Assembly (NCBI GenBank): GCA_038087875.1 | Contig: JAXLNO010000342.1 | Span: 62,001 to 126,000, forward strand | Origin: Malacoraja senta | Lineage: Eukaryota | DNA: 64,000 nucleotides | Direction: 5' to 3' | In this document: positions 1 to 64,000 of the stretch, piece by piece | Layout of the letters: the number at the start of each line of letters is the position of its first letter | Numbering within the stretch: the first letter of the stretch is position 1 | Translations under genes and position numbers: made by a program | Notes under the pieces: model-generated | Database searches by the model: none | Seen by the model: the letters and a program-made list of their open reading frames with translations, nothing else | Told to the model about the DNA's origin: nothing

Positions 1-1757
1 GTTGTACAGGGCTCTGGTGAGACCACATCTGGAGTATGTGTCCAGTATAGGAGTATAGAGGTCCTTCTGCAGTTGTACAGGAGGGCTTTGGTGAGACCAC
101 ATCTGGAGTATGTGTCCAGTATAGCAGTATAGAGGTACTTCTGCAGTTGTATAGGGCTCTGGTGAGACCACAACTGCAGTATGCGTCCAGTATAGGAGTA
201 TAGAGGTCCTTCTGCAGTTGTACAGGAGGGCTCTGGGGAGATCACAACTGGAGTATGTGTCCAGTATAGGAGTATAGAGGTCCTTCTGCAGTTGTACAGG
301 GCTCTGGTGAGACCACAACTGCAGTATGTGTCCAGTATAGGAGTATAGAGGTCCTTCTGCAGTTGTACAGGAGGGCTCTGGTGAGACCACATCTGGAGTA
401 TGTGTCGAGTATAGGAGTACAGAGGTCCTTCTGCAGTTGTACAGGAGGGCTCTGGTGAGACCACATCTGCAGTATGCGTCGAGTATAGGAGTATAGAGGT
501 CCTTCTGCAGTTGTACAGGAGGGCTCTGGGGAGACCACAACTGGAGTATGTGTCCAGTATAGGAGCATAGAGGTCCTTCTGCAGTTGTACAGGGCTCTGG
601 TGAGACCACAACTGCAGTATGTGTCCAGTATAGGAGTATAGAGATCCTTCTGCAGTTGTACAGGAGGGCTCTGGTGAGACCACATCTGGAGTATGTGTCC
701 AGTATAGGAGTAGAGAAGTCCTTCTGCAGTTGTACAGGAGGGCTCTGGTGAGACCACATCTGGAGTATGTGTCCAGTATAGGAGTATAGAGGTCCTTCTG
801 CGTTGTAGAGGAGGGCTCTGCTGAGACCACATCTGGAGTATGTGTCCAGTATAAGAGTATAGAGGTCCTTCTGCAGTTGTACAGGAGGGCTCTGGTGAGA
901 TCACATCTGGAGTAGGTGTCCAGTATAGGAGTATAGAGGTCCTTCTGCAGTTGTACAGGAGGGCTCTGGTGAGACCACATCTGGAGTATGTGTCCAGTAT
1001 AGGAGTATAGAGGTCCTTCTGCATTTGTACATGGCTCTGGTGAGACCACATCTGGAGTATGTGTCCAGTATAGGAGTTATAGAGGTCCTTCTGCAGTTGT
1101 ACAGGAGGGCTCTGGTGAGACCACATCTGGAGTATGTGTCCAGTATAAGAGTATAGAGGTCCTTCTGCAGTTGTACAGGAGGGCTCTGGTGAGATCACAT
1201 CTGGAGTAGGTGTCCAGTATAGGAGTATAGAGGTCCTTCTCCAGTTGTACAGGAGGGCTCTGGTGAGACCACATCTGCAGTATGTGTCCAGTATAGGTGT
1301 ACATAGGTCCTTCTGCAGTTGTACAGGAGGGCTCTGGTGAGACCACATCTGGAGTATGTGTCCAGTATAGGAGTATAGAGGTCCTTCTGCAGTTGTACAT
1401 GGCTCTGGTGAGACCACCATCTGGAGTATGTGTCCAGTATAGGAGTATAGAGGTCCTGCAGTTGTACAGGGCTCTGGTGAGACCACATCCGGAGTATGTG
1501 TCCAGTATAGGAGTATAGAGGTCCTTCTGCAGTTGTACAGGAGGGCTCTGGTGAGACCACATCTGGAGTATGTGTCCAGTATATGAGTATAGAGGTCCTG
1601 CAGTTGTACAGGGCTCTGGTGAGACCACATCTGGAGTATGTGTCCAGTATAGGAGTATAGAGGTCCTTCTGCAGTTGTACAGGAGGGCTCTGATGAGACC
1701 ACATCTGGAGTATGTGTCCAGTATAGCAGTAAATTGGTTCTTCTGCAGTTGTACAGG
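1..1757 (+). repeat. Tandem satellite, 71/74-bp unit (about 24 copies, runs off the left edge), derived from CR1 ORF2
   Basis: Unit GAGGTCCTTCTGCAGTTGTACAG(GAG)GGCTCTGGTGAGACCACATCTGGAGTATGTGTCCAGTATAGGAGTATA; GTTGTA recurs at 1, 72 and 146. It matches the CR1 segment at about 3820-3890 (YRSREVLLQLYRVLERPHLEY). The long ORFs over it are repeat artefacts. Confidence 0.95.
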
Positions 1758-1759
1758 GC

Positions 1760-2170
1760 AAGAGCAGAACTCGCTATCAAAACATGGAGGGGACGGGGAA
1801 CACGATTTTTGGACGGCCGCGCGCGCATGCGCACACTCACACACACACATGCGCGCGAGGCTTCGGAAGCTCAATCCAGCGCTAAAATGCAGCTCAACAC
1901 TGCCTGTCTCACCGGGTTAACTATAGCCCTGCCTGGACTGACGGGACACCAGCGCTGCTTCTCCGCGCTGGCCCATATTTTCCGCAAGTCCAGGCAGATT
2001 CACCTGGCGGGACAGGCAGAGTGAGCTGGGTTTAGGGCTGTTTCTCTGCGCTGGCTGTGGGCCTGGGGGTACAGCTCGCGTCTGACTGCCGACCTCTCTG
2101 GCCACCCGTGGGGGGGGGGGGGGGACGGGACAGCGCCGGAGAGCCGGCCGGGATTGATCCTGCCTGCGGA
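1760..2170. promoter_or_regulatory. GC/CpG-rich island with an NRF1-like palindrome
   Basis: High CpG density; GCGCATGCGC at 1823-1832; inverted CGCGCGCATG...CATGCGCGCG around a (CA)n run. No linked gene identified. Confidence 0.3.
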
Positions 2171-2552
2171 TGAGGAGCAGGTCTGTGCCACGTCTCCCTC
2201 CTCTAATCGCCGCGTTCTATCCTCAGTCCCACCCTCTTCCCCCACTCCTCCCTCCTCCAATAATCGCGCCCTCGATCATCAGTCCCACCCCCACTGTCTC
2301 GTGGAAAGTGGGGGGGATGTCCTCCACCTCTCAAAACATGGGGGGTGGGGCATGTCCCCTCTGGCCCCACCCCCCCCCCCAGGTTTTCCGCCCCTGCCAC
2401 AGGCCTCTGGTGAGACCACATCTGGAGTTATAGGGGGTGTGCATATAAGGTCACCGGGTCAAAGGGCTTGATGAAAGGAACCGCTCAATCTCCAGGTGTG
2501 GTCTCACCAAGACCCTGTACACCTGCAGTTGAACCTCCCTGCTCCTGTACTT

Positions 2553-4407
2553 ACAGGAAAAGAGATTATGAAAGAAAACTGGCAGGGAACATAAAAACTG
2601 ACTGCAAAAGTTTTTATAGATATGTGAAGAGAAAAAGAGAAAACAAATGTAGGTCCCTTGCAGTCAGAAACAGGTGAATTGATCATGGGGAACAAGGAGA
2701 TAGACCAATTGAATAACTACTTTGGTTCTCTCTTCACTAAGGATGACTTAATTAATCTGCCAGAAATAGCAGGGGACCGGGGGTCAAATGAGATGGAGGA
2801 ACTGAGTGAAATCCAGGTTAGCTGGGAAGTGGTGTTAGGTAAATTGAATGGATTAAAGGCCGATAAATCCCCAGGGATAGATAGGGCATCCTAGAGTACT
2901 TAAGAAGTAGACCCCAGAAGGATGCATTAGTGATAATTTTCAAAACTCTTTAGATTCTGGAGTAGTTCCTGAGGATTGGAGGGTAGCTAATGTAACCCCA
3001 CTTTTTAAAACAGGGAGGGAGAGAAAATGGGGAATTACAGACCAGTTAGTCTAACATCGGTAGTGGGGAAACTGCTAGTCAGTTATTAAAGATGGGATAG
3101 CAGCACATTTGGAAAATGGTGAAATCATTGGACAAAGTCAGCATGGATTTATGAAAGGTAAATCATGTCTGACGAATCTTATAGAATTTTTCGAGGATGT
3201 AACTAGCAGAGTGGATAAGGGAGAACCAGTGGATGTGTTATATCTGGACTTTCAGAAGGCTTTCGACAAGGTCCCACATAAGAGATTAGTATGCAAACTT
3301 AAAGCACACGGTATTGGGGGTTCAGTATTGATGTGGATAGAGAACTGGCTGGCAGACAGGAAGCAAAGACTAGGAGTAAACGGGTCCTTTTCAGAATGGC
3401 AGGCAGTGACTAGTGGGGTACCGCAAGGCTCAGTGCTGGGACCCCAGCTATTTACAATATATATTAATGATTTGGACGAGGGAATTGAATGCAACATCTC
3501 CAAGTTTGCGGATGACACGAAGCTGGAGGGCAGTGTTAGCTGTGAGGAGGGTGCTAGGAGGCTGCAAGATGACTTGGATAGGCTGGGTGAGTGGGCAAAT
3601 GCATGGCAGATGCAGTATAATGTGGATAAATGTGAGGTTATCCACTTTGGTGGCAAAAACAGGAAAGTAGACTATTACCTGAATGGTGGCCGATTAGGAA
3701 AAGGGGAGATGCAACGAGACCTGGGTGTCATGGTACACCAGTCATTGAAAGTAGGCATGCAGGTGCAGCAGGCAGTGAAGAAAGCGAATGGTATGCGAGC
3801 ATTCATAGCAAAAGGATTTGAGTATAGGAGCAGGGAGGTTCTACTTCAGTTGTACAGGGTCTTGGAGAGACCACACCTGGAGTATTGCGTACAGTTTTGT
3901 TCTCCTAATCTGTGGGAGGACATTATTGCCATAGAGGGAGTACAGAGAAGGTTCACCAGACTGATTCCTGGGATGTCAGGACTTTCATATGAAGAAAGAC
4001 TGGATAGACTCGGCTTGTACTCGCTAGAATTTAGAAGATTGAGGGGGGATCTTATAGAAACTTACAAAATTCTTAAGTGGTTGGACAGGCTAGATGCAGG
4101 AAGATTGTTCCCGATGTTGGGGAAGTCCAGAACAAGGGGTCACAGTTTAAGGATAAAGGGGAAATCTTTTAGGACTGAGAAGAGAAAAACATTTTTTACA
4201 CAGAGAGTGGTGAATCTCTGGAATTCTCTGCCACAGAATGTAGTTGAGGCCATTTCATTGGCTATATTTAAGAGGGAGTTAGATGTGGCCCTTGTGGCTA
4301 AAGGGGGTATGGAGAGAAAGCAGGTACAGGATACTGAGTTGGATGATCAGCCATGATCATATTGAATGGCCTACTCCTGCACCTATTTGCTATGTTTCTA
4401 TGTTTCT
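2553..4407 (+). mobile_element. 5'-truncated CR1 LINE (RT and C-terminal part of ORF2)
   Basis: ORF 3109-4356 with QHGF..GKSCLTNL, YLDFQKAFDKVPH, GVPQGSVLGP and KFADD; 3' tail CTATGTTTCTATGTTTCTA. Confidence 0.95.
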
Positions 4408-4469
4408 AATCCATGTGGAGGACATCGCAGCTTCCGGTATATGTTATTAATGCAAGAAACGCGTACTTT

Positions 4470-5232
4470 CCTACCTGTTAAAAAACGCCAAATTGTTCAA
4501 TGTTTGCGCTGTAAAAAATAGTGGAAGCCGGGATAAGTGTGAGAGACATGTAGCCAACTTCAGAATTCCAAAAGTGAAGCGAAATGAAGGTAAAGAGAAG
4601 CGAGAGCTGAAGGGACAACAACAGCTAAAGTACTTGGCGAACATTGGCCGTGCAGATATCGAGATTGAAAACATTGGGAATTATCGCTTTTGCTCGCTGC
4701 ATTTCATCAACAGTAAGGCATTATTTGTGTTTTTTCTTGATTCCTTTGGTGTCTAAAAAGTCTCAGAAGTGATAAATCTGGTTGTAAATTTTGCTTCAGA
4801 GGCGTTTTCTTTTTGTATGTAAAAACCCACTTGAGAACCATGGGCGAGTTTAAAATTTTACAGCCAGATTTATCCCTTCTGAAACTTTTTAAATGCCAAA
4901 GGAATCAAGAAAAAAACACAAATAATTCCTTAGTTGATGAAATGCAGTGAGCAAACGGCCAATGTTCACCAAGCACTTTAGCTGTTGTTGTCCCTTCAGC
5001 TCTCGCTTCTATCTACCGTCATTTCTCCTCACTTTTGGAATTCTGAAGTAGGATAAATGTCTCTCACACTTATCCCGATTTCCATAATTATTTACAGCGC
5101 GAAAATTGACCATTTCGGCGTGTTTTATCAGGCCCGCTACGCTGGAAACAATGGTCAGTGCTTACCTGCAGTTCATCGCGTGTACTCCACTTGGCGTAGC
5201 GTAGCAACAGTATGGGTCACGGGTCGTGACCC
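4470..5232. mobile_element. Palindromic (foldback) non-autonomous DNA element derived from a THAP-domain transposase exon
   Basis: About 4500-4795 is the reverse complement of about 4855-5110. The arms translate to MVNF.AV...RDK...FRIPKV...ANIGR...FCSLHF followed by GTAAG (THAP-like signature). Confidence 0.7.
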
Positions 5233-5235
5233 GAC

Positions 5236-5856
5236 TGCCGTGAAACCTCCCTAAGTGTACAGTTTTGGTCTCCTAATTGGAGGAAGGACATCCTTGTGAT
5301 TGAGGCGGTGCAGCGTAGGTTCACGAGATTGATCCCTGGGATGGCGGGACTGTCATATGAGGAAAGATTGAAAAGACTAGGCTTGTATTCACTGGAGTTT
5401 AGAAGGATGAGGGGGGGTTTTATAGAAACATATAAAATTATAAAAAGACTGGACAAGCTAGATGCAGGAAAAATGTTCCCAATGTTGGGCGAGTCCAGAA
5501 CCAGGGGCCACAGTTTTAGAATAAAGGGGAGGCCATTTAAGACTGAGGTGAGAAAAAACGTTTCCACCCAGAGAGTTGTGAATTTGTGGCCATTTGGGAC
5601 TGAGATGAGGAGAAACATTTCCACCCAGAGAGTTGTGAATTTGTGGAATTCCCTGCCACAGAGGGCAGTGGAGGCCAAGTCACTGGATGGATTTAAGAGA
5701 GAGTTAGATAGAGCTCTAGGGGCTAGTGGAGTCAAGGGATATGGGGAGAAGGCAGGCAATGGTTATTGATTGGGGACGATCAGCCATGATCATAATGAAT
5801 GGCGGTGCTGGCTCGAAGGGACGAATGGCCTCCTCCTGCACCTATTGTCTATGTTT
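5236..5856 (+). mobile_element. CR1 3' fragment with a ~57-bp internal tandem duplication
   Basis: ORF 5296-5769 (VQRRFTRLIPGM..LSYEERL); duplicated TQRVVNLW; CR1 3' UTR. Confidence 0.9.
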
Positions 5857-6369
5857 TAGAGGGACATCCCGCTCCCGACCGCCCTGATTTGACGACGCAG
5901 TGACCACTGACCGCTCATCCCCCCCCCCCACACAGGCCACGTTCCACTACAAGACCCTGCGCTATATAGAGGGGGAGGTTCCCGAGTTCACCTGTAACAC
6001 ACGGGAGGGAATCCCCCGTACCCCCCCTACACCCACATACCCCTCCTGGGGCTACCATTGTGTTACATACGTTGAATTGAACATCACTTTCACTGGTTAG
6101 CTGATACACTGAACACTGCAACCCTGTATACCCCGCACACAGAATAATGTGAGTTCTGTAAATCTTACTATGCATGTCAGAAATAAAGTGTTAACCATGT
6201 TAATGGATTGCTATTATGAATTATTTAAAATTGAGTGGGTTGGTGCAACATTGGTGCCATATGCTGCTAATGTGTCGTTATCAGATATTCAGTGTTAAAA
6301 AGAGAAATAAATCACAATAAAAGCGAAAAGATGTTCCTTCCACAGCGTGCGGGGAGTCTGGCCCGGATC

Positions 6370-7108
6370 AGGAGAAGGGGAGATGCAATGAGACCTGGGT
6401 GTCATGGTACACCATTCACTAAAAGTAGGCATGCAGGTGCAGCAGGCAGTGAAGAAGGCGAATGGTATGTTAGCATTCATAGGAAAAGGATTTGAGTATA
6501 GGAGCAGGGAGGTCCTACTCCAGTTGTACAGGGTATTGGTGAGACCACACCTGGAGTATTGCATACAGTTTGGTCTCCTAATCTGAGGAAAGACATTCTT
6601 GCCATAGAGTGAGTACAGAGAAGGTTCACCAGACTGATTCCTGGGATGTCAGGACTTTCATATGAAGAAAGACTGGATAGACGCGGTTTGTACTCGCTAG
6701 AATTTAGAAGATTGAGGGGGGATCTTATAGAAATGTACAAAATTCTTAAGGGGTTGGACAGGCTAGAGACAGGAAGATTGTTCCCGATGTTGGGGAAGTC
6801 CAGAACAAGGAGTCACAGTTTAAGGATTAGGGGGAAATCTTTTAGGACCGAGATGAGGAAAACATTTTTCACACGGAGAGTGGTGAATCTGTGGAATGCT
6901 CTGCCACAGAAGGTAGTTGAGGCCCGTTCATTGGCTATATTTAAGAGGGAGTTAGATGTGGCCCTTGTGGCTAAAGGGATCAGGGGGTATGGAGGAAAAG
7001 CAGGTACAGGATACTGAGTTGGATGATCAGCCATGATCATATCGAATGGCGGTGCAGGCTCGAAGGGCCGAATGGCCTACTCCTGCACCTATTTTCTATG
7101 CTTCTATG
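6370..7108 (+). mobile_element. CR1 3' fragment
   Basis: ORFs 6404-6586 and 6646-7017 match CR1 ORF2 C-terminus; TTTTCTATGCTTCTATG tail. Confidence 0.9.
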
Positions 7109-7934
7109 AGCACGGCCGAGACACCAGAGTGAAGTTGCGGGGCGGTTTACAATGTTTTTTTATTTAATGTTGTCCCGTGTCTAGTCTGAAATAAAGTTCA
7201 TCATTGGATATAAAATTGGAAGAAATGTAAATGTGTGTGTTATATGAATTATATACATCTATATCACATTCATATATGTGTGTTCTTTCCAGGCACAATC
7301 TAATCAGTTGTATGCTCGCTGAATAAAACCATCCTTAAGTTGTACATCATTTATAAATCTTGCTCAAAACTAATTTAATTTTGTGAAATATTTAAATTAG
7401 ATAACCCCACCATAACAGACAGATCTCATTCCACTCTCTGGCTATTGGGAAGACCAGACCCATTTTATTGTTGAGAAACAACTCCATAGACACAAAAACA
7501 TTAAGGAACATTCCAGGGCTAGAGCAACTGGAATCTTCATATTGCCATTATTTTGCCAAATACTGCAGTTGTGAACAGTGTGATTAGATGAATGAATTAC
7601 AGAGTGCAAGTGTAATACAAAATCAACTCAAACACAGCACATGAGCCATTTTAAAAGAAATGATTAAAAAAACATTAAAAAAGAAAATTACCAGTCAAAA
7701 TTTATAAACATTTTATTCTTTAACAAGAATTATGAACTAACAGAATTATGAATCTAGCCCTATATCACACACACAAACTGTTCCCCCGCAACGTTGATTA
7801 CACTGCGAGTCGGGTCGGGCCGGGTAGGTTCCGGTTACTGAAATGGACGAACAAAATGCCCACATTCCGCTCCGTTGCATACTACACGTCAGCCCATTGC
7901 ATTTCGCAGGAGTGGCCTATCTATAGGAGCTTTG

Positions 7935-8155
7935 GTAGGTATTACCTGAATTTGGAGAGGTCAATGTTCATACCGCTGGGTTGCAAACTGCCCAAGTGAA
8001 ATATGAGGTGCTGCTCCTCCAATTTGCGGTGGGCCTCAATCTGGCCATGGAGGAGGCCCATGACAGAAAGGTAGGATTCAGAATGGGAGGGGGAGTTGAA
8101 GTGTTGAGCCACCGGGAGATCAGGTTTGATTATTGCGAACCAAGCGGAGGTGTTT
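7935..8155 (-). mobile_element. Penelope-like element fragment (GIY-YIG C-terminus)
   Basis: PDLPVAQHFNSPSHS...KLEEQHLIFHLGSLQPSGMNI, the same motif as the end of ORF 49559-51865. Confidence 0.85.
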
Positions 8156-8385
8156 GGTGTGCGTGCGCGTGAGTGTGTGTGTGTGAGAGTGAGTGTGTGT
8201 GTGAGAGAAAGTGTGTGTGAGAGAGCAAGAGAGAGAGGGTGTGTGTGTGAGAGAGAGAGAGAGTGTGAGAGAGATGGAGCGAGAGAGGGAGTGTGAGAGA
8301 GGAGGGGGCACGAGAGGGTGGAGTGGAGAGAATTTGTGTACGAGTGGGGGGAAAGTGTGGGGAGAGGGGAGAGAGAGGAATGTAT
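8156..8385. repeat. Compound (GT)n/(GA)n microsatellite
   Basis: Direct reading. Confidence 0.95.
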
Positions 8386-8659
8386 ATGTTCAGCTTTAAG
8401 GGACATTGGTCAGGTAGCATTTGCAGCATTGCATACAGTTCTGGTCACTCCATTACAGGACTGATGTGGAGGCTTTGGGTAAGGTGCAGAGATGGTTAAC
8501 CAGAATGGATTAAAAACAAGGAACTGCAGATACTGGTTTACAAAAAAGGACACAAAATGCTGGAGTAACTCAGCGGGACAGGCAGCATCTCTGGAGAGAA
8601 TGGGTGATTGCAGAAATGACCCGATACGTTACCCATTCCTTCCAGCATTTTGTGTCTAC

Positions 8660-8950
8660 CTAAACAGCGCCTATCCACGTGACAGGCTGGAGGAGCGGGC
8701 AAAGGCCTTGCCACAGAGCGGGCAGGTGAAGGGGCGCTGCCCCGATGTGGACTCGCCGGTGCTCCAGCAGGTGGTCAAGGCGGGTGAAGCCCTTACCACA
8801 GAACGGGCAGGGGAAGGGACGCTCACCGCTGTGGGTACGCCGGTGCTGCCACAGGCTGGACATGCTGGTGAAACCCTTGCCAAACTCAGCACACAAAGGT
8901 TCTCTCTCCGGTGTGTATCCGCGGGTGCTCCCGCAGCCCCCATGCTCTCT
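8660..8950 (-). pseudogene. Relict zinc-finger repeats downstream of the stop
   Basis: HSGERPFPCPFCGKGFTRLDHLLEHRRVH and frameshifted neighbours. Confidence 0.7.
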
Positions 8951-8952
8951 TG

Positions 8953-9760
8953 TCACAGTGGGAGCAGCTGCTCGCCGGCGTGGGTCCGCCAGTGCTGCCG
9001 CAACCCCCGCGAGCTGTCAAACTCCTCACCGCAGTATGGGCAGTCGTTGGGCTGGCTACTGGTGTGCACGTGCTAGTGAGACAGGGTGTGGAAGGCCATG
9101 GCAAAGCGTTCCTCACACACCGGGCTGGGGACTGGACGGTCGCCGGTGTTCACCCGCTCGTGGGACAGCAGCTTGCAGGGGGTGGGTGAAGCCCTTGCCG
9201 CACTGGGCGCAGGTGTAGGGTCGCTCGCCGGTGTGCACCCGCTGGTGGGACAGCAGGTGACCGGACTGAGTGAAGCCCTTGCCGCACTGGGTGCAGGTGT
9301 AGGGTGGCTCGCCGGTGTCGGTGCGCTGGTGGGACAGCAGGTTGCCGGAGCGGGTGAAGCCCTTGCCGCAGTCGTTGCAGGTGTAGGGCCGCTGCCCGGT
9401 GTGCAGGCGCCTGTGCTGCTTCAGCTCTGGTAACGACTTGAAGTCTTTGCCGCAGTCGGAGCAGGTGAATGGCCGCTCACTGCCGTGCACCCGCCGGTGC
9501 TGCCGTAGCCCCGACAACCGGACAAAGCTCATGTCGCAGGTAGGGCAGCCATAGGGCTTCTCGCCCGTGTGCACCCGCCAGTGGGTCTTCAGCACAACCG
9601 CCGTCTTGAAGCTCTTGCCGCACTCCGAGCAGTCGAAGGGGCGTCCTCCAGTGTGAACCCGCCGGTGGATCTCCAGCTTGCTCGGGCACTGCCAGGCCTT
9701 GCCACACACGTCGCACTCATAACGCTTCTCCTTATTGTGCCCCATCATGGGGTCCTCCAT
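8953..9760 (-). pseudogene. C2H2 zinc-finger gene (large terminal exon), disrupted
   Basis: Five intact fingers with TGEKPY-type linkers, one His-to-Asp finger, then a +1 shift in the G-run at 9178-9182 and TAG at 9073-9075. The corrected frame ends AGEQLLPL* (TGA 8953-8955). Acceptor CCCCTCCTGCAG with exon start at about 9888. Confidence 0.75.
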
Positions 9761-10149
9761 TGAAGTGCAGCCCCTCGAAGCTCAGCCGCACACCGAGCAG
9801 ATTGGGGGGGGGGCTCACCGGCATCCTGGCCACCCTCAATGGCTGCTCACGTCCCCGTCTCTTCGTCCACAGCAACGGTTCCTAAACCCTGCAGGAGGGG
9901 AACACAGAGGGTCAACAAGCTGGCAAACAGGACATTATGTGCACATATTGGGTGCGTTTATGGTGGAGGAAACCGTTCAAATACGTTCAGGGCTGTAGAT
10001 TAATCGGCCTCCGCAAAATTGTTAAATTGTCCCTAATGTGCGTAGGATAGTGCTAGTGTACGGGGTGATCGCTGGTCGGCACGGACTCCGTGGGCCGAAA
10101 GACCTGTTTTCGCGCTGCATCTCTAAACTAAACTAAACCAAAGGGTCTC

Positions 10150-12904
10150 TGTAAAGGAGCTAAGTCTGACTCACTTGTAGCTTTACTTTACGTTTAATAA
10201 TAAGACAGGTTAAACACTTTCCAGCACTGACTGCACCCAGTCTATCATCATGCTGGAACCAAGGGAGGAGCACACGGGAGATAGAGTTCTTATACTTGAT
10301 AACTGAGGCGTGGTTAGTGGTACTGAGGTAGCTATATTATTGGTTGCATGCATAAACCATCTACATCCTTCCCCTTACAATCAAATACACATGGAGGCAA
10401 TTGGGATAGTGTCATTACAATAAACATGCGAGTTTAGACAAAGTCGCCGTAGCGGACAGGCGGCTTAACAATGCGACCCAAACGCATACGTACAGCACCT
10501 CCCACCCCCCCCCATCGGAAAGAAGAGAAGGCGTAGCGGAGGCAGGCAAGAATGTTAAGGAAGGGGGAGATGCAGTCGGAGCGGGAGAGACAGGAGGGGG
10601 AGGACGTGCAGGAGGTGAAACCGCCCGGCCAAAACCAGGAGGCAACGGAGAAGGAGACCGCAATAAGCGAGGGGACTGGGGCATGCATGGAGCAGCAGGG
10701 CGATCAGCAGCAGCAGGTAGGAACCGCAACGGAGGAGCATAACGAGCCGCAGGAAGAAGCTTCGGCTCGTTCACAGCCAACAGGTGTTGACGGCTCCGTC
10801 GATAGGCAGTCCCCTCGTAATCCACCAGGTATGATCTTGGAGAGTCGTCCACACCAATCACAGTCGCGAGGCGGGAATAGCCGGTGGTGGTCCGCATCCG
10901 AACGACCTGCCAGGGTAGTAGAGGCAGTAGAGGGCGGCAGGACCTGTCGTGGGACCGTCGTTGAACTTCATGTTTCTGATCGATCCGTTGTTGGACAGTG
11001 GCAGGATTGAGCACTTTCGGTAGCAGGGACTGCTGGACGATTGGCATAGGTGGTCTTGTAACCCTTGACATCAGACGCTGGGCAGGGGAACCCATAGCCG
11101 GGTCCCGTGAGACGTTACGTAGGTTTAGTAAGCCCAGGTAGAAATCGCAGTTAGACAGGCGGGACTGCTCCATCAGGCCCTTAGCACTCCGCACGGCCCG
11201 TTCGGCCAGGCCGTTACTCTGAGGGTACTCAGGGCTGCTGGTGTAGTGATGGAAGTTCCACCTCGCAGCGAAAGCTTTGAATTCGGCACTTGTGAATTGC
11301 CGTCCATTGTCGGTCTGCAAACGGACAGGGACACCGTGGGCGGCGAAATGCTCCCGCATTTTGGCGATGACCATCCCGGAGGTGACGGACGGAAGGAGGT
11401 CCACCTCGAACCAGTTGGAGTATGAGTCCACCAGGATGAGAAACTGCTTCCCCCGCCATTCGAATATGTCGGCAGCCAGCGATGTCCAGGGCATGGCCGG
11501 CGCCGGCTGCTGCAAAAGAGGCTGCCGCTGCTGGTGTGGGGTAAGGTTGTTGCAGGAGGCACAAGAGGACACACGGTTCCTGATGTATTTGGCCATGCTA
11601 GGCCAGTAGAATTGTCCCTGGGCATGAGAAACAGTGGCCTCGACCCCAGGATGACCGTTGTGGGCTGCGTTGTAGTATAGATCATACAGAGAGGCTGGGA
11701 CCACGACCTTGTGGCCTTTGACGATAACCCCATCCTGGATCACCAGCTCATCGCGGACAAGGAAGAACGGTTGGGCACCCGATGGCAAATTGGTGCGTCT
11801 GTCGGGCCACCCACGCTTGATGATGGCTGCCAGCTGCTGCAAAGCAGGGTCAGCGGCGGTGTGCTCGACCAGGCACTGCAGCTGGCAGCCATCATCAAGC
11901 ATGGGTGGCCCGACAGACGGCAACCCGTCCTCCGGGGCGTAGCCTGCCCGCAGCGCGGGTCTAGAGTTGTCTATTTTAGGACGCGGTCTGTTGAGACCAG
12001 TTAACTTGACCGATCGACCAACAGCGTCCCTTTGTCCGAACAACGGGTCAACGACTTCAGCCAACCTGCATGCATGCATTGCGTCGGTCAGAGTAAGATC
12101 CGGCCTTCTCAATAGCTCCGATCGCAATTTCTGATCCAGCATACCTGTCACTAGAATGTCCCTGGTAAGCTGGTCAGTCATGTTTTCAAATCGACACCTC
12201 TGGGCGAGATAGCGCAGATCCGCAATAATGCATTCAACAGGTTCATCAGGCTGTTGCTTTCTCGTAAAAAACTTGGCTCGCTCTAAAATGCGGTTAGAGG
12301 GCAAGTCGCAAATTTCTGCAAACTTTCGCAATAGACATACCGGATCGTTGGCAGACTCCACAGGTACTTGAGCCCGATCGTTTTCATCCCGGACCGCGGG
12401 ATCATAGGCGAAGGCTCGTGCTCTCCTCATGGCATCGGGACTAGCAAGGTTCAGTAGGAGAGAAGCTTTAACAATGTCAGGATCGTTGCGATGAACGATA
12501 TTAATGTAATGTGTGAAGTCCATTTCAAAAGTCGCCCAGCGTTCAGCTATGTCAGCATCAAAGACTAGGGGCAAGGGTTTGCGGCACGAGGATGCCATGG
12601 CAAAAGGTACAAAACTCCGATAAAGCAACACTTTCAAAGAAATAAAAAAACGATAAACAGGAGGCGCGCGTTTTAACTTGCTGACACCATGTAAAGATGT
12701 TAAGTCTGACTCACTTGTAACTTTACTTAACGTTTAATGATAACACAGGTTAAACACTTTCCAGCACTGACTGCACCCAGTCTGTCATCATGCTTGAACC
12801 AGGGAGGAGCAAGAGGGACAGAGAGTTCTTATACTTGATAACTAAGGCGTGGTTAGTAGTACTGAGGTAGCTATATTATTGGTTGCATGCATAAACCATC
12901 TACA
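10150..12904 (-). mobile_element. Gypsy LTR element 1 (Mag-like), gag fused to integrase; protease, RT and RNase H absent
   Basis: LTRs at 10150-10365 and 12690-12904 with TG...CA ends and about 17 differences in 216 nt. Short PBS TGGTGTCAGC; PPT AAGGGGAAGGA. Flanks GTCTC and GTTAC do not form a clean TSD. Confidence 0.9.
10415..12598 (-). CDS. Gag-integrase fusion ORF of Gypsy element 1
   Basis: Gag (FFTRKQQPDEPV...LAQRCRFEN...RDILVTG) joined to integrase HHCC (AHNGH...CASC) and DDE core (ADIF, TDNG, GLAE). The natural C-terminus GRIVKPPVRYGD lies in another frame (ORF 10434-10688). Confidence 0.8.
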   Translation of the reverse strand: MASSCRKPLPLVFDADIAERWATFEMDFTHYINIVHRNDPDIVKASLLLNLASPDAMRRARAFAYDPAVRDENDRAQVPVESANDPVCLLRKFAEICDLPSNRILERAKFFTRKQQPDEPVECIIADLRYLAQRCRFENMTDQLTRDILVTGMLDQKLRSELLRRPDLTLTDAMHACRLAEVVDPLFGQRDAVGRSVKLTGLNRPRPKIDNSRPALRAGYAPEDGLPSVGPPMLDDGCQLQCLVEHTAADPALQQLAAIIKRGWPDRRTNLPSGAQPFFLVRDELVIQDGVIVKGHKVVVPASLYDLYYNAAHNGHPGVEATVSHAQGQFYWPSMAKYIRNRVSSCASCNNLTPHQQRQPLLQQPAPAMPWTSLAADIFEWRGKQFLILVDSYSNWFEVDLLPSVTSGMVIAKMREHFAAHGVPVRLQTDNGRQFTSAEFKAFAARWNFHHYTSSPEYPQSNGLAERAVRSAKGLMEQSRLSNCDFYLGLLNLRNVSRDPAMGSPAQRLMSRVTRPPMPIVQQSLLPKVLNPATVQQRIDQKHEVQRRSHDRSCRPLLPLLPWQVVRMRTTTGYSRLATVIGVDDSPRSYLVDYEGTAYRRSRQHLLAVNEPKLLPAARYAPPLRFLPAAADRPAAPCMPQSPRLLRSPSPLPPGFGRAVSPPARPPPPVSPAPTASPPSLTFLPASATPSLLSDGGGWEVLYVCVWVALLSRLSATATLSKLACLL

Positions 12905-15407
12905 GTTACCAAATAGTGAAAGGCCTGGATAGAGTGGATGTTGAGAGGATGTTTCCACTAGAGGGAGCATCTCAGCAGAGGGCAAAGCCTCACAATTAAA
13001 GTACACTCCTTTAGAAAGGAGATGAGGAGGAATTTCTTTATTCAGAGGGTGGTGAATCTGTGGAATTCTGCCACTGAAGGCTGTGGAGGCTGTCAATGGA
13101 TATTTTTTTAAGGCAGAGAAAGATAGATTCTACAATAGTACGGGTGTCAGGGGTTATGGGGAGAAGGCAAGAAAATGGGGTTTGGAGGATAGGATAGATC
13201 AGCTATGATAGATGGGACGAATGGCCTAATTCTGTTCCTATCACTTATGATCTTATGAACTTATGATTGAGTAAATAGCTGTCTGTAGTATTAACAATGA
13301 CAAAACAAGTATATAGCATGCTAACGTCTTGGTAAAACTCATTCAAAATTATTTTATTAAATGCTCATAATTCAGAAATGACACTGGTGGATATACAATG
13401 ACATTCTCGGTCTGTTGCACATAAAACATTTCCACGGCTATTACACCACAGCTTTGATAATGAGTGTTGTTCCCAGTGCTCTGTAGGGTTAAGAAAACAC
13501 AGCCCCCATACGTTACCGTGTTCCATAAATATTCACAGGACATGGTACTGGGATGTTGTCTATGTGGAGTTTGCATGTTCCCCCTGTGAGCACGTGGGAT
13601 TTCTCCCGGTGCTTCGGTTTCCTCGCACATCTCAATGATGTGCAGGTTTGTAGCTGAGTTGGCCTTTGTAAAATTGCCCTAGTGTATCGAAAGAGGATGT
13701 GAAAGAGGGATAACATAGAACTGGTGTGCAAGATGGATGGTATCAACTCGATGAGCTGAAGGCTCTGCATCCATGCTCTATAACTCAACTAAACTAAGCA
13801 ATATTATGTAAGCTGTGGTGTAGAGCGTGGTTCGTATTGAAAACAAAGATCCTTGTTGACTGGCCCATCAAATACTTGAAGCACTGAGTGAAGCATTAAA
13901 TGCAAAGGCAATTACTTCTCCACTACACCATCAGGTATGTGAACACGGAATGCAGGTTACAGTATGTGACAAAGAGAAGTGGCAAAATAACTAGGAAGAA
14001 ACTGCAGATGCAGGTTTAAACCGAAGATAGGCTCAAAAAGCTGGAGTAACTCAGCGGGTCAAACAGCATTTCTGGAGTCTGAACAAGGGTCTCATCCCGA
14101 AATGTCACCTATGTCTTGTATCCAGAGATGCTGTCTGATCCGGTGAGTTTCTCCAGCTTTTTGTGTCTATCTCTGGCAAGATAAGTATATGATGTTTGAG
14201 AGTTAGATTGACAATCTGATCTGCAGGAAATAGAGGGATATGGATCATGTTGCAGTTGGATGGGATCAGTTTAGCATCTCATCATGTTCACCACAGTCAT
14301 TGTGGGCCAAAGGACCTCTTCCTGAGATGAACATTTTTATGTTTTATATAAAATAAGATTAGTAATCAGCTGTAAGCCCCCTTGAAAAGACTGCATCATT
14401 CAATAACATTATGTCCAATCTGATTTCGATCAGTTTACTGCATTATTCCTGCAATCTTTGATTCATTTCTGATCTAAAACTCTCTATATCTCAACCTGGA
14501 AAATATTCATTCACCTTGTCTTCACAGCTGGAATAGAAAGTTCAGGCAAATCATACACCTCCTGGAAAATAAATCTTCTTCGTAACTATTTTAAAGAGGG
14601 ACCCAACATGGAGGGGCTGCCAGAACAAAGAGGGACCATTGGGAACTGTAATGATTACTTTGTAACTGCGTCGACACCCTATATATGGTGACTCTTTGTA
14701 TGTCATGGAAAACAAAGAATTTCACTGTGACATGACACATATGGAAATAAAGTATCAATCAATCAAATAGGCGACCTTTTATTCCAAAATGTGGCGCAAT
14801 GTATGACTTTGGAATCACAGGGTAACTGCAGTGAAGACAGCACTTGAAAAATTAATGGCTGAATGTAAAGTCATCAGTCAGCATTGATACAATAAAGAGC
14901 ATAGAACATAGAACAGTACAGCACAATAACAGGCCCTTTGACCCACAATGTTTGTGCCGAACATGATGCCAAGACCAATTGTTATCTGCTTGCACATAAT
15001 CCATATCCATCCATACCCTGCATATACATGTGCCTATCTAAAAGTCTCTTAAATGCCACTATCATATCTGTTTCCACCACCACCCCCGGCAGCACATTCC
15101 AGTCACTCGCCACCCTTGGCGTAAAACACTTGTCCTGCACATCTTTTTTAAACTTTGCCACTCATTGTAAAGCTGTACCTGCTCTTATTTGATATTTCCT
15201 TCCTGGGTAAAAAGTCGGATGGTCTACCCTATCTCTACTCCTCCCAGTTTGATATATTACTGTCAGGTCTCCCCTCAATCCCCGACATTCCAGAGAAAAC
15301 AATCCAACTGTCCAGTCTGTCCAACTTTTCCCTGTGGCTAATACCCCACTAATCCAAGCATCATTCCGGTAGACCTCCTCTGCATCCCAAAGGAAGCTGA
15401 TTGTACT

Positions 15408-15580
15408 TCATGGTCCTCTCCTGGTATCTGCTGTTGTCAGCTGGCACTGTTCATTGAAAGGTTTTATCTTTTTCCTCTTCTTCCAGCAACCAATTCCAAG
15501 GATGATCCCCAGGAGAATGAGAGGAACGATTACAGCTCCAGTCACGATCCTAATCTTTATATCTTCTTTCACTGCCCTCT
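15408..15580 (-). CDS. Transmembrane + cytoplasmic terminal exon of MHC-I-like module B
   Basis: CAACAG acceptor, phase 1; (E)RAVKEDIKIRIVTGAVIVPLILLGIILGIGCWKKRKKIK...GP*; in frame with the C1 exon at 23261-23533. Confidence 0.7.
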
Positions 15581-16384
15581 CTGTTGGCATATATAGTGCA
15601 TTTTAAACATTTATTGATCAATAACAACTTTGTAATGATTTTATTATCTAAATTAAACTAGCACTGTTCATATCTAATTGAAAAGTAATAAAGTTTTAGA
15701 TTTATGTATTTATACAGAGGATGGATGTGCTTAAAATGATCAATCAAAAATCATTAAGCTCATATTAGTATTATGGTATTGAGATTTTATCTGCAGCATT
15801 TAATTAAGAATTTAAAGAATCAAGTACGTCAGAAATAGATGACTATTTGCAGTGTAGAGGTCAACAAGGCCATTTTCTTATGTTGATGATTGTTATTATA
15901 GCAAATAAGTGAACCCATTTATAGTTGATAAAACTTCAAAGGTTTTAAACTTTGCTGATATTTCAATGATAACTGAGAATTTAATTTTCTCTCTCTCGCT
16001 CTCGCTCTCTTGCAACAGGTGTAGCTACTTCAGACTGAGAATGGGGTCGGATATGGCACCACTATTGGTCTTTTGTGTAACTAACTACTATCAGAAAATT
16101 AACTAGATGCCTGTAAAGAATTGATAACCAGGCATCGTTACTTTACTATCTTTATTCATACTGGATCATTATACATTGCACTAGCTGTACGTGGTCTGTC
16201 ACAGGAACTAGAGAGCGATCTGTGGGTGGGGAGGTTGTTGTTATACTTGTGATATGGGGAGTGGTTAGTAGGTGTGAGGTCACTATGTTAAAGGCACATG
16301 CACATCTCATCTACATCCTTCCTCTCCGAAACGACAGGCAAATACAATGGTGACATGGCGACCACGGCTCATGCGCTAGGATAG

Positions 16385-18196
16385 CTAGGCAACATCGCCA
16401 TAGCGGTCAGGCGCTTTGACAAGACGTCCCGCCCGGGTCCGCGTCTCGCCATCCACCCTTCCTGCAGGAGGAAGAGGCACCGGCGGGGAAGGACGAACCT
16501 GAAAGGGAGAAACGGGAGGAAACGGAAGAGACCGCGGCACCGAACCCGGAGGGGATGCGGGGCCGGGACCGGGAAGAGCGCGGGCGGGCGAGCGAGGACT
16601 AGTCGGAGTGTGATGGAGCGGAAGGGGCGAAGGAGGAGCAGAGCGAGGCATGTCAGGAATCACGGGCAGGGCAATGGCCGGACGCGAAACAGGCAGCGGG
16701 GGAGCAAAGGGATCGGCGGCAGGAGGACGCGGCTCGTTGACGAGCCGAAGGTGCTGGCGGGACCGTCGGTAAATGGCCCCAGCGTAGTCGACGAAATAGG
16801 ACCTGGGCGACCCCGCAGAGCCGACGACAGTAGCGAGCTTGGAGTGACCGGGAGTGGTCTGCATACGGACTACTTGACCGGGGAAGAGGGGCGGCAGCGG
16901 GTGGCAGGACCTGTCATGGGAATGCTTTTGGACGTCGTGCCTGAAGGCAATTCGTTTCTGAACCGCCGCAGGTGGGAGGACCGAGGGTATGAGGGAGCGC
17001 TGGGCCACAGGGAGCGGGAGCCTGGTAGCGCGAGACAGGAGCCGCTGAGCAGGTGAACCCATGGCAGAGTCGCGGGAAATGTTCCGAAGGCTGAGGAGGG
17101 CCAGGTGGAAGTCGGAGTTAATGCCACCACACTGTTCCAACAAGTGCTTAGCACTGCGGACCGCGCGCTCGGCCAAACCGTTGCTTTGCGGGTACTCCGG
17201 GCTGCTGGTGAAATGGCGAAAGTTCCATCTGGAAGCGAACGCTTTAAACTCGGAGCTCGTGAACTGGCTGCCATTGTCCGACTGCAAGCTTGCCGGGGGT
17301 CCAAAAGTGCTAAAGTGAGGGTACAACCTGTCGATGACGGCCGAAGAGGTCACGGAAGGCAGCCGGTCAACCACAAACCAGCTGGAGTAGGAGTCAACGA
17401 GTACCAGGAAATGTTTGCCCCGCCACTCGAAAATGTCTGTGGCGAGCGCCATCCAGGGCAGTCCGGGCGCGGGCTGCTGTAGAAGCGGCTGACGCTGCTG
17501 ATGGGGGGCGCGGCTGTTGCAGGTGGAACACGAGGAGACCCTCTCCCGGATGTACTTGGCCATATCCGGCCAATAGAACTGGCTCTTGGCGAGAGACACA
17601 GTGGCTTCGGCCCCAGTGTGACCGCGGTGTGCGACTTGAAAATATTGGTCGTGCAGCGCCGCGGGCACGACCACTTTGTGACCCTTCACCACCACGCCGT
17701 TGTGCAGTACGAGCTCGTCCCGAATCAGGAAGTAGGGCACGGCTCCAGCCGGCAGTGCCGAGCGACGGTCAGGCCAGCCCTGCCGGATGACGGCAGACAG
17801 CTGTTGCAGGGCAGGGTCGTTGGTAGTGTGTTCAACCAGGGACTTCATCTGTGGCGAGGGGACGAAGTTCAATCGTAGTACTAGTAACTCAGACATTTCG
17901 TATTGGTGGTGAGCAGTGGACGTCAGCGGGGCGCGAGACAACGTGTCGGCTACGAACATGTCCTTGCCCTTACGATAAACCACCGTGAACGTGAAACGCT
18001 GGAGCTGCAGCAGCATGCGCTGCAGACGTGATGAGGCCACATGGATCGGTTTGTTGAGCATGGTAACAAGTGGTTGATGGTCAGTTTCAACGGTGAAAGT
18101 GTTGCCCACGATGTAGTCCCGGAATTTGGAGCAGGCAAACACCACGGCCAGTAGCTCCTTCTCAATCTGCGCGTAGTGCTGTTCGGTGGCGGTCAT
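16385..18196 (-). CDS. RNase H (partial) + complete integrase ORF of Gypsy element 2
   Basis: YAQIEKELLAV, VETDHQPL, AHRGH...CSTC, TDIF/SDNG/GLAE, C-terminal TRAGRLVKAPDRY. The frame is open upstream to the tRNA junction (AWLWLPNHQKAF...CDASQFGLGA). Confidence 0.9.
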   Translation of the reverse strand: MTATEQHYAQIEKELLAVVFACSKFRDYIVGNTFTVETDHQPLVTMLNKPIHVASSRLQRMLLQLQRFTFTVVYRKGKDMFVADTLSRAPLTSTAHHQYEMSELLVLRLNFVPSPQMKSLVEHTTNDPALQQLSAVIRQGWPDRRSALPAGAVPYFLIRDELVLHNGVVVKGHKVVVPAALHDQYFQVAHRGHTGAEATVSLAKSQFYWPDMAKYIRERVSSCSTCNSRAPHQQRQPLLQQPAPGLPWMALATDIFEWRGKHFLVLVDSYSSWFVVDRLPSVTSSAVIDRLYPHFSTFGPPASLQSDNGSQFTSSEFKAFASRWNFRHFTSSPEYPQSNGLAERAVRSAKHLLEQCGGINSDFHLALLSLRNISRDSAMGSPAQRLLSRATRLPLPVAQRSLIPSVLPPAAVQKRIAFRHDVQKHSHDRSCHPLPPLFPGQVVRMQTTPGHSKLATVVGSAGSPRSYFVDYAGAIYRRSRQHLRLVNEPRPPAADPFAPPLPVSRPAIALPVIPDMPRSAPPSPLPLHHTPTSPRSPARALPGPGPASPPGSVPRSLPFPPVSPFQVRPSPPVPLPPAGRVDGETRTRAGRLVKAPDRYGDVA

Positions 18197-18390
18197 GGTG
18201 CGGGACGCGAAGGAGACAGGCAGCTGCAGGCCGTCATGGACCTGGAGGCAGGCGGCACCGAGTCCGAATTGAGAGGCGTCGCAGGTGAGGACAATGGGAC
18301 GCTGCAGGTCAAAGAACTTGAGCGTGGGTGTGCTGATCAGTTTAGACTTAAGAATGTCAAATGCCTTCTGATGATTGGGTAACCAAAGCC

Positions 18391-18422
18391 AGGCGTGGGT
18401 TCGAATCCCACTTCTGACACCA
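18391..18422 (+). other. 32-nt copy of the 3' end of mature tRNA-Leu(CAA) including CCA (extended PBS)
   Basis: AGGCGTGGGTTCGAATCCCACTTCTGACACCA abuts the LTR TG. From memory it matches the vertebrate tRNA-Leu-CAA 3' end (T-loop GTTCGAATC). Confidence 0.85.
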
Positions 18423-20734
18423 TGTAAAGAATTGATAACCAGGCATCGTTACTTTACTATCTTTATTCATACTGGATCATTATACATTGCACTAGCTGTA
18501 CGTGGTCTGTCACAGGAACTAGAGAACGATCTGTGGGTGGGGAGGTTGTAGTTATACTTGTGATATGGGGAGTGGTTAGTAGGTATGAGGTCACTATGTT
18601 AAAGGCACATGCACATCTCATCTACAATGCCCAAGGAAGAAGATAAGAGACCTTGTCCAGGATCAGCCTATCTTGCTTCCATTGTTCCTACATTTGGATG
18701 AGTGAGTTAAGGGTGACATAAGAATAATTTTGACCATAAGATATTGGAGCAGAATTATGCCTTTCAAGTCCATTGAGTCTACTCCACCATTCAGTCATGG
18801 CAGATCGATTTTTACTGCTAACTCCCATTCTCCTTCCTTCTCCCTGTAACCTTTGTGACCCGTACTAATCAAGAACCTATCAATCTCTGCTTGAAAAATA
18901 TGCAATGACGACGCACACAGCTGTTTGTATCAATGAATTCCACAGATTCACCACCCTGTGACTAAAGAAATTCCTCATCTCCATATTGAAGGTAGGTATT
19001 TTTATTGTGAGGCTGTGCTAGACTCTCCCATTACTGAAAACTTCCATTCCACATCAACTAACCAGGCATTTCATTATCTGGTAGGCAGGGCCGGATTTAC
19101 ATATAAGCTGGACAAGCTTCAGCTTAGGGCCTGGAGATCTAGGAGGGCCTCGCAGAGCCGAATTTACCACTAGGCTTCATAGGCTGAAGCCTGGGGCCCT
19201 GAAATGTAGGGGGCCTCCGGCCAAGGCAGGACACCTGCCGTTCAACTCTGGGCGGGGCGGCCCCCCTCTCTATCTCTATTTCTATCTCTCTCTCTCTCTG
19301 TCTGTCACTCTCCGTCTCCGGGTCTCCGTTCTCCGCTCGCTCCTCATCCGCCGGCACAGCCGGCCGCCTTGCACATGCGCACTGCTACGGCCAGCACGTC
19401 CTCCCCTGCACATGCGCACAACCACGGCCCGCACATCATCGGCCGCCCTGCGCATGCGCACTGCCACGGCAACTGGTCGGCGCTGGGCACTTTCTCCCTC
19501 GCTTTGAATCGGGAGATTTGGCCGCCATTGCTGCCTCGCCGCAACCGCTGAAAACTAACGCAGAATCACTCCCTGACCCTGGATCAGGAGTAACTCCCTG
19601 GAGTAACTCTCGCTTCTGTTTTCCTGATCCTCCATAAATATTCTAAAAGGAATTTAAACTGGAGGTGGTACAGGGCTGAACAATAACAGCCTATTGCATT
19701 TTATCTGTTTATTTATTGTGTATATATATGGTCTATGGTATATAAACAGACTGAACTTTTATCTCCTGTTCTGTATTATGTTCACATATTCTGTTGTGCT
19801 GCAGCAAGCAAGAATTTCATTGTCCTATCTGGGACACATGACAATAAAACTCTCTTGATTCTTGACTTGGACTTAAGCAAAAAAGGGTTCTTGGGGGAGA
19901 AAGAGGTACCTTAAATTTACTTGCGTCTGGTTGGGTAATTATGGTAGGGTGAAGAATATTCCATGCTTTAATTGTGCGGGGGAACTCCATGGAGCAGCCA
20001 GCAACTCAGGATAGAAGAAATTGGGTGACGTTTCGGGTAGATACCCTTCTTTAGACTCCCTCTGGTTTTAGTGTCTTTAGTTTAATTTAAAGATACAGCG
20101 TGGAAACAGGCCCTTCAGGCCACCGAGTCCACGCCGACCATTGATCACCCGTACACTAGTTCTTTCCCACACATTAGCGAAGTAAGTCAAGAGTCAAGAG
20201 TGTTTTATTCTCTCACGTCCCAGTTAGAACAATGAAATCCTTACTTGCAGCGGCACAACAGAATATGTAACCGTAGTACTCTGTAAACAATGTTATAAAC
20301 GAGAAAACAAAACGGTGTATATTTATATATGAATATATAACTATATAAATATATATGTGTGTGTGTGTATAATATATATACCCACACACACACACACACA
20401 CAATTTCCCTCCTGGGATTAATAAAGTTCTATTGTATAGTATCGTGTGTGTAGGAAGGAACTGCAGATGCTGGTTTAAACTGAAGATAGACACAAAAAGC
20501 AGGACAATATTAGGAAAATATTACGTTTTGGGTTGAGTCTGAAATAGGTTCCTGCACACCTTTGGAATGTGGAAGGAAACAAGAGCACCCGAAGAAAACC
20601 CATGCGATCAAAGGGAAAAGGAGCAAACTCCATACTGACAACACCCATATTCAGGATCAATTCCGGGTCTCTGGAACTTTTAGGCAGCAACTTTATGGCC
20701 AATGTACAGCCTCATAGTCTTGAACTTAATTAAA

Positions 20735-21345
20735 ACGACAAGTGTAGCATTTCCTGCGGTTGCAAGGGAAAGTGCCAGGAGAGGGGGTGGTTTGGGTGGG
20801 AAGGGACGAATTGACCAGGGAGTTACGGAGGGAGCGGTCTCTACGGAAAGCCAACAGGGGAGGAGATGGGAAGATGTGGCCGGTGGTGGGATCCCATTGG
20901 TAGACAAAAAAGCTGGAGAAAATCAGCGGGTGAGGCAGCATCTGTGGAGCGAAGGAATAGACGACGTTTCGGGTCGAGACCCTTCTTCAGATTGATATCG
21001 GGGGGTGGGGGGGATGACATGAAAAAGAAAGGAAGAGGCGGAGACAGTAGGCTGTGGGAGAGCTGGGAATGGGAGGGGAAGGAGGGAGAATGCAAGGACT
21101 ACCTGAAATTAGAGAAGCCAATGTGCTTAACGCTGGGGTGTAAACTACCCAAGCAAATATGAGGTGCTACCCCTCCAATATGCGGTGGGCCTCACTCTGG
21201 CCATGGAGGAGGCCCAGGACAGAAAGGTCGGATTTGGAATGGGAGGGGGAGTTGAAGTGTTGAGCCACCGGGAGAACAGGTTGGTTATTGCGAACTGAGG
21301 TGTTGTGCGAAGTGATCACCAAGCCTGCGCTTGGTCTCACCGAGG
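20735..21345 (-). mobile_element. Rearranged Penelope fragment (endonuclease end, 3' tail with hammerhead, then RT-EN linker)
   Basis: HIFPSPPLLAFRRDRSLRNSLV...GTFPCNRRKCYTC plus GIY-YIG C-terminal DNA. Confidence 0.85.
20963..20990 (-). ncRNA. Minimal type-I hammerhead ribozyme core
   Basis: CTGAAGA-A-GGGT(CTCG)ACCC-GAAAC-GTC on the minus strand. Activity not demonstrated; helix I pairing is poor here. Confidence 0.6.
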
Positions 21346-22509
21346 TTGATCATACACTAAATAATCCAACCACATTTTTGTTTGGAAGTGGAAAGAAATA
21401 ATAGAAATTGCATTCATTGCAACGTGTAAAAAGAGTTAAGATACAGTATTATAATTTTGCTGCATGTCATTGTGGTATATATCATGTCATGATTGGTGAA
21501 TATGTTTAGTTTGTGGCTTTATTTGAAGCAGAAATAATATGTGAATGCTTCATTGAGCATAATTCTGACTGGTAACTACGTACTTCGGCCAAGCACATTA
21601 TCGCACGCGCCATGCAAGCCGTCTTAAATAACCACCTAAACTGTCATTTGGCAACTTAAAAAGCTGCCAAGGTTGCCCGGCTGACAACAGAGAAAAGAAA
21701 TTAAGTGAGAGCCCCGCAAGGTGTATAATATTTTTGGCACTGCCATAGGCCTTTCTTACATATGCTGTCACAATGCACTGTAGTCTCTAAACAACCCTTC
21801 AGTAATTTTCCTTGCCTTCCATTTCAGAATAATAGTGTTTTAAGCCTATAACTCGACACAAGCACAGGCAATAAATAAATAAATAAATAAATAAAGCCCA
21901 GCTTTCCAGCCCCTTATCTCATTGGCCACGCCCGGCTGCAAATTGGTGTCAATCTGGTAGACCATCTTCCTCTGGTCGTGGGGGTGGGGGATTGGGGGGG
22001 CCTTACAAGTGGAACAGCTTAGGGCCTCTCTTCATCTAAATCCGGCCCTGCTGGTAGGTTTCAATGAGATTCCCACCTCATCCTTCTAAATCCCACGAGC
22101 ACAGGCACAGAGACTTCCAACACTCCTCATACGTTAAATCAATCATCCCCAGGACACACTTCCTCTGGACCCTCTCCAAAGCCAGCACATCCTTTCTAAT
22201 ATGGAGCCCAAAACTGCTCACAATATTCCAAATGTGTCCTCACCAGTGCCCGATAAATCCTCAGCATTATATCATTGTTTTTATATCCTAGGCCCCCCGA
22301 AATGAATGCTGGCATTGCATTTGCCTTACTTACCACTGACTCAATCTGCAAATTAACTATTTGGGAATCCTGCAATAGTACTCCCACTTTGTAGCTCAGA
22401 TTTCTGAATTCTCTCCCCATTTAGTAAATAGTCTACGTCTTTATTCCGACTGCCAAAATGTAAAACCAGACACTTGCTACACTGTATTCCATTTGGCTCT
22501 GCTTTGCCC

Positions 22510-23166
22510 ACTCGGTGGAACTGCTGCCTTACAGCGCCAGAGACCCGGTTCAATTCTGACTACGGGTCCCGTCTGTACAGAGTTTTGTACCTTCACCCCG
22601 GGACTTGCGTGGGTTTTGCCTGGATCTCCGGTTTCTTCCCTCAGTCGAAAGACATACAGGTCTGTAGGTTAATTGGCTTGGTATAATTGTAAATTGTCCC
22701 CTAATAAGTAAGATAATGTAAGTGTGCAGGGATCGCTGGTTGACGCACTCGATGGGCTGAAGGGCCTGTTTCTGCGCTGTATCACTTAAACTAAAACCAC
22801 ATTCCATTGATTATCAATAATTCTGGTCAATTAGATAACCACAAATTAATAATGGGTGGCACAGTGGCGTAGCGGTAGAGCTGCTGCCTTACTGCACCAG
22901 AGACCTGGGTTAGATCCTGACTACAGGCGCTGTCTGCAAGGACATTGTACGTTCTCCCTGTGGCTGCGTGGGTTTTCTCCGGGTGCTTCGGTTTCCTCCC
23001 ACACCTACAAAGACATACAGGCTTGTAGGTTACTTGGCTTAGGTAAAATTGTAAATTGTCCCCAGTGTGTTGGATAGTGTAAATGTACAGGATGATCACT
23101 GTTCAGCGAGGACTCAGTGAGCTGAGGGGCCTGTATCTGCACCATATCTCTAAAGTCTAAAGTCTA
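22510..23166 (+). mobile_element. Two tandem HE1/V-SINE-type tRNA-derived SINEs
   Basis: A/B-box-like head (TGGCGTAGCGGTAG...GGGTTAGATCC), V-domain-like core (TTCTCCCTGTGGCTGCGTGGGTTTTCTCCGGGTGCTTCGGTTTCCTCCCAC), (CTAAA/CTAAAGT)n tails. Similar copies lie near 13550, 28350, 35960, 36300(-), 44250(-), 45290, 45680 and 61100(-). Confidence 0.85.
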
Positions 23167-23260
23167 AATCCACAGCTTAGTTAAGAGTGCGTTGAGGCTG
23201 TTATCTCAGTCCAGGAGGTGTATTGTCTCAAGTGATCAGACTCAGTGACTTGCCACTTAC

Positions 23261-23533
23261 CCTGTGGAACATTGACTCCCTGCAGCAGAGTTGCATATTC
23301 GATGTAACAGGAGAATTTTGCCACATCTTCTCTACTCAGTTGAATTGTATTCTTCAGCTGGTAAGTCCCGTCCCAATTGGGCAACAGATCACTGGATTCA
23401 GACTCGTGGACCCCCTCACCATCTCTCAGCCACGTTACATCGATGGCCCGTGGGTAGAAGCCTGTGACAAGGCAGGAGAGTCTCAGTGATTGCGACCGAT
23501 CACGTTTAATCCCAATAAACATCTCAGAGGTTT
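23261..23533 (-). CDS. Ig C1-set exon, MHC class I alpha3-like (module B)
   Basis: 273 bp, phase 1-1, CTTGCAG acceptor and GTAAGT donor; LSCLVTGFYPRAIDVTWLRDG...PNWDGTYQL...FSCYIEY. Confidence 0.88.
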
Positions 23534-24513
23534 CTGCAAGTGTAAGAAACGTCAGAATCAGTGAAGACATGAACAAAAGCCTTCAATTGTAAGATCACTG
23601 CAACTCGCCTCTTTCCCAATCAGTTTTTTCTCTGGCTGAACTAAGTTTTCAGCCTAGACCCAAAATGCTGGAATAACTCAGCAGGTCAGGCAGCATCTCT
23701 GGAGAGAAGGAATGCCCAGAGATGCTACCTGACCCACTGAGTTACTCCAACATCTTCTATCTTCGGTGTAAACCATCATCTGCAGTTCTATCTTGCACAA
23801 AGTTTACAGCCTTTTCTCTTTTCATTTTGCATTTCTGGCAAAACAACAAAACATTTAGTTTTAATATCACTGACATGCTCCTTATCTTAGCTCCAGACTT
23901 TAACTGACAGTGCAGATGAAAGGGGAATGCAGGGCTCAATGGAGGAGTATAACTCACCATTGGGATTGATACTGTAGACATGATTGCTTCTACTTGTTCA
24001 TCAATCTCTGCTGAATAATAACACCAAATATTCCAAGAGGGAATGGGAGGAAGAAGTTCTTAAAATAGAGAACTGTTGGAAATTGGATGTCACCATCCTA
24101 AGGAGTAATAGTAAGATTAAATGAGAACTTACCAGTTTGAAGTTTGATCTTTATTTTATGAGGAGTTACGACGAGGGATTACGTGAAGAAGACCCCGTCC
24201 AGCCGCATGCGCGTCAATCTTCAAAGCAGCGGTGTGAAATCACAGGTAATAGTAATTGAAGTATAATAGTAAGATTAGAGAAGACTAGAACTACCAGACG
24301 ACCTTTATGAGGGTTGGGAGTGGAGGGCACGTAATCCCTCATCGTAACTCCTCATAAAATAAAGATCAAACTGGTAAGTTCTCTTTTAATCTTACTATTT
24401 TACTTCGGAGTCACGTGAGTGATTATGTGAAGATTTCAAAGCTCTGTGATTTCATGCCGCAGATTCAAATCCAGGCGTCTCACTGCATCGATTGACTCAG
24501 AATGAGTAAATAA

Positions 24514-25590
24514 TCAATAATGCATCAAACCATAACATTGCTTTAAACGCATTAATGGTTTATTTTGTAAAGAAACAATAGCAACCCCTTCTATCCCAGG
24601 GGGAAACCATAAAACTGAACTCAAAACAGAATGGGCAAATACCACCAGTTTGGCAATTGGTTTATGATAAAACTTTTGGAACATCAATTCACTGGACCAT
24701 CCTGCGGCCGTGAGAATATGGTCTATAGGGACGTCCATTGCCCTGGCCGCTGAAGTTGATGCCGCCCTGATGGAATGAGATTTAAAATTGTCGGTGTCAA
24801 TCCCAGCATAAAGCAGAACCTGCTTTAGCCACCTTGAAATAGTCTGAGCTGACACCTTTCTATGCGATTTTCTGTGGCTAATAAACAATGCTGATTCCGC
24901 ACCTCTTAGGGTTCTGGTAGCCTCGATGTAATATAACAAACATGACACCACACACAGGCGGGAATCTGTAGGGTATGCCGAAAAAGTAATCTTACACCCT
25001 GTCGCCCCTAGTCTACTCTGCTTGAGCAAATTATAGATGTAAAAAATGACGGTATCTGCTGACACTTCCATCCTGTCTAGTCGCAGCTTCTGTAATGTCT
25101 GCACACATTGGGCTGAAACCAACACCATAAGCATGACTACCTTCATGGTGACTTTGGCCAAAGACAGGGCTGTGACAGGAGTCTACTGACGAAGGAGCAT
25201 AAGAACTTTGCTTACATTCCAGATTACCGAAAACCTGGGCCTGGGAGGATTGGAATTAAAAATTCCTTTCATAAATCTAGAAACTAGAGGGTGTGTCCCC
25301 ACAGAATATAGTTCTGATCCCATGGATAAGTATGAAGACAGAGCACTTCTGGCTGTATTGATCGCACTATAGCTTAACTTATGATCGAAATAGAGCATTG
25401 ACAAGAATTCCAGCACGTCTGGGATGCCTGCAGTTTGATATGAAATATTCTGCCGTAAGCAGAACACCTCCCACTTTTTTATCAAAGAGATGTACTGCTT
25501 TTGGGTAATATCCCTCCAGGCCGCAGTGATAACATCCACGGTGCGATCGGATAGTCCTCTCCCCAGGTATGGCCTTCTTAGAATCTGCAA
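24514..25590 (-). pseudogene. DIRS tyrosine recombinase, frameshifted near 25180
   Basis: ORF 25183-25590 (N-terminal part) and ORF 24514-25161 (catalytic part). Confidence 0.85.
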
Positions 25591-27827
25591 ATTAATAGAT
25601 CAATACGATCATGTAAAGGATGTTGATCGTCAGTTACCGGGTGCACCAGTAGGTTTCTATGTTTGGGAACAATCATATGAGGCTGTGTAGTCATCTGTAA
25701 AACGAGAGGGAACCATGGATGAGTAGGCGAGTCGGGTACCACCGATACTCGTGAGGCGGAGACCTGCTTGATTTTTTGCAGATGCCGACTCATGAGGCAG
25801 AATGGAGGAAATGCATATAAAAACATTCCACCCCAATGCAGCGAGAATGCATCTACTGCTGCTGCCCCAGGAACTGGTTCCAATGAAACATATTTAGGCA
25901 ACTGGTGGTTTAGTCTGGATGCAAACAAATCGATATTTGGCATCCCAAACTGAGCAGCAACATCTTTAACTATGTCATGACTCAACATCCATTCTGTGTT
26001 GTCATTGAATTGGTGTGACCTAGTGTCTGCCACTATGTTGAATCTACCTGGTAAGTAGATTGCTGAAAGCCAAATGTCTTTGGGAATACACCAGCTCCAG
26101 ATCTGATTAGCCAATCTATCACAAGATTCTGACCTGACTCGACCCATATGATTAACATACGCCACTGCTGTAGTGTTGTCAATTTGAACCTGCACATGCA
26201 AATGACTCTTGGTAGGGCAATAAGCTTTAAGCCCATAAAACGTTCCCAAAAGCTCTAAATAATTGATCCCTCGTAATTGCAGAAGGGATGCCTCTTCCCT
26301 ATTCCATCTGCCTCCACAGCTGGAAAAAGTATCAGTAGCATCCCAACCTAGAGCACTAACATCAGTCTGTAAAACTATGGAAGGTGGTTCAACCAAAATG
26401 TTCCTGGAACTACTTGAGACATTCATGATCCACCATTGTATTTCAGCAATGGCTTCAGCTGGTAATTCCATGGACCTATCAAATTGACCTGAATGTGTCC
26501 TCAGTGCCTGTTCTTTTGCTCATTGTAATTGTTGATAATGCAGAGGTCCAAACTGCACAGCTGGAAAAGCAGCCACTAATTTACCAATCAAGCTCGCCAC
26601 CTGTCTGATTGAAGGTCGTTGTTCAGCAATGAGCTTGATACCACCTTCAATTAACTGCAGCCTTTTATCCCTGGGCTGTCACCAACATGTGATCTGAGTT
26701 AATAGTGAAGCCCAAGTAATGAATAACGTTGACTGGTGTTAATTTGGATTAACTGGATGATTTGATGAACCCCAATTTCTCAAAAGTGAGTATAACAATG
26801 GAAACGGATGATTCAGCTGCGTCCCGAGTCTTTCCTACAATTATCGTCCAAATAGGCCATTATGATATGACCCCGAGCTCGAAGTAGCCTCAGAACTGGT
26901 TTTAACAATTTGGTAAACAATCTAGGAGCTGAGGTTAATCCATTAGGCAGTGCTTTGAATTGCCATAATTGACTCATCCAGCTAAACTTCAAATATCTCC
27001 TATTATTGCAATGAACAGACACTGAGTAATATGCATCTTTAAGATCTATGCTTGCCATATAACCCTTTGGAAATCAGCTGTTTAGCAGTAGGGAAAGTTT
27101 CCATTTTGAAATGTCTATACTGTACAAAAGGATTAAGGCTCGTCAGGTCCAGGATGATTCTACATCCTCCATCCTTTTTAGTCCTAGGAAATATATTGGA
27201 CACAAACTGGTGGGGTTGACGAACCCCAATCACCTCATTCTCAATCACCCCTTTATTGCATAATTCCTCAAGTTCTGCCTTTATCTCCATATTCTCTTCG
27301 TGTGAGAAAATGAGTGTCCGGCTTGGAACATGCTGAGTGGGTGGACACAAATTAGGATAGAATTCAATTTGAAACCCTTCAATACTGCACAGCACAAACG
27401 GATCTGATGTTATCTCCTGCCATTCTTTTAGAAACAAGTGTAACCTACCCCCAACTTGTAAATATTTCCCAATTGAAATGTTTCTATCAGGAGCAAAACC
27501 ACCTACTTGCATGGTTATTGGTGGAACTTGTTGCCCCCGGTTCCTCATGGGAAAATTCATGTTTGCCCGTGTGCCTGTAGCAGGGCGCCAGCTGCGCATA
27601 TTCGGGAATGAACGGCTCGTTCCTTCACCAGCCCCAGTCATTGCACCCCGTCGGTAGGGGAACTGCCTCCGAACCATTTTGCTGCCCATCAGCGCTTTGA
27701 TTAACCCCACTGTTTTAGCCTCATCATCGAGCTTAGCGAGGTCCTCCCCAAACAGCAGATTTGGCAGTTGAACATTGCTGGGCTTGCACTGCGCTGCAAA
27801 TTTAGGGTGAATTCGGGCGTGTGGCAC
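25578..27827 (-). pseudogene. DIRS gag C-terminus / RT / RNase H / methyltransferase-like region, interrupted
   Basis: ORFs 27039-27827, 26813-27058 and 25578-26471 in different frames. Confidence 0.85.
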
Positions 27828-30604
27828 TTTTTCCTCAAACAGTTCACTTCAAAATGTGCACTGCACAGAAGACCTAAGACCTTTGCGGAGGTGAATCCTC
27901 CTGGCCCGTCAATGGGTCTAGCAGACTTAGAAGTAGCCTTACGCCCCAACGGCACGGTGACGGTGCTCACAGGCAACGTGTCTGCAGTCGCTAACCCCCC
28001 TGCTAATGATGGTACAGGTGAACTAGATGGGCACCCGCTACCCGCACTCCCGCGGTCTTCCAAGCTTTTAGCAGCGGGTCGCCTCGCCTTCACCTTAGAA
28101 GCTTTCTGCATGTTGATCTCGCTCTGAAAAACAAGCGTTTCCACCAAAAAGCAACCTCCAACTAAGTTGAGCACTTACCCCGAGGTTTTAAACTTACCGC
28201 TGGAGAAGCGCTGCACCATGCGTCTGACGTAATGACGCGCACGCGGCTGGACGGGGTCTTCTTCACGTAGTCACTCACGTGACTCCGAAGTAAAATCCTT
28301 GATTTAAATCAGAAAATACAAACAAAATTCGCAGCAGTCGAACGGATGCCTCGCAGCATCAGAGACCCGGGTTTGATCCCGACTACGAACGTCGTACGTG
28401 GGTTTTCTCCGGGCGCTGGTCTCCACCCACATTCCAAACTCGCGCAGGTTTATCGGTTAATTGCCCCCTGTAAATTGCCCCTAGTATGATGTGTAAGGTG
28501 CCAAAGTGGGATTGAGTCATCGAATCACACTGCGTTGAAACGGGCTTTTCGGCACAGCATGCCCCATCTACATTAGTCCCAACTCCCCACGCTTGGCTCA
28601 TAACCCTCTAAACCTATCCTATGCATGTACCTGTCCATTGTCTGTTTATTGTTATGATAGTACCTGTCTCAATCTCCTCCTCTGGCAGCTCGTTCCATAT
28701 ACCCACCACTCTTTGTGTAAAAATGTTACCTCCCAGGTTCCTATTAAATCTCCCCACTCACCCCCTCTCACCGTAAACCTATACCCTCTGGTTCTCGAGT
28801 CCCCTATTGTGGGCAAAAAACTCATGCGCATTTACCTGATTGATTGATCTCATAATTTTGTAAACCTCTTTCAGATCACCCCATCCTCCTGCACTCTAAG
28901 GAATGAAATCAGAGCCTTCTCAACCTCACCCTCCCTGAACATACACTCACTGACTTGCAGAACAGTTCAGCATAGGAACAGACCCTTGGGCCCACACCTT
29001 CTGTTCTGAACGTGATGCCAAGTTGAACTAATCTCCTCCACCAACACATGTTCCATATCCATCCTTTCCCTGCATATCTATGCCTTTCTAAAGACTTCAA
29101 ATGCCACTATCAAGTCTCCTTGTAAATCTACTCTGGACTCTTTCCAGCTGGTGTGTTAAAAACAAAGTGCATGAAGAATTCAGTGTGTCAGGCAGCATCT
29201 GTGGTGGGAATCGACTGACAACGTTTTGAAGTCACCAGTCTGACCAAGAGTTCCAGCCTGAAATTGGTCGTTGGTTCATTCCATCCCACAGATGTTGCCT
29301 GACCCACTGTGTTCCTCCAACAGTTTTGCTCAACGATCCAACATCTGCAGTTTCTAGTATCCCCAGAAATCTGTTAACTGTTACCATTCATTTGCCCTAT
29401 TTTATTACATTTTGTATTACATTTCTGTTAAATTATGTTGCAGTCTTGGAAATGTTTTCACCTCAGCTGCAAACCTGCGTTCCTAGTGCACATTTCTACA
29501 TTAATCATGCTAAATTATGATCATTGCCACCAAAGCACCTCATCACTACCACTACAATACTACTCCCATCTTGCTGCCAAGCAATACCCACCATTTTCTA
29601 TACAGTCGCCTTAATACTATTTCTTAAATGAATTTGAGAACCTCTGCACTCTGCTTCAGTGACAGGTAATATTAAGTGTAAATTCACAACTATTTATTGT
29701 TCTGGGGTGGGTTATTTTGCACCATATAAACAGGCCAAAATATTTCTCCTTCCGTAACCCTAAGTTTATTTGATATACAATGATAAATACAAATCAATGG
29801 ATCATTTAAATGTTTACTGTGCTGATGGGGACCATTCATCCTATCAGGCCAATGCCACCTCTCTACTGGAGAAAATCACTTGTTCAACCCCAGCCCTTCG
29901 ACTGTAGTTTTGCATGTTTTTGCTCACAATTAGTTTATCCAATTCTCTCTTTGTAATGAAACATAAATAGGATTCGGATCAATGAACGGAGAAAGAAAAT
30001 TGCAGGGGTACAAATTACTATCTTTATTACATCAAATTACAAGACAAAGCATTAAAAAAGCAACGAATCTCATGGTTTTCAGCTCAATGTGTTAAATGAT
30101 AGAAGCCGTAGCAAATACCATCAAGTCTCACAGTCTTCTGCCCATTGGAGACTCCTTTTTATGATGGCTGGTATAGAGATGTTGCGGGCCCAGCCACTGT
30201 CCTTCAAAGGTTCTGCATTAAATCAAGCACCGAGCTATTCTTGCATGTCTCGGAGAAAAGAAAGGTTTAACTTATCCTTTAGCTACACTAAATATCCTTG
30301 TAGGCTGCTCCATAATTTCCCAGTTATTCTAAGTGAGCCCTCAATCATCTAATTGTTTCCCAAAGCCAGCCTACTTGCTTACCATAAAGTGCTGTTAGCA
30401 GAAAATTTAATCTTAGGTGAAAACCCCGTTTACCTTTTCCAGTGCATTAAGGGCATAATGAACCCAACTACACAACACCTACATGCCATACACTTGAAAT
30501 TCCAAACGCACGTTGCATAGAATTCCTTGTCCGCTCTCAAACCCTCCAGCAAATTGAGCAGCCTCCCTATCCATTCTTCCATTCAAAGATTGATAATTTT
30601 CCAG

Positions 30605-31130
30605 AGCTCGTAAGAGGGAGCACATAACGCCTATTCTGGCCTCCCTCCACTGGCTGCCTGTGTACTTTAGAGTTCATTTTAAGATTCTTTTATTTGTTTT
30701 TAAATCTTTAAATGGTCTCGCCCCGCCTTACCTCTCTGAGCTGCTTCATCCCTACGCTCCTGCTCGGTGCCTCAGGTCAGCTGATCAGCTGCTCCTGGAG
30801 GTACCGAGGTCTAAGCGGAAGCTCAGAGGGGATAGAACCTTCTCTGTTGCTGCTCCAACATTATGGAACACTCTACCTTTGCACATTAGACAGGCCCCTT
30901 CACTGTCCATTTTCAAAACTAGTCTTAAAACCTTTTTCTATTCCTTGGCTTTTGACCCTGCATGAGACTTTGCTCCTGTTTTAGTGTTTCTATTGTTTTT
31001 TATTGTTTTTACTGTCTAATGTTTTTATTGTTTTGTTTTATGTTTATGATTAGTCATGTACAGCACTTTGTTGCAACAGTGGTTGTTTTTAAAGTGCTCT
31101 ATAAATAAAGTTCAGTTCAGTTCAGTTCAG
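30605..31130 (+). mobile_element. L2-clade LINE 3' fragment
   Basis: HITPILASLHWLP...FKILL..FK.LNGLAPPYL...RSADQ...FSVAAP.LWN.LP; AATAAA followed by (GTTCA)n tail. Confidence 0.88.
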
Positions 31131-34100
31131 CTCCAAGAACTTAATATGTTCCTCCCTCTGACTCTTGAGATTCCTCCTTATCCCTTTCTAAAGATACATC
31201 ATGTTTTTCTGAGAAATGTGCTTGCCAAGACCATGGCATCTGCAGTTTTAGTCTCCTGATCTTAGGAAGAATGTTCTTGTTATGGAGGGAGTGCTGTGAA
31301 GGTTCATCAGATTTCAGGGATGGGAGGACTAATGTATGAAGGGCGATTTGGGCGATTAGTTTTACATTGTGATTAGAACCATTCAAAATCAACTACAACA
31401 TTCTTATGGGTCTGTACAGATTCAAGAGAGTCAAGAGTGTTTTATTGTCATATGTCCCAGATAGTACAATGAAATTCTTACTCGCTGCAGCACAATGGAA
31501 TATGTAAACATAGTACATGGTAAACAATATGAAAAACGAGAAAGAGAAAAACAAAATCAGTGTGCACATATATATATTTATACACACACACACACACATA
31601 TATGTGTATATATGTACGTATACATATATTCAAGAGGGAAATCCGGTCAGTTCAGGACCCAGTGGTCACAATCTGATGATAAGGCTTCAAGTTGAGATGA
31701 AGAGCGATTACTTCTCGCACAGAATGATGAAGGTGTGGAATGTTACACCACTGGAAGCAGTTGAACACAGATCATTGAATTTATACAAGGAGTTATATGT
31801 TATTTGTATGGTCAAAGGATCAGAGAAATAAAAGGATCAAGGTATACATTTTAGGTCACAATTGATCACATGGAATAATAGTTGAGGCTCAAATGCCTGA
31901 ATTCCTATTACTTTTATATTCTGCATTTCAACATTTTTGTATTTATCGTGGCCACATTTCCTCTGCATCGAAGAACATGATAACTGGGATGCTTAAAAGG
32001 AACCTAGACCCTGGTGCCAATGCCTTTTTGCAGATAAGACAGATGCATACATTGGTTTGGTGTTCACAAAGCGAGGACAAATCAGAAATAATTTTCTGAA
32101 CACGCCATCCATTGCTATTTCAATGTGCTTACCCAAGATACAAAAAAATAATACTATATTAATTTATATTAAAAAATGTTTGGATAAAATAAACAAAACA
32201 CGGTCATCGAATGTCCCTGGGTAAGTCGTTCACACCCTGCCCTCCACCGCTTTGAGAAGTGGCTGAAGGGTGATATTAAAATACATAAAGCTTTTAAATG
32301 AATCACTATGGTGAAAACATTTCCACCATAAAATCCAGCAGGGAATTCTACAGAGAATGCTCCCTCTCCTCCCCTCCCACCCAATACTGGTGAGAATGAG
32401 GATCCAGATCAATGAATTGCATTTAGGGGAAGGCTGGGCAAACACAAAAGAGAAAAGAACAGTCGGTTCTACATTGGAGAATCCAGCACAGACTTGCCAA
32501 CCATGTTGCAGATCGCATAAGGTGGGAAGAGGCTCATGTGGACTATATTCGCCAGTATTGGCAGGATCGGCAGAGTGGCCTGTTCCTACACACTTGTCTC
32601 CTCTACAACCTTGTATTACTTTGACTGCCAATTCATTTTTGATCATTTTGTTCCCATTCATTCTTTAAAAAATACAAAATCAACTTTGACGTAAGATAAC
32701 TGTGATTGATGCTGTTGCAAATAAATGGAGGCCTTACATTTTCTTAACAACAATTTAATTTTGCGCCTTGCATATTATATCTTTCATATTATATCTTGCA
32801 CATTCCATATATCTTGCCTTTACTTGGCAACATGAAGCCACTATAAAACAGGGTGCAATCCAATGTGTTTACTTGGATTTCATGCCAATCTATTTCCAAA
32901 AATCTTATACTCAATGGTCCATTCATCAAGCACATTCTACAGGCAACTATTATTAGGTGAAATCTCAAGAGCAGAACTTGTACCAAATGAGCCACATAAA
33001 ATGAACTTGATCTCTACCACCAGTCACCGTGGATAATTTTATATTCATATGGATGATAAATTCTTTGCATTAGATTAGAAATGTACAAAGTACAAACAAT
33101 CAAGACTTTTGACATCATCAAATAACCAAGTGTTATGTAACAACATTTATTGGTGCTGTGTCTCAGACTAAATGCAGTGTTAAAACAAAATACATTCTAT
33201 CCAATAATGACTGTAGCTAATGGAATCTGCAACTAAAAACAGAAGACTGAAAGCATTCAATGGCTCAAGCAAGTTATTGGGACAAATGGTTGATGTCACA
33301 AATAGGGTCAAGAACCTGCGCCAGGCCTGTTAGGGAAGAGGATGGATTGCCAATATATAGCAATCAGGGAGGTATAGGACAGAGGCTGGTAGATCAAACG
33401 TAGAACCAGGTGGGGAGAGGATAATGGATAGATGGAAACAGGTAGGAGAGGAGGAAGAGGTGAACAACAGGAGAATAAACTGTTCAAATGAGACAGAGGT
33501 TCACTTGCACCTCTTTCAACTTTCTCTACTGCAATCATTGCTCACACTGTGGAGAAACTAGCTTAGATGTCAACCATTTTGTAGAGCACATCCCTTTGAA
33601 GTAAAGATCATCCTGAGATCTGTTGTATCGTATTTAATACCCTTTCCCACTCTCACACTGACCCATCTGTCGTTAACCTTGGGCACAGAAAGTTTTAAGT
33701 AAAATATCTGATAATCCACCTGGGTAACTTACAAGCCGATGGTATGAATATAAAATTTTCACATTTCAGCTTATCCACACCACTGGTGTTCATTTGTTCT
33801 CCCACAACCACCCATACACCAACTTTGCTCCATCTGCCCATCATCCCCTCCCCTGCTGATTCCACCTGCCACTTACCAGTCTCTGCCCCATTCCTCCTTC
33901 AAACTGTTAGAATCTTCCCATCCTCTCCTTCAATTCTAATGCAGTGCCTTGCCTTGAAATGTTGGTATATGTCAGTTGCCTCCACAGATGCTGTTTGACC
34001 AAGTACTTCCACTGGCCTTTCTTTAGTCTAAAATTCTTGTTGGAAATAACCACAAAGTCTTACTCTATCTATAATTGAAACCATTTAATTGGAGCTTAGA

Positions 34101-34186
34101 GAGCTTTCTAAAATCATGAGGGCGATTGATCAGGATTTATTTTACCCAGGGTAGGATAATCAAGAACCAGCAAAAACAGGTTTAAG

Positions 34187-34499
34187 CAGTGTTCAATGCT
34201 AATTTTTTAGGTGTCGGAGCTGTCAAACGGGCATTTCAGATTTTGCTGGCGGGGGGGGCAAGCTAGTCTCCCTAGAGGGTCAAACAAGATTATAGCCTAT
34301 TGCTACATCCCAGTGTATAGCTAGTACATTAAAACATATAATACTTAATTTAATTATGACAAAATATTGCACGGTTGCACTCACTGATTATCATGAAATA
34401 TAATTATGAAGCAAGTAAAGAAAAATACGGTTCTCATGTATTTTTACAGAGGTGCCGGCAAGACACCGACTCGCCCTGACTATCCTGCAGCACTGGGCC

Positions 34500-34533
<34 letters not shown>

Positions 34534-34816
34534 CACCCTCACACCCATTCACTCACCCACCCACCAGAGTTCCAGGCTCAGCTCCAGGCCCACAACCACA
34601 AACGATGCACACATCACATGGTCCGTCTCTGCTGCATCATAGTGTTCCCCTCCTCCTATAGGGAACCTCAGTAGTGATGGATCTTCCCCTTACCCCTCTT
34701 TTAATCAGGTTACCCCGACCACACATCCGCTAGTTAAAATTCCACGCTGTTTATTTTTTCTTTAACAGAGGTGCCGGATCGGTGCTCAGGTGAGCTCCGG
34801 CAGCACTGCACCCCTG
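34187..34816. mobile_element. 630-bp non-autonomous hAT element inserted in a CR1 fragment
   Basis: CAG...CTG ends; 8-bp TSD GGTTTAAG (34179-34186, 34817-34824). Confidence 0.85.
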
Positions 34817-35795
34817 GGTTTAAGGTGAGGAGGAAGATTTAGTAGGAACCTGAGAGGCAACCTTTTCTACTAAGAGGTTACTGGGTGTATGGAATGAGCT
34901 GCCAGCGAAGGCAGAATAACAACATTGAAAAAACACTTGGACAGGTACATGGATAGAACATGTTGAGAGGAACGTGGGCCAAACGCTGGCAAATGTGACT
35001 AACCTAAATGTAGCATCTTGTTCAGCTTGGAGCATTAGAGCTGAAGTACCTACTTCCATGCTATATGGCTCTATGACTCTTTGTTAGATGAACATAAACA
35101 TGGCAAATGGAGTTTAATAATGGAAAATATGTGCTTACACACTTTGGTAAGAGCAATTCAAAGGAAGCTATTATCTAAATGGAGTGAGATTGCAAATGAG
35201 TGGAGTACAAGAGATTCAAGTGCTTAAAGTGCAAAACAAAAAGCCAGCAGGTAGATGCAGCACACAACTCAGAAGGTGATTAACATTCAAAGGTAGGTTA
35301 CTATTGTAATTATGGTACAAGATGTTGCTAAGGACAAATCAGGAGCACTGTGCACAGCTTGGTCCTCAAATTTAAGAAAGGATATATTAATATTTGATAT
35401 CAGCTAGAAGAGATTTCTGGAATAAGCAAGTGTTGCCTAACCATGAATGGCTGAAATCACTGGTTCTGTGTCCCTTGGAGATGACAAGAAACAGAGTTAA
35501 CCTTATGAATGTATTAAAGAGGCATGATGTGGTGGTGAATTGATGGATAATGCGTGGATATATTCTAAAAGAACAGGGAATTGTGTCTTATGTGGAATAA
35601 GCACAGTAAAGGAATTGAGGCCTCAGTCATATCAGCTGTTATCAACATAAATTGCTAGATAGCTCTAATTTGTATAAATGCAGGGCAGTCTATTGAGAAT
35701 TTCTGTCATGTTTGATAAACTTAATTTAAATCTTTCCATTTATTTCAGTTCCTGCGTTTTAATCACATCCATGAAATCTTCTACTCAGCGATTGG

Positions 35796-35836
35796 TTAGC
35801 AGTGCACGTTCTGCTTTGGTTGAATATTTTGATAAT
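35796..35836 (-). CDS. Candidate terminal cytoplasmic exon of module A
   Basis: Strong acceptor CTAATATTTAATTTCCCTCCTCAG. Phase 1 reads (D)YQNIQPKQNVHC*; phase 0 reads IIKIFNQ...GCD*. AATAAA at 35739-35744. Confidence 0.4.
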
Positions 35837-37029
35837 CTGAGGAGGGAAATTAAATATTAGACAACAAAGAAATGGCATAGCAGAGAACAGAACTCAGAAA
35901 GATGCAACTAGTTTATTTGCTTTAACTGTTGATTCATCCCACATAACATCTTCCTTCCAGATATAAAGGCACAGCGCCAGACACCTGGGTTTGATCCTGA
36001 CCACTGGTGATGTCTGTACGGAATTTGTACCTTCTCCCTGTGACTGCATAGGTTTTCTCCAGGTGCTCCAGTTTCCTCCCACATTCCAAAGACAGATGTG
36101 CAGGTTTGTAGGTTAATTGACTTGTGTCCCTAGCTTATGTGGGTGATCGTTGGTTGGTGCGGACTCAGTGGGGCCGAAGTGTCTGTTTCAATGCTCTCTC
36201 TCTAAACTAAACAAAAAACTCAATACTCCTTCAAATAGTTTCGTTCACACAAGTTCTATGTTATCTAACTTTCGCTTCCACACTAGGGTCAAATTACAGA
36301 GACCAATTAACCCATAAAACCTGGTATCTTTAGTAAGTGTGTGAAAACTGGACAGTGGAAACCCATGCGGTCATAGGGAATACATGCAAACTTCACACAG
36401 CCGACAAGCGAGGTTAGGATTGAACTGATGTGTATGACGCACTGAGGCAGCAGCTCTATCAGCAGCGCCACTCTGCCTCAGGTTGCGTCATGTTCAGCAC
36501 AAACGTTGTTGGACAAAGGACCTGTTCCTCTATTACGGGGGCATTCCCATTCACCGTAAAATTCAACGAACTCAGCACCATTGGGTCACTGGAAATATTC
36601 CCTGCCTGACCATCAGATCCCTCCAGATCAGTCGGACAGACACCAGTTCGGCAGCATCTGCCTGCAAATGATTCATGTCCCTCAAACCCCTGCATCTCCA
36701 TGCACCCACGAAGGTGCACCCCAGACGCCACCATCCCTGGCAGTGCTTTCCAGGCACACACCACATAGTATGTAATAAAAACTTGCCCTTTTTAAAAACT
36801 GCAGCTTCTACCCTGCACTGAATATAATGCAATAATTTAAATGCCATAGTAGGCATTTAGTTAATTGGGATAATTTTAGTCAATTGGGAGGTGTGATTGC
36901 AAATCTTGTACAATATCATAAACCAAGTAAAATGTGACAAAGTCAAAATGGCCAGGCACAAAGAACAGAATAATCATGAACATCAATAACATGTCAGTAG
37001 CTAGACTCTCCTAGTGGCAGCATGCTGTA

Positions 37030-40000
37030 AGGTTGCAAACTCGTTTGCTCCCTTAACTTTTAACTTCCACTGACCACTAGTTCAATGTTACTGGTGACTA
37101 TTTGACTTCAAGACACCGTCTAACTGTTCATAAAGTGTTGATAACACTTTTACACGCCTTAATGGTGAAAAGGATGGAGACAAGAAGGAAAGGAGGATCC
37201 CCAAAGAAGGAACCGGGGAAAGCCACAACCACAGCTGCAGCTTCTGATTCCAGCATCATAGAAGCAATATCGAAAATGAACGATGAATTGAAAAATGAGC
37301 TGAAAAATGAAATGAAATCAAGATTTGGCAGTTTGGAAGAAATGGTGAAAGGAGTTTCGACCAAATTGAAGGAAGTCCAAGGAAAACTGTCTTTGTTACA
37401 AGATGAACTTCGTGAACAAAAGGATCAAATTTATATCTTGTGCACCCTGGGACAGGAGAGAGATTTGAAGATTGAAAAATTGGAACGGAGAATGAATGAA
37501 AACACTCGAGCACTTCAGCAATACAAGTCTAAAAATATGGACTTAGAAAACAGAAGCCATCGTTTGAATTGACGAATTGTTGGTTTGCCGGAAGGCCAAG
37601 AAGGAAATAACGTTATAAAATATGCTTCTAAAATGTAAAGGAAACATTCAACATTGAGCACAATGAAAACCTTCCGTTCATGGATAACGCACACAGGATT
37701 GGGAAGAAATCCGGTAATAAACCGAGACACTTGATCATTTGGTTTCATTTTTTTCAAATGAAGGAGAATATTCTCCAGGCAGCAAAAAATTTGGGTGTGG
37801 TTGAATATGAAGGATGTAAGTTTCGGTTTGTCCCTGATTATAGTTACGAGCTTTTGGAAATAAGAAAGACGTTTTATTATGTAATGTCTGATTTATATAA
37901 GAAAAACGGCGCCCAGCTTTATTATCACCAGCTAGATTGCGTATTCGGCTTTTCAATGGTAACTTTCGATTTTTTAACAGTCCTCAAGACGCCTCCAGCT
38001 GCGTCTGAAGAGCTACGACGAGGAAGGGGAGTAATTGATAGCTGATTAAGTTATAATTGGAGATTTACTGTTCCTATTTTGACAACATTTCGTTTGATAA
38101 TGATTAAGAATTTAACTGGACGTGTTGTTTTTCTTTTATATATATTCTTTTAAGAATTTCTTTGTTAATTCGTGTTCCCCTGTCGTTGGACAAACTAAGA
38201 GAACGCAGTTCTTGTTTTTCATATCTTGACCTTGGATAATAATAAGCAGCATTCCATGCCAGTCTGTATTTTTTTTCCTTCTCTCTCTCAAAGAGATAAT
38301 AACAAATGTGTTATGACGTAGTGGTTAAATATTATTCATTTTATGCTTAGCGCTGTTACTGGGAGAGATGGGATTGGGGAGGGGATTAGGTAGTTTGCTG
38401 ACTGTCTTTTGGTCAGTTTGGGGTTCTACAGGGCTGGGAGGGGGGAGGGGGGAGGGGTCTTTTGTTCCCTATTTTGTGATCTCCATTTGTGCAATTTCTG
38501 AACTACAAAATTGGCTGAAATATCGTCACTTCTGGCTCCGCCGTAGATTTTTCTTCTTCCAGTATTATGAACTTTTAGGCTTCAAGAAATTAACCCATTA
38601 CATCCCACATGATTTTTTACAAGCAATATGGATAAAGTTACTAATTTCCTTTCATGAAATGTGAATGGCTTGAACCATCCCATTAAGAGGAAATTTATTT
38701 TTAAAGTTCTTCACAGACTAAATGCTCAGATTATCTTTGTTCAGGAAACTCATGTAAGGCAAGATGACAAGTCACGATTTTTCAAGTTTTGGAGAGGACA
38801 GCAGTTTCATTCAAATTCACAGGCTAAGGTGAAAGGAGTCTCTATTTTTATTGACTCCTCAATTCCGTTTGTTCACCATGAAACAATTTCTGATCCATAT
38901 GGCAGATTCTTGGTGATTACCAGTGTCCTTTATAGGCAAAAAGTCATATGGTGAATGTCTATGCACCAAATATTGATCACCCTGAGTTTTTTAAACAGTT
39001 AATTGCATCCTTTCCCAATTTAAATGAACACTTTTTAATAATGGGTGGAAACTTCAATTGCTGTTTGAATCCCTCGATTGATAGGTCTACATCTGATCAT
39101 GTGCTTCCAAATAAATCAGCTAATTTTATTAATTCTTTTTTACTTGACTCGGGAATGTTAGAAATTTGGAGATTCTTACACGCAAATGACAAAGAATTTT
39201 CATTTTTCTCTCATGTATATCATAGTTATTCTAGGATCGACTATTTTATACTAGATTCTCGGCTAGTTCCATCGGTCAGTGCATGTGAGTATGATGCAAT
39301 TGCTATTTCTGATCATGCACCAGTGAAACTATTGATCAAACTACCTGATTCCAAGTTTAGTGCTAAACAATGGCGATTTAATGCTACTTTGCTTCAAGAC
39401 TTAAACTTTATTAAGTTTATGAAAGATCAGATTGCTTTTTACTTCTTGACAAATTCTTTTTTTTTTTTTTTCTTTTTTCTTTTTTTTCTTTTTTTTTATT
39501 TTTTTTTTTTAATTTTTATTTATTAGAAGTACATTACATTACAACCACATACATTAATACTCGTCATTTATATCTTCTTACAATTAATGTACTCCCTTTA
39601 TTTATTTTTTTACACTAGAAAAGGAAAAGATTGAAAGAAAGAAGAAAGTGAAGGAAAAAGTGAAAGTGTAGAAAAGTGTAGAAAATGTAACAACAAAAAA
39701 GGACGAAGACCCTATAAGAGCGAAATTAAAAACAAAAGAAAAAGAGTTAAGAAATAGGCCCTAGGAAAAAAAAGAGAAAGAGAGAGAGGAAAAAAAAAAA
39801 AAAAGAAAAAAAAAATATTTTTTGAGCATTACGTAAATAGGACATACCAACTCTTCAACTATCATCCCCCCTTACCTGACCTCAATTTTTTTATTTTTTT
39901 TAAAGTACTTTTGCACCCTATGTTTGTAATAATTCTATAAATGCAGACCACGTCAGGTGGAAGTGATCTGGTTTACCTGCTAGGAGGAGTCTTATCTCTT

Positions 40001-42852
40001 CTAGGTGTAATGTTTCAAACATATTTGAAATCCACATATTTATAGTTGGTATTGGAGCCTTCTTGACAAATTCTAATGAAGAGATATCCAATGGTATAGT
40101 TTGGGATGCTTTTAAGGCATATATTCGTGGACAAATTATTTCATACTCCGCGGGATTAAAAAAACAAACACAAAAAGAAATACGCACATTGGCTGACGAG
40201 ATTAAAGAAATTGATACAAAATATTCAAAAGCTCCTAGTTTAGAGCTCTATAAGAATAGAGTTGAACTTCAATTGAGATATGATTTGTTATTAGTATCAC
40301 CGATTGAGAACCAGTTACTTAAAACCAAAACTCAATTTTATATAAATGGCGAAAAATCTGGTAAATTACTTGCTAATCAATTGAAGCAGTGTTGGCCAAG
40401 CGTCAGATTACAAAAGTGTGTAAACGGGATGGTACAGTAACTGTAGACCATGACGAACTTAATAAATCCTTTCAGGAGTTTTATACCTCCCTATACCAAT
40501 CAGATTTTCCTACTGATTCCAATATAATGCATGAGTTTTTAAAGAAACTGAACTTACCAAATTTACCATACAATGAGTCTCTGTTGTTAGATGAACCCAT
40601 CACGGAAGAAATACAGAAAGCAATTTTTTCAATGAATTCTGGTAAAGCTCCCGGTTCAGATGGGTTTACAGTAGAATTTTTAAAGCATTTCTCAAATTTA
40701 TTGTCTCCATGGCTATGCAAGGTATTTAAAGAAGCCTTTTTAAGGAATAGATTACCACAATCTTTTTATGAAGCATCTATTTCTTTAATTAAAAAAAAAG
40801 ATAAAGCCCCTACTGAAGTGACATCATATAGACCTATATCACTGTTAAAAGTAGATTTTAAAATTCTTTCCAAAATATTAGCTATGAGATTGGAAAAGAT
40901 TTTACCGCAAATTATCTCTGAAGATCAGACAGGTTTTATTAAAAATCGTTACTCATTCTTTAATGTTACGAGATTAATAAATATTGTATATACAGCGTCT
41001 AATAAAACCCCAGAAAGTGTCATCTCACTTGATGCCGAGAAGGCTATTGATAGAGTAGAATGGAATACTTATTCAATATACTTGAAAAAGTTAAGATTGG
41101 TCCAAAATTTATCTCTTGGATCAAACTGATATATCTTATACCTCAGGCTTCTGTATTTACTAATAATCAGAGATCCCCTTTTTTCAGGCTCTTTCAAGGT
41201 ACTAGACAGGGCTGTCCCTTAAGTCCTTTACTATTTGATATTGCTTTGGAAACTTTAGCCACTGCTATTAGGGAATCCCCTAATATTTTTGGTATTGTCC
41301 GCGGGAATAAGACACACAAGCTATCTCTTTATGCAGATGATCTGTTATTATTTATTTCTAACCCTGAGAAATTTATTCCGGCAATAGTAGCATTACTTAA
41401 TCAATTCAGTAGTTTTTCTGGTTATAAACTAAATCTTAGTAAGAGTGAGCTTTCCCATTATATAATTTTGTTTCGAGTTATGGACAGTTTCCATTTAGAT
41501 TGACTACCGAAAGTTTTACTTATTTAGGTATTAAGATCACCAAGAAACACAAGGATTTATTTAAAGCTAATTTTATTCCTTTAATTGACCATATTAAACA
41601 TCAGTTCACTAAATGGTCACCAATGTCCTTATCCTTAATTGGCCGAATCAATGCTATTAAAATGTTCATTTTACCTAAATTGCTGTATTTATTTCAGACG
41701 ATACCAATTTTTATTGCCAAACCTTTCTTTGATATTATAGACTAAAATTTCTTCATACATATGGCAGAATAAAAATGCCAGACTAGGTAAAAAATACCTA
41801 CAGAAATCAAAAAAAGTTGGTGGTTTGGCATTGCCGAACCTTAGACTATACTATTGGGCAGTCAATGTTCGTTATTTAACATTTTGGACAAAAGATTTAG
41901 AAGATACCCAATGCCCTGGATGGATAAACCTAGAACGTGATTCCTTACAAGGGCTATAATTGCCTTCTATTCTAGGGACCTCGTTACCTTTTACAATTAC
42001 GAGATTGAATAGATATATGATGAACCCAATAATAAGACATATGTTCCGAATACGGTTTCAATTTCATAAGTTTTTTGGACTATCTGATTTTATCCAAATT
42101 TCTCTTCCAACCATCTAGTACTGATCAAGCTTTTTTGTTATGGAAGAGGAAGGGATTAGTAGCTTTTCGTGATTTGTTTTTGGAGTGTTGTTTTATGTCT
42201 TTCGAACAACTCTCCAATAAATATAACTTACCTAATTCACACTTTTTTAGATATTTACAAATTAGACAAAAGGAACTACCCCTTTTTCCGCTACCACATC
42301 AATCCGAAATCTTGGATTTTTTTTTACAGTTGAACCCTTATCAGAAAGGATTAATAACGACTATTCATGAGTTGATTTGAAAATTACAAATAGATACATT
42401 TGATTAAATTAAGAATGACTGGGAAAGAGAACTCCAAATTTCTTTATCTATAGAGAAATGGGAGAGGATCCTTCAATTAGTTAATACCTCTTCAATGTGT
42501 GCAAGACACACTTTGATACAATTCAAGGTGGTTCACAGAGCTCATATGTCAAAAGATAAGTTAGCTCTGTTTTGTTTTTTGTTTTTCTTTTTGTCTTTTT
42601 ATCTTTGCTTTTTTTTAACATTTATGTTTCCTTTTAAAGATTTAACTATATTTACATAGAGACGGAGAGGTCTATATTCATTGGGTATTTTGACACTGGT
42701 CTCATATTAGTTTATACCTGTTATTAATGTAATCCTGATCCCTATGTATCAATACCATTGTTATGTTTATCATTATTCTTTTTGCTCTGTTTTTTATGTT
42801 TTATTTTTGTTTTTGCTTTTTGGAAAAAAAACAATAAAAAGATTTTAAAGAA
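37030..42852 (+). mobile_element. Near-full-length degraded L1 LINE
   Basis: ORF1 coiled coil plus LENRSHR..RIVGLPE; EN (NVNGLNHPIK, FVQETH, VNVYAPN, SRIDYF, ISDHAP); RT (KAPGSDG, YRPISL, QGTRQGCPLSP, LYADD); A-rich 3' end; many frameshifts. Confidence 0.92.
39458..40058 (-). mobile_element. 5'-truncated L1 inserted antisense inside the host L1
   Basis: Poly(T) at 39458-39520; ORF2 C-terminus (W...MFETLHLEEIR...W); 16-bp TSD CTTCTTGACAAATTCT (39442-39457, 40059-40074). The host frame resumes YFLTNS/NEEIS. Confidence 0.92.
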
Positions 42853-45800
42853 AGGTACTGAATAAAAAAGTTGGGATGTTCTGCTACAGTTGTACAAGAT
42901 GTTGGTGAGGTCACATTTGGAGTATTGTGTTAAGTTTTGGTCACTCCACTATCGGAAGGATGTCATTAACAGGGCCTGTGATTCAGGGAGAGGATGAGAA
43001 TGCTTGGACTTTAGTCCTTGGCACGCAAGAGGCTGAGGGGTGATCTTATAGAAGTTTATAAAATCAAGGAGCATAGATAGATTGAATGCACAGAATCTTT
43101 TAACCAGCCTTATGTAATCAAGAACCAGAGGACTTAGGTTTAAGGTGAGAAGGAAACGAGTTACTCAGAACCAGAGGAAGTGGAAATATGGAAGAACATT
43201 CCAGGGGAAGGAGTTGAGGCAGGTATTAAAAAACATTTTAGAACACACTTGGACAGGTACATACTGTAGATAGGAAAGGTTCAGTGAGATATGGGTCAAT
43301 TGCAGGAAAGTAGTAGTTCAAACATGGCATCTTGGTTGACATGGCCAAGTTGAGGCAAAGGGCCCATTTCCATGCCGTATGACTCTATGGCTCCGTGGGC
43401 TTGAAAAGCCAATTCTTTTCCGTTTCCCTGCTAAATGATAGTTAATCACCCTCACTAATAGTGACCACAATGGCAGACCCATGACCATGACTGGTTTCCA
43501 GTGATAATAAGCTAACCATTGCCTCAGTTCAAATATGCATGTCGTTGATGTTCAATGACTAAATTGTTGCTGCATTCTTAGTTTTGGCAAGGTGAGAAAT
43601 GGTTTGGTTCTGATCTGGGTGCTGGAGCTGTTAGACATCTTGATACCATGAAAGCAGAACCTCCGTTTCAGGAAATATACTTGCTGAATGGTGTCTCAGA
43701 CCAGCAATGCCAGGGAACATTGTATTTTGAAGAGGAAATATTACACAACCAAGGCCAAGTGCTCGAGCAAGCAGCACGTCTGTTATTTCAATGAAAACTC
43801 TGCTCTTCATCCATCTTGACATTTTGATCACCCAGTTTAGTTTATAATATTGTATAACATTTGCAATCAATTCTCAGTTTATGACATTTACAGCTGGCGT
43901 GAAGATGCATCAGTCAATACCTTCTGTCTTCCGATATAGTTTATTTAATAGAAAGATAGAAACATAAAAAAATAGGTGCAGGAATAGGCTATTCGGCCCT
44001 TTGAGCCAGCACCGCCATTCAATACAATCATGGCTGATCATCTAAAATTAGTACTCCGATCTGGCTTTTCCCCCATATCCCTTGATTCGTTTAGCCCTAA
44101 TAGCTAAATCTAACTCTCTCTTGAAAACAGTGATACAGTGTGTAAACAGGCCATTTGTGCCGCTAAATCCATACTAACCAGCAATCGCCCATTCATAATA
44201 GATTTCCCATCCACCCCCTACACTACCAGGGTGACTTACCGAGGATGATTACCTGCACACCTGCTCATCTTTAGGATATGGGAGGAAACCGGAGCTCCCA
44301 GAGGAAGCCCACATAGTCACAAGGAGAACGTGCAAACTCCACGTAGGCAGTACCCGAGGTCCAGATTGAACCTGGGTCTCTGGCGTTGTGAGGCAGTTCT
44401 ACCAGCTGCACTACCATGCTGCATTACATACAAACTCTAAATCCTACACTGACTTTCCCTTCCACTTGTTATATTCAACACAATAACTCCTTTACACAAG
44501 AGGAAAGTGAACTGCAATTCATCACCAGAATATATCTTACAACAGTGTGATCACAGGCAAGAAACCAGTGATATAGATGACTGAATTTACACTAAAACCC
44601 TGATCATCCAGCTCTCTTGGGATTTAGGAAATTGTAGATTTTAAGGACTGCTGCATGTTACTCCAAACATACTTTAATTCAACTCATTGGGGCACTTGTT
44701 GAGCACGTCAGTGGTTGAGGTGCATCTGTGCACTACTATCAGACTTAAGCGGAGGAATACCCATTGTAATTTGCCTGAAGAGTCTCGAACCAGAATGTCA
44801 CCTATATGTTGCCTGACCTGCTGAGTTACTCTAGCACCATCCCTCACAGTCTTTTCCAATCTTATAATTCAAAAATAGTCAGCATCTACATCATAAAGAG
44901 TCATGGAAATAGATAAACATGGCCTTTGTCCCACTGACCTGCACCAACCATTCATGTACATTTGTCCTACATTCTCATCAGCTCTCCCCACATTGTATCA
45001 TGCACAATCCAGGGGACAACTAACCTCCAAAACATGTTTTGGGGATGTGGGAGGAAACCAGAGCACCTGGGGAAACACACATGGTCACAGGAACAACATG
45101 CAAACTCCACAGATGTCGGTATTTAATTAAGGTCTCTGACTCAGTGCTGCCCTGTTTCACATTGTAGTCCACCTGTCATGTTGTTGCTCATTCATTCGAC
45201 TTTCCACATTGAACCATTTCTCCCACTACTCACATTCCCACTTAATTTTGAGTCATAGAAACATAGAGTCTTCCAGCAACAGTTGCCACGGAGGCGGCTA
45301 CTGTGTGCAGCAGTAGAGTTGCTGCCTTACAGCGCTTGCAGCACCGGAGACCCGGATTCGATCCCGACTACTGATGCTGTCTGTACAGAGTTTGTACGTT
45401 CTCCCCATGACCGCGTGTGTTTTCTCCGAGATCTAAGGTTTCCTCCCACACTCCAAAGACGTACAGGTATGTAGGTTAATTGGCATGGTGTGTGTGTGTG
45501 TATAGGATAGTGTTAATGTGCGGGGATCACTGGTCAGCGCAGACTCGATGGGCCGAAGGGCCTGTTTCGTCACTGTATCTCTAAATTAAACTAAACAAAA
45601 CTAGTAAATGTTAAACTGCAACCAATCTGCCTCGTAACTGACTTGGATCATGAACAGTGCGAGCCCCCAACAGAGCAGCACAGTGTCACAACTCGTAGAG
45701 CTGCTGCCTCACTGCGACCAGACCCGGGTTCAATTTTGACCTTGAGTGCCATCTATGTGGAGTTTGCACGTTCTCCGTGTAACCGCATTGGATCCCTCCA

Positions 45801-46044
45801 GGGGCTCCGGTTTCCTCACACATGTGTCAGTTTATAGTTTAATTGGCCACTGTAAATTGCCCCTAGTGGGTGGGTGACTGGATGAGAAGGTGCAATGAGA
45901 TAGAATTCATGAGAACAGGTGGTTGGTGGTTGGCATGGACTCGGTGGGCCAAAAGGACTGCTTCCATGCTGTACTTTTTAATGACTCAATGATATCTCTA
46001 GGATTTGGTGCAGTGAATCCATAATGTTTAACTTTTTTTCTTAC

Positions 46045-46068
46045 ACTGAATTCACAATTTTCAAATAT
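46045..46068 (-). CDS. Candidate 24-nt cytoplasmic micro-exon (IFENCEFS), module A
   Basis: GATCAG acceptor and GTAAGA donor; phase 0-0, matching the TM exon's phase-0 end; 163-bp intron. Confidence 0.5.
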
Positions 46069-46231
46069 CTGATCATCAGAAACATTTAACAACAGCACAA
46101 AGGCTAGTTGACAGTGGTGACTGTCGAAGCATTTGAAGTGTAGCTGCTGCCTTATCCTACTTGAGATCGATCATTTCTTCAAGCCCAATACCTTTACTAG
46201 CAACAATTACATCACAATTTTTCCATCTTAC

Positions 46232-46338
46232 CTCTCCTCTTTTTCTCCACCAAACAATTACTGCCAAGACAATAGCCAGCAATATCAGCACACACACGGC
46301 AATGAGGCCTATGTGCCTGTCTTTCTTCCTATTTCCTT
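46232..46338 (-). CDS. Transmembrane exon, module A
   Basis: TTTTTCAG acceptor and GTAAGA donor; (E)GNRKKDRHIGLIAVCVLILLAIVLAVIVWWRKRGE. Confidence 0.8.
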
Positions 46339-48799
46339 CTGAAAAATAAGAATGCATAATTTTACATATCATTTGTTAAGCTTTGCAGCTAAATAGATTG
46401 GCACTGTCTGAAGACTTCAGGGTGAAGAAGGGTCTCGACCCGAAATGCCTCCTATTTCTTTTCTCAAGAGATGCTACCTGACTGCTGAGTTACTCCAGCA
46501 TTTTGTGTCTATCTTTGGCACTTTTCAACATATATAAATATGTTGTTTTGAATCACGGAGATCTGCAGCATGGCAAAGGGACAATATCTGTTCTGTACAA
46601 CTCTATGATCTGTGGCACCATCACAGCCACAACTTAATTCATGAAAGAAGGCGAATTGAAAGCAGAAAGCTTTAACCCTATATAAACTAACATCTGTTTA
46701 GGAGAAAATGCTGGATTCCTTTCAATAATGGCAGAACATTTGAGTAATAACAAAACAATAAAGTGCATTAACAGGGCATTAACAGGAACATTGTAGAAAG
46801 AAAGAGATGCAGATACTGATTTACACAAAAGCTTTAGTTTAGTTTATGGTCACGAGTACTGAGGTACAGTGAAAAGCATGTGTTACGTGCTAACCAGTCA
46901 GTGGAAAGAATATACATGATAGACACAAAATGCTGGAGTAACTCAGCGGAATAGGCAACATATCTGGCGAACATGGACTCATTCAGAAGGATCGTGACCC
47001 GAAACATCATCTATTCTTTTTCTCCAGAGATGCTGCCTGACCAGCTGAGTTATTCCAGCAATTTGTGTCCATCTTCAGTGTAAACCAGCATTTGCAGTTT
47101 CTCCCTACACATGGACAGGTGACATTTCGTTTACGGACCCTTCTTCAAACTTTGTTTGAGAAATTGATTAGAATTCTTTGAAAATGCAACAGGAACCCGT
47201 AGACAATGTATATTTGAGCAGCAGTAGTTTGCAGGTGTGCACAGCCTAAAATTCAAAAACAAAATGATGGAAAAGCAGAATAGGTAACAAAATTGGAATG
47301 AGAAACAAAAGAAATACAATATATTGTAGAGATCCAAGCTTCGTGAACAAATCAATGGTTTTTTAAAGAAATACAGTTTTGGCACACTCGTGTTTAGTAA
47401 GGACTTGAGCAAAGTTCCTGCCGTTGTAATCGGGCACACCAGTTGACTGGCGACTGATTCATCACCAACTCCCACCAAAACCCTGTCATGTGATAGTCCC
47501 AGCTCCCCTGACGAGGGTTCTAGCAATAAGTGGCCTGACCACCAGATGTCGCCACAATATCTGGATTTTCATAAGATATCTGATCAAGTGATGCAAAGGC
47601 ACATGGCTTATGACATTGGGGGTAATAATTAGCATGAATGGAAAAACAATTAAGAGCAAGCAGAGAGTTGTCTTAAAGGAGTGTTCAGGTTGGGAAACTG
47701 CAACTGCAGGATGGGAATCAATGCAAGAAAGTGAACTACTTATCGTTAGTATTAAGAGCAGATGAAGGGACTGGTGGCGCTGTAGCCTAGATTGCTGATG
47801 ATACATAGATAGGTTGAAAATTATGTTCTGGAGTATGTCAACAGTCTTCAGAGTGAAATATCAGATTCCTTAGTTGTGCATTGTTCGAGGGAATCTTCAA
47901 AAGTGAGCATTTGTATAGGTTAGTGCAGCATACCTCGAATCAAACTACGATCGCTGTTTGTCAGGCAGTTGTTTTTCGTTGCAGAAGCTGTGACTTGCTT
48001 CAGGGAACTTACTTCATTAGGTTTAGTTTTATTAATGTCAGATGTTTCAAGATACAGTGCAAAGGTTTGTTTTGTATGCTATCCAAACAAATTAGATAAT
48101 ACTATAGATAAATAAAAAACTCAAAAACAATAGATAGAGCAAAGAGGAGGATACAGAGTACAGAATATAGTTCTCAGCATTGTAACACATCAGTTCCATC
48201 GACAATGTTCAATGTTAAATGAGGTTGAGGTGAATCGGGCATTAAACCTACATTATGGAAGGACCCTTCCGAAGCCTGTTAACAGGTGGAAAGGGGGTGT
48301 TCCTGAGTCTGGCAGTGCTTATTTTCAACTTTCAGTACCTATTGCCTGATGGGAGCAGGAAGGAGGAATGTGAGAAAGGTGTGATAAGTCTCGTTTTCCA
48401 AGGCAACCTGGTGTAGATTGGGTCAATAGTGGGAAGTCTGGGCTGTGTGATGATCTTTAACTCTTTGTATATTCTTGCAGTCTTGGGCAGTGCAGTTCCC
48501 AAATCAAGATGTGATGCAACCCAACAACATGCTTTCTCTAGCAGCATCTATAGATGTTTGCTGGAGTCACCAGAGACATGATGAATATTCTCAGTCTCCT
48601 GAGGAAGTAGAGGTGTTGGTGTGCCTCCTTGGCTATGTGGCCAGTCCATGACAGAATATTGGATAAATTCATGCCAAGGAACACGAAGCTCTCAATCATT
48701 TCCACTTCAGACTATTGATTCAGATTGGGGCATGTACTCCCCCAGTGCCTTGCTGTTCATCACATCATGAGGAAAGATTCATTTTTTATTTAAACATAC

Positions 48800-48823
48800 C
48801 TTTCATGGATATCAGTTCCACCA
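48800..48823 (-). CDS. Candidate 24-nt connecting-peptide micro-exon (LVELISMK), module A
   Basis: TTCTCAG acceptor and AAG/GTATGT donor; phase 1-1; avoids the TAA formed by a direct C1-TM splice. Confidence 0.4.
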
Positions 48824-49314
48824 CTGAGAATCCCAAATACTCCTTCCTTGTATATTAGTTATTTATTTACTTACTTTTAATAAATTTTCTGTTGACAAAG
48901 TCTTCTGCTCATGTGGAGAGTGGGTGCTGATTACGTGATTACTTAGAGCAACACCACTAAACAAAGAAAGTTTAAGCATCTTGGAATATGGGATGTACTA
49001 CATGGGATGTAGCAATGTCACAAAATTTTGAGATTTTAAAAATCAAGTCTGCAATTTATCCCATCAGATAAAGCATAAAAAGAAGTTTAATTTGACACCT
49101 AATTCACTTTCATATCTTCTGTATTAAAAAAGTTTGGCAATTTTCATACTCGGAAATTAGCATCTTGTTCCCTATTGCTTTTCCATTGACTTAACACAAA
49201 AGCTGTGATCAAGGACAGTCAAAAGCCCATAACTTTCTTAAAAATTAAGAGAACTTAATGAAATTTTCAGTTATTATAGATTGAAGCATTCTGAAACAAA
49301 TATGAAACAATCTT

Positions 49315-51857
49315 GTTAAAGAAGGAACTGCAGATGCTGGAAAATCGAAGGTACACAAAAATGCTGGAGAAACTCAGCGGGTGCAGCAGCATCTATGGAG
49401 CGAAGGAAATAGGTAACGTTTCGGGCCGAAACCCTTCTTCAGACTGATAGGGGGTGGGGAGAAGAAAGGAAAAAAGGAAAAGGAGGAGGAGGAGCCCGAG
49501 GGTTGGGGGAGGGGAGGAGACAACCAGATGGCTGATGAAGGGGAGGGGACAGCCAGGGCTAGCAGAATTGGGAGAATTCAACGTTCAGGCCACCAGGGTG
49601 TAGACTGCCCAAGCGGAATATGAGGTGCATTTCCTCCAATTTACGGTGTTGCTCGCTGTGGCCATGGAGGAGACCCAGGACAGAGAGGTCAGATACGGAA
49701 TGGGAGGGGGAGTTGAAGTGCTGAGCCACCGGGAGTTCAGGTTGGTTATTGCGGACCGACCGGAGGTGTTCGGCGAAACGATCGCCAAGCCTCCGCTTGG
49801 TCTCACCGATGTAGATCAGCTGGCATCTAGAGCAGCGAATGCAATAGATGAGGTTGGAGGAGATGCAGGTGAACCTCTGTCGCACCTGGAACGACTGCTT
49901 GGGTCCTGGAATGGAGTGGAGGGGGGAAGTGAAGGGACAAGTGTTGCATCTCTTGCGGTTGCAAGGGAAAGTACCAGGGGAGGGGGTGGTATGGGAGGGA
50001 AGGGAAGAATTGACAAGGGAGTTACGGAGGGAGCGGTCTTTGCGGAAGGCAGACATAGGGGGAGATGGGAAGATGTGGCGAGTGGTGGGGTCACGTTGGA
50101 GGTGGCGAAACTGACGGAGGATCACTTGTTGTATGTGACGGCTGGTGGGGTGAAAGGTGAGGACTAGGGGGACTCTGCCTTTGTTGTGAGTGGGGGGATG
50201 GGGAGAGAGAGCAGTGTTGCGGGGTATGGCAGAGACCCTGGTGCGAGCCTCATCTATGGTGGAGGAGGGGAACCCCCGTTCCCTGAAGAATGAGGACATT
50301 TCAGATGCCCTGGTGTGGAACGCCTCATCCTGGGAGCAGATGCGGCGTAGACGGAGGAATTGGGAGTGGGGGATGGAGTCCTTACAGGAAGCAGGGTGGG
50401 AAGAAGTGTAGTCCAGATAGCCATGGGAGTCGGTAGGTTTGTAGTGGATGTCGGTAAGGAGTCTATCACCTGCGATGGAGATAGTGAGGTCAAGGAATGG
50501 TAGGGAAGTGTCGGAAATGGTCCAGGTGTATTTAAGTGCCGGATGGAATTTGGTGGTGAAGCGGATGAAGTCAGTCAGTTGTGTGTGGGTGCAGGATGTG
50601 GCACCAAAACAATCATCGATGTAGCGGAGGTAGAGGTCGGGGATGGGGCCCTGGTACGCATTGAACAGGGATTGTTCTACGTACCCGACAAAGAGGCAGG
50701 CGTAGCTGGGGCCCATGCGTGTGCCCATAGCTACGCCTTGTATTTGGAGGAAATGGGAGGAGTCGAATGAAAAGTTATTAAGTGTAAGTACCAGCTCCGC
50801 TAGGCGGAGGAGGGTGTCAGTGGCCGGGTATAGATTGCTTCTCCGGTCGAGGAAAAAACGGAGGGCTTTGAGACCATCCTGGTGGGGGATGGAGGTGTAC
50901 AGTGACTGGACGTCCATGGTGAAGATGAGGGGGTGAGGGCCTAGAGAGTGGAATGCGCGGAGATGACGGAGAGTGTCTGAGGTGTCTTGAACATAGGTGG
51001 GGAGGGATTTAACCAAGGGGGATAGTATGGAGTCGAGGTAGGTGGAGATGAGTTCGGTGGGGCAAGAACAGGCAGAGACAATGGGTCTACCGGGACAGTC
51101 AGGTTTGTGGATTTTGGGGAGAAGGTAAAAGCGGGCTGTGCGGGGCTGGGGAACGATGAGGTTGGAGGCTCGTTCGGGCAGGGCGTGGGAGTGGATGAAG
51201 TTGGTGATGGTGCTGGAGATGGTGGCCTGGTGCTCGTCAGTGGGGTCATGGTCCAGGGGTAAGTAGGAAGAGGTGTCCGAGAGTTGGCGCGTGGCCTCAG
51301 CTTTGTAGAGGTCGACGCGCCAGACTACCACGGCACCTCCCTTGTCGGCGGGTTTGATAACCCAATCTAGGTTGTTGCGGAGTGAGTCGATGGCAGTGCG
51401 TTCAAGGGGGGAGAGATTGGAGTGAGACAGGGGAGTGGAGAAGTTGAGGCGGTGGATGTCACGGCGGCAGTTTTTAATAAAGAGTTCTAAAGCCGGAAGG
51501 CTGCGAGGGGGGTTCCATGAGGATGGGGTGCGTTGGAGACGGGAAAAGGGGTCATCAGTGGGGAGCGAGGACTGCTTTCCATGGAAGTGAGCTGTGAGGC
51601 GGAGGCGACGGTAGAAGCGTTCCAAGTCATGGAGGGCACGGAACTCATTGAGATGGGGACGGAGGGGGACAAAGGTAAGACCTCTGCTGAGGACAGACCG
51701 TTCGATGTCGGAGAGGGGGAGGTCGGGGGGGATGGTGAACACCCGGCAGGGATGGGGGTTGGGGCCGGAGGAAGGCAGGTGGGTGTAATGGGGACGAGGC
51801 GATGTGTGGTGGGGGGGTGGTGGGTGGTCAGGGGGTGGGGGGGTGAGAGGGCAGTGG
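49315..51857 (-). mobile_element. Young Penelope-like retroelement, 5'-truncated
   Basis: 12-bp TSD TGAAACAATCTT (49303-49314, 51858-51869); open RT+GIY-YIG frame; hammerhead in the 3' tail. Confidence 0.95.
49415..49442 (-). ncRNA. Minimal hammerhead ribozyme core in the Penelope 3' tail
   Basis: CTGAAGA-A-GGGT(TTCG)GCCC-GAAAC-GTT, about 115 nt after the ORF stop. Confidence 0.65.
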
Positions 51858-51865
51858 TGAAACAA
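49559..51865 (-). CDS. Penelope RT + GIY-YIG endonuclease (open frame, no native ATG)
   Basis: KPADKG, LPKIHK..GRPIVS, MDVQSLYT, GVAMG, YLRYIDD, NLIYCIRC..C...YIGET..R..EH. The called start is a TTG inside the TSD. Confidence 0.9.
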   Translation of the reverse strand: MFHHCPLTPPPPDHPPPPHHTSPRPHYTHLPSSGPNPHPCRVFTIPPDLPLSDIERSVLSRGLTFVPLRPHLNEFRALHDLERFYRRLRLTAHFHGKQSSLPTDDPFSRLQRTPSSWNPPRSLPALELFIKNCRRDIHRLNFSTPLSHSNLSPLERTAIDSLRNNLDWVIKPADKGGAVVVWRVDLYKAEATRQLSDTSSYLPLDHDPTDEHQATISSTITNFIHSHALPERASNLIVPQPRTARFYLLPKIHKPDCPGRPIVSACSCPTELISTYLDSILSPLVKSLPTYVQDTSDTLRHLRAFHSLGPHPLIFTMDVQSLYTSIPHQDGLKALRFFLDRRSNLYPATDTLLRLAELVLTLNNFSFDSSHFLQIQGVAMGTRMGPSYACLFVGYVEQSLFNAYQGPIPDLYLRYIDDCFGATSCTHTQLTDFIRFTTKFHPALKYTWTISDTSLPFLDLTISIAGDRLLTDIHYKPTDSHGYLDYTSSHPASCKDSIPHSQFLRLRRICSQDEAFHTRASEMSSFFRERGFPSSTIDEARTRVSAIPRNTALSPHPPTHNKGRVPLVLTFHPTSRHIQQVILRQFRHLQRDPTTRHIFPSPPMSAFRKDRSLRNSLVNSSLPSHTTPSPGTFPCNRKRCNTCPFTSPLHSIPGPKQSFQVRQRFTCISSNLIYCIRCSRCQLIYIGETKRRLGDRFAEHLRSVRNNQPELPVAQHFNSPSHSVSDLSVLGLLHGHSEQHRKLEEMHLIFRLGSLHPGGLNVEFSQFC

Positions 51866-52682
51866 TCTTACTTGGATGACCTGAAATTAAAGCATATAAT
51901 TAGTTAGTTACCCATTTGTAGCTAATTACAAAATTCAATTACTAGATCTAAATATCTATCCATTTCTTAAGAAAAAGTTAACATTTTTAAAAAGCCTAAG
52001 TGTCCAAATAACATTCACACAAGAATTCACAATAAAACATTATTTTTAAATCTCATTGTCATTAATTTATAGGCCAAATGGAAGGAATTTAGTGTTTAAT
52101 TCCTGTAAATTAATGGCCATTTAAATCATCTTGCAAGTGGGTTTTTGTGGAACGCGCTGGTTTGGAACGTTGCGGTTGCACTGAATTAAACCCCAATATC
52201 GGCAGAAAAAATACAGCCGGTTGGTATATTTAAACAATCACATTTTCGCAACTTAAAATTTTTATTAAAGGCATCCTAAGAAGCAAGTTTATATGAAAAA
52301 ATAAATGGTGTACCTTGCCTTGTCCCGTGCGTGGAATCCGTCCCCGTTGTCGGCGTTTACGGCATTTGAAGATGATTTTAATTTTACTCCAACAATTAAA
52401 TTATAAAGCGCTAATATTAATAAACTTAATAAAACGGCAGTCGAAGCGATTTTCTTCATCAACTATTTAGCCTGTTCAAGATCATTTAGAACAGGCTGCC
52501 GAAATATCGCATTTTAAACCCGCCCCCCTCTCAAAGGCGCCAAAGTCGCGCACACGGGCAGTGACAGAACTGCAGCGCCGCTGAAGGTAAGTTTTGTAAC
52601 ATACCTAGATGTAGTCACAATGATTAAAATGGAAACAACAGAAGATAATGATTATCTATGAAAGAATATTTAACGTTCTTAC

Positions 52683-52949
52683 ACCAGATGATGGTCTTCC
52701 CACCGGGCAGGCTGCTGTGATCGACATGACAGGAATACTGTTTCCCATCATACGGATCATACTCAAGGACAGACCTTAGATGATATGTTCCATCGTTGTT
52801 GGGTATGACCCCAGAAGATTTGGTCTCAGAGACATGTTGACCATTCTGCAACCAGCTGACTTTGATGGCCGGTGGGTAAAATCCAAACACAGTGCAGTAC
52901 AGGACTGAATGATCATCAGGGCGGGCAGCGAGAGTGACCTCAGGGGAAA
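52683..52949 (-). CDS. Ig C1-set exon, MHC class I alpha3-like (module A)
   Basis: 267 bp, phase 1-1, TCTTGTAG acceptor and GTAAGA donor; SPEVTL...LYCTVFGFYPPAIKVSWLQNG...PNNDGTYHL...YSCHVDHSSL...IIW. Confidence 0.9.
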
Positions 52950-54676
52950 CTACAAGACAGTAAGATGGTTATTTTCACCTTCAGTAAAACGGGCAGTCAC
53001 CCATCACAAAATATTCTTCAGTCTACTACAACCACCAAGTTACTGTCCGCATCTGGCCCATTTTGCCTCTTTCGTCACCATCAACCAAACACGTGGTTTG
53101 AAAGGGACCGTACCCTCCCTGTTAAGACAGTACACAAGAAAGTTTGGAAGTACGTACCATTAAATTCAGGAACAGCTTCTTCCCCGCTGTTATTGGACTA
53201 CTGAATGATTCTCATGTAAGATAAGATGTTGCCCTGATCTTCCAACCAATCTCATTGTGATCCTTGCTACTCTTTTTGATCTGCACTTTCTCTGTAACTG
53301 TAATGCTATGATATTGTAAACCGATATTATGCACTCTGAATATTTTACTCTTTGCACTGATCTACTTGTGAATGGCTTGATTGCACATGTGAAGTATGAT
53401 CTGATTGGATAACACACAGGCAAACTTTTGACTATATCTCAGTTCACGTGACAATAATAAACTAATACCAACAGCAAATCTTTTCACTAGGGCACATTAT
53501 TGACAATAATAAATAATTGACAATTTACGAAATGAGGGCCAATTGGGGCGGGGACAAGCTTAAAATTGGCAGTATTTTCACTCCTCTTCAATAAGAGATA
53601 AAAGAGACCAGTCATTTGTTTACAAAATCTCTTTTTGCAGAGTATGGTCATTCTCTGGCTCCAGAGATTTGTGAAGACAAAATCATTGGAAGCATTTAAT
53701 ATGGCGGTAGTTAAACTTTTGAAAGATTGGAGAATTGAGTGCAATGAGGAACTGGCACCGAACAGGAGTGATGCCTGAGGAACGTCAGCCATGGTAATAT
53801 TGAATGGTGGGCAGGTTAGAGGACCAAATGGCTTACTTGATAACTGAGGAGAAAATCAGGCTTCTGAATGATCGTTCCATAAGCTAGGGTACTGTCCAAT
53901 TGACCATTACCCCATTACAGACAGTGGACTTTGTTTATGGAACTATGTAGGAAGGAACTGTAGATGCTGGTTTAAACCGCAGATAGACACAAAATGCTAG
54001 AGTAACTCAACGGGTCAGGCAGCATCTCTGGAGAGAAGGAATGTGTCACGTTTTGTGTCGAAACCCTTATCTAATGGAACTGGTGTGCTACATTGCTGAG
54101 AACTATATGCCACACTCTGTACCTTCCCCTTTGCTCTACCTTCAGTACTTGAGTCTCACTGGAGAGGCCCCACATTCACACTTACTCAAATACCACACAT
54201 TTCCTGCTAGACTAGTTTTTCAACTGTTTACTCTCACAGTCTGCCCTGTGAACATGCAGAAATTAACATCACAAAACATCAGGATTGAACAACTCATTAT
54301 CAACCTTAGACACAGAGTGCTCAAGTAACTCAGCGAGACCGGCAGCATCTCTGGAGAAAAAGGCTGGATGACACTTCGTGTCAGGACCCTACTTCAGTCT
54401 CAAGCAGGGTTATTCTGAAGAAGGGTCCCAACCCGATACATCAGTCTGAAGAAGGATCCCAACCTGAAGCTTCACCCAGCATTTTTGTGTACCTTTTTCT
54501 ACAGAGATGCTGTAGCACACCTCTGACCCATTGAGTTACTCCAGCACTTTGTGACACTCTCTGGTACAAACCAGCATCTGCAGTTCGTTGTTTCTACATC
54601 ATTATCTATCTCTTTGAGAAAGCGTTCCCATAGAATTTGCATCCTAACAAAATGAGATCACACAAAGTTAGCAATA

Positions 54677-54995
54677 AGGGCGGCACAGTGGCACAGTTGT
54701 AGAGTTGCTGCCTTACAGTGTTTGCAGTGCCAGAGACCCGGTTTCAATCTTGACTATGGGTGCTGTCTGTACGTAGTTAGTACGTTCTCCCCGTGACCTG
54801 CGTGGATTTTCGCTGAGATCTTCGATTTCCTCCCACACTCCAAAGACGTGCAGGAATGTAGGTTAATTGGCTTGATGCATGTCAAATTGTCCCTCGTGTA
54901 TAGGATAGTGTTGGTGTGCGGGTTAGTCGCTGGCCGGTGCTGACTCGGTGGGCTGAAAGGCCTGTTTATACGCTGTGTATCTAAATTAAAAAACT
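54677..54995 (+). mobile_element. HE1/V-SINE-type SINE, full length
   Basis: GGGCGGCACAGTGGC head, V-domain-like core, CTAAA tail. Confidence 0.85.
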
Positions 54996-55023
54996 AAAGA
55001 ACCTATTTTACATATCTCACTAC

Positions 55024-55085
55024 CTTTGGTCCACGCTGTGTTCTCTCTGGTGTAGACTGCTTGAGCCATTTTCAGCTTATTCTCG
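55024..55085 (-). CDS. Possible short exon upstream of module A C1 (ENKLKMAQAVYTRENTAWTK)
   Basis: CTCTATTAG acceptor; two nearby donors, both phase 1. No homology recognised. Confidence 0.2.
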
Positions 55086-55512
55086 CTAATAGAGATAGCA
55101 ACATGAAAACCACAGAAAGAATCTTAAAATAAACTGAATCCTGCAGCATATAAACAGGCCCATTTGCCCAATCTTGTTTATCCTGACTGAGATGTTTATC
55201 TACAATTACATGAATTACGCCCATATCCCTCCCTGACTTTCCTACCAAATGTCCAAATGCTTTATAGACATTGTGATTATGTCTGCCTCTACCATCTCCC
55301 CTGCAGCTCATTCCAGATAACTACTGTGGTGAGAAACATCTGCTCAGATCCCCTTGACGTTTCTCTCCCATCACCTTAAACCTCCTGTTCTAGTCCCCAC
55401 TGCCCCGGGAAAGAGACAGTTGCTCTCTATCCTATCTATACCCTAAAGATAGACACAAAATGCCGGAGCAGGGCAGGCAGTATTTATGGAGAGAAGGAAT
55501 GGATGATGTTTA

Positions 55513-55881
55513 GAAACGTCACTCATTCCTTCCCTCCAAAGATGCTGCCTGGCCTGCTGAGTTACTCCAGCATTTTATGTCTGTCTTCGGTGTAAAACAG
55601 CATCTGTAGATCCTTCCTGAAGAAGGATATCGACCCGAAATGTCACCCATTCCTTCTCTCCAGAGATGCTGCCTGTCCCACTGAGTTACTCCAGCATTTT
55701 ATGTCTGTCTTCGGTGTAAACCAGCATCTGTAGATCCTTCCTGAAGAAGGGTCTCAACCCGAAAAGGTCTCGACCCGAAATATCACCCATTCCTTCTCTC
55801 CAGTGATGCTACATGTCCCACTGAGTTACTCCAGCTTTTTGTGTCTTTCTTCTGTTTAAACCAGCATCTGCAGATCCTTCC
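55513..55881 (+). repeat. Head-to-tail array of 124-bp Penelope-tail units carrying hammerhead motifs
   Basis: GAAACGTCAC at 55513 and GAAATGTCAC at 55637; CTGAAGA at 55617 and 55741 (period 124). Confidence 0.85.
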
Positions 55882-56189
55882 GACACAATCTATAGCCCTC
55901 ATTATTTCACTCCTGCATTCTAGTGAGAATAAATGCAGCCTATCCAATCTCTTCACATAACACCAGACCTCTATTCCAGGCAACAACCTGGCAAAACCCT
56001 TCTGCACTATTTTTGATGCCATCACATCCTTTTTGGTTTAGAGATACATTGCAGAAACAGGCCCTTCGGCCCACGCCAACCAGTGATCCCCGCACAGTAA
56101 CGTTAGTAGTGGAGCGACCAGAACTCTACACAATACTCCATGTGCAGCCTAACCAATGTTTTGTTTGATTTCTCAACTCATATACTTGA

Positions 56190-56785
56190 TGCCAGAGTCT
56201 ATTCAGTTATACAGGGCCTTGGTGAGACTGCACCTGGAGTATTTTGTGCAGTCTTGGTCACCTAGTTTGAAGAAGAACATTCTAGCTACTGAGGGAGTCC
56301 AGCAAAGTTCACCAGGTTAATTACCGGGATGGCAGGACTGACATATGATACAAGAATGAATCGACTGGCTTATATTCACTGGAATTCAGAAGGATGAGAG
56401 GGAATCAGATAGAAACAGAATACTAACAAGGGATTTGACAGACTAGATGCAGGAAAAATATTCTCAATGTTGGGGGAGTCCAGAACCAGGGGTCACAGTT
56501 TACGAATAAGGGGTAGGCCATTTAGGATTGAGATGGGGAAAAACCTTTTCACCCAGAGTGTTGTGAATCTGTGGAATTCTCTGCCACAGAAGGCAGCGGA
56601 GACCAATTCACTGAATGTATTCAAGAGAGAGTTAGCTCCTAGGGTTAACGAAATCAAGGGATATGGGAAGAAAGCAGGAACAGGGTACTGATTCTGGTTG
56701 ATCAGCCATGACCATATTGAATGGTGGTGCTGGCTCGAAGGGCCAAATGGCCTACTCCTGCACCAATTTTTATATGTTTCTATGT
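56190..56785 (+). mobile_element. CR1 3' fragment
   Basis: ORF 56467-56691 with CR1 3' UTR and tail. Confidence 0.88.
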
Positions 56786-57309
56786 CTAAGTGGACAAACA
56801 TGCCAAAGTGCATTTTTTGCTTTCCTGTCCACCCTTGTCGGCATTTTCACGTATCAATGAACTTGCAACCCAAGGACTCGCTGTATATTAACACCCCTCA
56901 GGTTCTTACCGTTTATGTCCTACCAGAACATGACATGCCGACACGCACAACTTCACGCATGTCTGGATTACATTCCTTCTGCTATTGCTCCATCCAGCTC
57001 TCTAGCTAATCTGTATCCCACTGGATCCATAGACAACCTTCTTCAATGTACATGTCATCTGCAAACCTACTAATCAAACCACCAATATTCACATCCACAT
57101 CATATATACTATCCACTGCAAAACACAAAGGGCTGCAGGGACTCAGCAGGTCAGGTAATATCTGGAGGGATTTTTTCCCCACCAAGGATAAATATTATTC
57201 AGAATAATGAAATGTATACAAAAGAAGAACAGGGCAAACAACGTTTCTGCCATTCTCAGTGTCCACACATGAATTAATTACGGTTATTTTCGATTGTGTT
57301 CACAAACTA

Positions 57310-57500
57310 TCCTTATATCAAGCACCCTTGGCACTCGTATAGCCCCCCTGGGTTAATAGCCCTTCCCTTGTTTGAGGGGCGTCTTCACCAGTTGCAGCCC
57401 CCCAATGTATTACCACGAAGGACCCTAGACTGTAGACCTCCACTGAGCCTTGGTGTTGGCTGCAACAAGCTCCAGTGAGTCCCTCAGCACGTAGTCCTGC
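57310..57500 (-). mobile_element. Tx1-like LINE 3' fragment
   Basis: QDYVLRDSLELVAANTKAQW...* followed by UTR-like sequence; recognised from memory only. Confidence 0.45.
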
Positions 57501-58429
57501 AATCTGGAATGGACAGATGATGTTTTGGGTCAGACACTTCTTCAGACTGATTGTAATAGAAAGCTGAAAAAGATAGGTGGGGCTGGGACAAAGCCTGGCA
57601 AGTGATACAGGTGATAAGACATAAAATGCTGGAGTAACTCAGGCAACATCTCTGGAGAGAAGGAATGGGTGCCTTTTTAGGTCGAGATTCTTCTTCAGAC
57701 TAGTTGGGGATAAGGGAAACAAGAGATATAGACAATGATGTTGAAAGATAAAGAACAATGAATGAAAGATATGCAAAAAAGTAATGATGATAAAGGAAAC
57801 AGGCCATTGTTATTTATTTGTTGGGTGAAAACGAGAAGCTGGTGCGACTAGAGAACAGATTTTGATAAGTAGACGGGTGGAGTAAGTGGCAACGGCTAGA
57901 GGTGAAAAGGAGACAAAGGGTCTGAAGAAGGATCTCGGCCCGAAACATCACCAATTCCTTTTCTCCAGAGATGCTGCCTGTCCCACAAAGTTACTCCAAC
58001 TTTTTGTGTCTATCTTCGGTTTTAACCAGCATCAGCAGTTCCTTCCTGTACATCCTGCCTTGTGCAGCATTGTTCTGTGTCTCCAAATAGAGTGTAAATA
58101 AAACCTGGCATCCTGTGTGCCATTTAAATTAATTATGATTGATGTATATTTTTATTCCATGCAATCCTACAAAGTATTCCACAATACACCACTCGGCAGC
58201 ATTCAGTAGATGGTGCCCGATGCAAGGCAGCTCTTTGAACTAGTTCATAGATCACATTTGTATTCTTTTCACATAGTCTTTTAAAATTTAGTTGACCAAT
58301 TAGTTTAAATCTTTTTTTCCCCCAAGTTACTGAACTTTTTCCACAGGAAGTACTTTTTATGGCCCATTCTAGTGAGAAAATTGATGATTGAAAAACAAGA
58401 AAACTGTTCTACTGTACTCACTCTAAACT

Positions 58430-59338
58430 CATGACTGCGTAGCCAGACGTAGTCCGAACTCCATCATCAAGTTCGCCGACGACACCACTGTTGTGTGACG
58501 AATCACTGATGGTGATGAGTCAGAGTATATTAGTGAGATCGACCGATTGACCAAATGGTACGAGCACAATAACCTGGCCCACAACACCAGTAAAACCAAG
58601 GACTGATTGTGGACTTTGGAAGGGGTAGGATAGGGACTCACAATCCCATTTATATCAAATTTATATGGTGGAAAGGGTCAAGAACTTCAAATTCCTGAGG
58701 GTGCATATTTCCAAAGATCTTTCCAGGTCCCAGCACACTGATGCAATTAAAAAGAAGGCACATCAGCGCCTCTACTTCCTGAGAAGATTACAGAGAGTTG
58801 GTATGTCATGGAGGACTCTCTCGAACTTCTACACGTGCACAGTAGAGAGCAAACTGACTGGTTGCATCGTGGCTTGGTTCGGCAACTTCAACATCCAGGA
58901 GCGGAAAAGAATGAAGAAAGTTGTAAACACTGCCCAGTCCATCTTCGGCTCTGACCTCCCCAGCATCGAAGGGATCCATCGCAGTCGCTGCCTCAAAATG
59001 GCGGCCAACATCATCAAAGACCCACACCATCCTGGCCACACACTCATCTCTCCATTGCCATCGGGAAGAAGCTGCAGGAGCTAGAAATCTGGAACATCCA
59101 GGTTCAAGAACAGCTTCTTCCCCACAGACATCAGGCTATTAAACACGACATCAAACAAACTCTGAACAATAACAGCCTATTGCACTTTATCTGTTTATTT
59201 ATTGTGTATATATATGGTCTATGGTATATAGACACACTGAACTTTTTCTGTATTATGTTTACATATTCTGTTGTGCTGCAGCAGGCAAGAATTCATTGTC
59301 CTATCTGGGACACATGACAATAAAACTCTCTTGACTTT
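58430..59338 (+). mobile_element. Rex1/Babar-like LINE 3' fragment
   Basis: IIKFADDTTVV; KKAHQRLYFLRRL; FYTCTVES; FKNSFFP. The same 3' UTR (GACAATAAAACTCTCTTGAC) recurs at 19681-19868, about 20190-20330(-), about 31420-31560(-) and 61520-61590. Confidence 0.75.
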
Positions 59339-59354
59339 TGGGCAGCACTATTAT

Positions 59355-59662
59355 GGGTGGCACGGTGCAGTAGAGGTAGAGCGACTGCCTCAAAGTGCCA
59401 GAGACCCGGGTTCAATCCTGACTATAGGTGCTGTCTGTATGGAGTCTGATCGTTCTCCCTGTGATCTGCATGGGTTTTCTCCAAGACCATCGATTTCCTC
59501 CCACGTACAAAGACGTACATGTTTATAGGTTAATGGGCTTGGTGTAAATATTAAATTGTCCCAAGTTTGTGTGTAGGGTAGCGTTAAGGTGCATGAATCA
59601 CTGGCCGGTGCAGACTCGATGGGCCAAAGGGCCTGTTTCTGTTCTATATCTCTAAACTAAGC
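59355..59662 (+). mobile_element. HE1/V-SINE-type SINE
   Basis: GGGTGGCACGGTG head, GGGTTCAATCC B-box, core and tail. Confidence 0.82.
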
Positions 59663-59974
59663 TATTAACGTGTGCACCAAATCACTGACAAGAATAAAGT
59701 CATCGAACACAGAAACATGCGTCATAGTTTAAAAATAAGGGGTAGGCCATTTAGGAATGAGATAAGGAAAAACGTTTTCACCCAGAGAGTTGTATATCTG
59801 TGGTCTTCTTTGCCACAGAAGGCAGTGGAGACCAATTCACTGGATGTTTTCAAGATAGAGTTAGATTTAGCTCTTAGGGCTAATGGAATCAAGGATATGG
59901 GTAAAAAGCAGGAACGGGGTACAGATTTTGGATGATCAGCATGCGTGCTGGCGCGGTCTTCACCTTCTGACATC

Positions 59975-60410
59975 TAGATTATGAAGGGTATCTTCAACTC
60001 AAAACCTCCCAGGCCTAGGGACGTAGAGATATGGGTTGTTAACATTGAGCTACGTCAATTCGCCGGTGGGCTCCAGCTACATCCCTGTCCTTGGTCAAAC
60101 TCACTTACTAGTGATTATGCTCATGGCGCTGAGTTCAGCGCAACGGGTCCAGTCATTGCATAAGTTAACACTGGATAGGAAGATCTGCGGGCAATAATAA
60201 GGTTTTATGTTTATGACTTAGTCAAGCAGAGTAGACCAGGGGCATAAGGTCAAACTAGATGTTTGCATATCCCATGGACCTTGGGTTGTGTGGGGTCACA
60301 CATCTACACCAGAATGTTAAGGTCCCTAAGAGCCTTATAGACTGAACTAGCAATATTGTTAGTTACATAAAACCTCGTTAGAAGGTATCACTACAGACCA
60401 TCTCCAGGGG
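59975..60410 (+). pseudogene. Degraded DIRS tyrosine-recombinase fragment
   Basis: MKGIFNSKPPRPR, LMALSSAQRVQSLHKL and KQSRPG, homologous to 24514-25590. Confidence 0.75.
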
Positions 60411-62559
60411 GTTAAACGGGTCTGGCTTACATGCCTACTCCTGCACCTACAGTATTTTCTATGTTTCCATGTAAATCTCACATTCCAATTAATCTCCTCT
60501 CTCAATTTTCCCACCACCCACATTCACTTGGGGAAAATTACCTTCCAGTCAAATAACCTGATCCTACCTCACAAATGTTTATAAACACTTTAAGTGTAAC
60601 CTTGTTAAATGTCTTCTGAACAGAAGTGATTCATCTTCCCATTTTCTCTACCATCTCAAAAATGTACATACTTCAGCCGGCATAACTAGACTTTTACACA
60701 TCCTTACTCTTCTCTCTGATATATTCACAGCAGGTCAAGAGCACAATTGCTCTAGCCCTGAGGAATTTATTGCTGGACTCGACTCTCAATATTAATCAGC
60801 AAAAGACCCATGTTCTAGGGTATGATTACATTACAAAACTACCAAACAACCTTTCCATTTTCAGTGGAAAATAAGGTAAAATAATGACATGGTGCTATAA
60901 ACTTGACACAGAAATATAACATGTTGGAAATGATCCAACAGCATCTGTGGAAGTAAATAGAGTTGCAACATTTTAGTTGCCAAATTAAATGATGAAGGTC
61001 TAGAATGTGAATTCAGATTTCCTCTCCTTAAGTTTGAACTTTTCCTTGCTTTCTGGGTATTTAGTTTAATTTAGAGATACAGTGCAGAAACAGGCCACTG
61101 AATCCTCGCCGAACAGCGATCCCCGCACACTATCACTATTCTATGCACACTTGGGACAATTTAGAATTTTACTAAGCCAATTGGTATGTCATTGGAATGT
61201 GGGAGGAATCCGGAGCACCCGGAGGAAACCTGCGCCTGTCATAGGAAGTACGTACAAACTCCATGCAGACAGAAACCGTAGTCAGGATCAAACCCGGGTC
61301 CCTTGCGCTGTAAAACTACCATGCTGAACCATATTTTTAGCATTTCCTGCCAAATCCTAAACTGTATCAGAAGATGACTTCTCATGCAGTCTTGGTCTTA
61401 TGCCATTTCAAATATTGTTTTGAAAATATTACTACAATGGTTTATGAATAATAGAAGTGACTTACTATACCAGTTAAAAATCATTGTGAAAAATGTAATT
61501 CCCTCCAAATTACATTCCCTTCTGTTGTGCAGCAAGTAAGAATTTCATTGTCCTATCTGGGACATATGACAATAAAATACTCTTGACTCTTGAAGATGTG
61601 AGGAAGGGTTTCAACCTGAAATGTCACCTATTTCTTTTTGCCAGAAATGCTGCATGACCCACTGAGTTACTCCAGCATTTTGTTTCTATCTTCGGTGTAA
61701 ACCAGCATCTGCAGTTCCTTCTTACAAAGATATACCTCTACCACCTGAGTTCCTACAGCAGTTGTTTTTATGATACTAGGTTGACATGCAATTGAGACAT
61801 GCTGTGAGCTTTCCTTCAAAGCAGGAGGACAATTAAGCCCATATGCTCAATCCATGCACATTTTAACCATTGACGTATAGTAAAGCCTTAACAGTACAAT
61901 TTACATTCAGCTTTCAGATAATGCATTCGACCACAAACAGATGTCTATCTCATTAAATTCTACCAGATAAGGCTTGGAAAGTCTGAAAAGGGGTCTCGAC
62001 CCGAAACGTCACCCATTCCTTATCTCTAGAGATGCTGCCTGTCCAGCTTTCTGTGTCTATCATTGAAAGACATTCTCCCTCCCCCACAATTCCTGCAGCT
62101 TAACATGGTTCTTTTTTTTCTCCTAGAAAAAGACACAAAGTGCTGGGGCAACTCGACGGGTCAGGCAGTATCATTGGAAAACATGGATATGTGGTGTTGT
62201 GGAACAGGATCCTTCTTCAGACTCATTGTGGGAGGTTGGGGGGAGGGTGGTATGGGCATTGTAGAGGGGGAGGGGGTGGGGGAGATGAAGGAAACTGGAT
62301 GAAAAGAGGGGCAGGTAATAGGTGAACATAGGTGAGGAGGCGGTAATGGGGGGAGTTGATAGGGAGATTATTGGACAAGGGCCAGAGATAAAAATACAGA
62401 AGGGGTGCAACAAAATAATTGAAAAGTTGCAAATGGCAAATTTAGAAGGAAGGGGGTGAGGAGGGAAATAGGTGCAAGTCCAGGTGGGCTACAGGGGAGG
62501 GGGGCAACGGTGGGGAGAAATATGGGTGTGGGGGAGAAAGGGGAGGAGGAGGAGAGTAG

Positions 62560-63010
62560 GGCTTAGGTTTCCTAAAATTGGCGAGTTCAATATTCACACC
62601 ATCAGGTTGAAAGCTACCCAAGAAGAATATTAGGGGCTGTTTGCATGTGACCTCACACTGGCAATGGAGGAGACCCAAAACAGAAAGGTCAATATGGCAA
62701 TGGGAAAGGAAGTTCAAGTGGTTAGCAACCAGGAGATCCAGAAGTCCATGGCAGATCCAGTGCTTATTTTCGGCGAAATGGTTGTGGAGTCAATGCTTGG
62801 TCTCGTCGATATACAGGAGGCCACATTGGGAACACCGGATGCAATAGATCCGTTTAGAGAAGGTGTACATGAACCTCTTGTCTCACCTAGAAGGACTGCC
62901 ATGGTCCCTCGAGGCAGACCACAGAGGAGGTACAGGAACAGATGTTACATCCGCAGTTGCAGGGGAGATTACCTGGGATGCGATGGTTTGGGTGGGAAGT
63001 GATGAGAATT
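62560..63010 (-). mobile_element. Degraded Penelope fragment
   Basis: Degenerate GIY-YIG C-terminal DNA (DLSVLGLLHCQ...LIFFLGSFQPDGVNIE). Confidence 0.7.
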
Positions 63011-64000
63011 TTAGGTAACCTACCCCCCCATTTCTTCCCCTCCCCTGTGCCCCATCTGGACTTGCATCTATTTATGCCCTCCCCCGTCACCTTCATCCAT
63101 TCCTCTATTCTCACAATTCACCATTCTTTAATTCCTTTTTGTCTTTTCATCTCTGTTCTTTGTTCAATCATTTGCCTGTCGGAAAATCCTCTCTGCAACA
63201 TTTTAGTTTAGTTTATTGTTAGGTGTACAGAGGTACAGTGAAAAGCATTTGTTGCCTGCTAACCAGTCAGCGTAAAGACAATACATGATTACAAACTAAC
63301 AATTTACAGTGTAGAGATACATGATGAGGGAATAACATTTAGTGCAAGGTAAAGCCAGTAAAGTCCGATCAAAGAAAGTACGAGGGTCACCAATGATGCA
63401 GAAAGTAGTTCAGGACTGCTCTCTCATTTTGGTATCTATCACCTATCATCTGCCATACTTTGTTCTGCCCCTCCTCTCTTCCAGCTTTATTTACCCCCAC
63501 AATCAGTTTGAAGAATGGTCCTGACCCAAAACCTTAGCATCCCACGCTCTCCAGTAATGCTGTCCATCCCACTGAGTTATTCCAAAACTGTGTCTTTTTT
63601 TGTTAACCAGCATCTTCAGTTCCTCCTTTCTTCTTTCTCCTCCTTCCCAGTCCTGAAGGGTCTCTGGCCTGAAACATTAGCTCTGCTTTCCTGCCCACAG
63701 ATGCGGCCTGACCTACTGCATATTGCCAGTGTATTCGGTATTTTACTAAAGTCAATTTTAATAATACTATTCCTGCATGCATTAATGAATTACTATCCTT
63801 TTCAACTATGTTCAAGGTATGAACATTTCAGCATGCAATTCTACCGTAAAAAGATCATAAAAATACCAAACAACAGTGTTATTCAAACAAGTAGTTATAT
63901 ATCGAGACATGTTGGAATCTTGAGCAATGAAATACTGGAGGAACTCAGTGAGTCAGGCAGCATCTGTGGCTGGAATGGACAGGTAATGTTTTGAGTCAGG

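Follow-up and report, generated by a model that had tools for sequence, protein, structure and literature searches.

The locus described here raises the question of how a sequence complementary to a transfer RNA came to be fused, on one side, to the 5' long terminal repeat (LTR) of a retrotransposon and, on the other, to the middle of its pol gene. The element lies in a 64-kb stretch of DNA, analysed as a whole and referred to as the window. It is a Ty3/Gypsy element on the minus strand, at 18626-16112, and is 2515 bp long. Based on the evidence collected below, we consider it probable that the internal deletion of this Ty3/Gypsy copy arose from deferred and misplaced plus-strand (second) strand transfer. 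The parts of the element are given in the following lines, index i of the tRNA copy being window position 18423-i.

18627..18631: upstream copy of the target-site duplication, GGCAT on the minus and ATGCC on the plus strand
18423..18626, minus strand: 5' LTR, 204 bp, TGTAGA...TTTACA, identical to the 3' LTR at 201/204 positions
18394..18422, minus strand: tRNA-only stretch of 29 nt, complement of tRNA-Leu(CAA) positions 76 to 48
18404, minus strand: base opposite tRNA A58, a T without substitution, index 19 of the tRNA copy
18391..18393, minus strand: CCT microhomology, common to the tRNA copy (indices 30-32) and pol, with the junction somewhere inside
16385..18393, minus strand: pol remnant, a single open frame with its stop codon at 16385-16387
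16316..16327, minus strand: polypurine tract GGAGAGGAAGGA, adjoining the 3' LTR, from the sequence
16112..16315, minus strand: 3' LTR, 204 bp, from LTR comparison
16107..16111: downstream copy of the target-site duplication, from the sequence and empty-site contigs

Assignment to Ty3/Gypsy is based on the LTRs with their target-site duplication, the primer binding site (PBS) together with the polypurine tract (PPT), and a Gypsy-type order of pol domains. The LTRs have TG...CA ends, the target duplication is 5 bp long, and the PBS, TGGTGTCA..., begins immediately after the 5' LTR. An earlier note on this DNA had described near-identical LTRs (3/204 mismatches) and an ATGCC duplication, and sequence comparison bears out both, with three mismatches between the 5' and the 3' copy. 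The outer borders are confirmed to the base by contigs of two public runs (X21 and X22), in which an empty site joins 16106 to 18627 with five letters matching either side. Because two LTRs, duplication and PPT are complete, the tRNA stretch is understood to lie inside one integrated molecule. The sequences on both sides (18627-18900 and 15900-16111) place the element as nested in another repeat, and contig depth climbs to tens of thousands from 18728 onward. Given this depth and the presence of empty-site contigs in two runs, the host sequence around the element is multi-copy; with the flank itself repeated, the empty-site contigs may represent paralogous sites rather than an allele.

Downstream of the tRNA stretch runs an open frame of 668 codons. 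In this frame Pfam identifies, in order, RT_RNaseH_2 (from profile position 1), RT_RNaseH, Integrase_H2C2 and rve, and the integrase core is followed by a proline-rich tail. No gag, protease or RVT_1 domain was detected by Pfam in the 668 codons, and the leader and the core of the reverse transcriptase (RT) are also absent from the 2515-bp element. That gag, protease and RT core are missing, as had been noted earlier, is thus in accordance with the restriction of Pfam domains to those from RNase H to integrase. The remnant aligns collinearly, from about residue 547, with a 1157-aa Gypsy polyprotein relative, and it is 50% identical to Gypsy polyproteins having RVT_1 upstream. An exact look-up of the 603-aa ORF product gave no match on record; the nearest proteins are those of a Logan contig (76% identical) and of little skate (65%).

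The 32 nt of tRNA-Leu(CAA) reported directly after the 5' LTR are exactly there: scripted comparison of 18422-18391 with the reverse complement of the last 32 nt of tRNA-Leu-CAA-2-1, CCA included, gave a match at 32/32 positions. Since ARAGORN gave no tRNA gene within the 64-kb window, the reference was human tRNA-Leu-CAA-2-1 as given in PMC10359600; tRNA-Leu-CAG shows one difference within the 32 matched positions. The 29 nt that are tRNA-only span the CCA, the discriminator, the 3' strand of the acceptor, the entire T arm and C48, and indices 30-32 correspond to three further bases of the variable region, past position 48. The copy runs in register with the PBS, starting from the CCA complement, and is antisense as a plus-strand copy predicts. 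Complementarity to the primer tRNA extends past the native PBS and past position 58. By chance, 0.11 occurrences of the T-arm 17-mer would be expected in the window, which contains one. Judged from the bases alone, the T opposite A58 would fit an unmethylated A58 and an error-free bypass equally well, and the hypomodified tRNA-Leu of the earlier note may be only one of two explanations. Rfam returned a T-arm-like fragment and nothing further useful, and a scan of viral contigs for the 3' part of the tRNA gave no match. The bin 18324-18424 has contig depths of 13,579 (run X23) and 3,184 (run X24) compared to single digits in neighbouring bins, from which it follows that tRNA-Leu 3'-like sequence is abundant in these two samples, with tRNA genes or a tRNA-derived repeat as its source; one contig links the tRNA-Leu-3'-like sequence of this bin to a T-run.

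Only the first ∼8 nt of the tRNA stretch (18422-18415) constitute the native PBS. A 560-nt contig carrying the LTR of the same family (3 differences in 125 nt) has TGGTGTCA after the LTR, hence 8 nt of tRNA complement, and continues with an unrelated leader (AATAACTTACC..., in longer form AATAACTTACCTTGCGCCTCC...); only 30 loose letters in a single contig represent this canonical same-family 5' end, and the run they come from carries an organism code other than that of the best-matching runs. In six further 5' ends of the clade, of which one lies in the window at 12689 and five were reached via gag/pol relatives (little skate, other contigs), the tRNA complement stops after 8-12 nt and gives way to an unrelated leader. 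In the Gypsy copy at 12904-10150 (minus strand), TGGTGTCAG is followed by leader and gag. Two circumstances that the earlier note had named as fatal to its own reading therefore do not apply: intact members do not natively carry the same 32-nt PBS, given 8 nt in the same-family contig and 8-12 nt in the relatives, and the extra nucleotides do not match the element's own leader, the canonical leader being unrelated to the tRNA. The count of 14 nt beyond an 18-nt PBS, also from the earlier note, stands as regards read-through past A58 and fails as regards the split into 18 + 14, an arithmetic borrowed from retroviruses, for the native PBS of the family has ∼8 nt.

Most canonical leaders of the clade share a box, CG(C/T)CTCC(T/C)GTTTA(T/C)CG, located ∼15-20 nt past the short PBS and seen at window positions 12651-12664, at 9933-9946 of the skate locus L002, at 7940-7955 of L003, and in L005. 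Its first 7 nt (CGCCUCC or CGUCUCC) could, by sequence, pair with GGAGGCG of the tRNA (the variable-arm/48/49 segment), the variant doing so via a G-U pair. Two proposals, namely that the canonical leaders derive from tRNA copies by decay or that they provide a second primer contact, were dismissed after alignment against shuffled sequences, the similarity not being significant (p 0.02-0.7).

The position of the deletion breakpoint is provided by the intact pol of the family. Up to 18393, the window agrees with contigs of the family's intact pol; upstream of this point, these contigs diverge into ...AAAAAGGACACTT. Loose ends at 18393 that lead into intact pol are found in X21 (3 contigs), X23 and X24, and the X23 contig, 770 nt in length, has 0 differences across 18075-18393. 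Across the breakpoint, intact pol encodes LRDLIKKDTS on the upstream side, directly followed by WLWLPNHQKAF; a relative of 72% identity (L001) has the same upstream pol as the intact-family contigs. Given the divergence at 18393, the overlap between tRNA and pol amounts to CCT (3 nt), leaving 29 nt that are tRNA-only, and the GCCT microhomology proposed earlier has to be shortened by one letter. The tRNA insert ends exactly at the internal deletion junction, and the pol downstream is collinear and on the same strand through to the PPT. One contig variant has ACGTCCT at the breakpoint, which gives an additional imperfect match with a one-base bulge. An overlap of 3 nt is barely above chance, so that landing on microhomology serves as a description but has little force as a mechanism; a blunt template switch would leave the same appearance as a CCT landing. 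Support from reads for the join as such is thin. The 66-nt junction query was represented by only 3 sampled words, one of which was present in X21 and none in X22, too sparse a sample for a verdict on read support. The contig comparison used assembled contigs, not raw reads, and cannot count copies of the junction.

The core of the earlier reading, that is, read-through of tRNA-Leu(CAA) beyond A58, transfer into pol and integration of the deleted derivative, is supported by the in-register tRNA copy, by the 8-12 nt of the relatives and by the breakpoint as fixed from intact pol. Starting from what is directly observed (the structure of the copy, the identity and register of its tRNA stretch, the short native PBS of the relatives, and the position of the breakpoint with its 3-nt overlap), we infer the order of events in a deferred plus-strand transfer as follows. 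Plus-strand strong-stop DNA, primed at the PPT, would copy the LTR and go on into the tRNA-Leu(CAA) primer, not yet removed from the minus strand. With no stop inside the short native PBS, nor before A58, copying would traverse the T loop and then the T stem, ending at position 48 or at most 3 nt beyond. The 3' end of the strong-stop DNA would then have lost its match to the PBS region on the minus strand and might pair, via CCT, at a site in pol where the RNase H-like domain starts. Extension from there would yield a molecule composed of LTR, tRNA copy, half of pol and LTR, with leader, gag, protease and RT core lost, and this deleted double-stranded product would have integrated with a 5-bp duplication.

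Comparable signatures are found elsewhere. A scan of public metagenome contigs gave 42 loci (L006-L047) at which TGG is combined with 25 nt of complement to tRNA-Leu(CAA). About 31 of the 42, from other eukaryotes, show an LTR-type ...CA end and then a tRNA-Leu(CAA) copy of 30-57 nt; the division into these ∼31 LTR-adjacent copies and ∼8-10 real tRNA genes was made by flanks alone. ARAGORN called a tRNA-Leu in 0/42 of the loci, introns being the probable cause. One LTR family has copies of 35, 37, 40, 47 and 57 nt with differing junctions, and a second LTR family has copies of 42-57 nt. A two-LTR Gypsy element (L037) carries a 57-nt copy that extends through the anticodon, lacks the tRNA intron and is fused to a gag zinc knuckle. 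An apparently intact Copia element (L030) is complementary to tRNA-Leu(CAA) over at least 34 nt. At several loci the LTR with its tRNA tail is followed by unrelated DNA, with no second LTR or pol nearby. With the signature this widespread, the rarity of the 2515-bp copy is lowered.

Several other histories of the locus deserve consideration. The read-through might have been the same, only older: a deleted master with the 32-nt tRNA stretch could have been copied in trans by autonomous relatives, and the present locus would be its progeny. We regard this as a possible, if less than probable, course of events. The element has retained the requirements in cis (LTRs, a now very long PBS, PPT), and the family is highly repeated, with thousands of contigs in the organism J runs. 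However, no second copy of the junction was seen, the search by 3 sampled junction words having given almost nothing, and the leader that was deleted usually holds packaging signals. A different proposal concerns the read-through itself. Extended copying of tRNA-Leu, over ∼34 nt and with landing on the leader box CG(C/T)CTCC, could be the normal route of the clade, in which case the element would embody a mis-landing and not a failure of the m1A58 stop. Placement of the box ∼15-20 nt past the PBS in most canonical leaders, where it could pair with GGAGGCG of the tRNA, would agree with this, as would the ≥34 nt (at least 34 nt) of the same tRNA complement in the apparently intact Copia element L030. 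Nonetheless, the similarity between leader and tRNA beyond the PBS is not significant for the individual sequences (p 0.02-0.7 against shuffles), a 7-nt match is within the reach of chance, and canonical copies keep a non-tRNA spacer, part of which regular read-through should overwrite in the progeny. We therefore consider this proposal unlikely.

Explanations that dispense with misplaced strand transfer meet with greater difficulty. DNA rearrangement after integration would involve a deletion from PBS to mid-pol, with a tRNA-Leu gene or a derived repeat as the source of a patch or conversion, and the abundance of tRNA-Leu-like sequence in the X23/X24 samples (depths of 13,579 and 3,184) could have supplied a donor. 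Two precise junctions would be needed, however, one of them lined up exactly with the 8-nt PBS and taking in the CCA complement. CCA is not encoded in nuclear tRNA genes. The tRNA stretch shows no SINE body, tail or additional duplication, LTRs and target-site duplication are undisturbed, and tRNA copies of variable length recur from the LTR/PBS border in other genomes, as seen in the metagenome loci; the rearrangement is thus very unlikely. That the long complement represents the native PBS of the family, with the deletion unrelated to it, finds a parallel in apparently intact elements elsewhere that have long complements (L030), but it is contradicted by the same-family contig and the six clade relatives with only 8-12 nt and would demand a deletion that happened to break where the tRNA match ends, which makes it highly improbable. 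An assembly artefact, in the form of a chimera between an LTR/PBS read and a pol read, might be suspected from the highly repetitive family and the thin junction-specific read support. Yet 21 extra nucleotides of perfect, in-register tRNA complement cannot come from an assembler, and the matched LTRs, the PPT and the duplication, together with an empty-site joint that fits the outer borders to the base, render the artefact scarcely credible.

Misplaced plus-strand transfer, the reading preferred here, has precedents in retroviruses. Pulsinelli and Temin (J Virol 1991) reportedly observed, in single-cycle replication of a spleen necrosis virus vector, deletions from misplaced strand transfer at sites of little or no homology. 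The Gypsy copy may resemble these deletions in misplaced transfer at little homology, although they were obtained with an experimental retroviral vector. The closer analogy is with HIV-1. Nine studies provide 44 proviral sequences in which a tRNA-Lys3 insert of 7-54 nt marks the deletion junction (PMC12657518, Commun Biol 2025), and the authors explain these inserts through read-through of the m1A58 stop (PMC12657518; background in PMC13191261). HIV-1 proviruses and the Gypsy copy have in common an intact 5' LTR and PBS, tRNA complement past the normal stop, a tRNA insert exactly at the internal deletion junction, and collinear sequence downstream. They differ in that the HIV-1 case involves a somatic lentiviral provirus with an 18-nt PBS and tRNA-Lys3, whereas the Gypsy case involves the germline of a fish-type genome, a PBS of ∼8 nt and tRNA-Leu(CAA). 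The insert beyond the PBS is variable in HIV-1 (7-54 nt) and amounts to 21 nt beyond the native ∼8-nt PBS in the Gypsy copy. Substitution at position 58 was present in 5/44 of the HIV-1 sequences (PMC12657518) and is absent from the Gypsy copy. Because the same class of product has been described for HIV-1 (PMC12657518), no new mechanism is claimed. The 2515-bp copy is a germline Gypsy example of a reverse-transcription error known from HIV-1. Literature searches found no description of such junctions in endogenous LTR retrotransposons, which is not proof of their absence.

Among LTR retrotransposons, Ty1 and Ty3 have extended or bipartite primer binding, with second contacts to tRNA-iMet that were mapped experimentally (reviewed in PMC5371799). 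The canonical clade relatives share with Ty1/Ty3 a short PBS (8-10 nt) adjoining the LTR (PMC5371799), but their second tRNA contact would consist of a 7-nt box match of weak statistical weight, compared to the experimentally mapped contacts of Ty1/Ty3; in the 2515-bp element, unlike the canonical relatives, the leader box is deleted. Like LARD and TRIM elements, the 2515-bp element has LTRs, PBS and PPT and is missing the proteins for self-replication. LARD and TRIM elements are without recognisable coding sequence, whereas the element studied here keeps its open frame of 668 codons from RNase H to integrase, and its origin therefore remains visible.

The importance of the finding lies in suggesting that an error recently catalogued in HIV-1 reservoirs also gives rise, in a vertebrate Ty3/Gypsy family, to non-autonomous derivatives that are heritable. 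Fossils of this kind record the stop points of plus-strand synthesis on the native primer tRNA in the germline, where direct measurement is hard. A single copy adds little in this regard, and the value lies in a wider census of the type that the metagenome loci hint at. Tallies of tRNA-copy length per family and primer could reveal whether the A58 stop is leaky for tRNA-Leu(CAA), and the same tallies could show whether short-PBS elements pay for their design with frequent deletions. So widespread a signature also makes one ask about tRNA-Leu(CAA) in its role as primer. It is conceivable, if doubtful at present, that LTR elements primed by tRNA-Leu(CAA) are systematically prone to, or even reliant on, plus-strand synthesis far past A58. 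If so, strong-stop DNA with ∼30-35 nt of tRNA copy would be a regular intermediate and deletion copies its frequent by-products, tRNA-Leu(CAA) would be without an effective m1A58 stop for these RTs, and genomes would offer a readable census of how far the RT travels on the native tRNA in the germline.

Other elements of the clade display irregular structures of their own. The Gypsy copy at 10150-12904 (minus strand; 2755 bp) has 216-bp LTRs that are 92% alike and a canonical 9-nt PBS. Its gag is joined straight to pre-integrase pol, with protease, RT and RNase H missing, and the join lies within a near-palindrome of ∼124 nt at 11796-11919 (90/124 self-complementary). A related element of 3.2 kb (L002) is located at 9704-12942 in Leucoraja erinacea (CM054011.1). 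Between its gag and mid-pol, the first ∼105-111 nt of the element's LTR occur twice, in tandem and inverted (10843-11057), and one of these copies shows 100% complementarity to the beginning of the 3' LTR plus 4 nt of the PPT. This looks like another accident of reverse transcription, by self-priming or strand switch. In L001, a Logan contig of SRR24105896, the start of the element's own LTR (21-22 nt identical, at 50-75) is fused directly to the RT thumb region of pol, which adds a third type to the unusual LTR-pol junctions of the clade.
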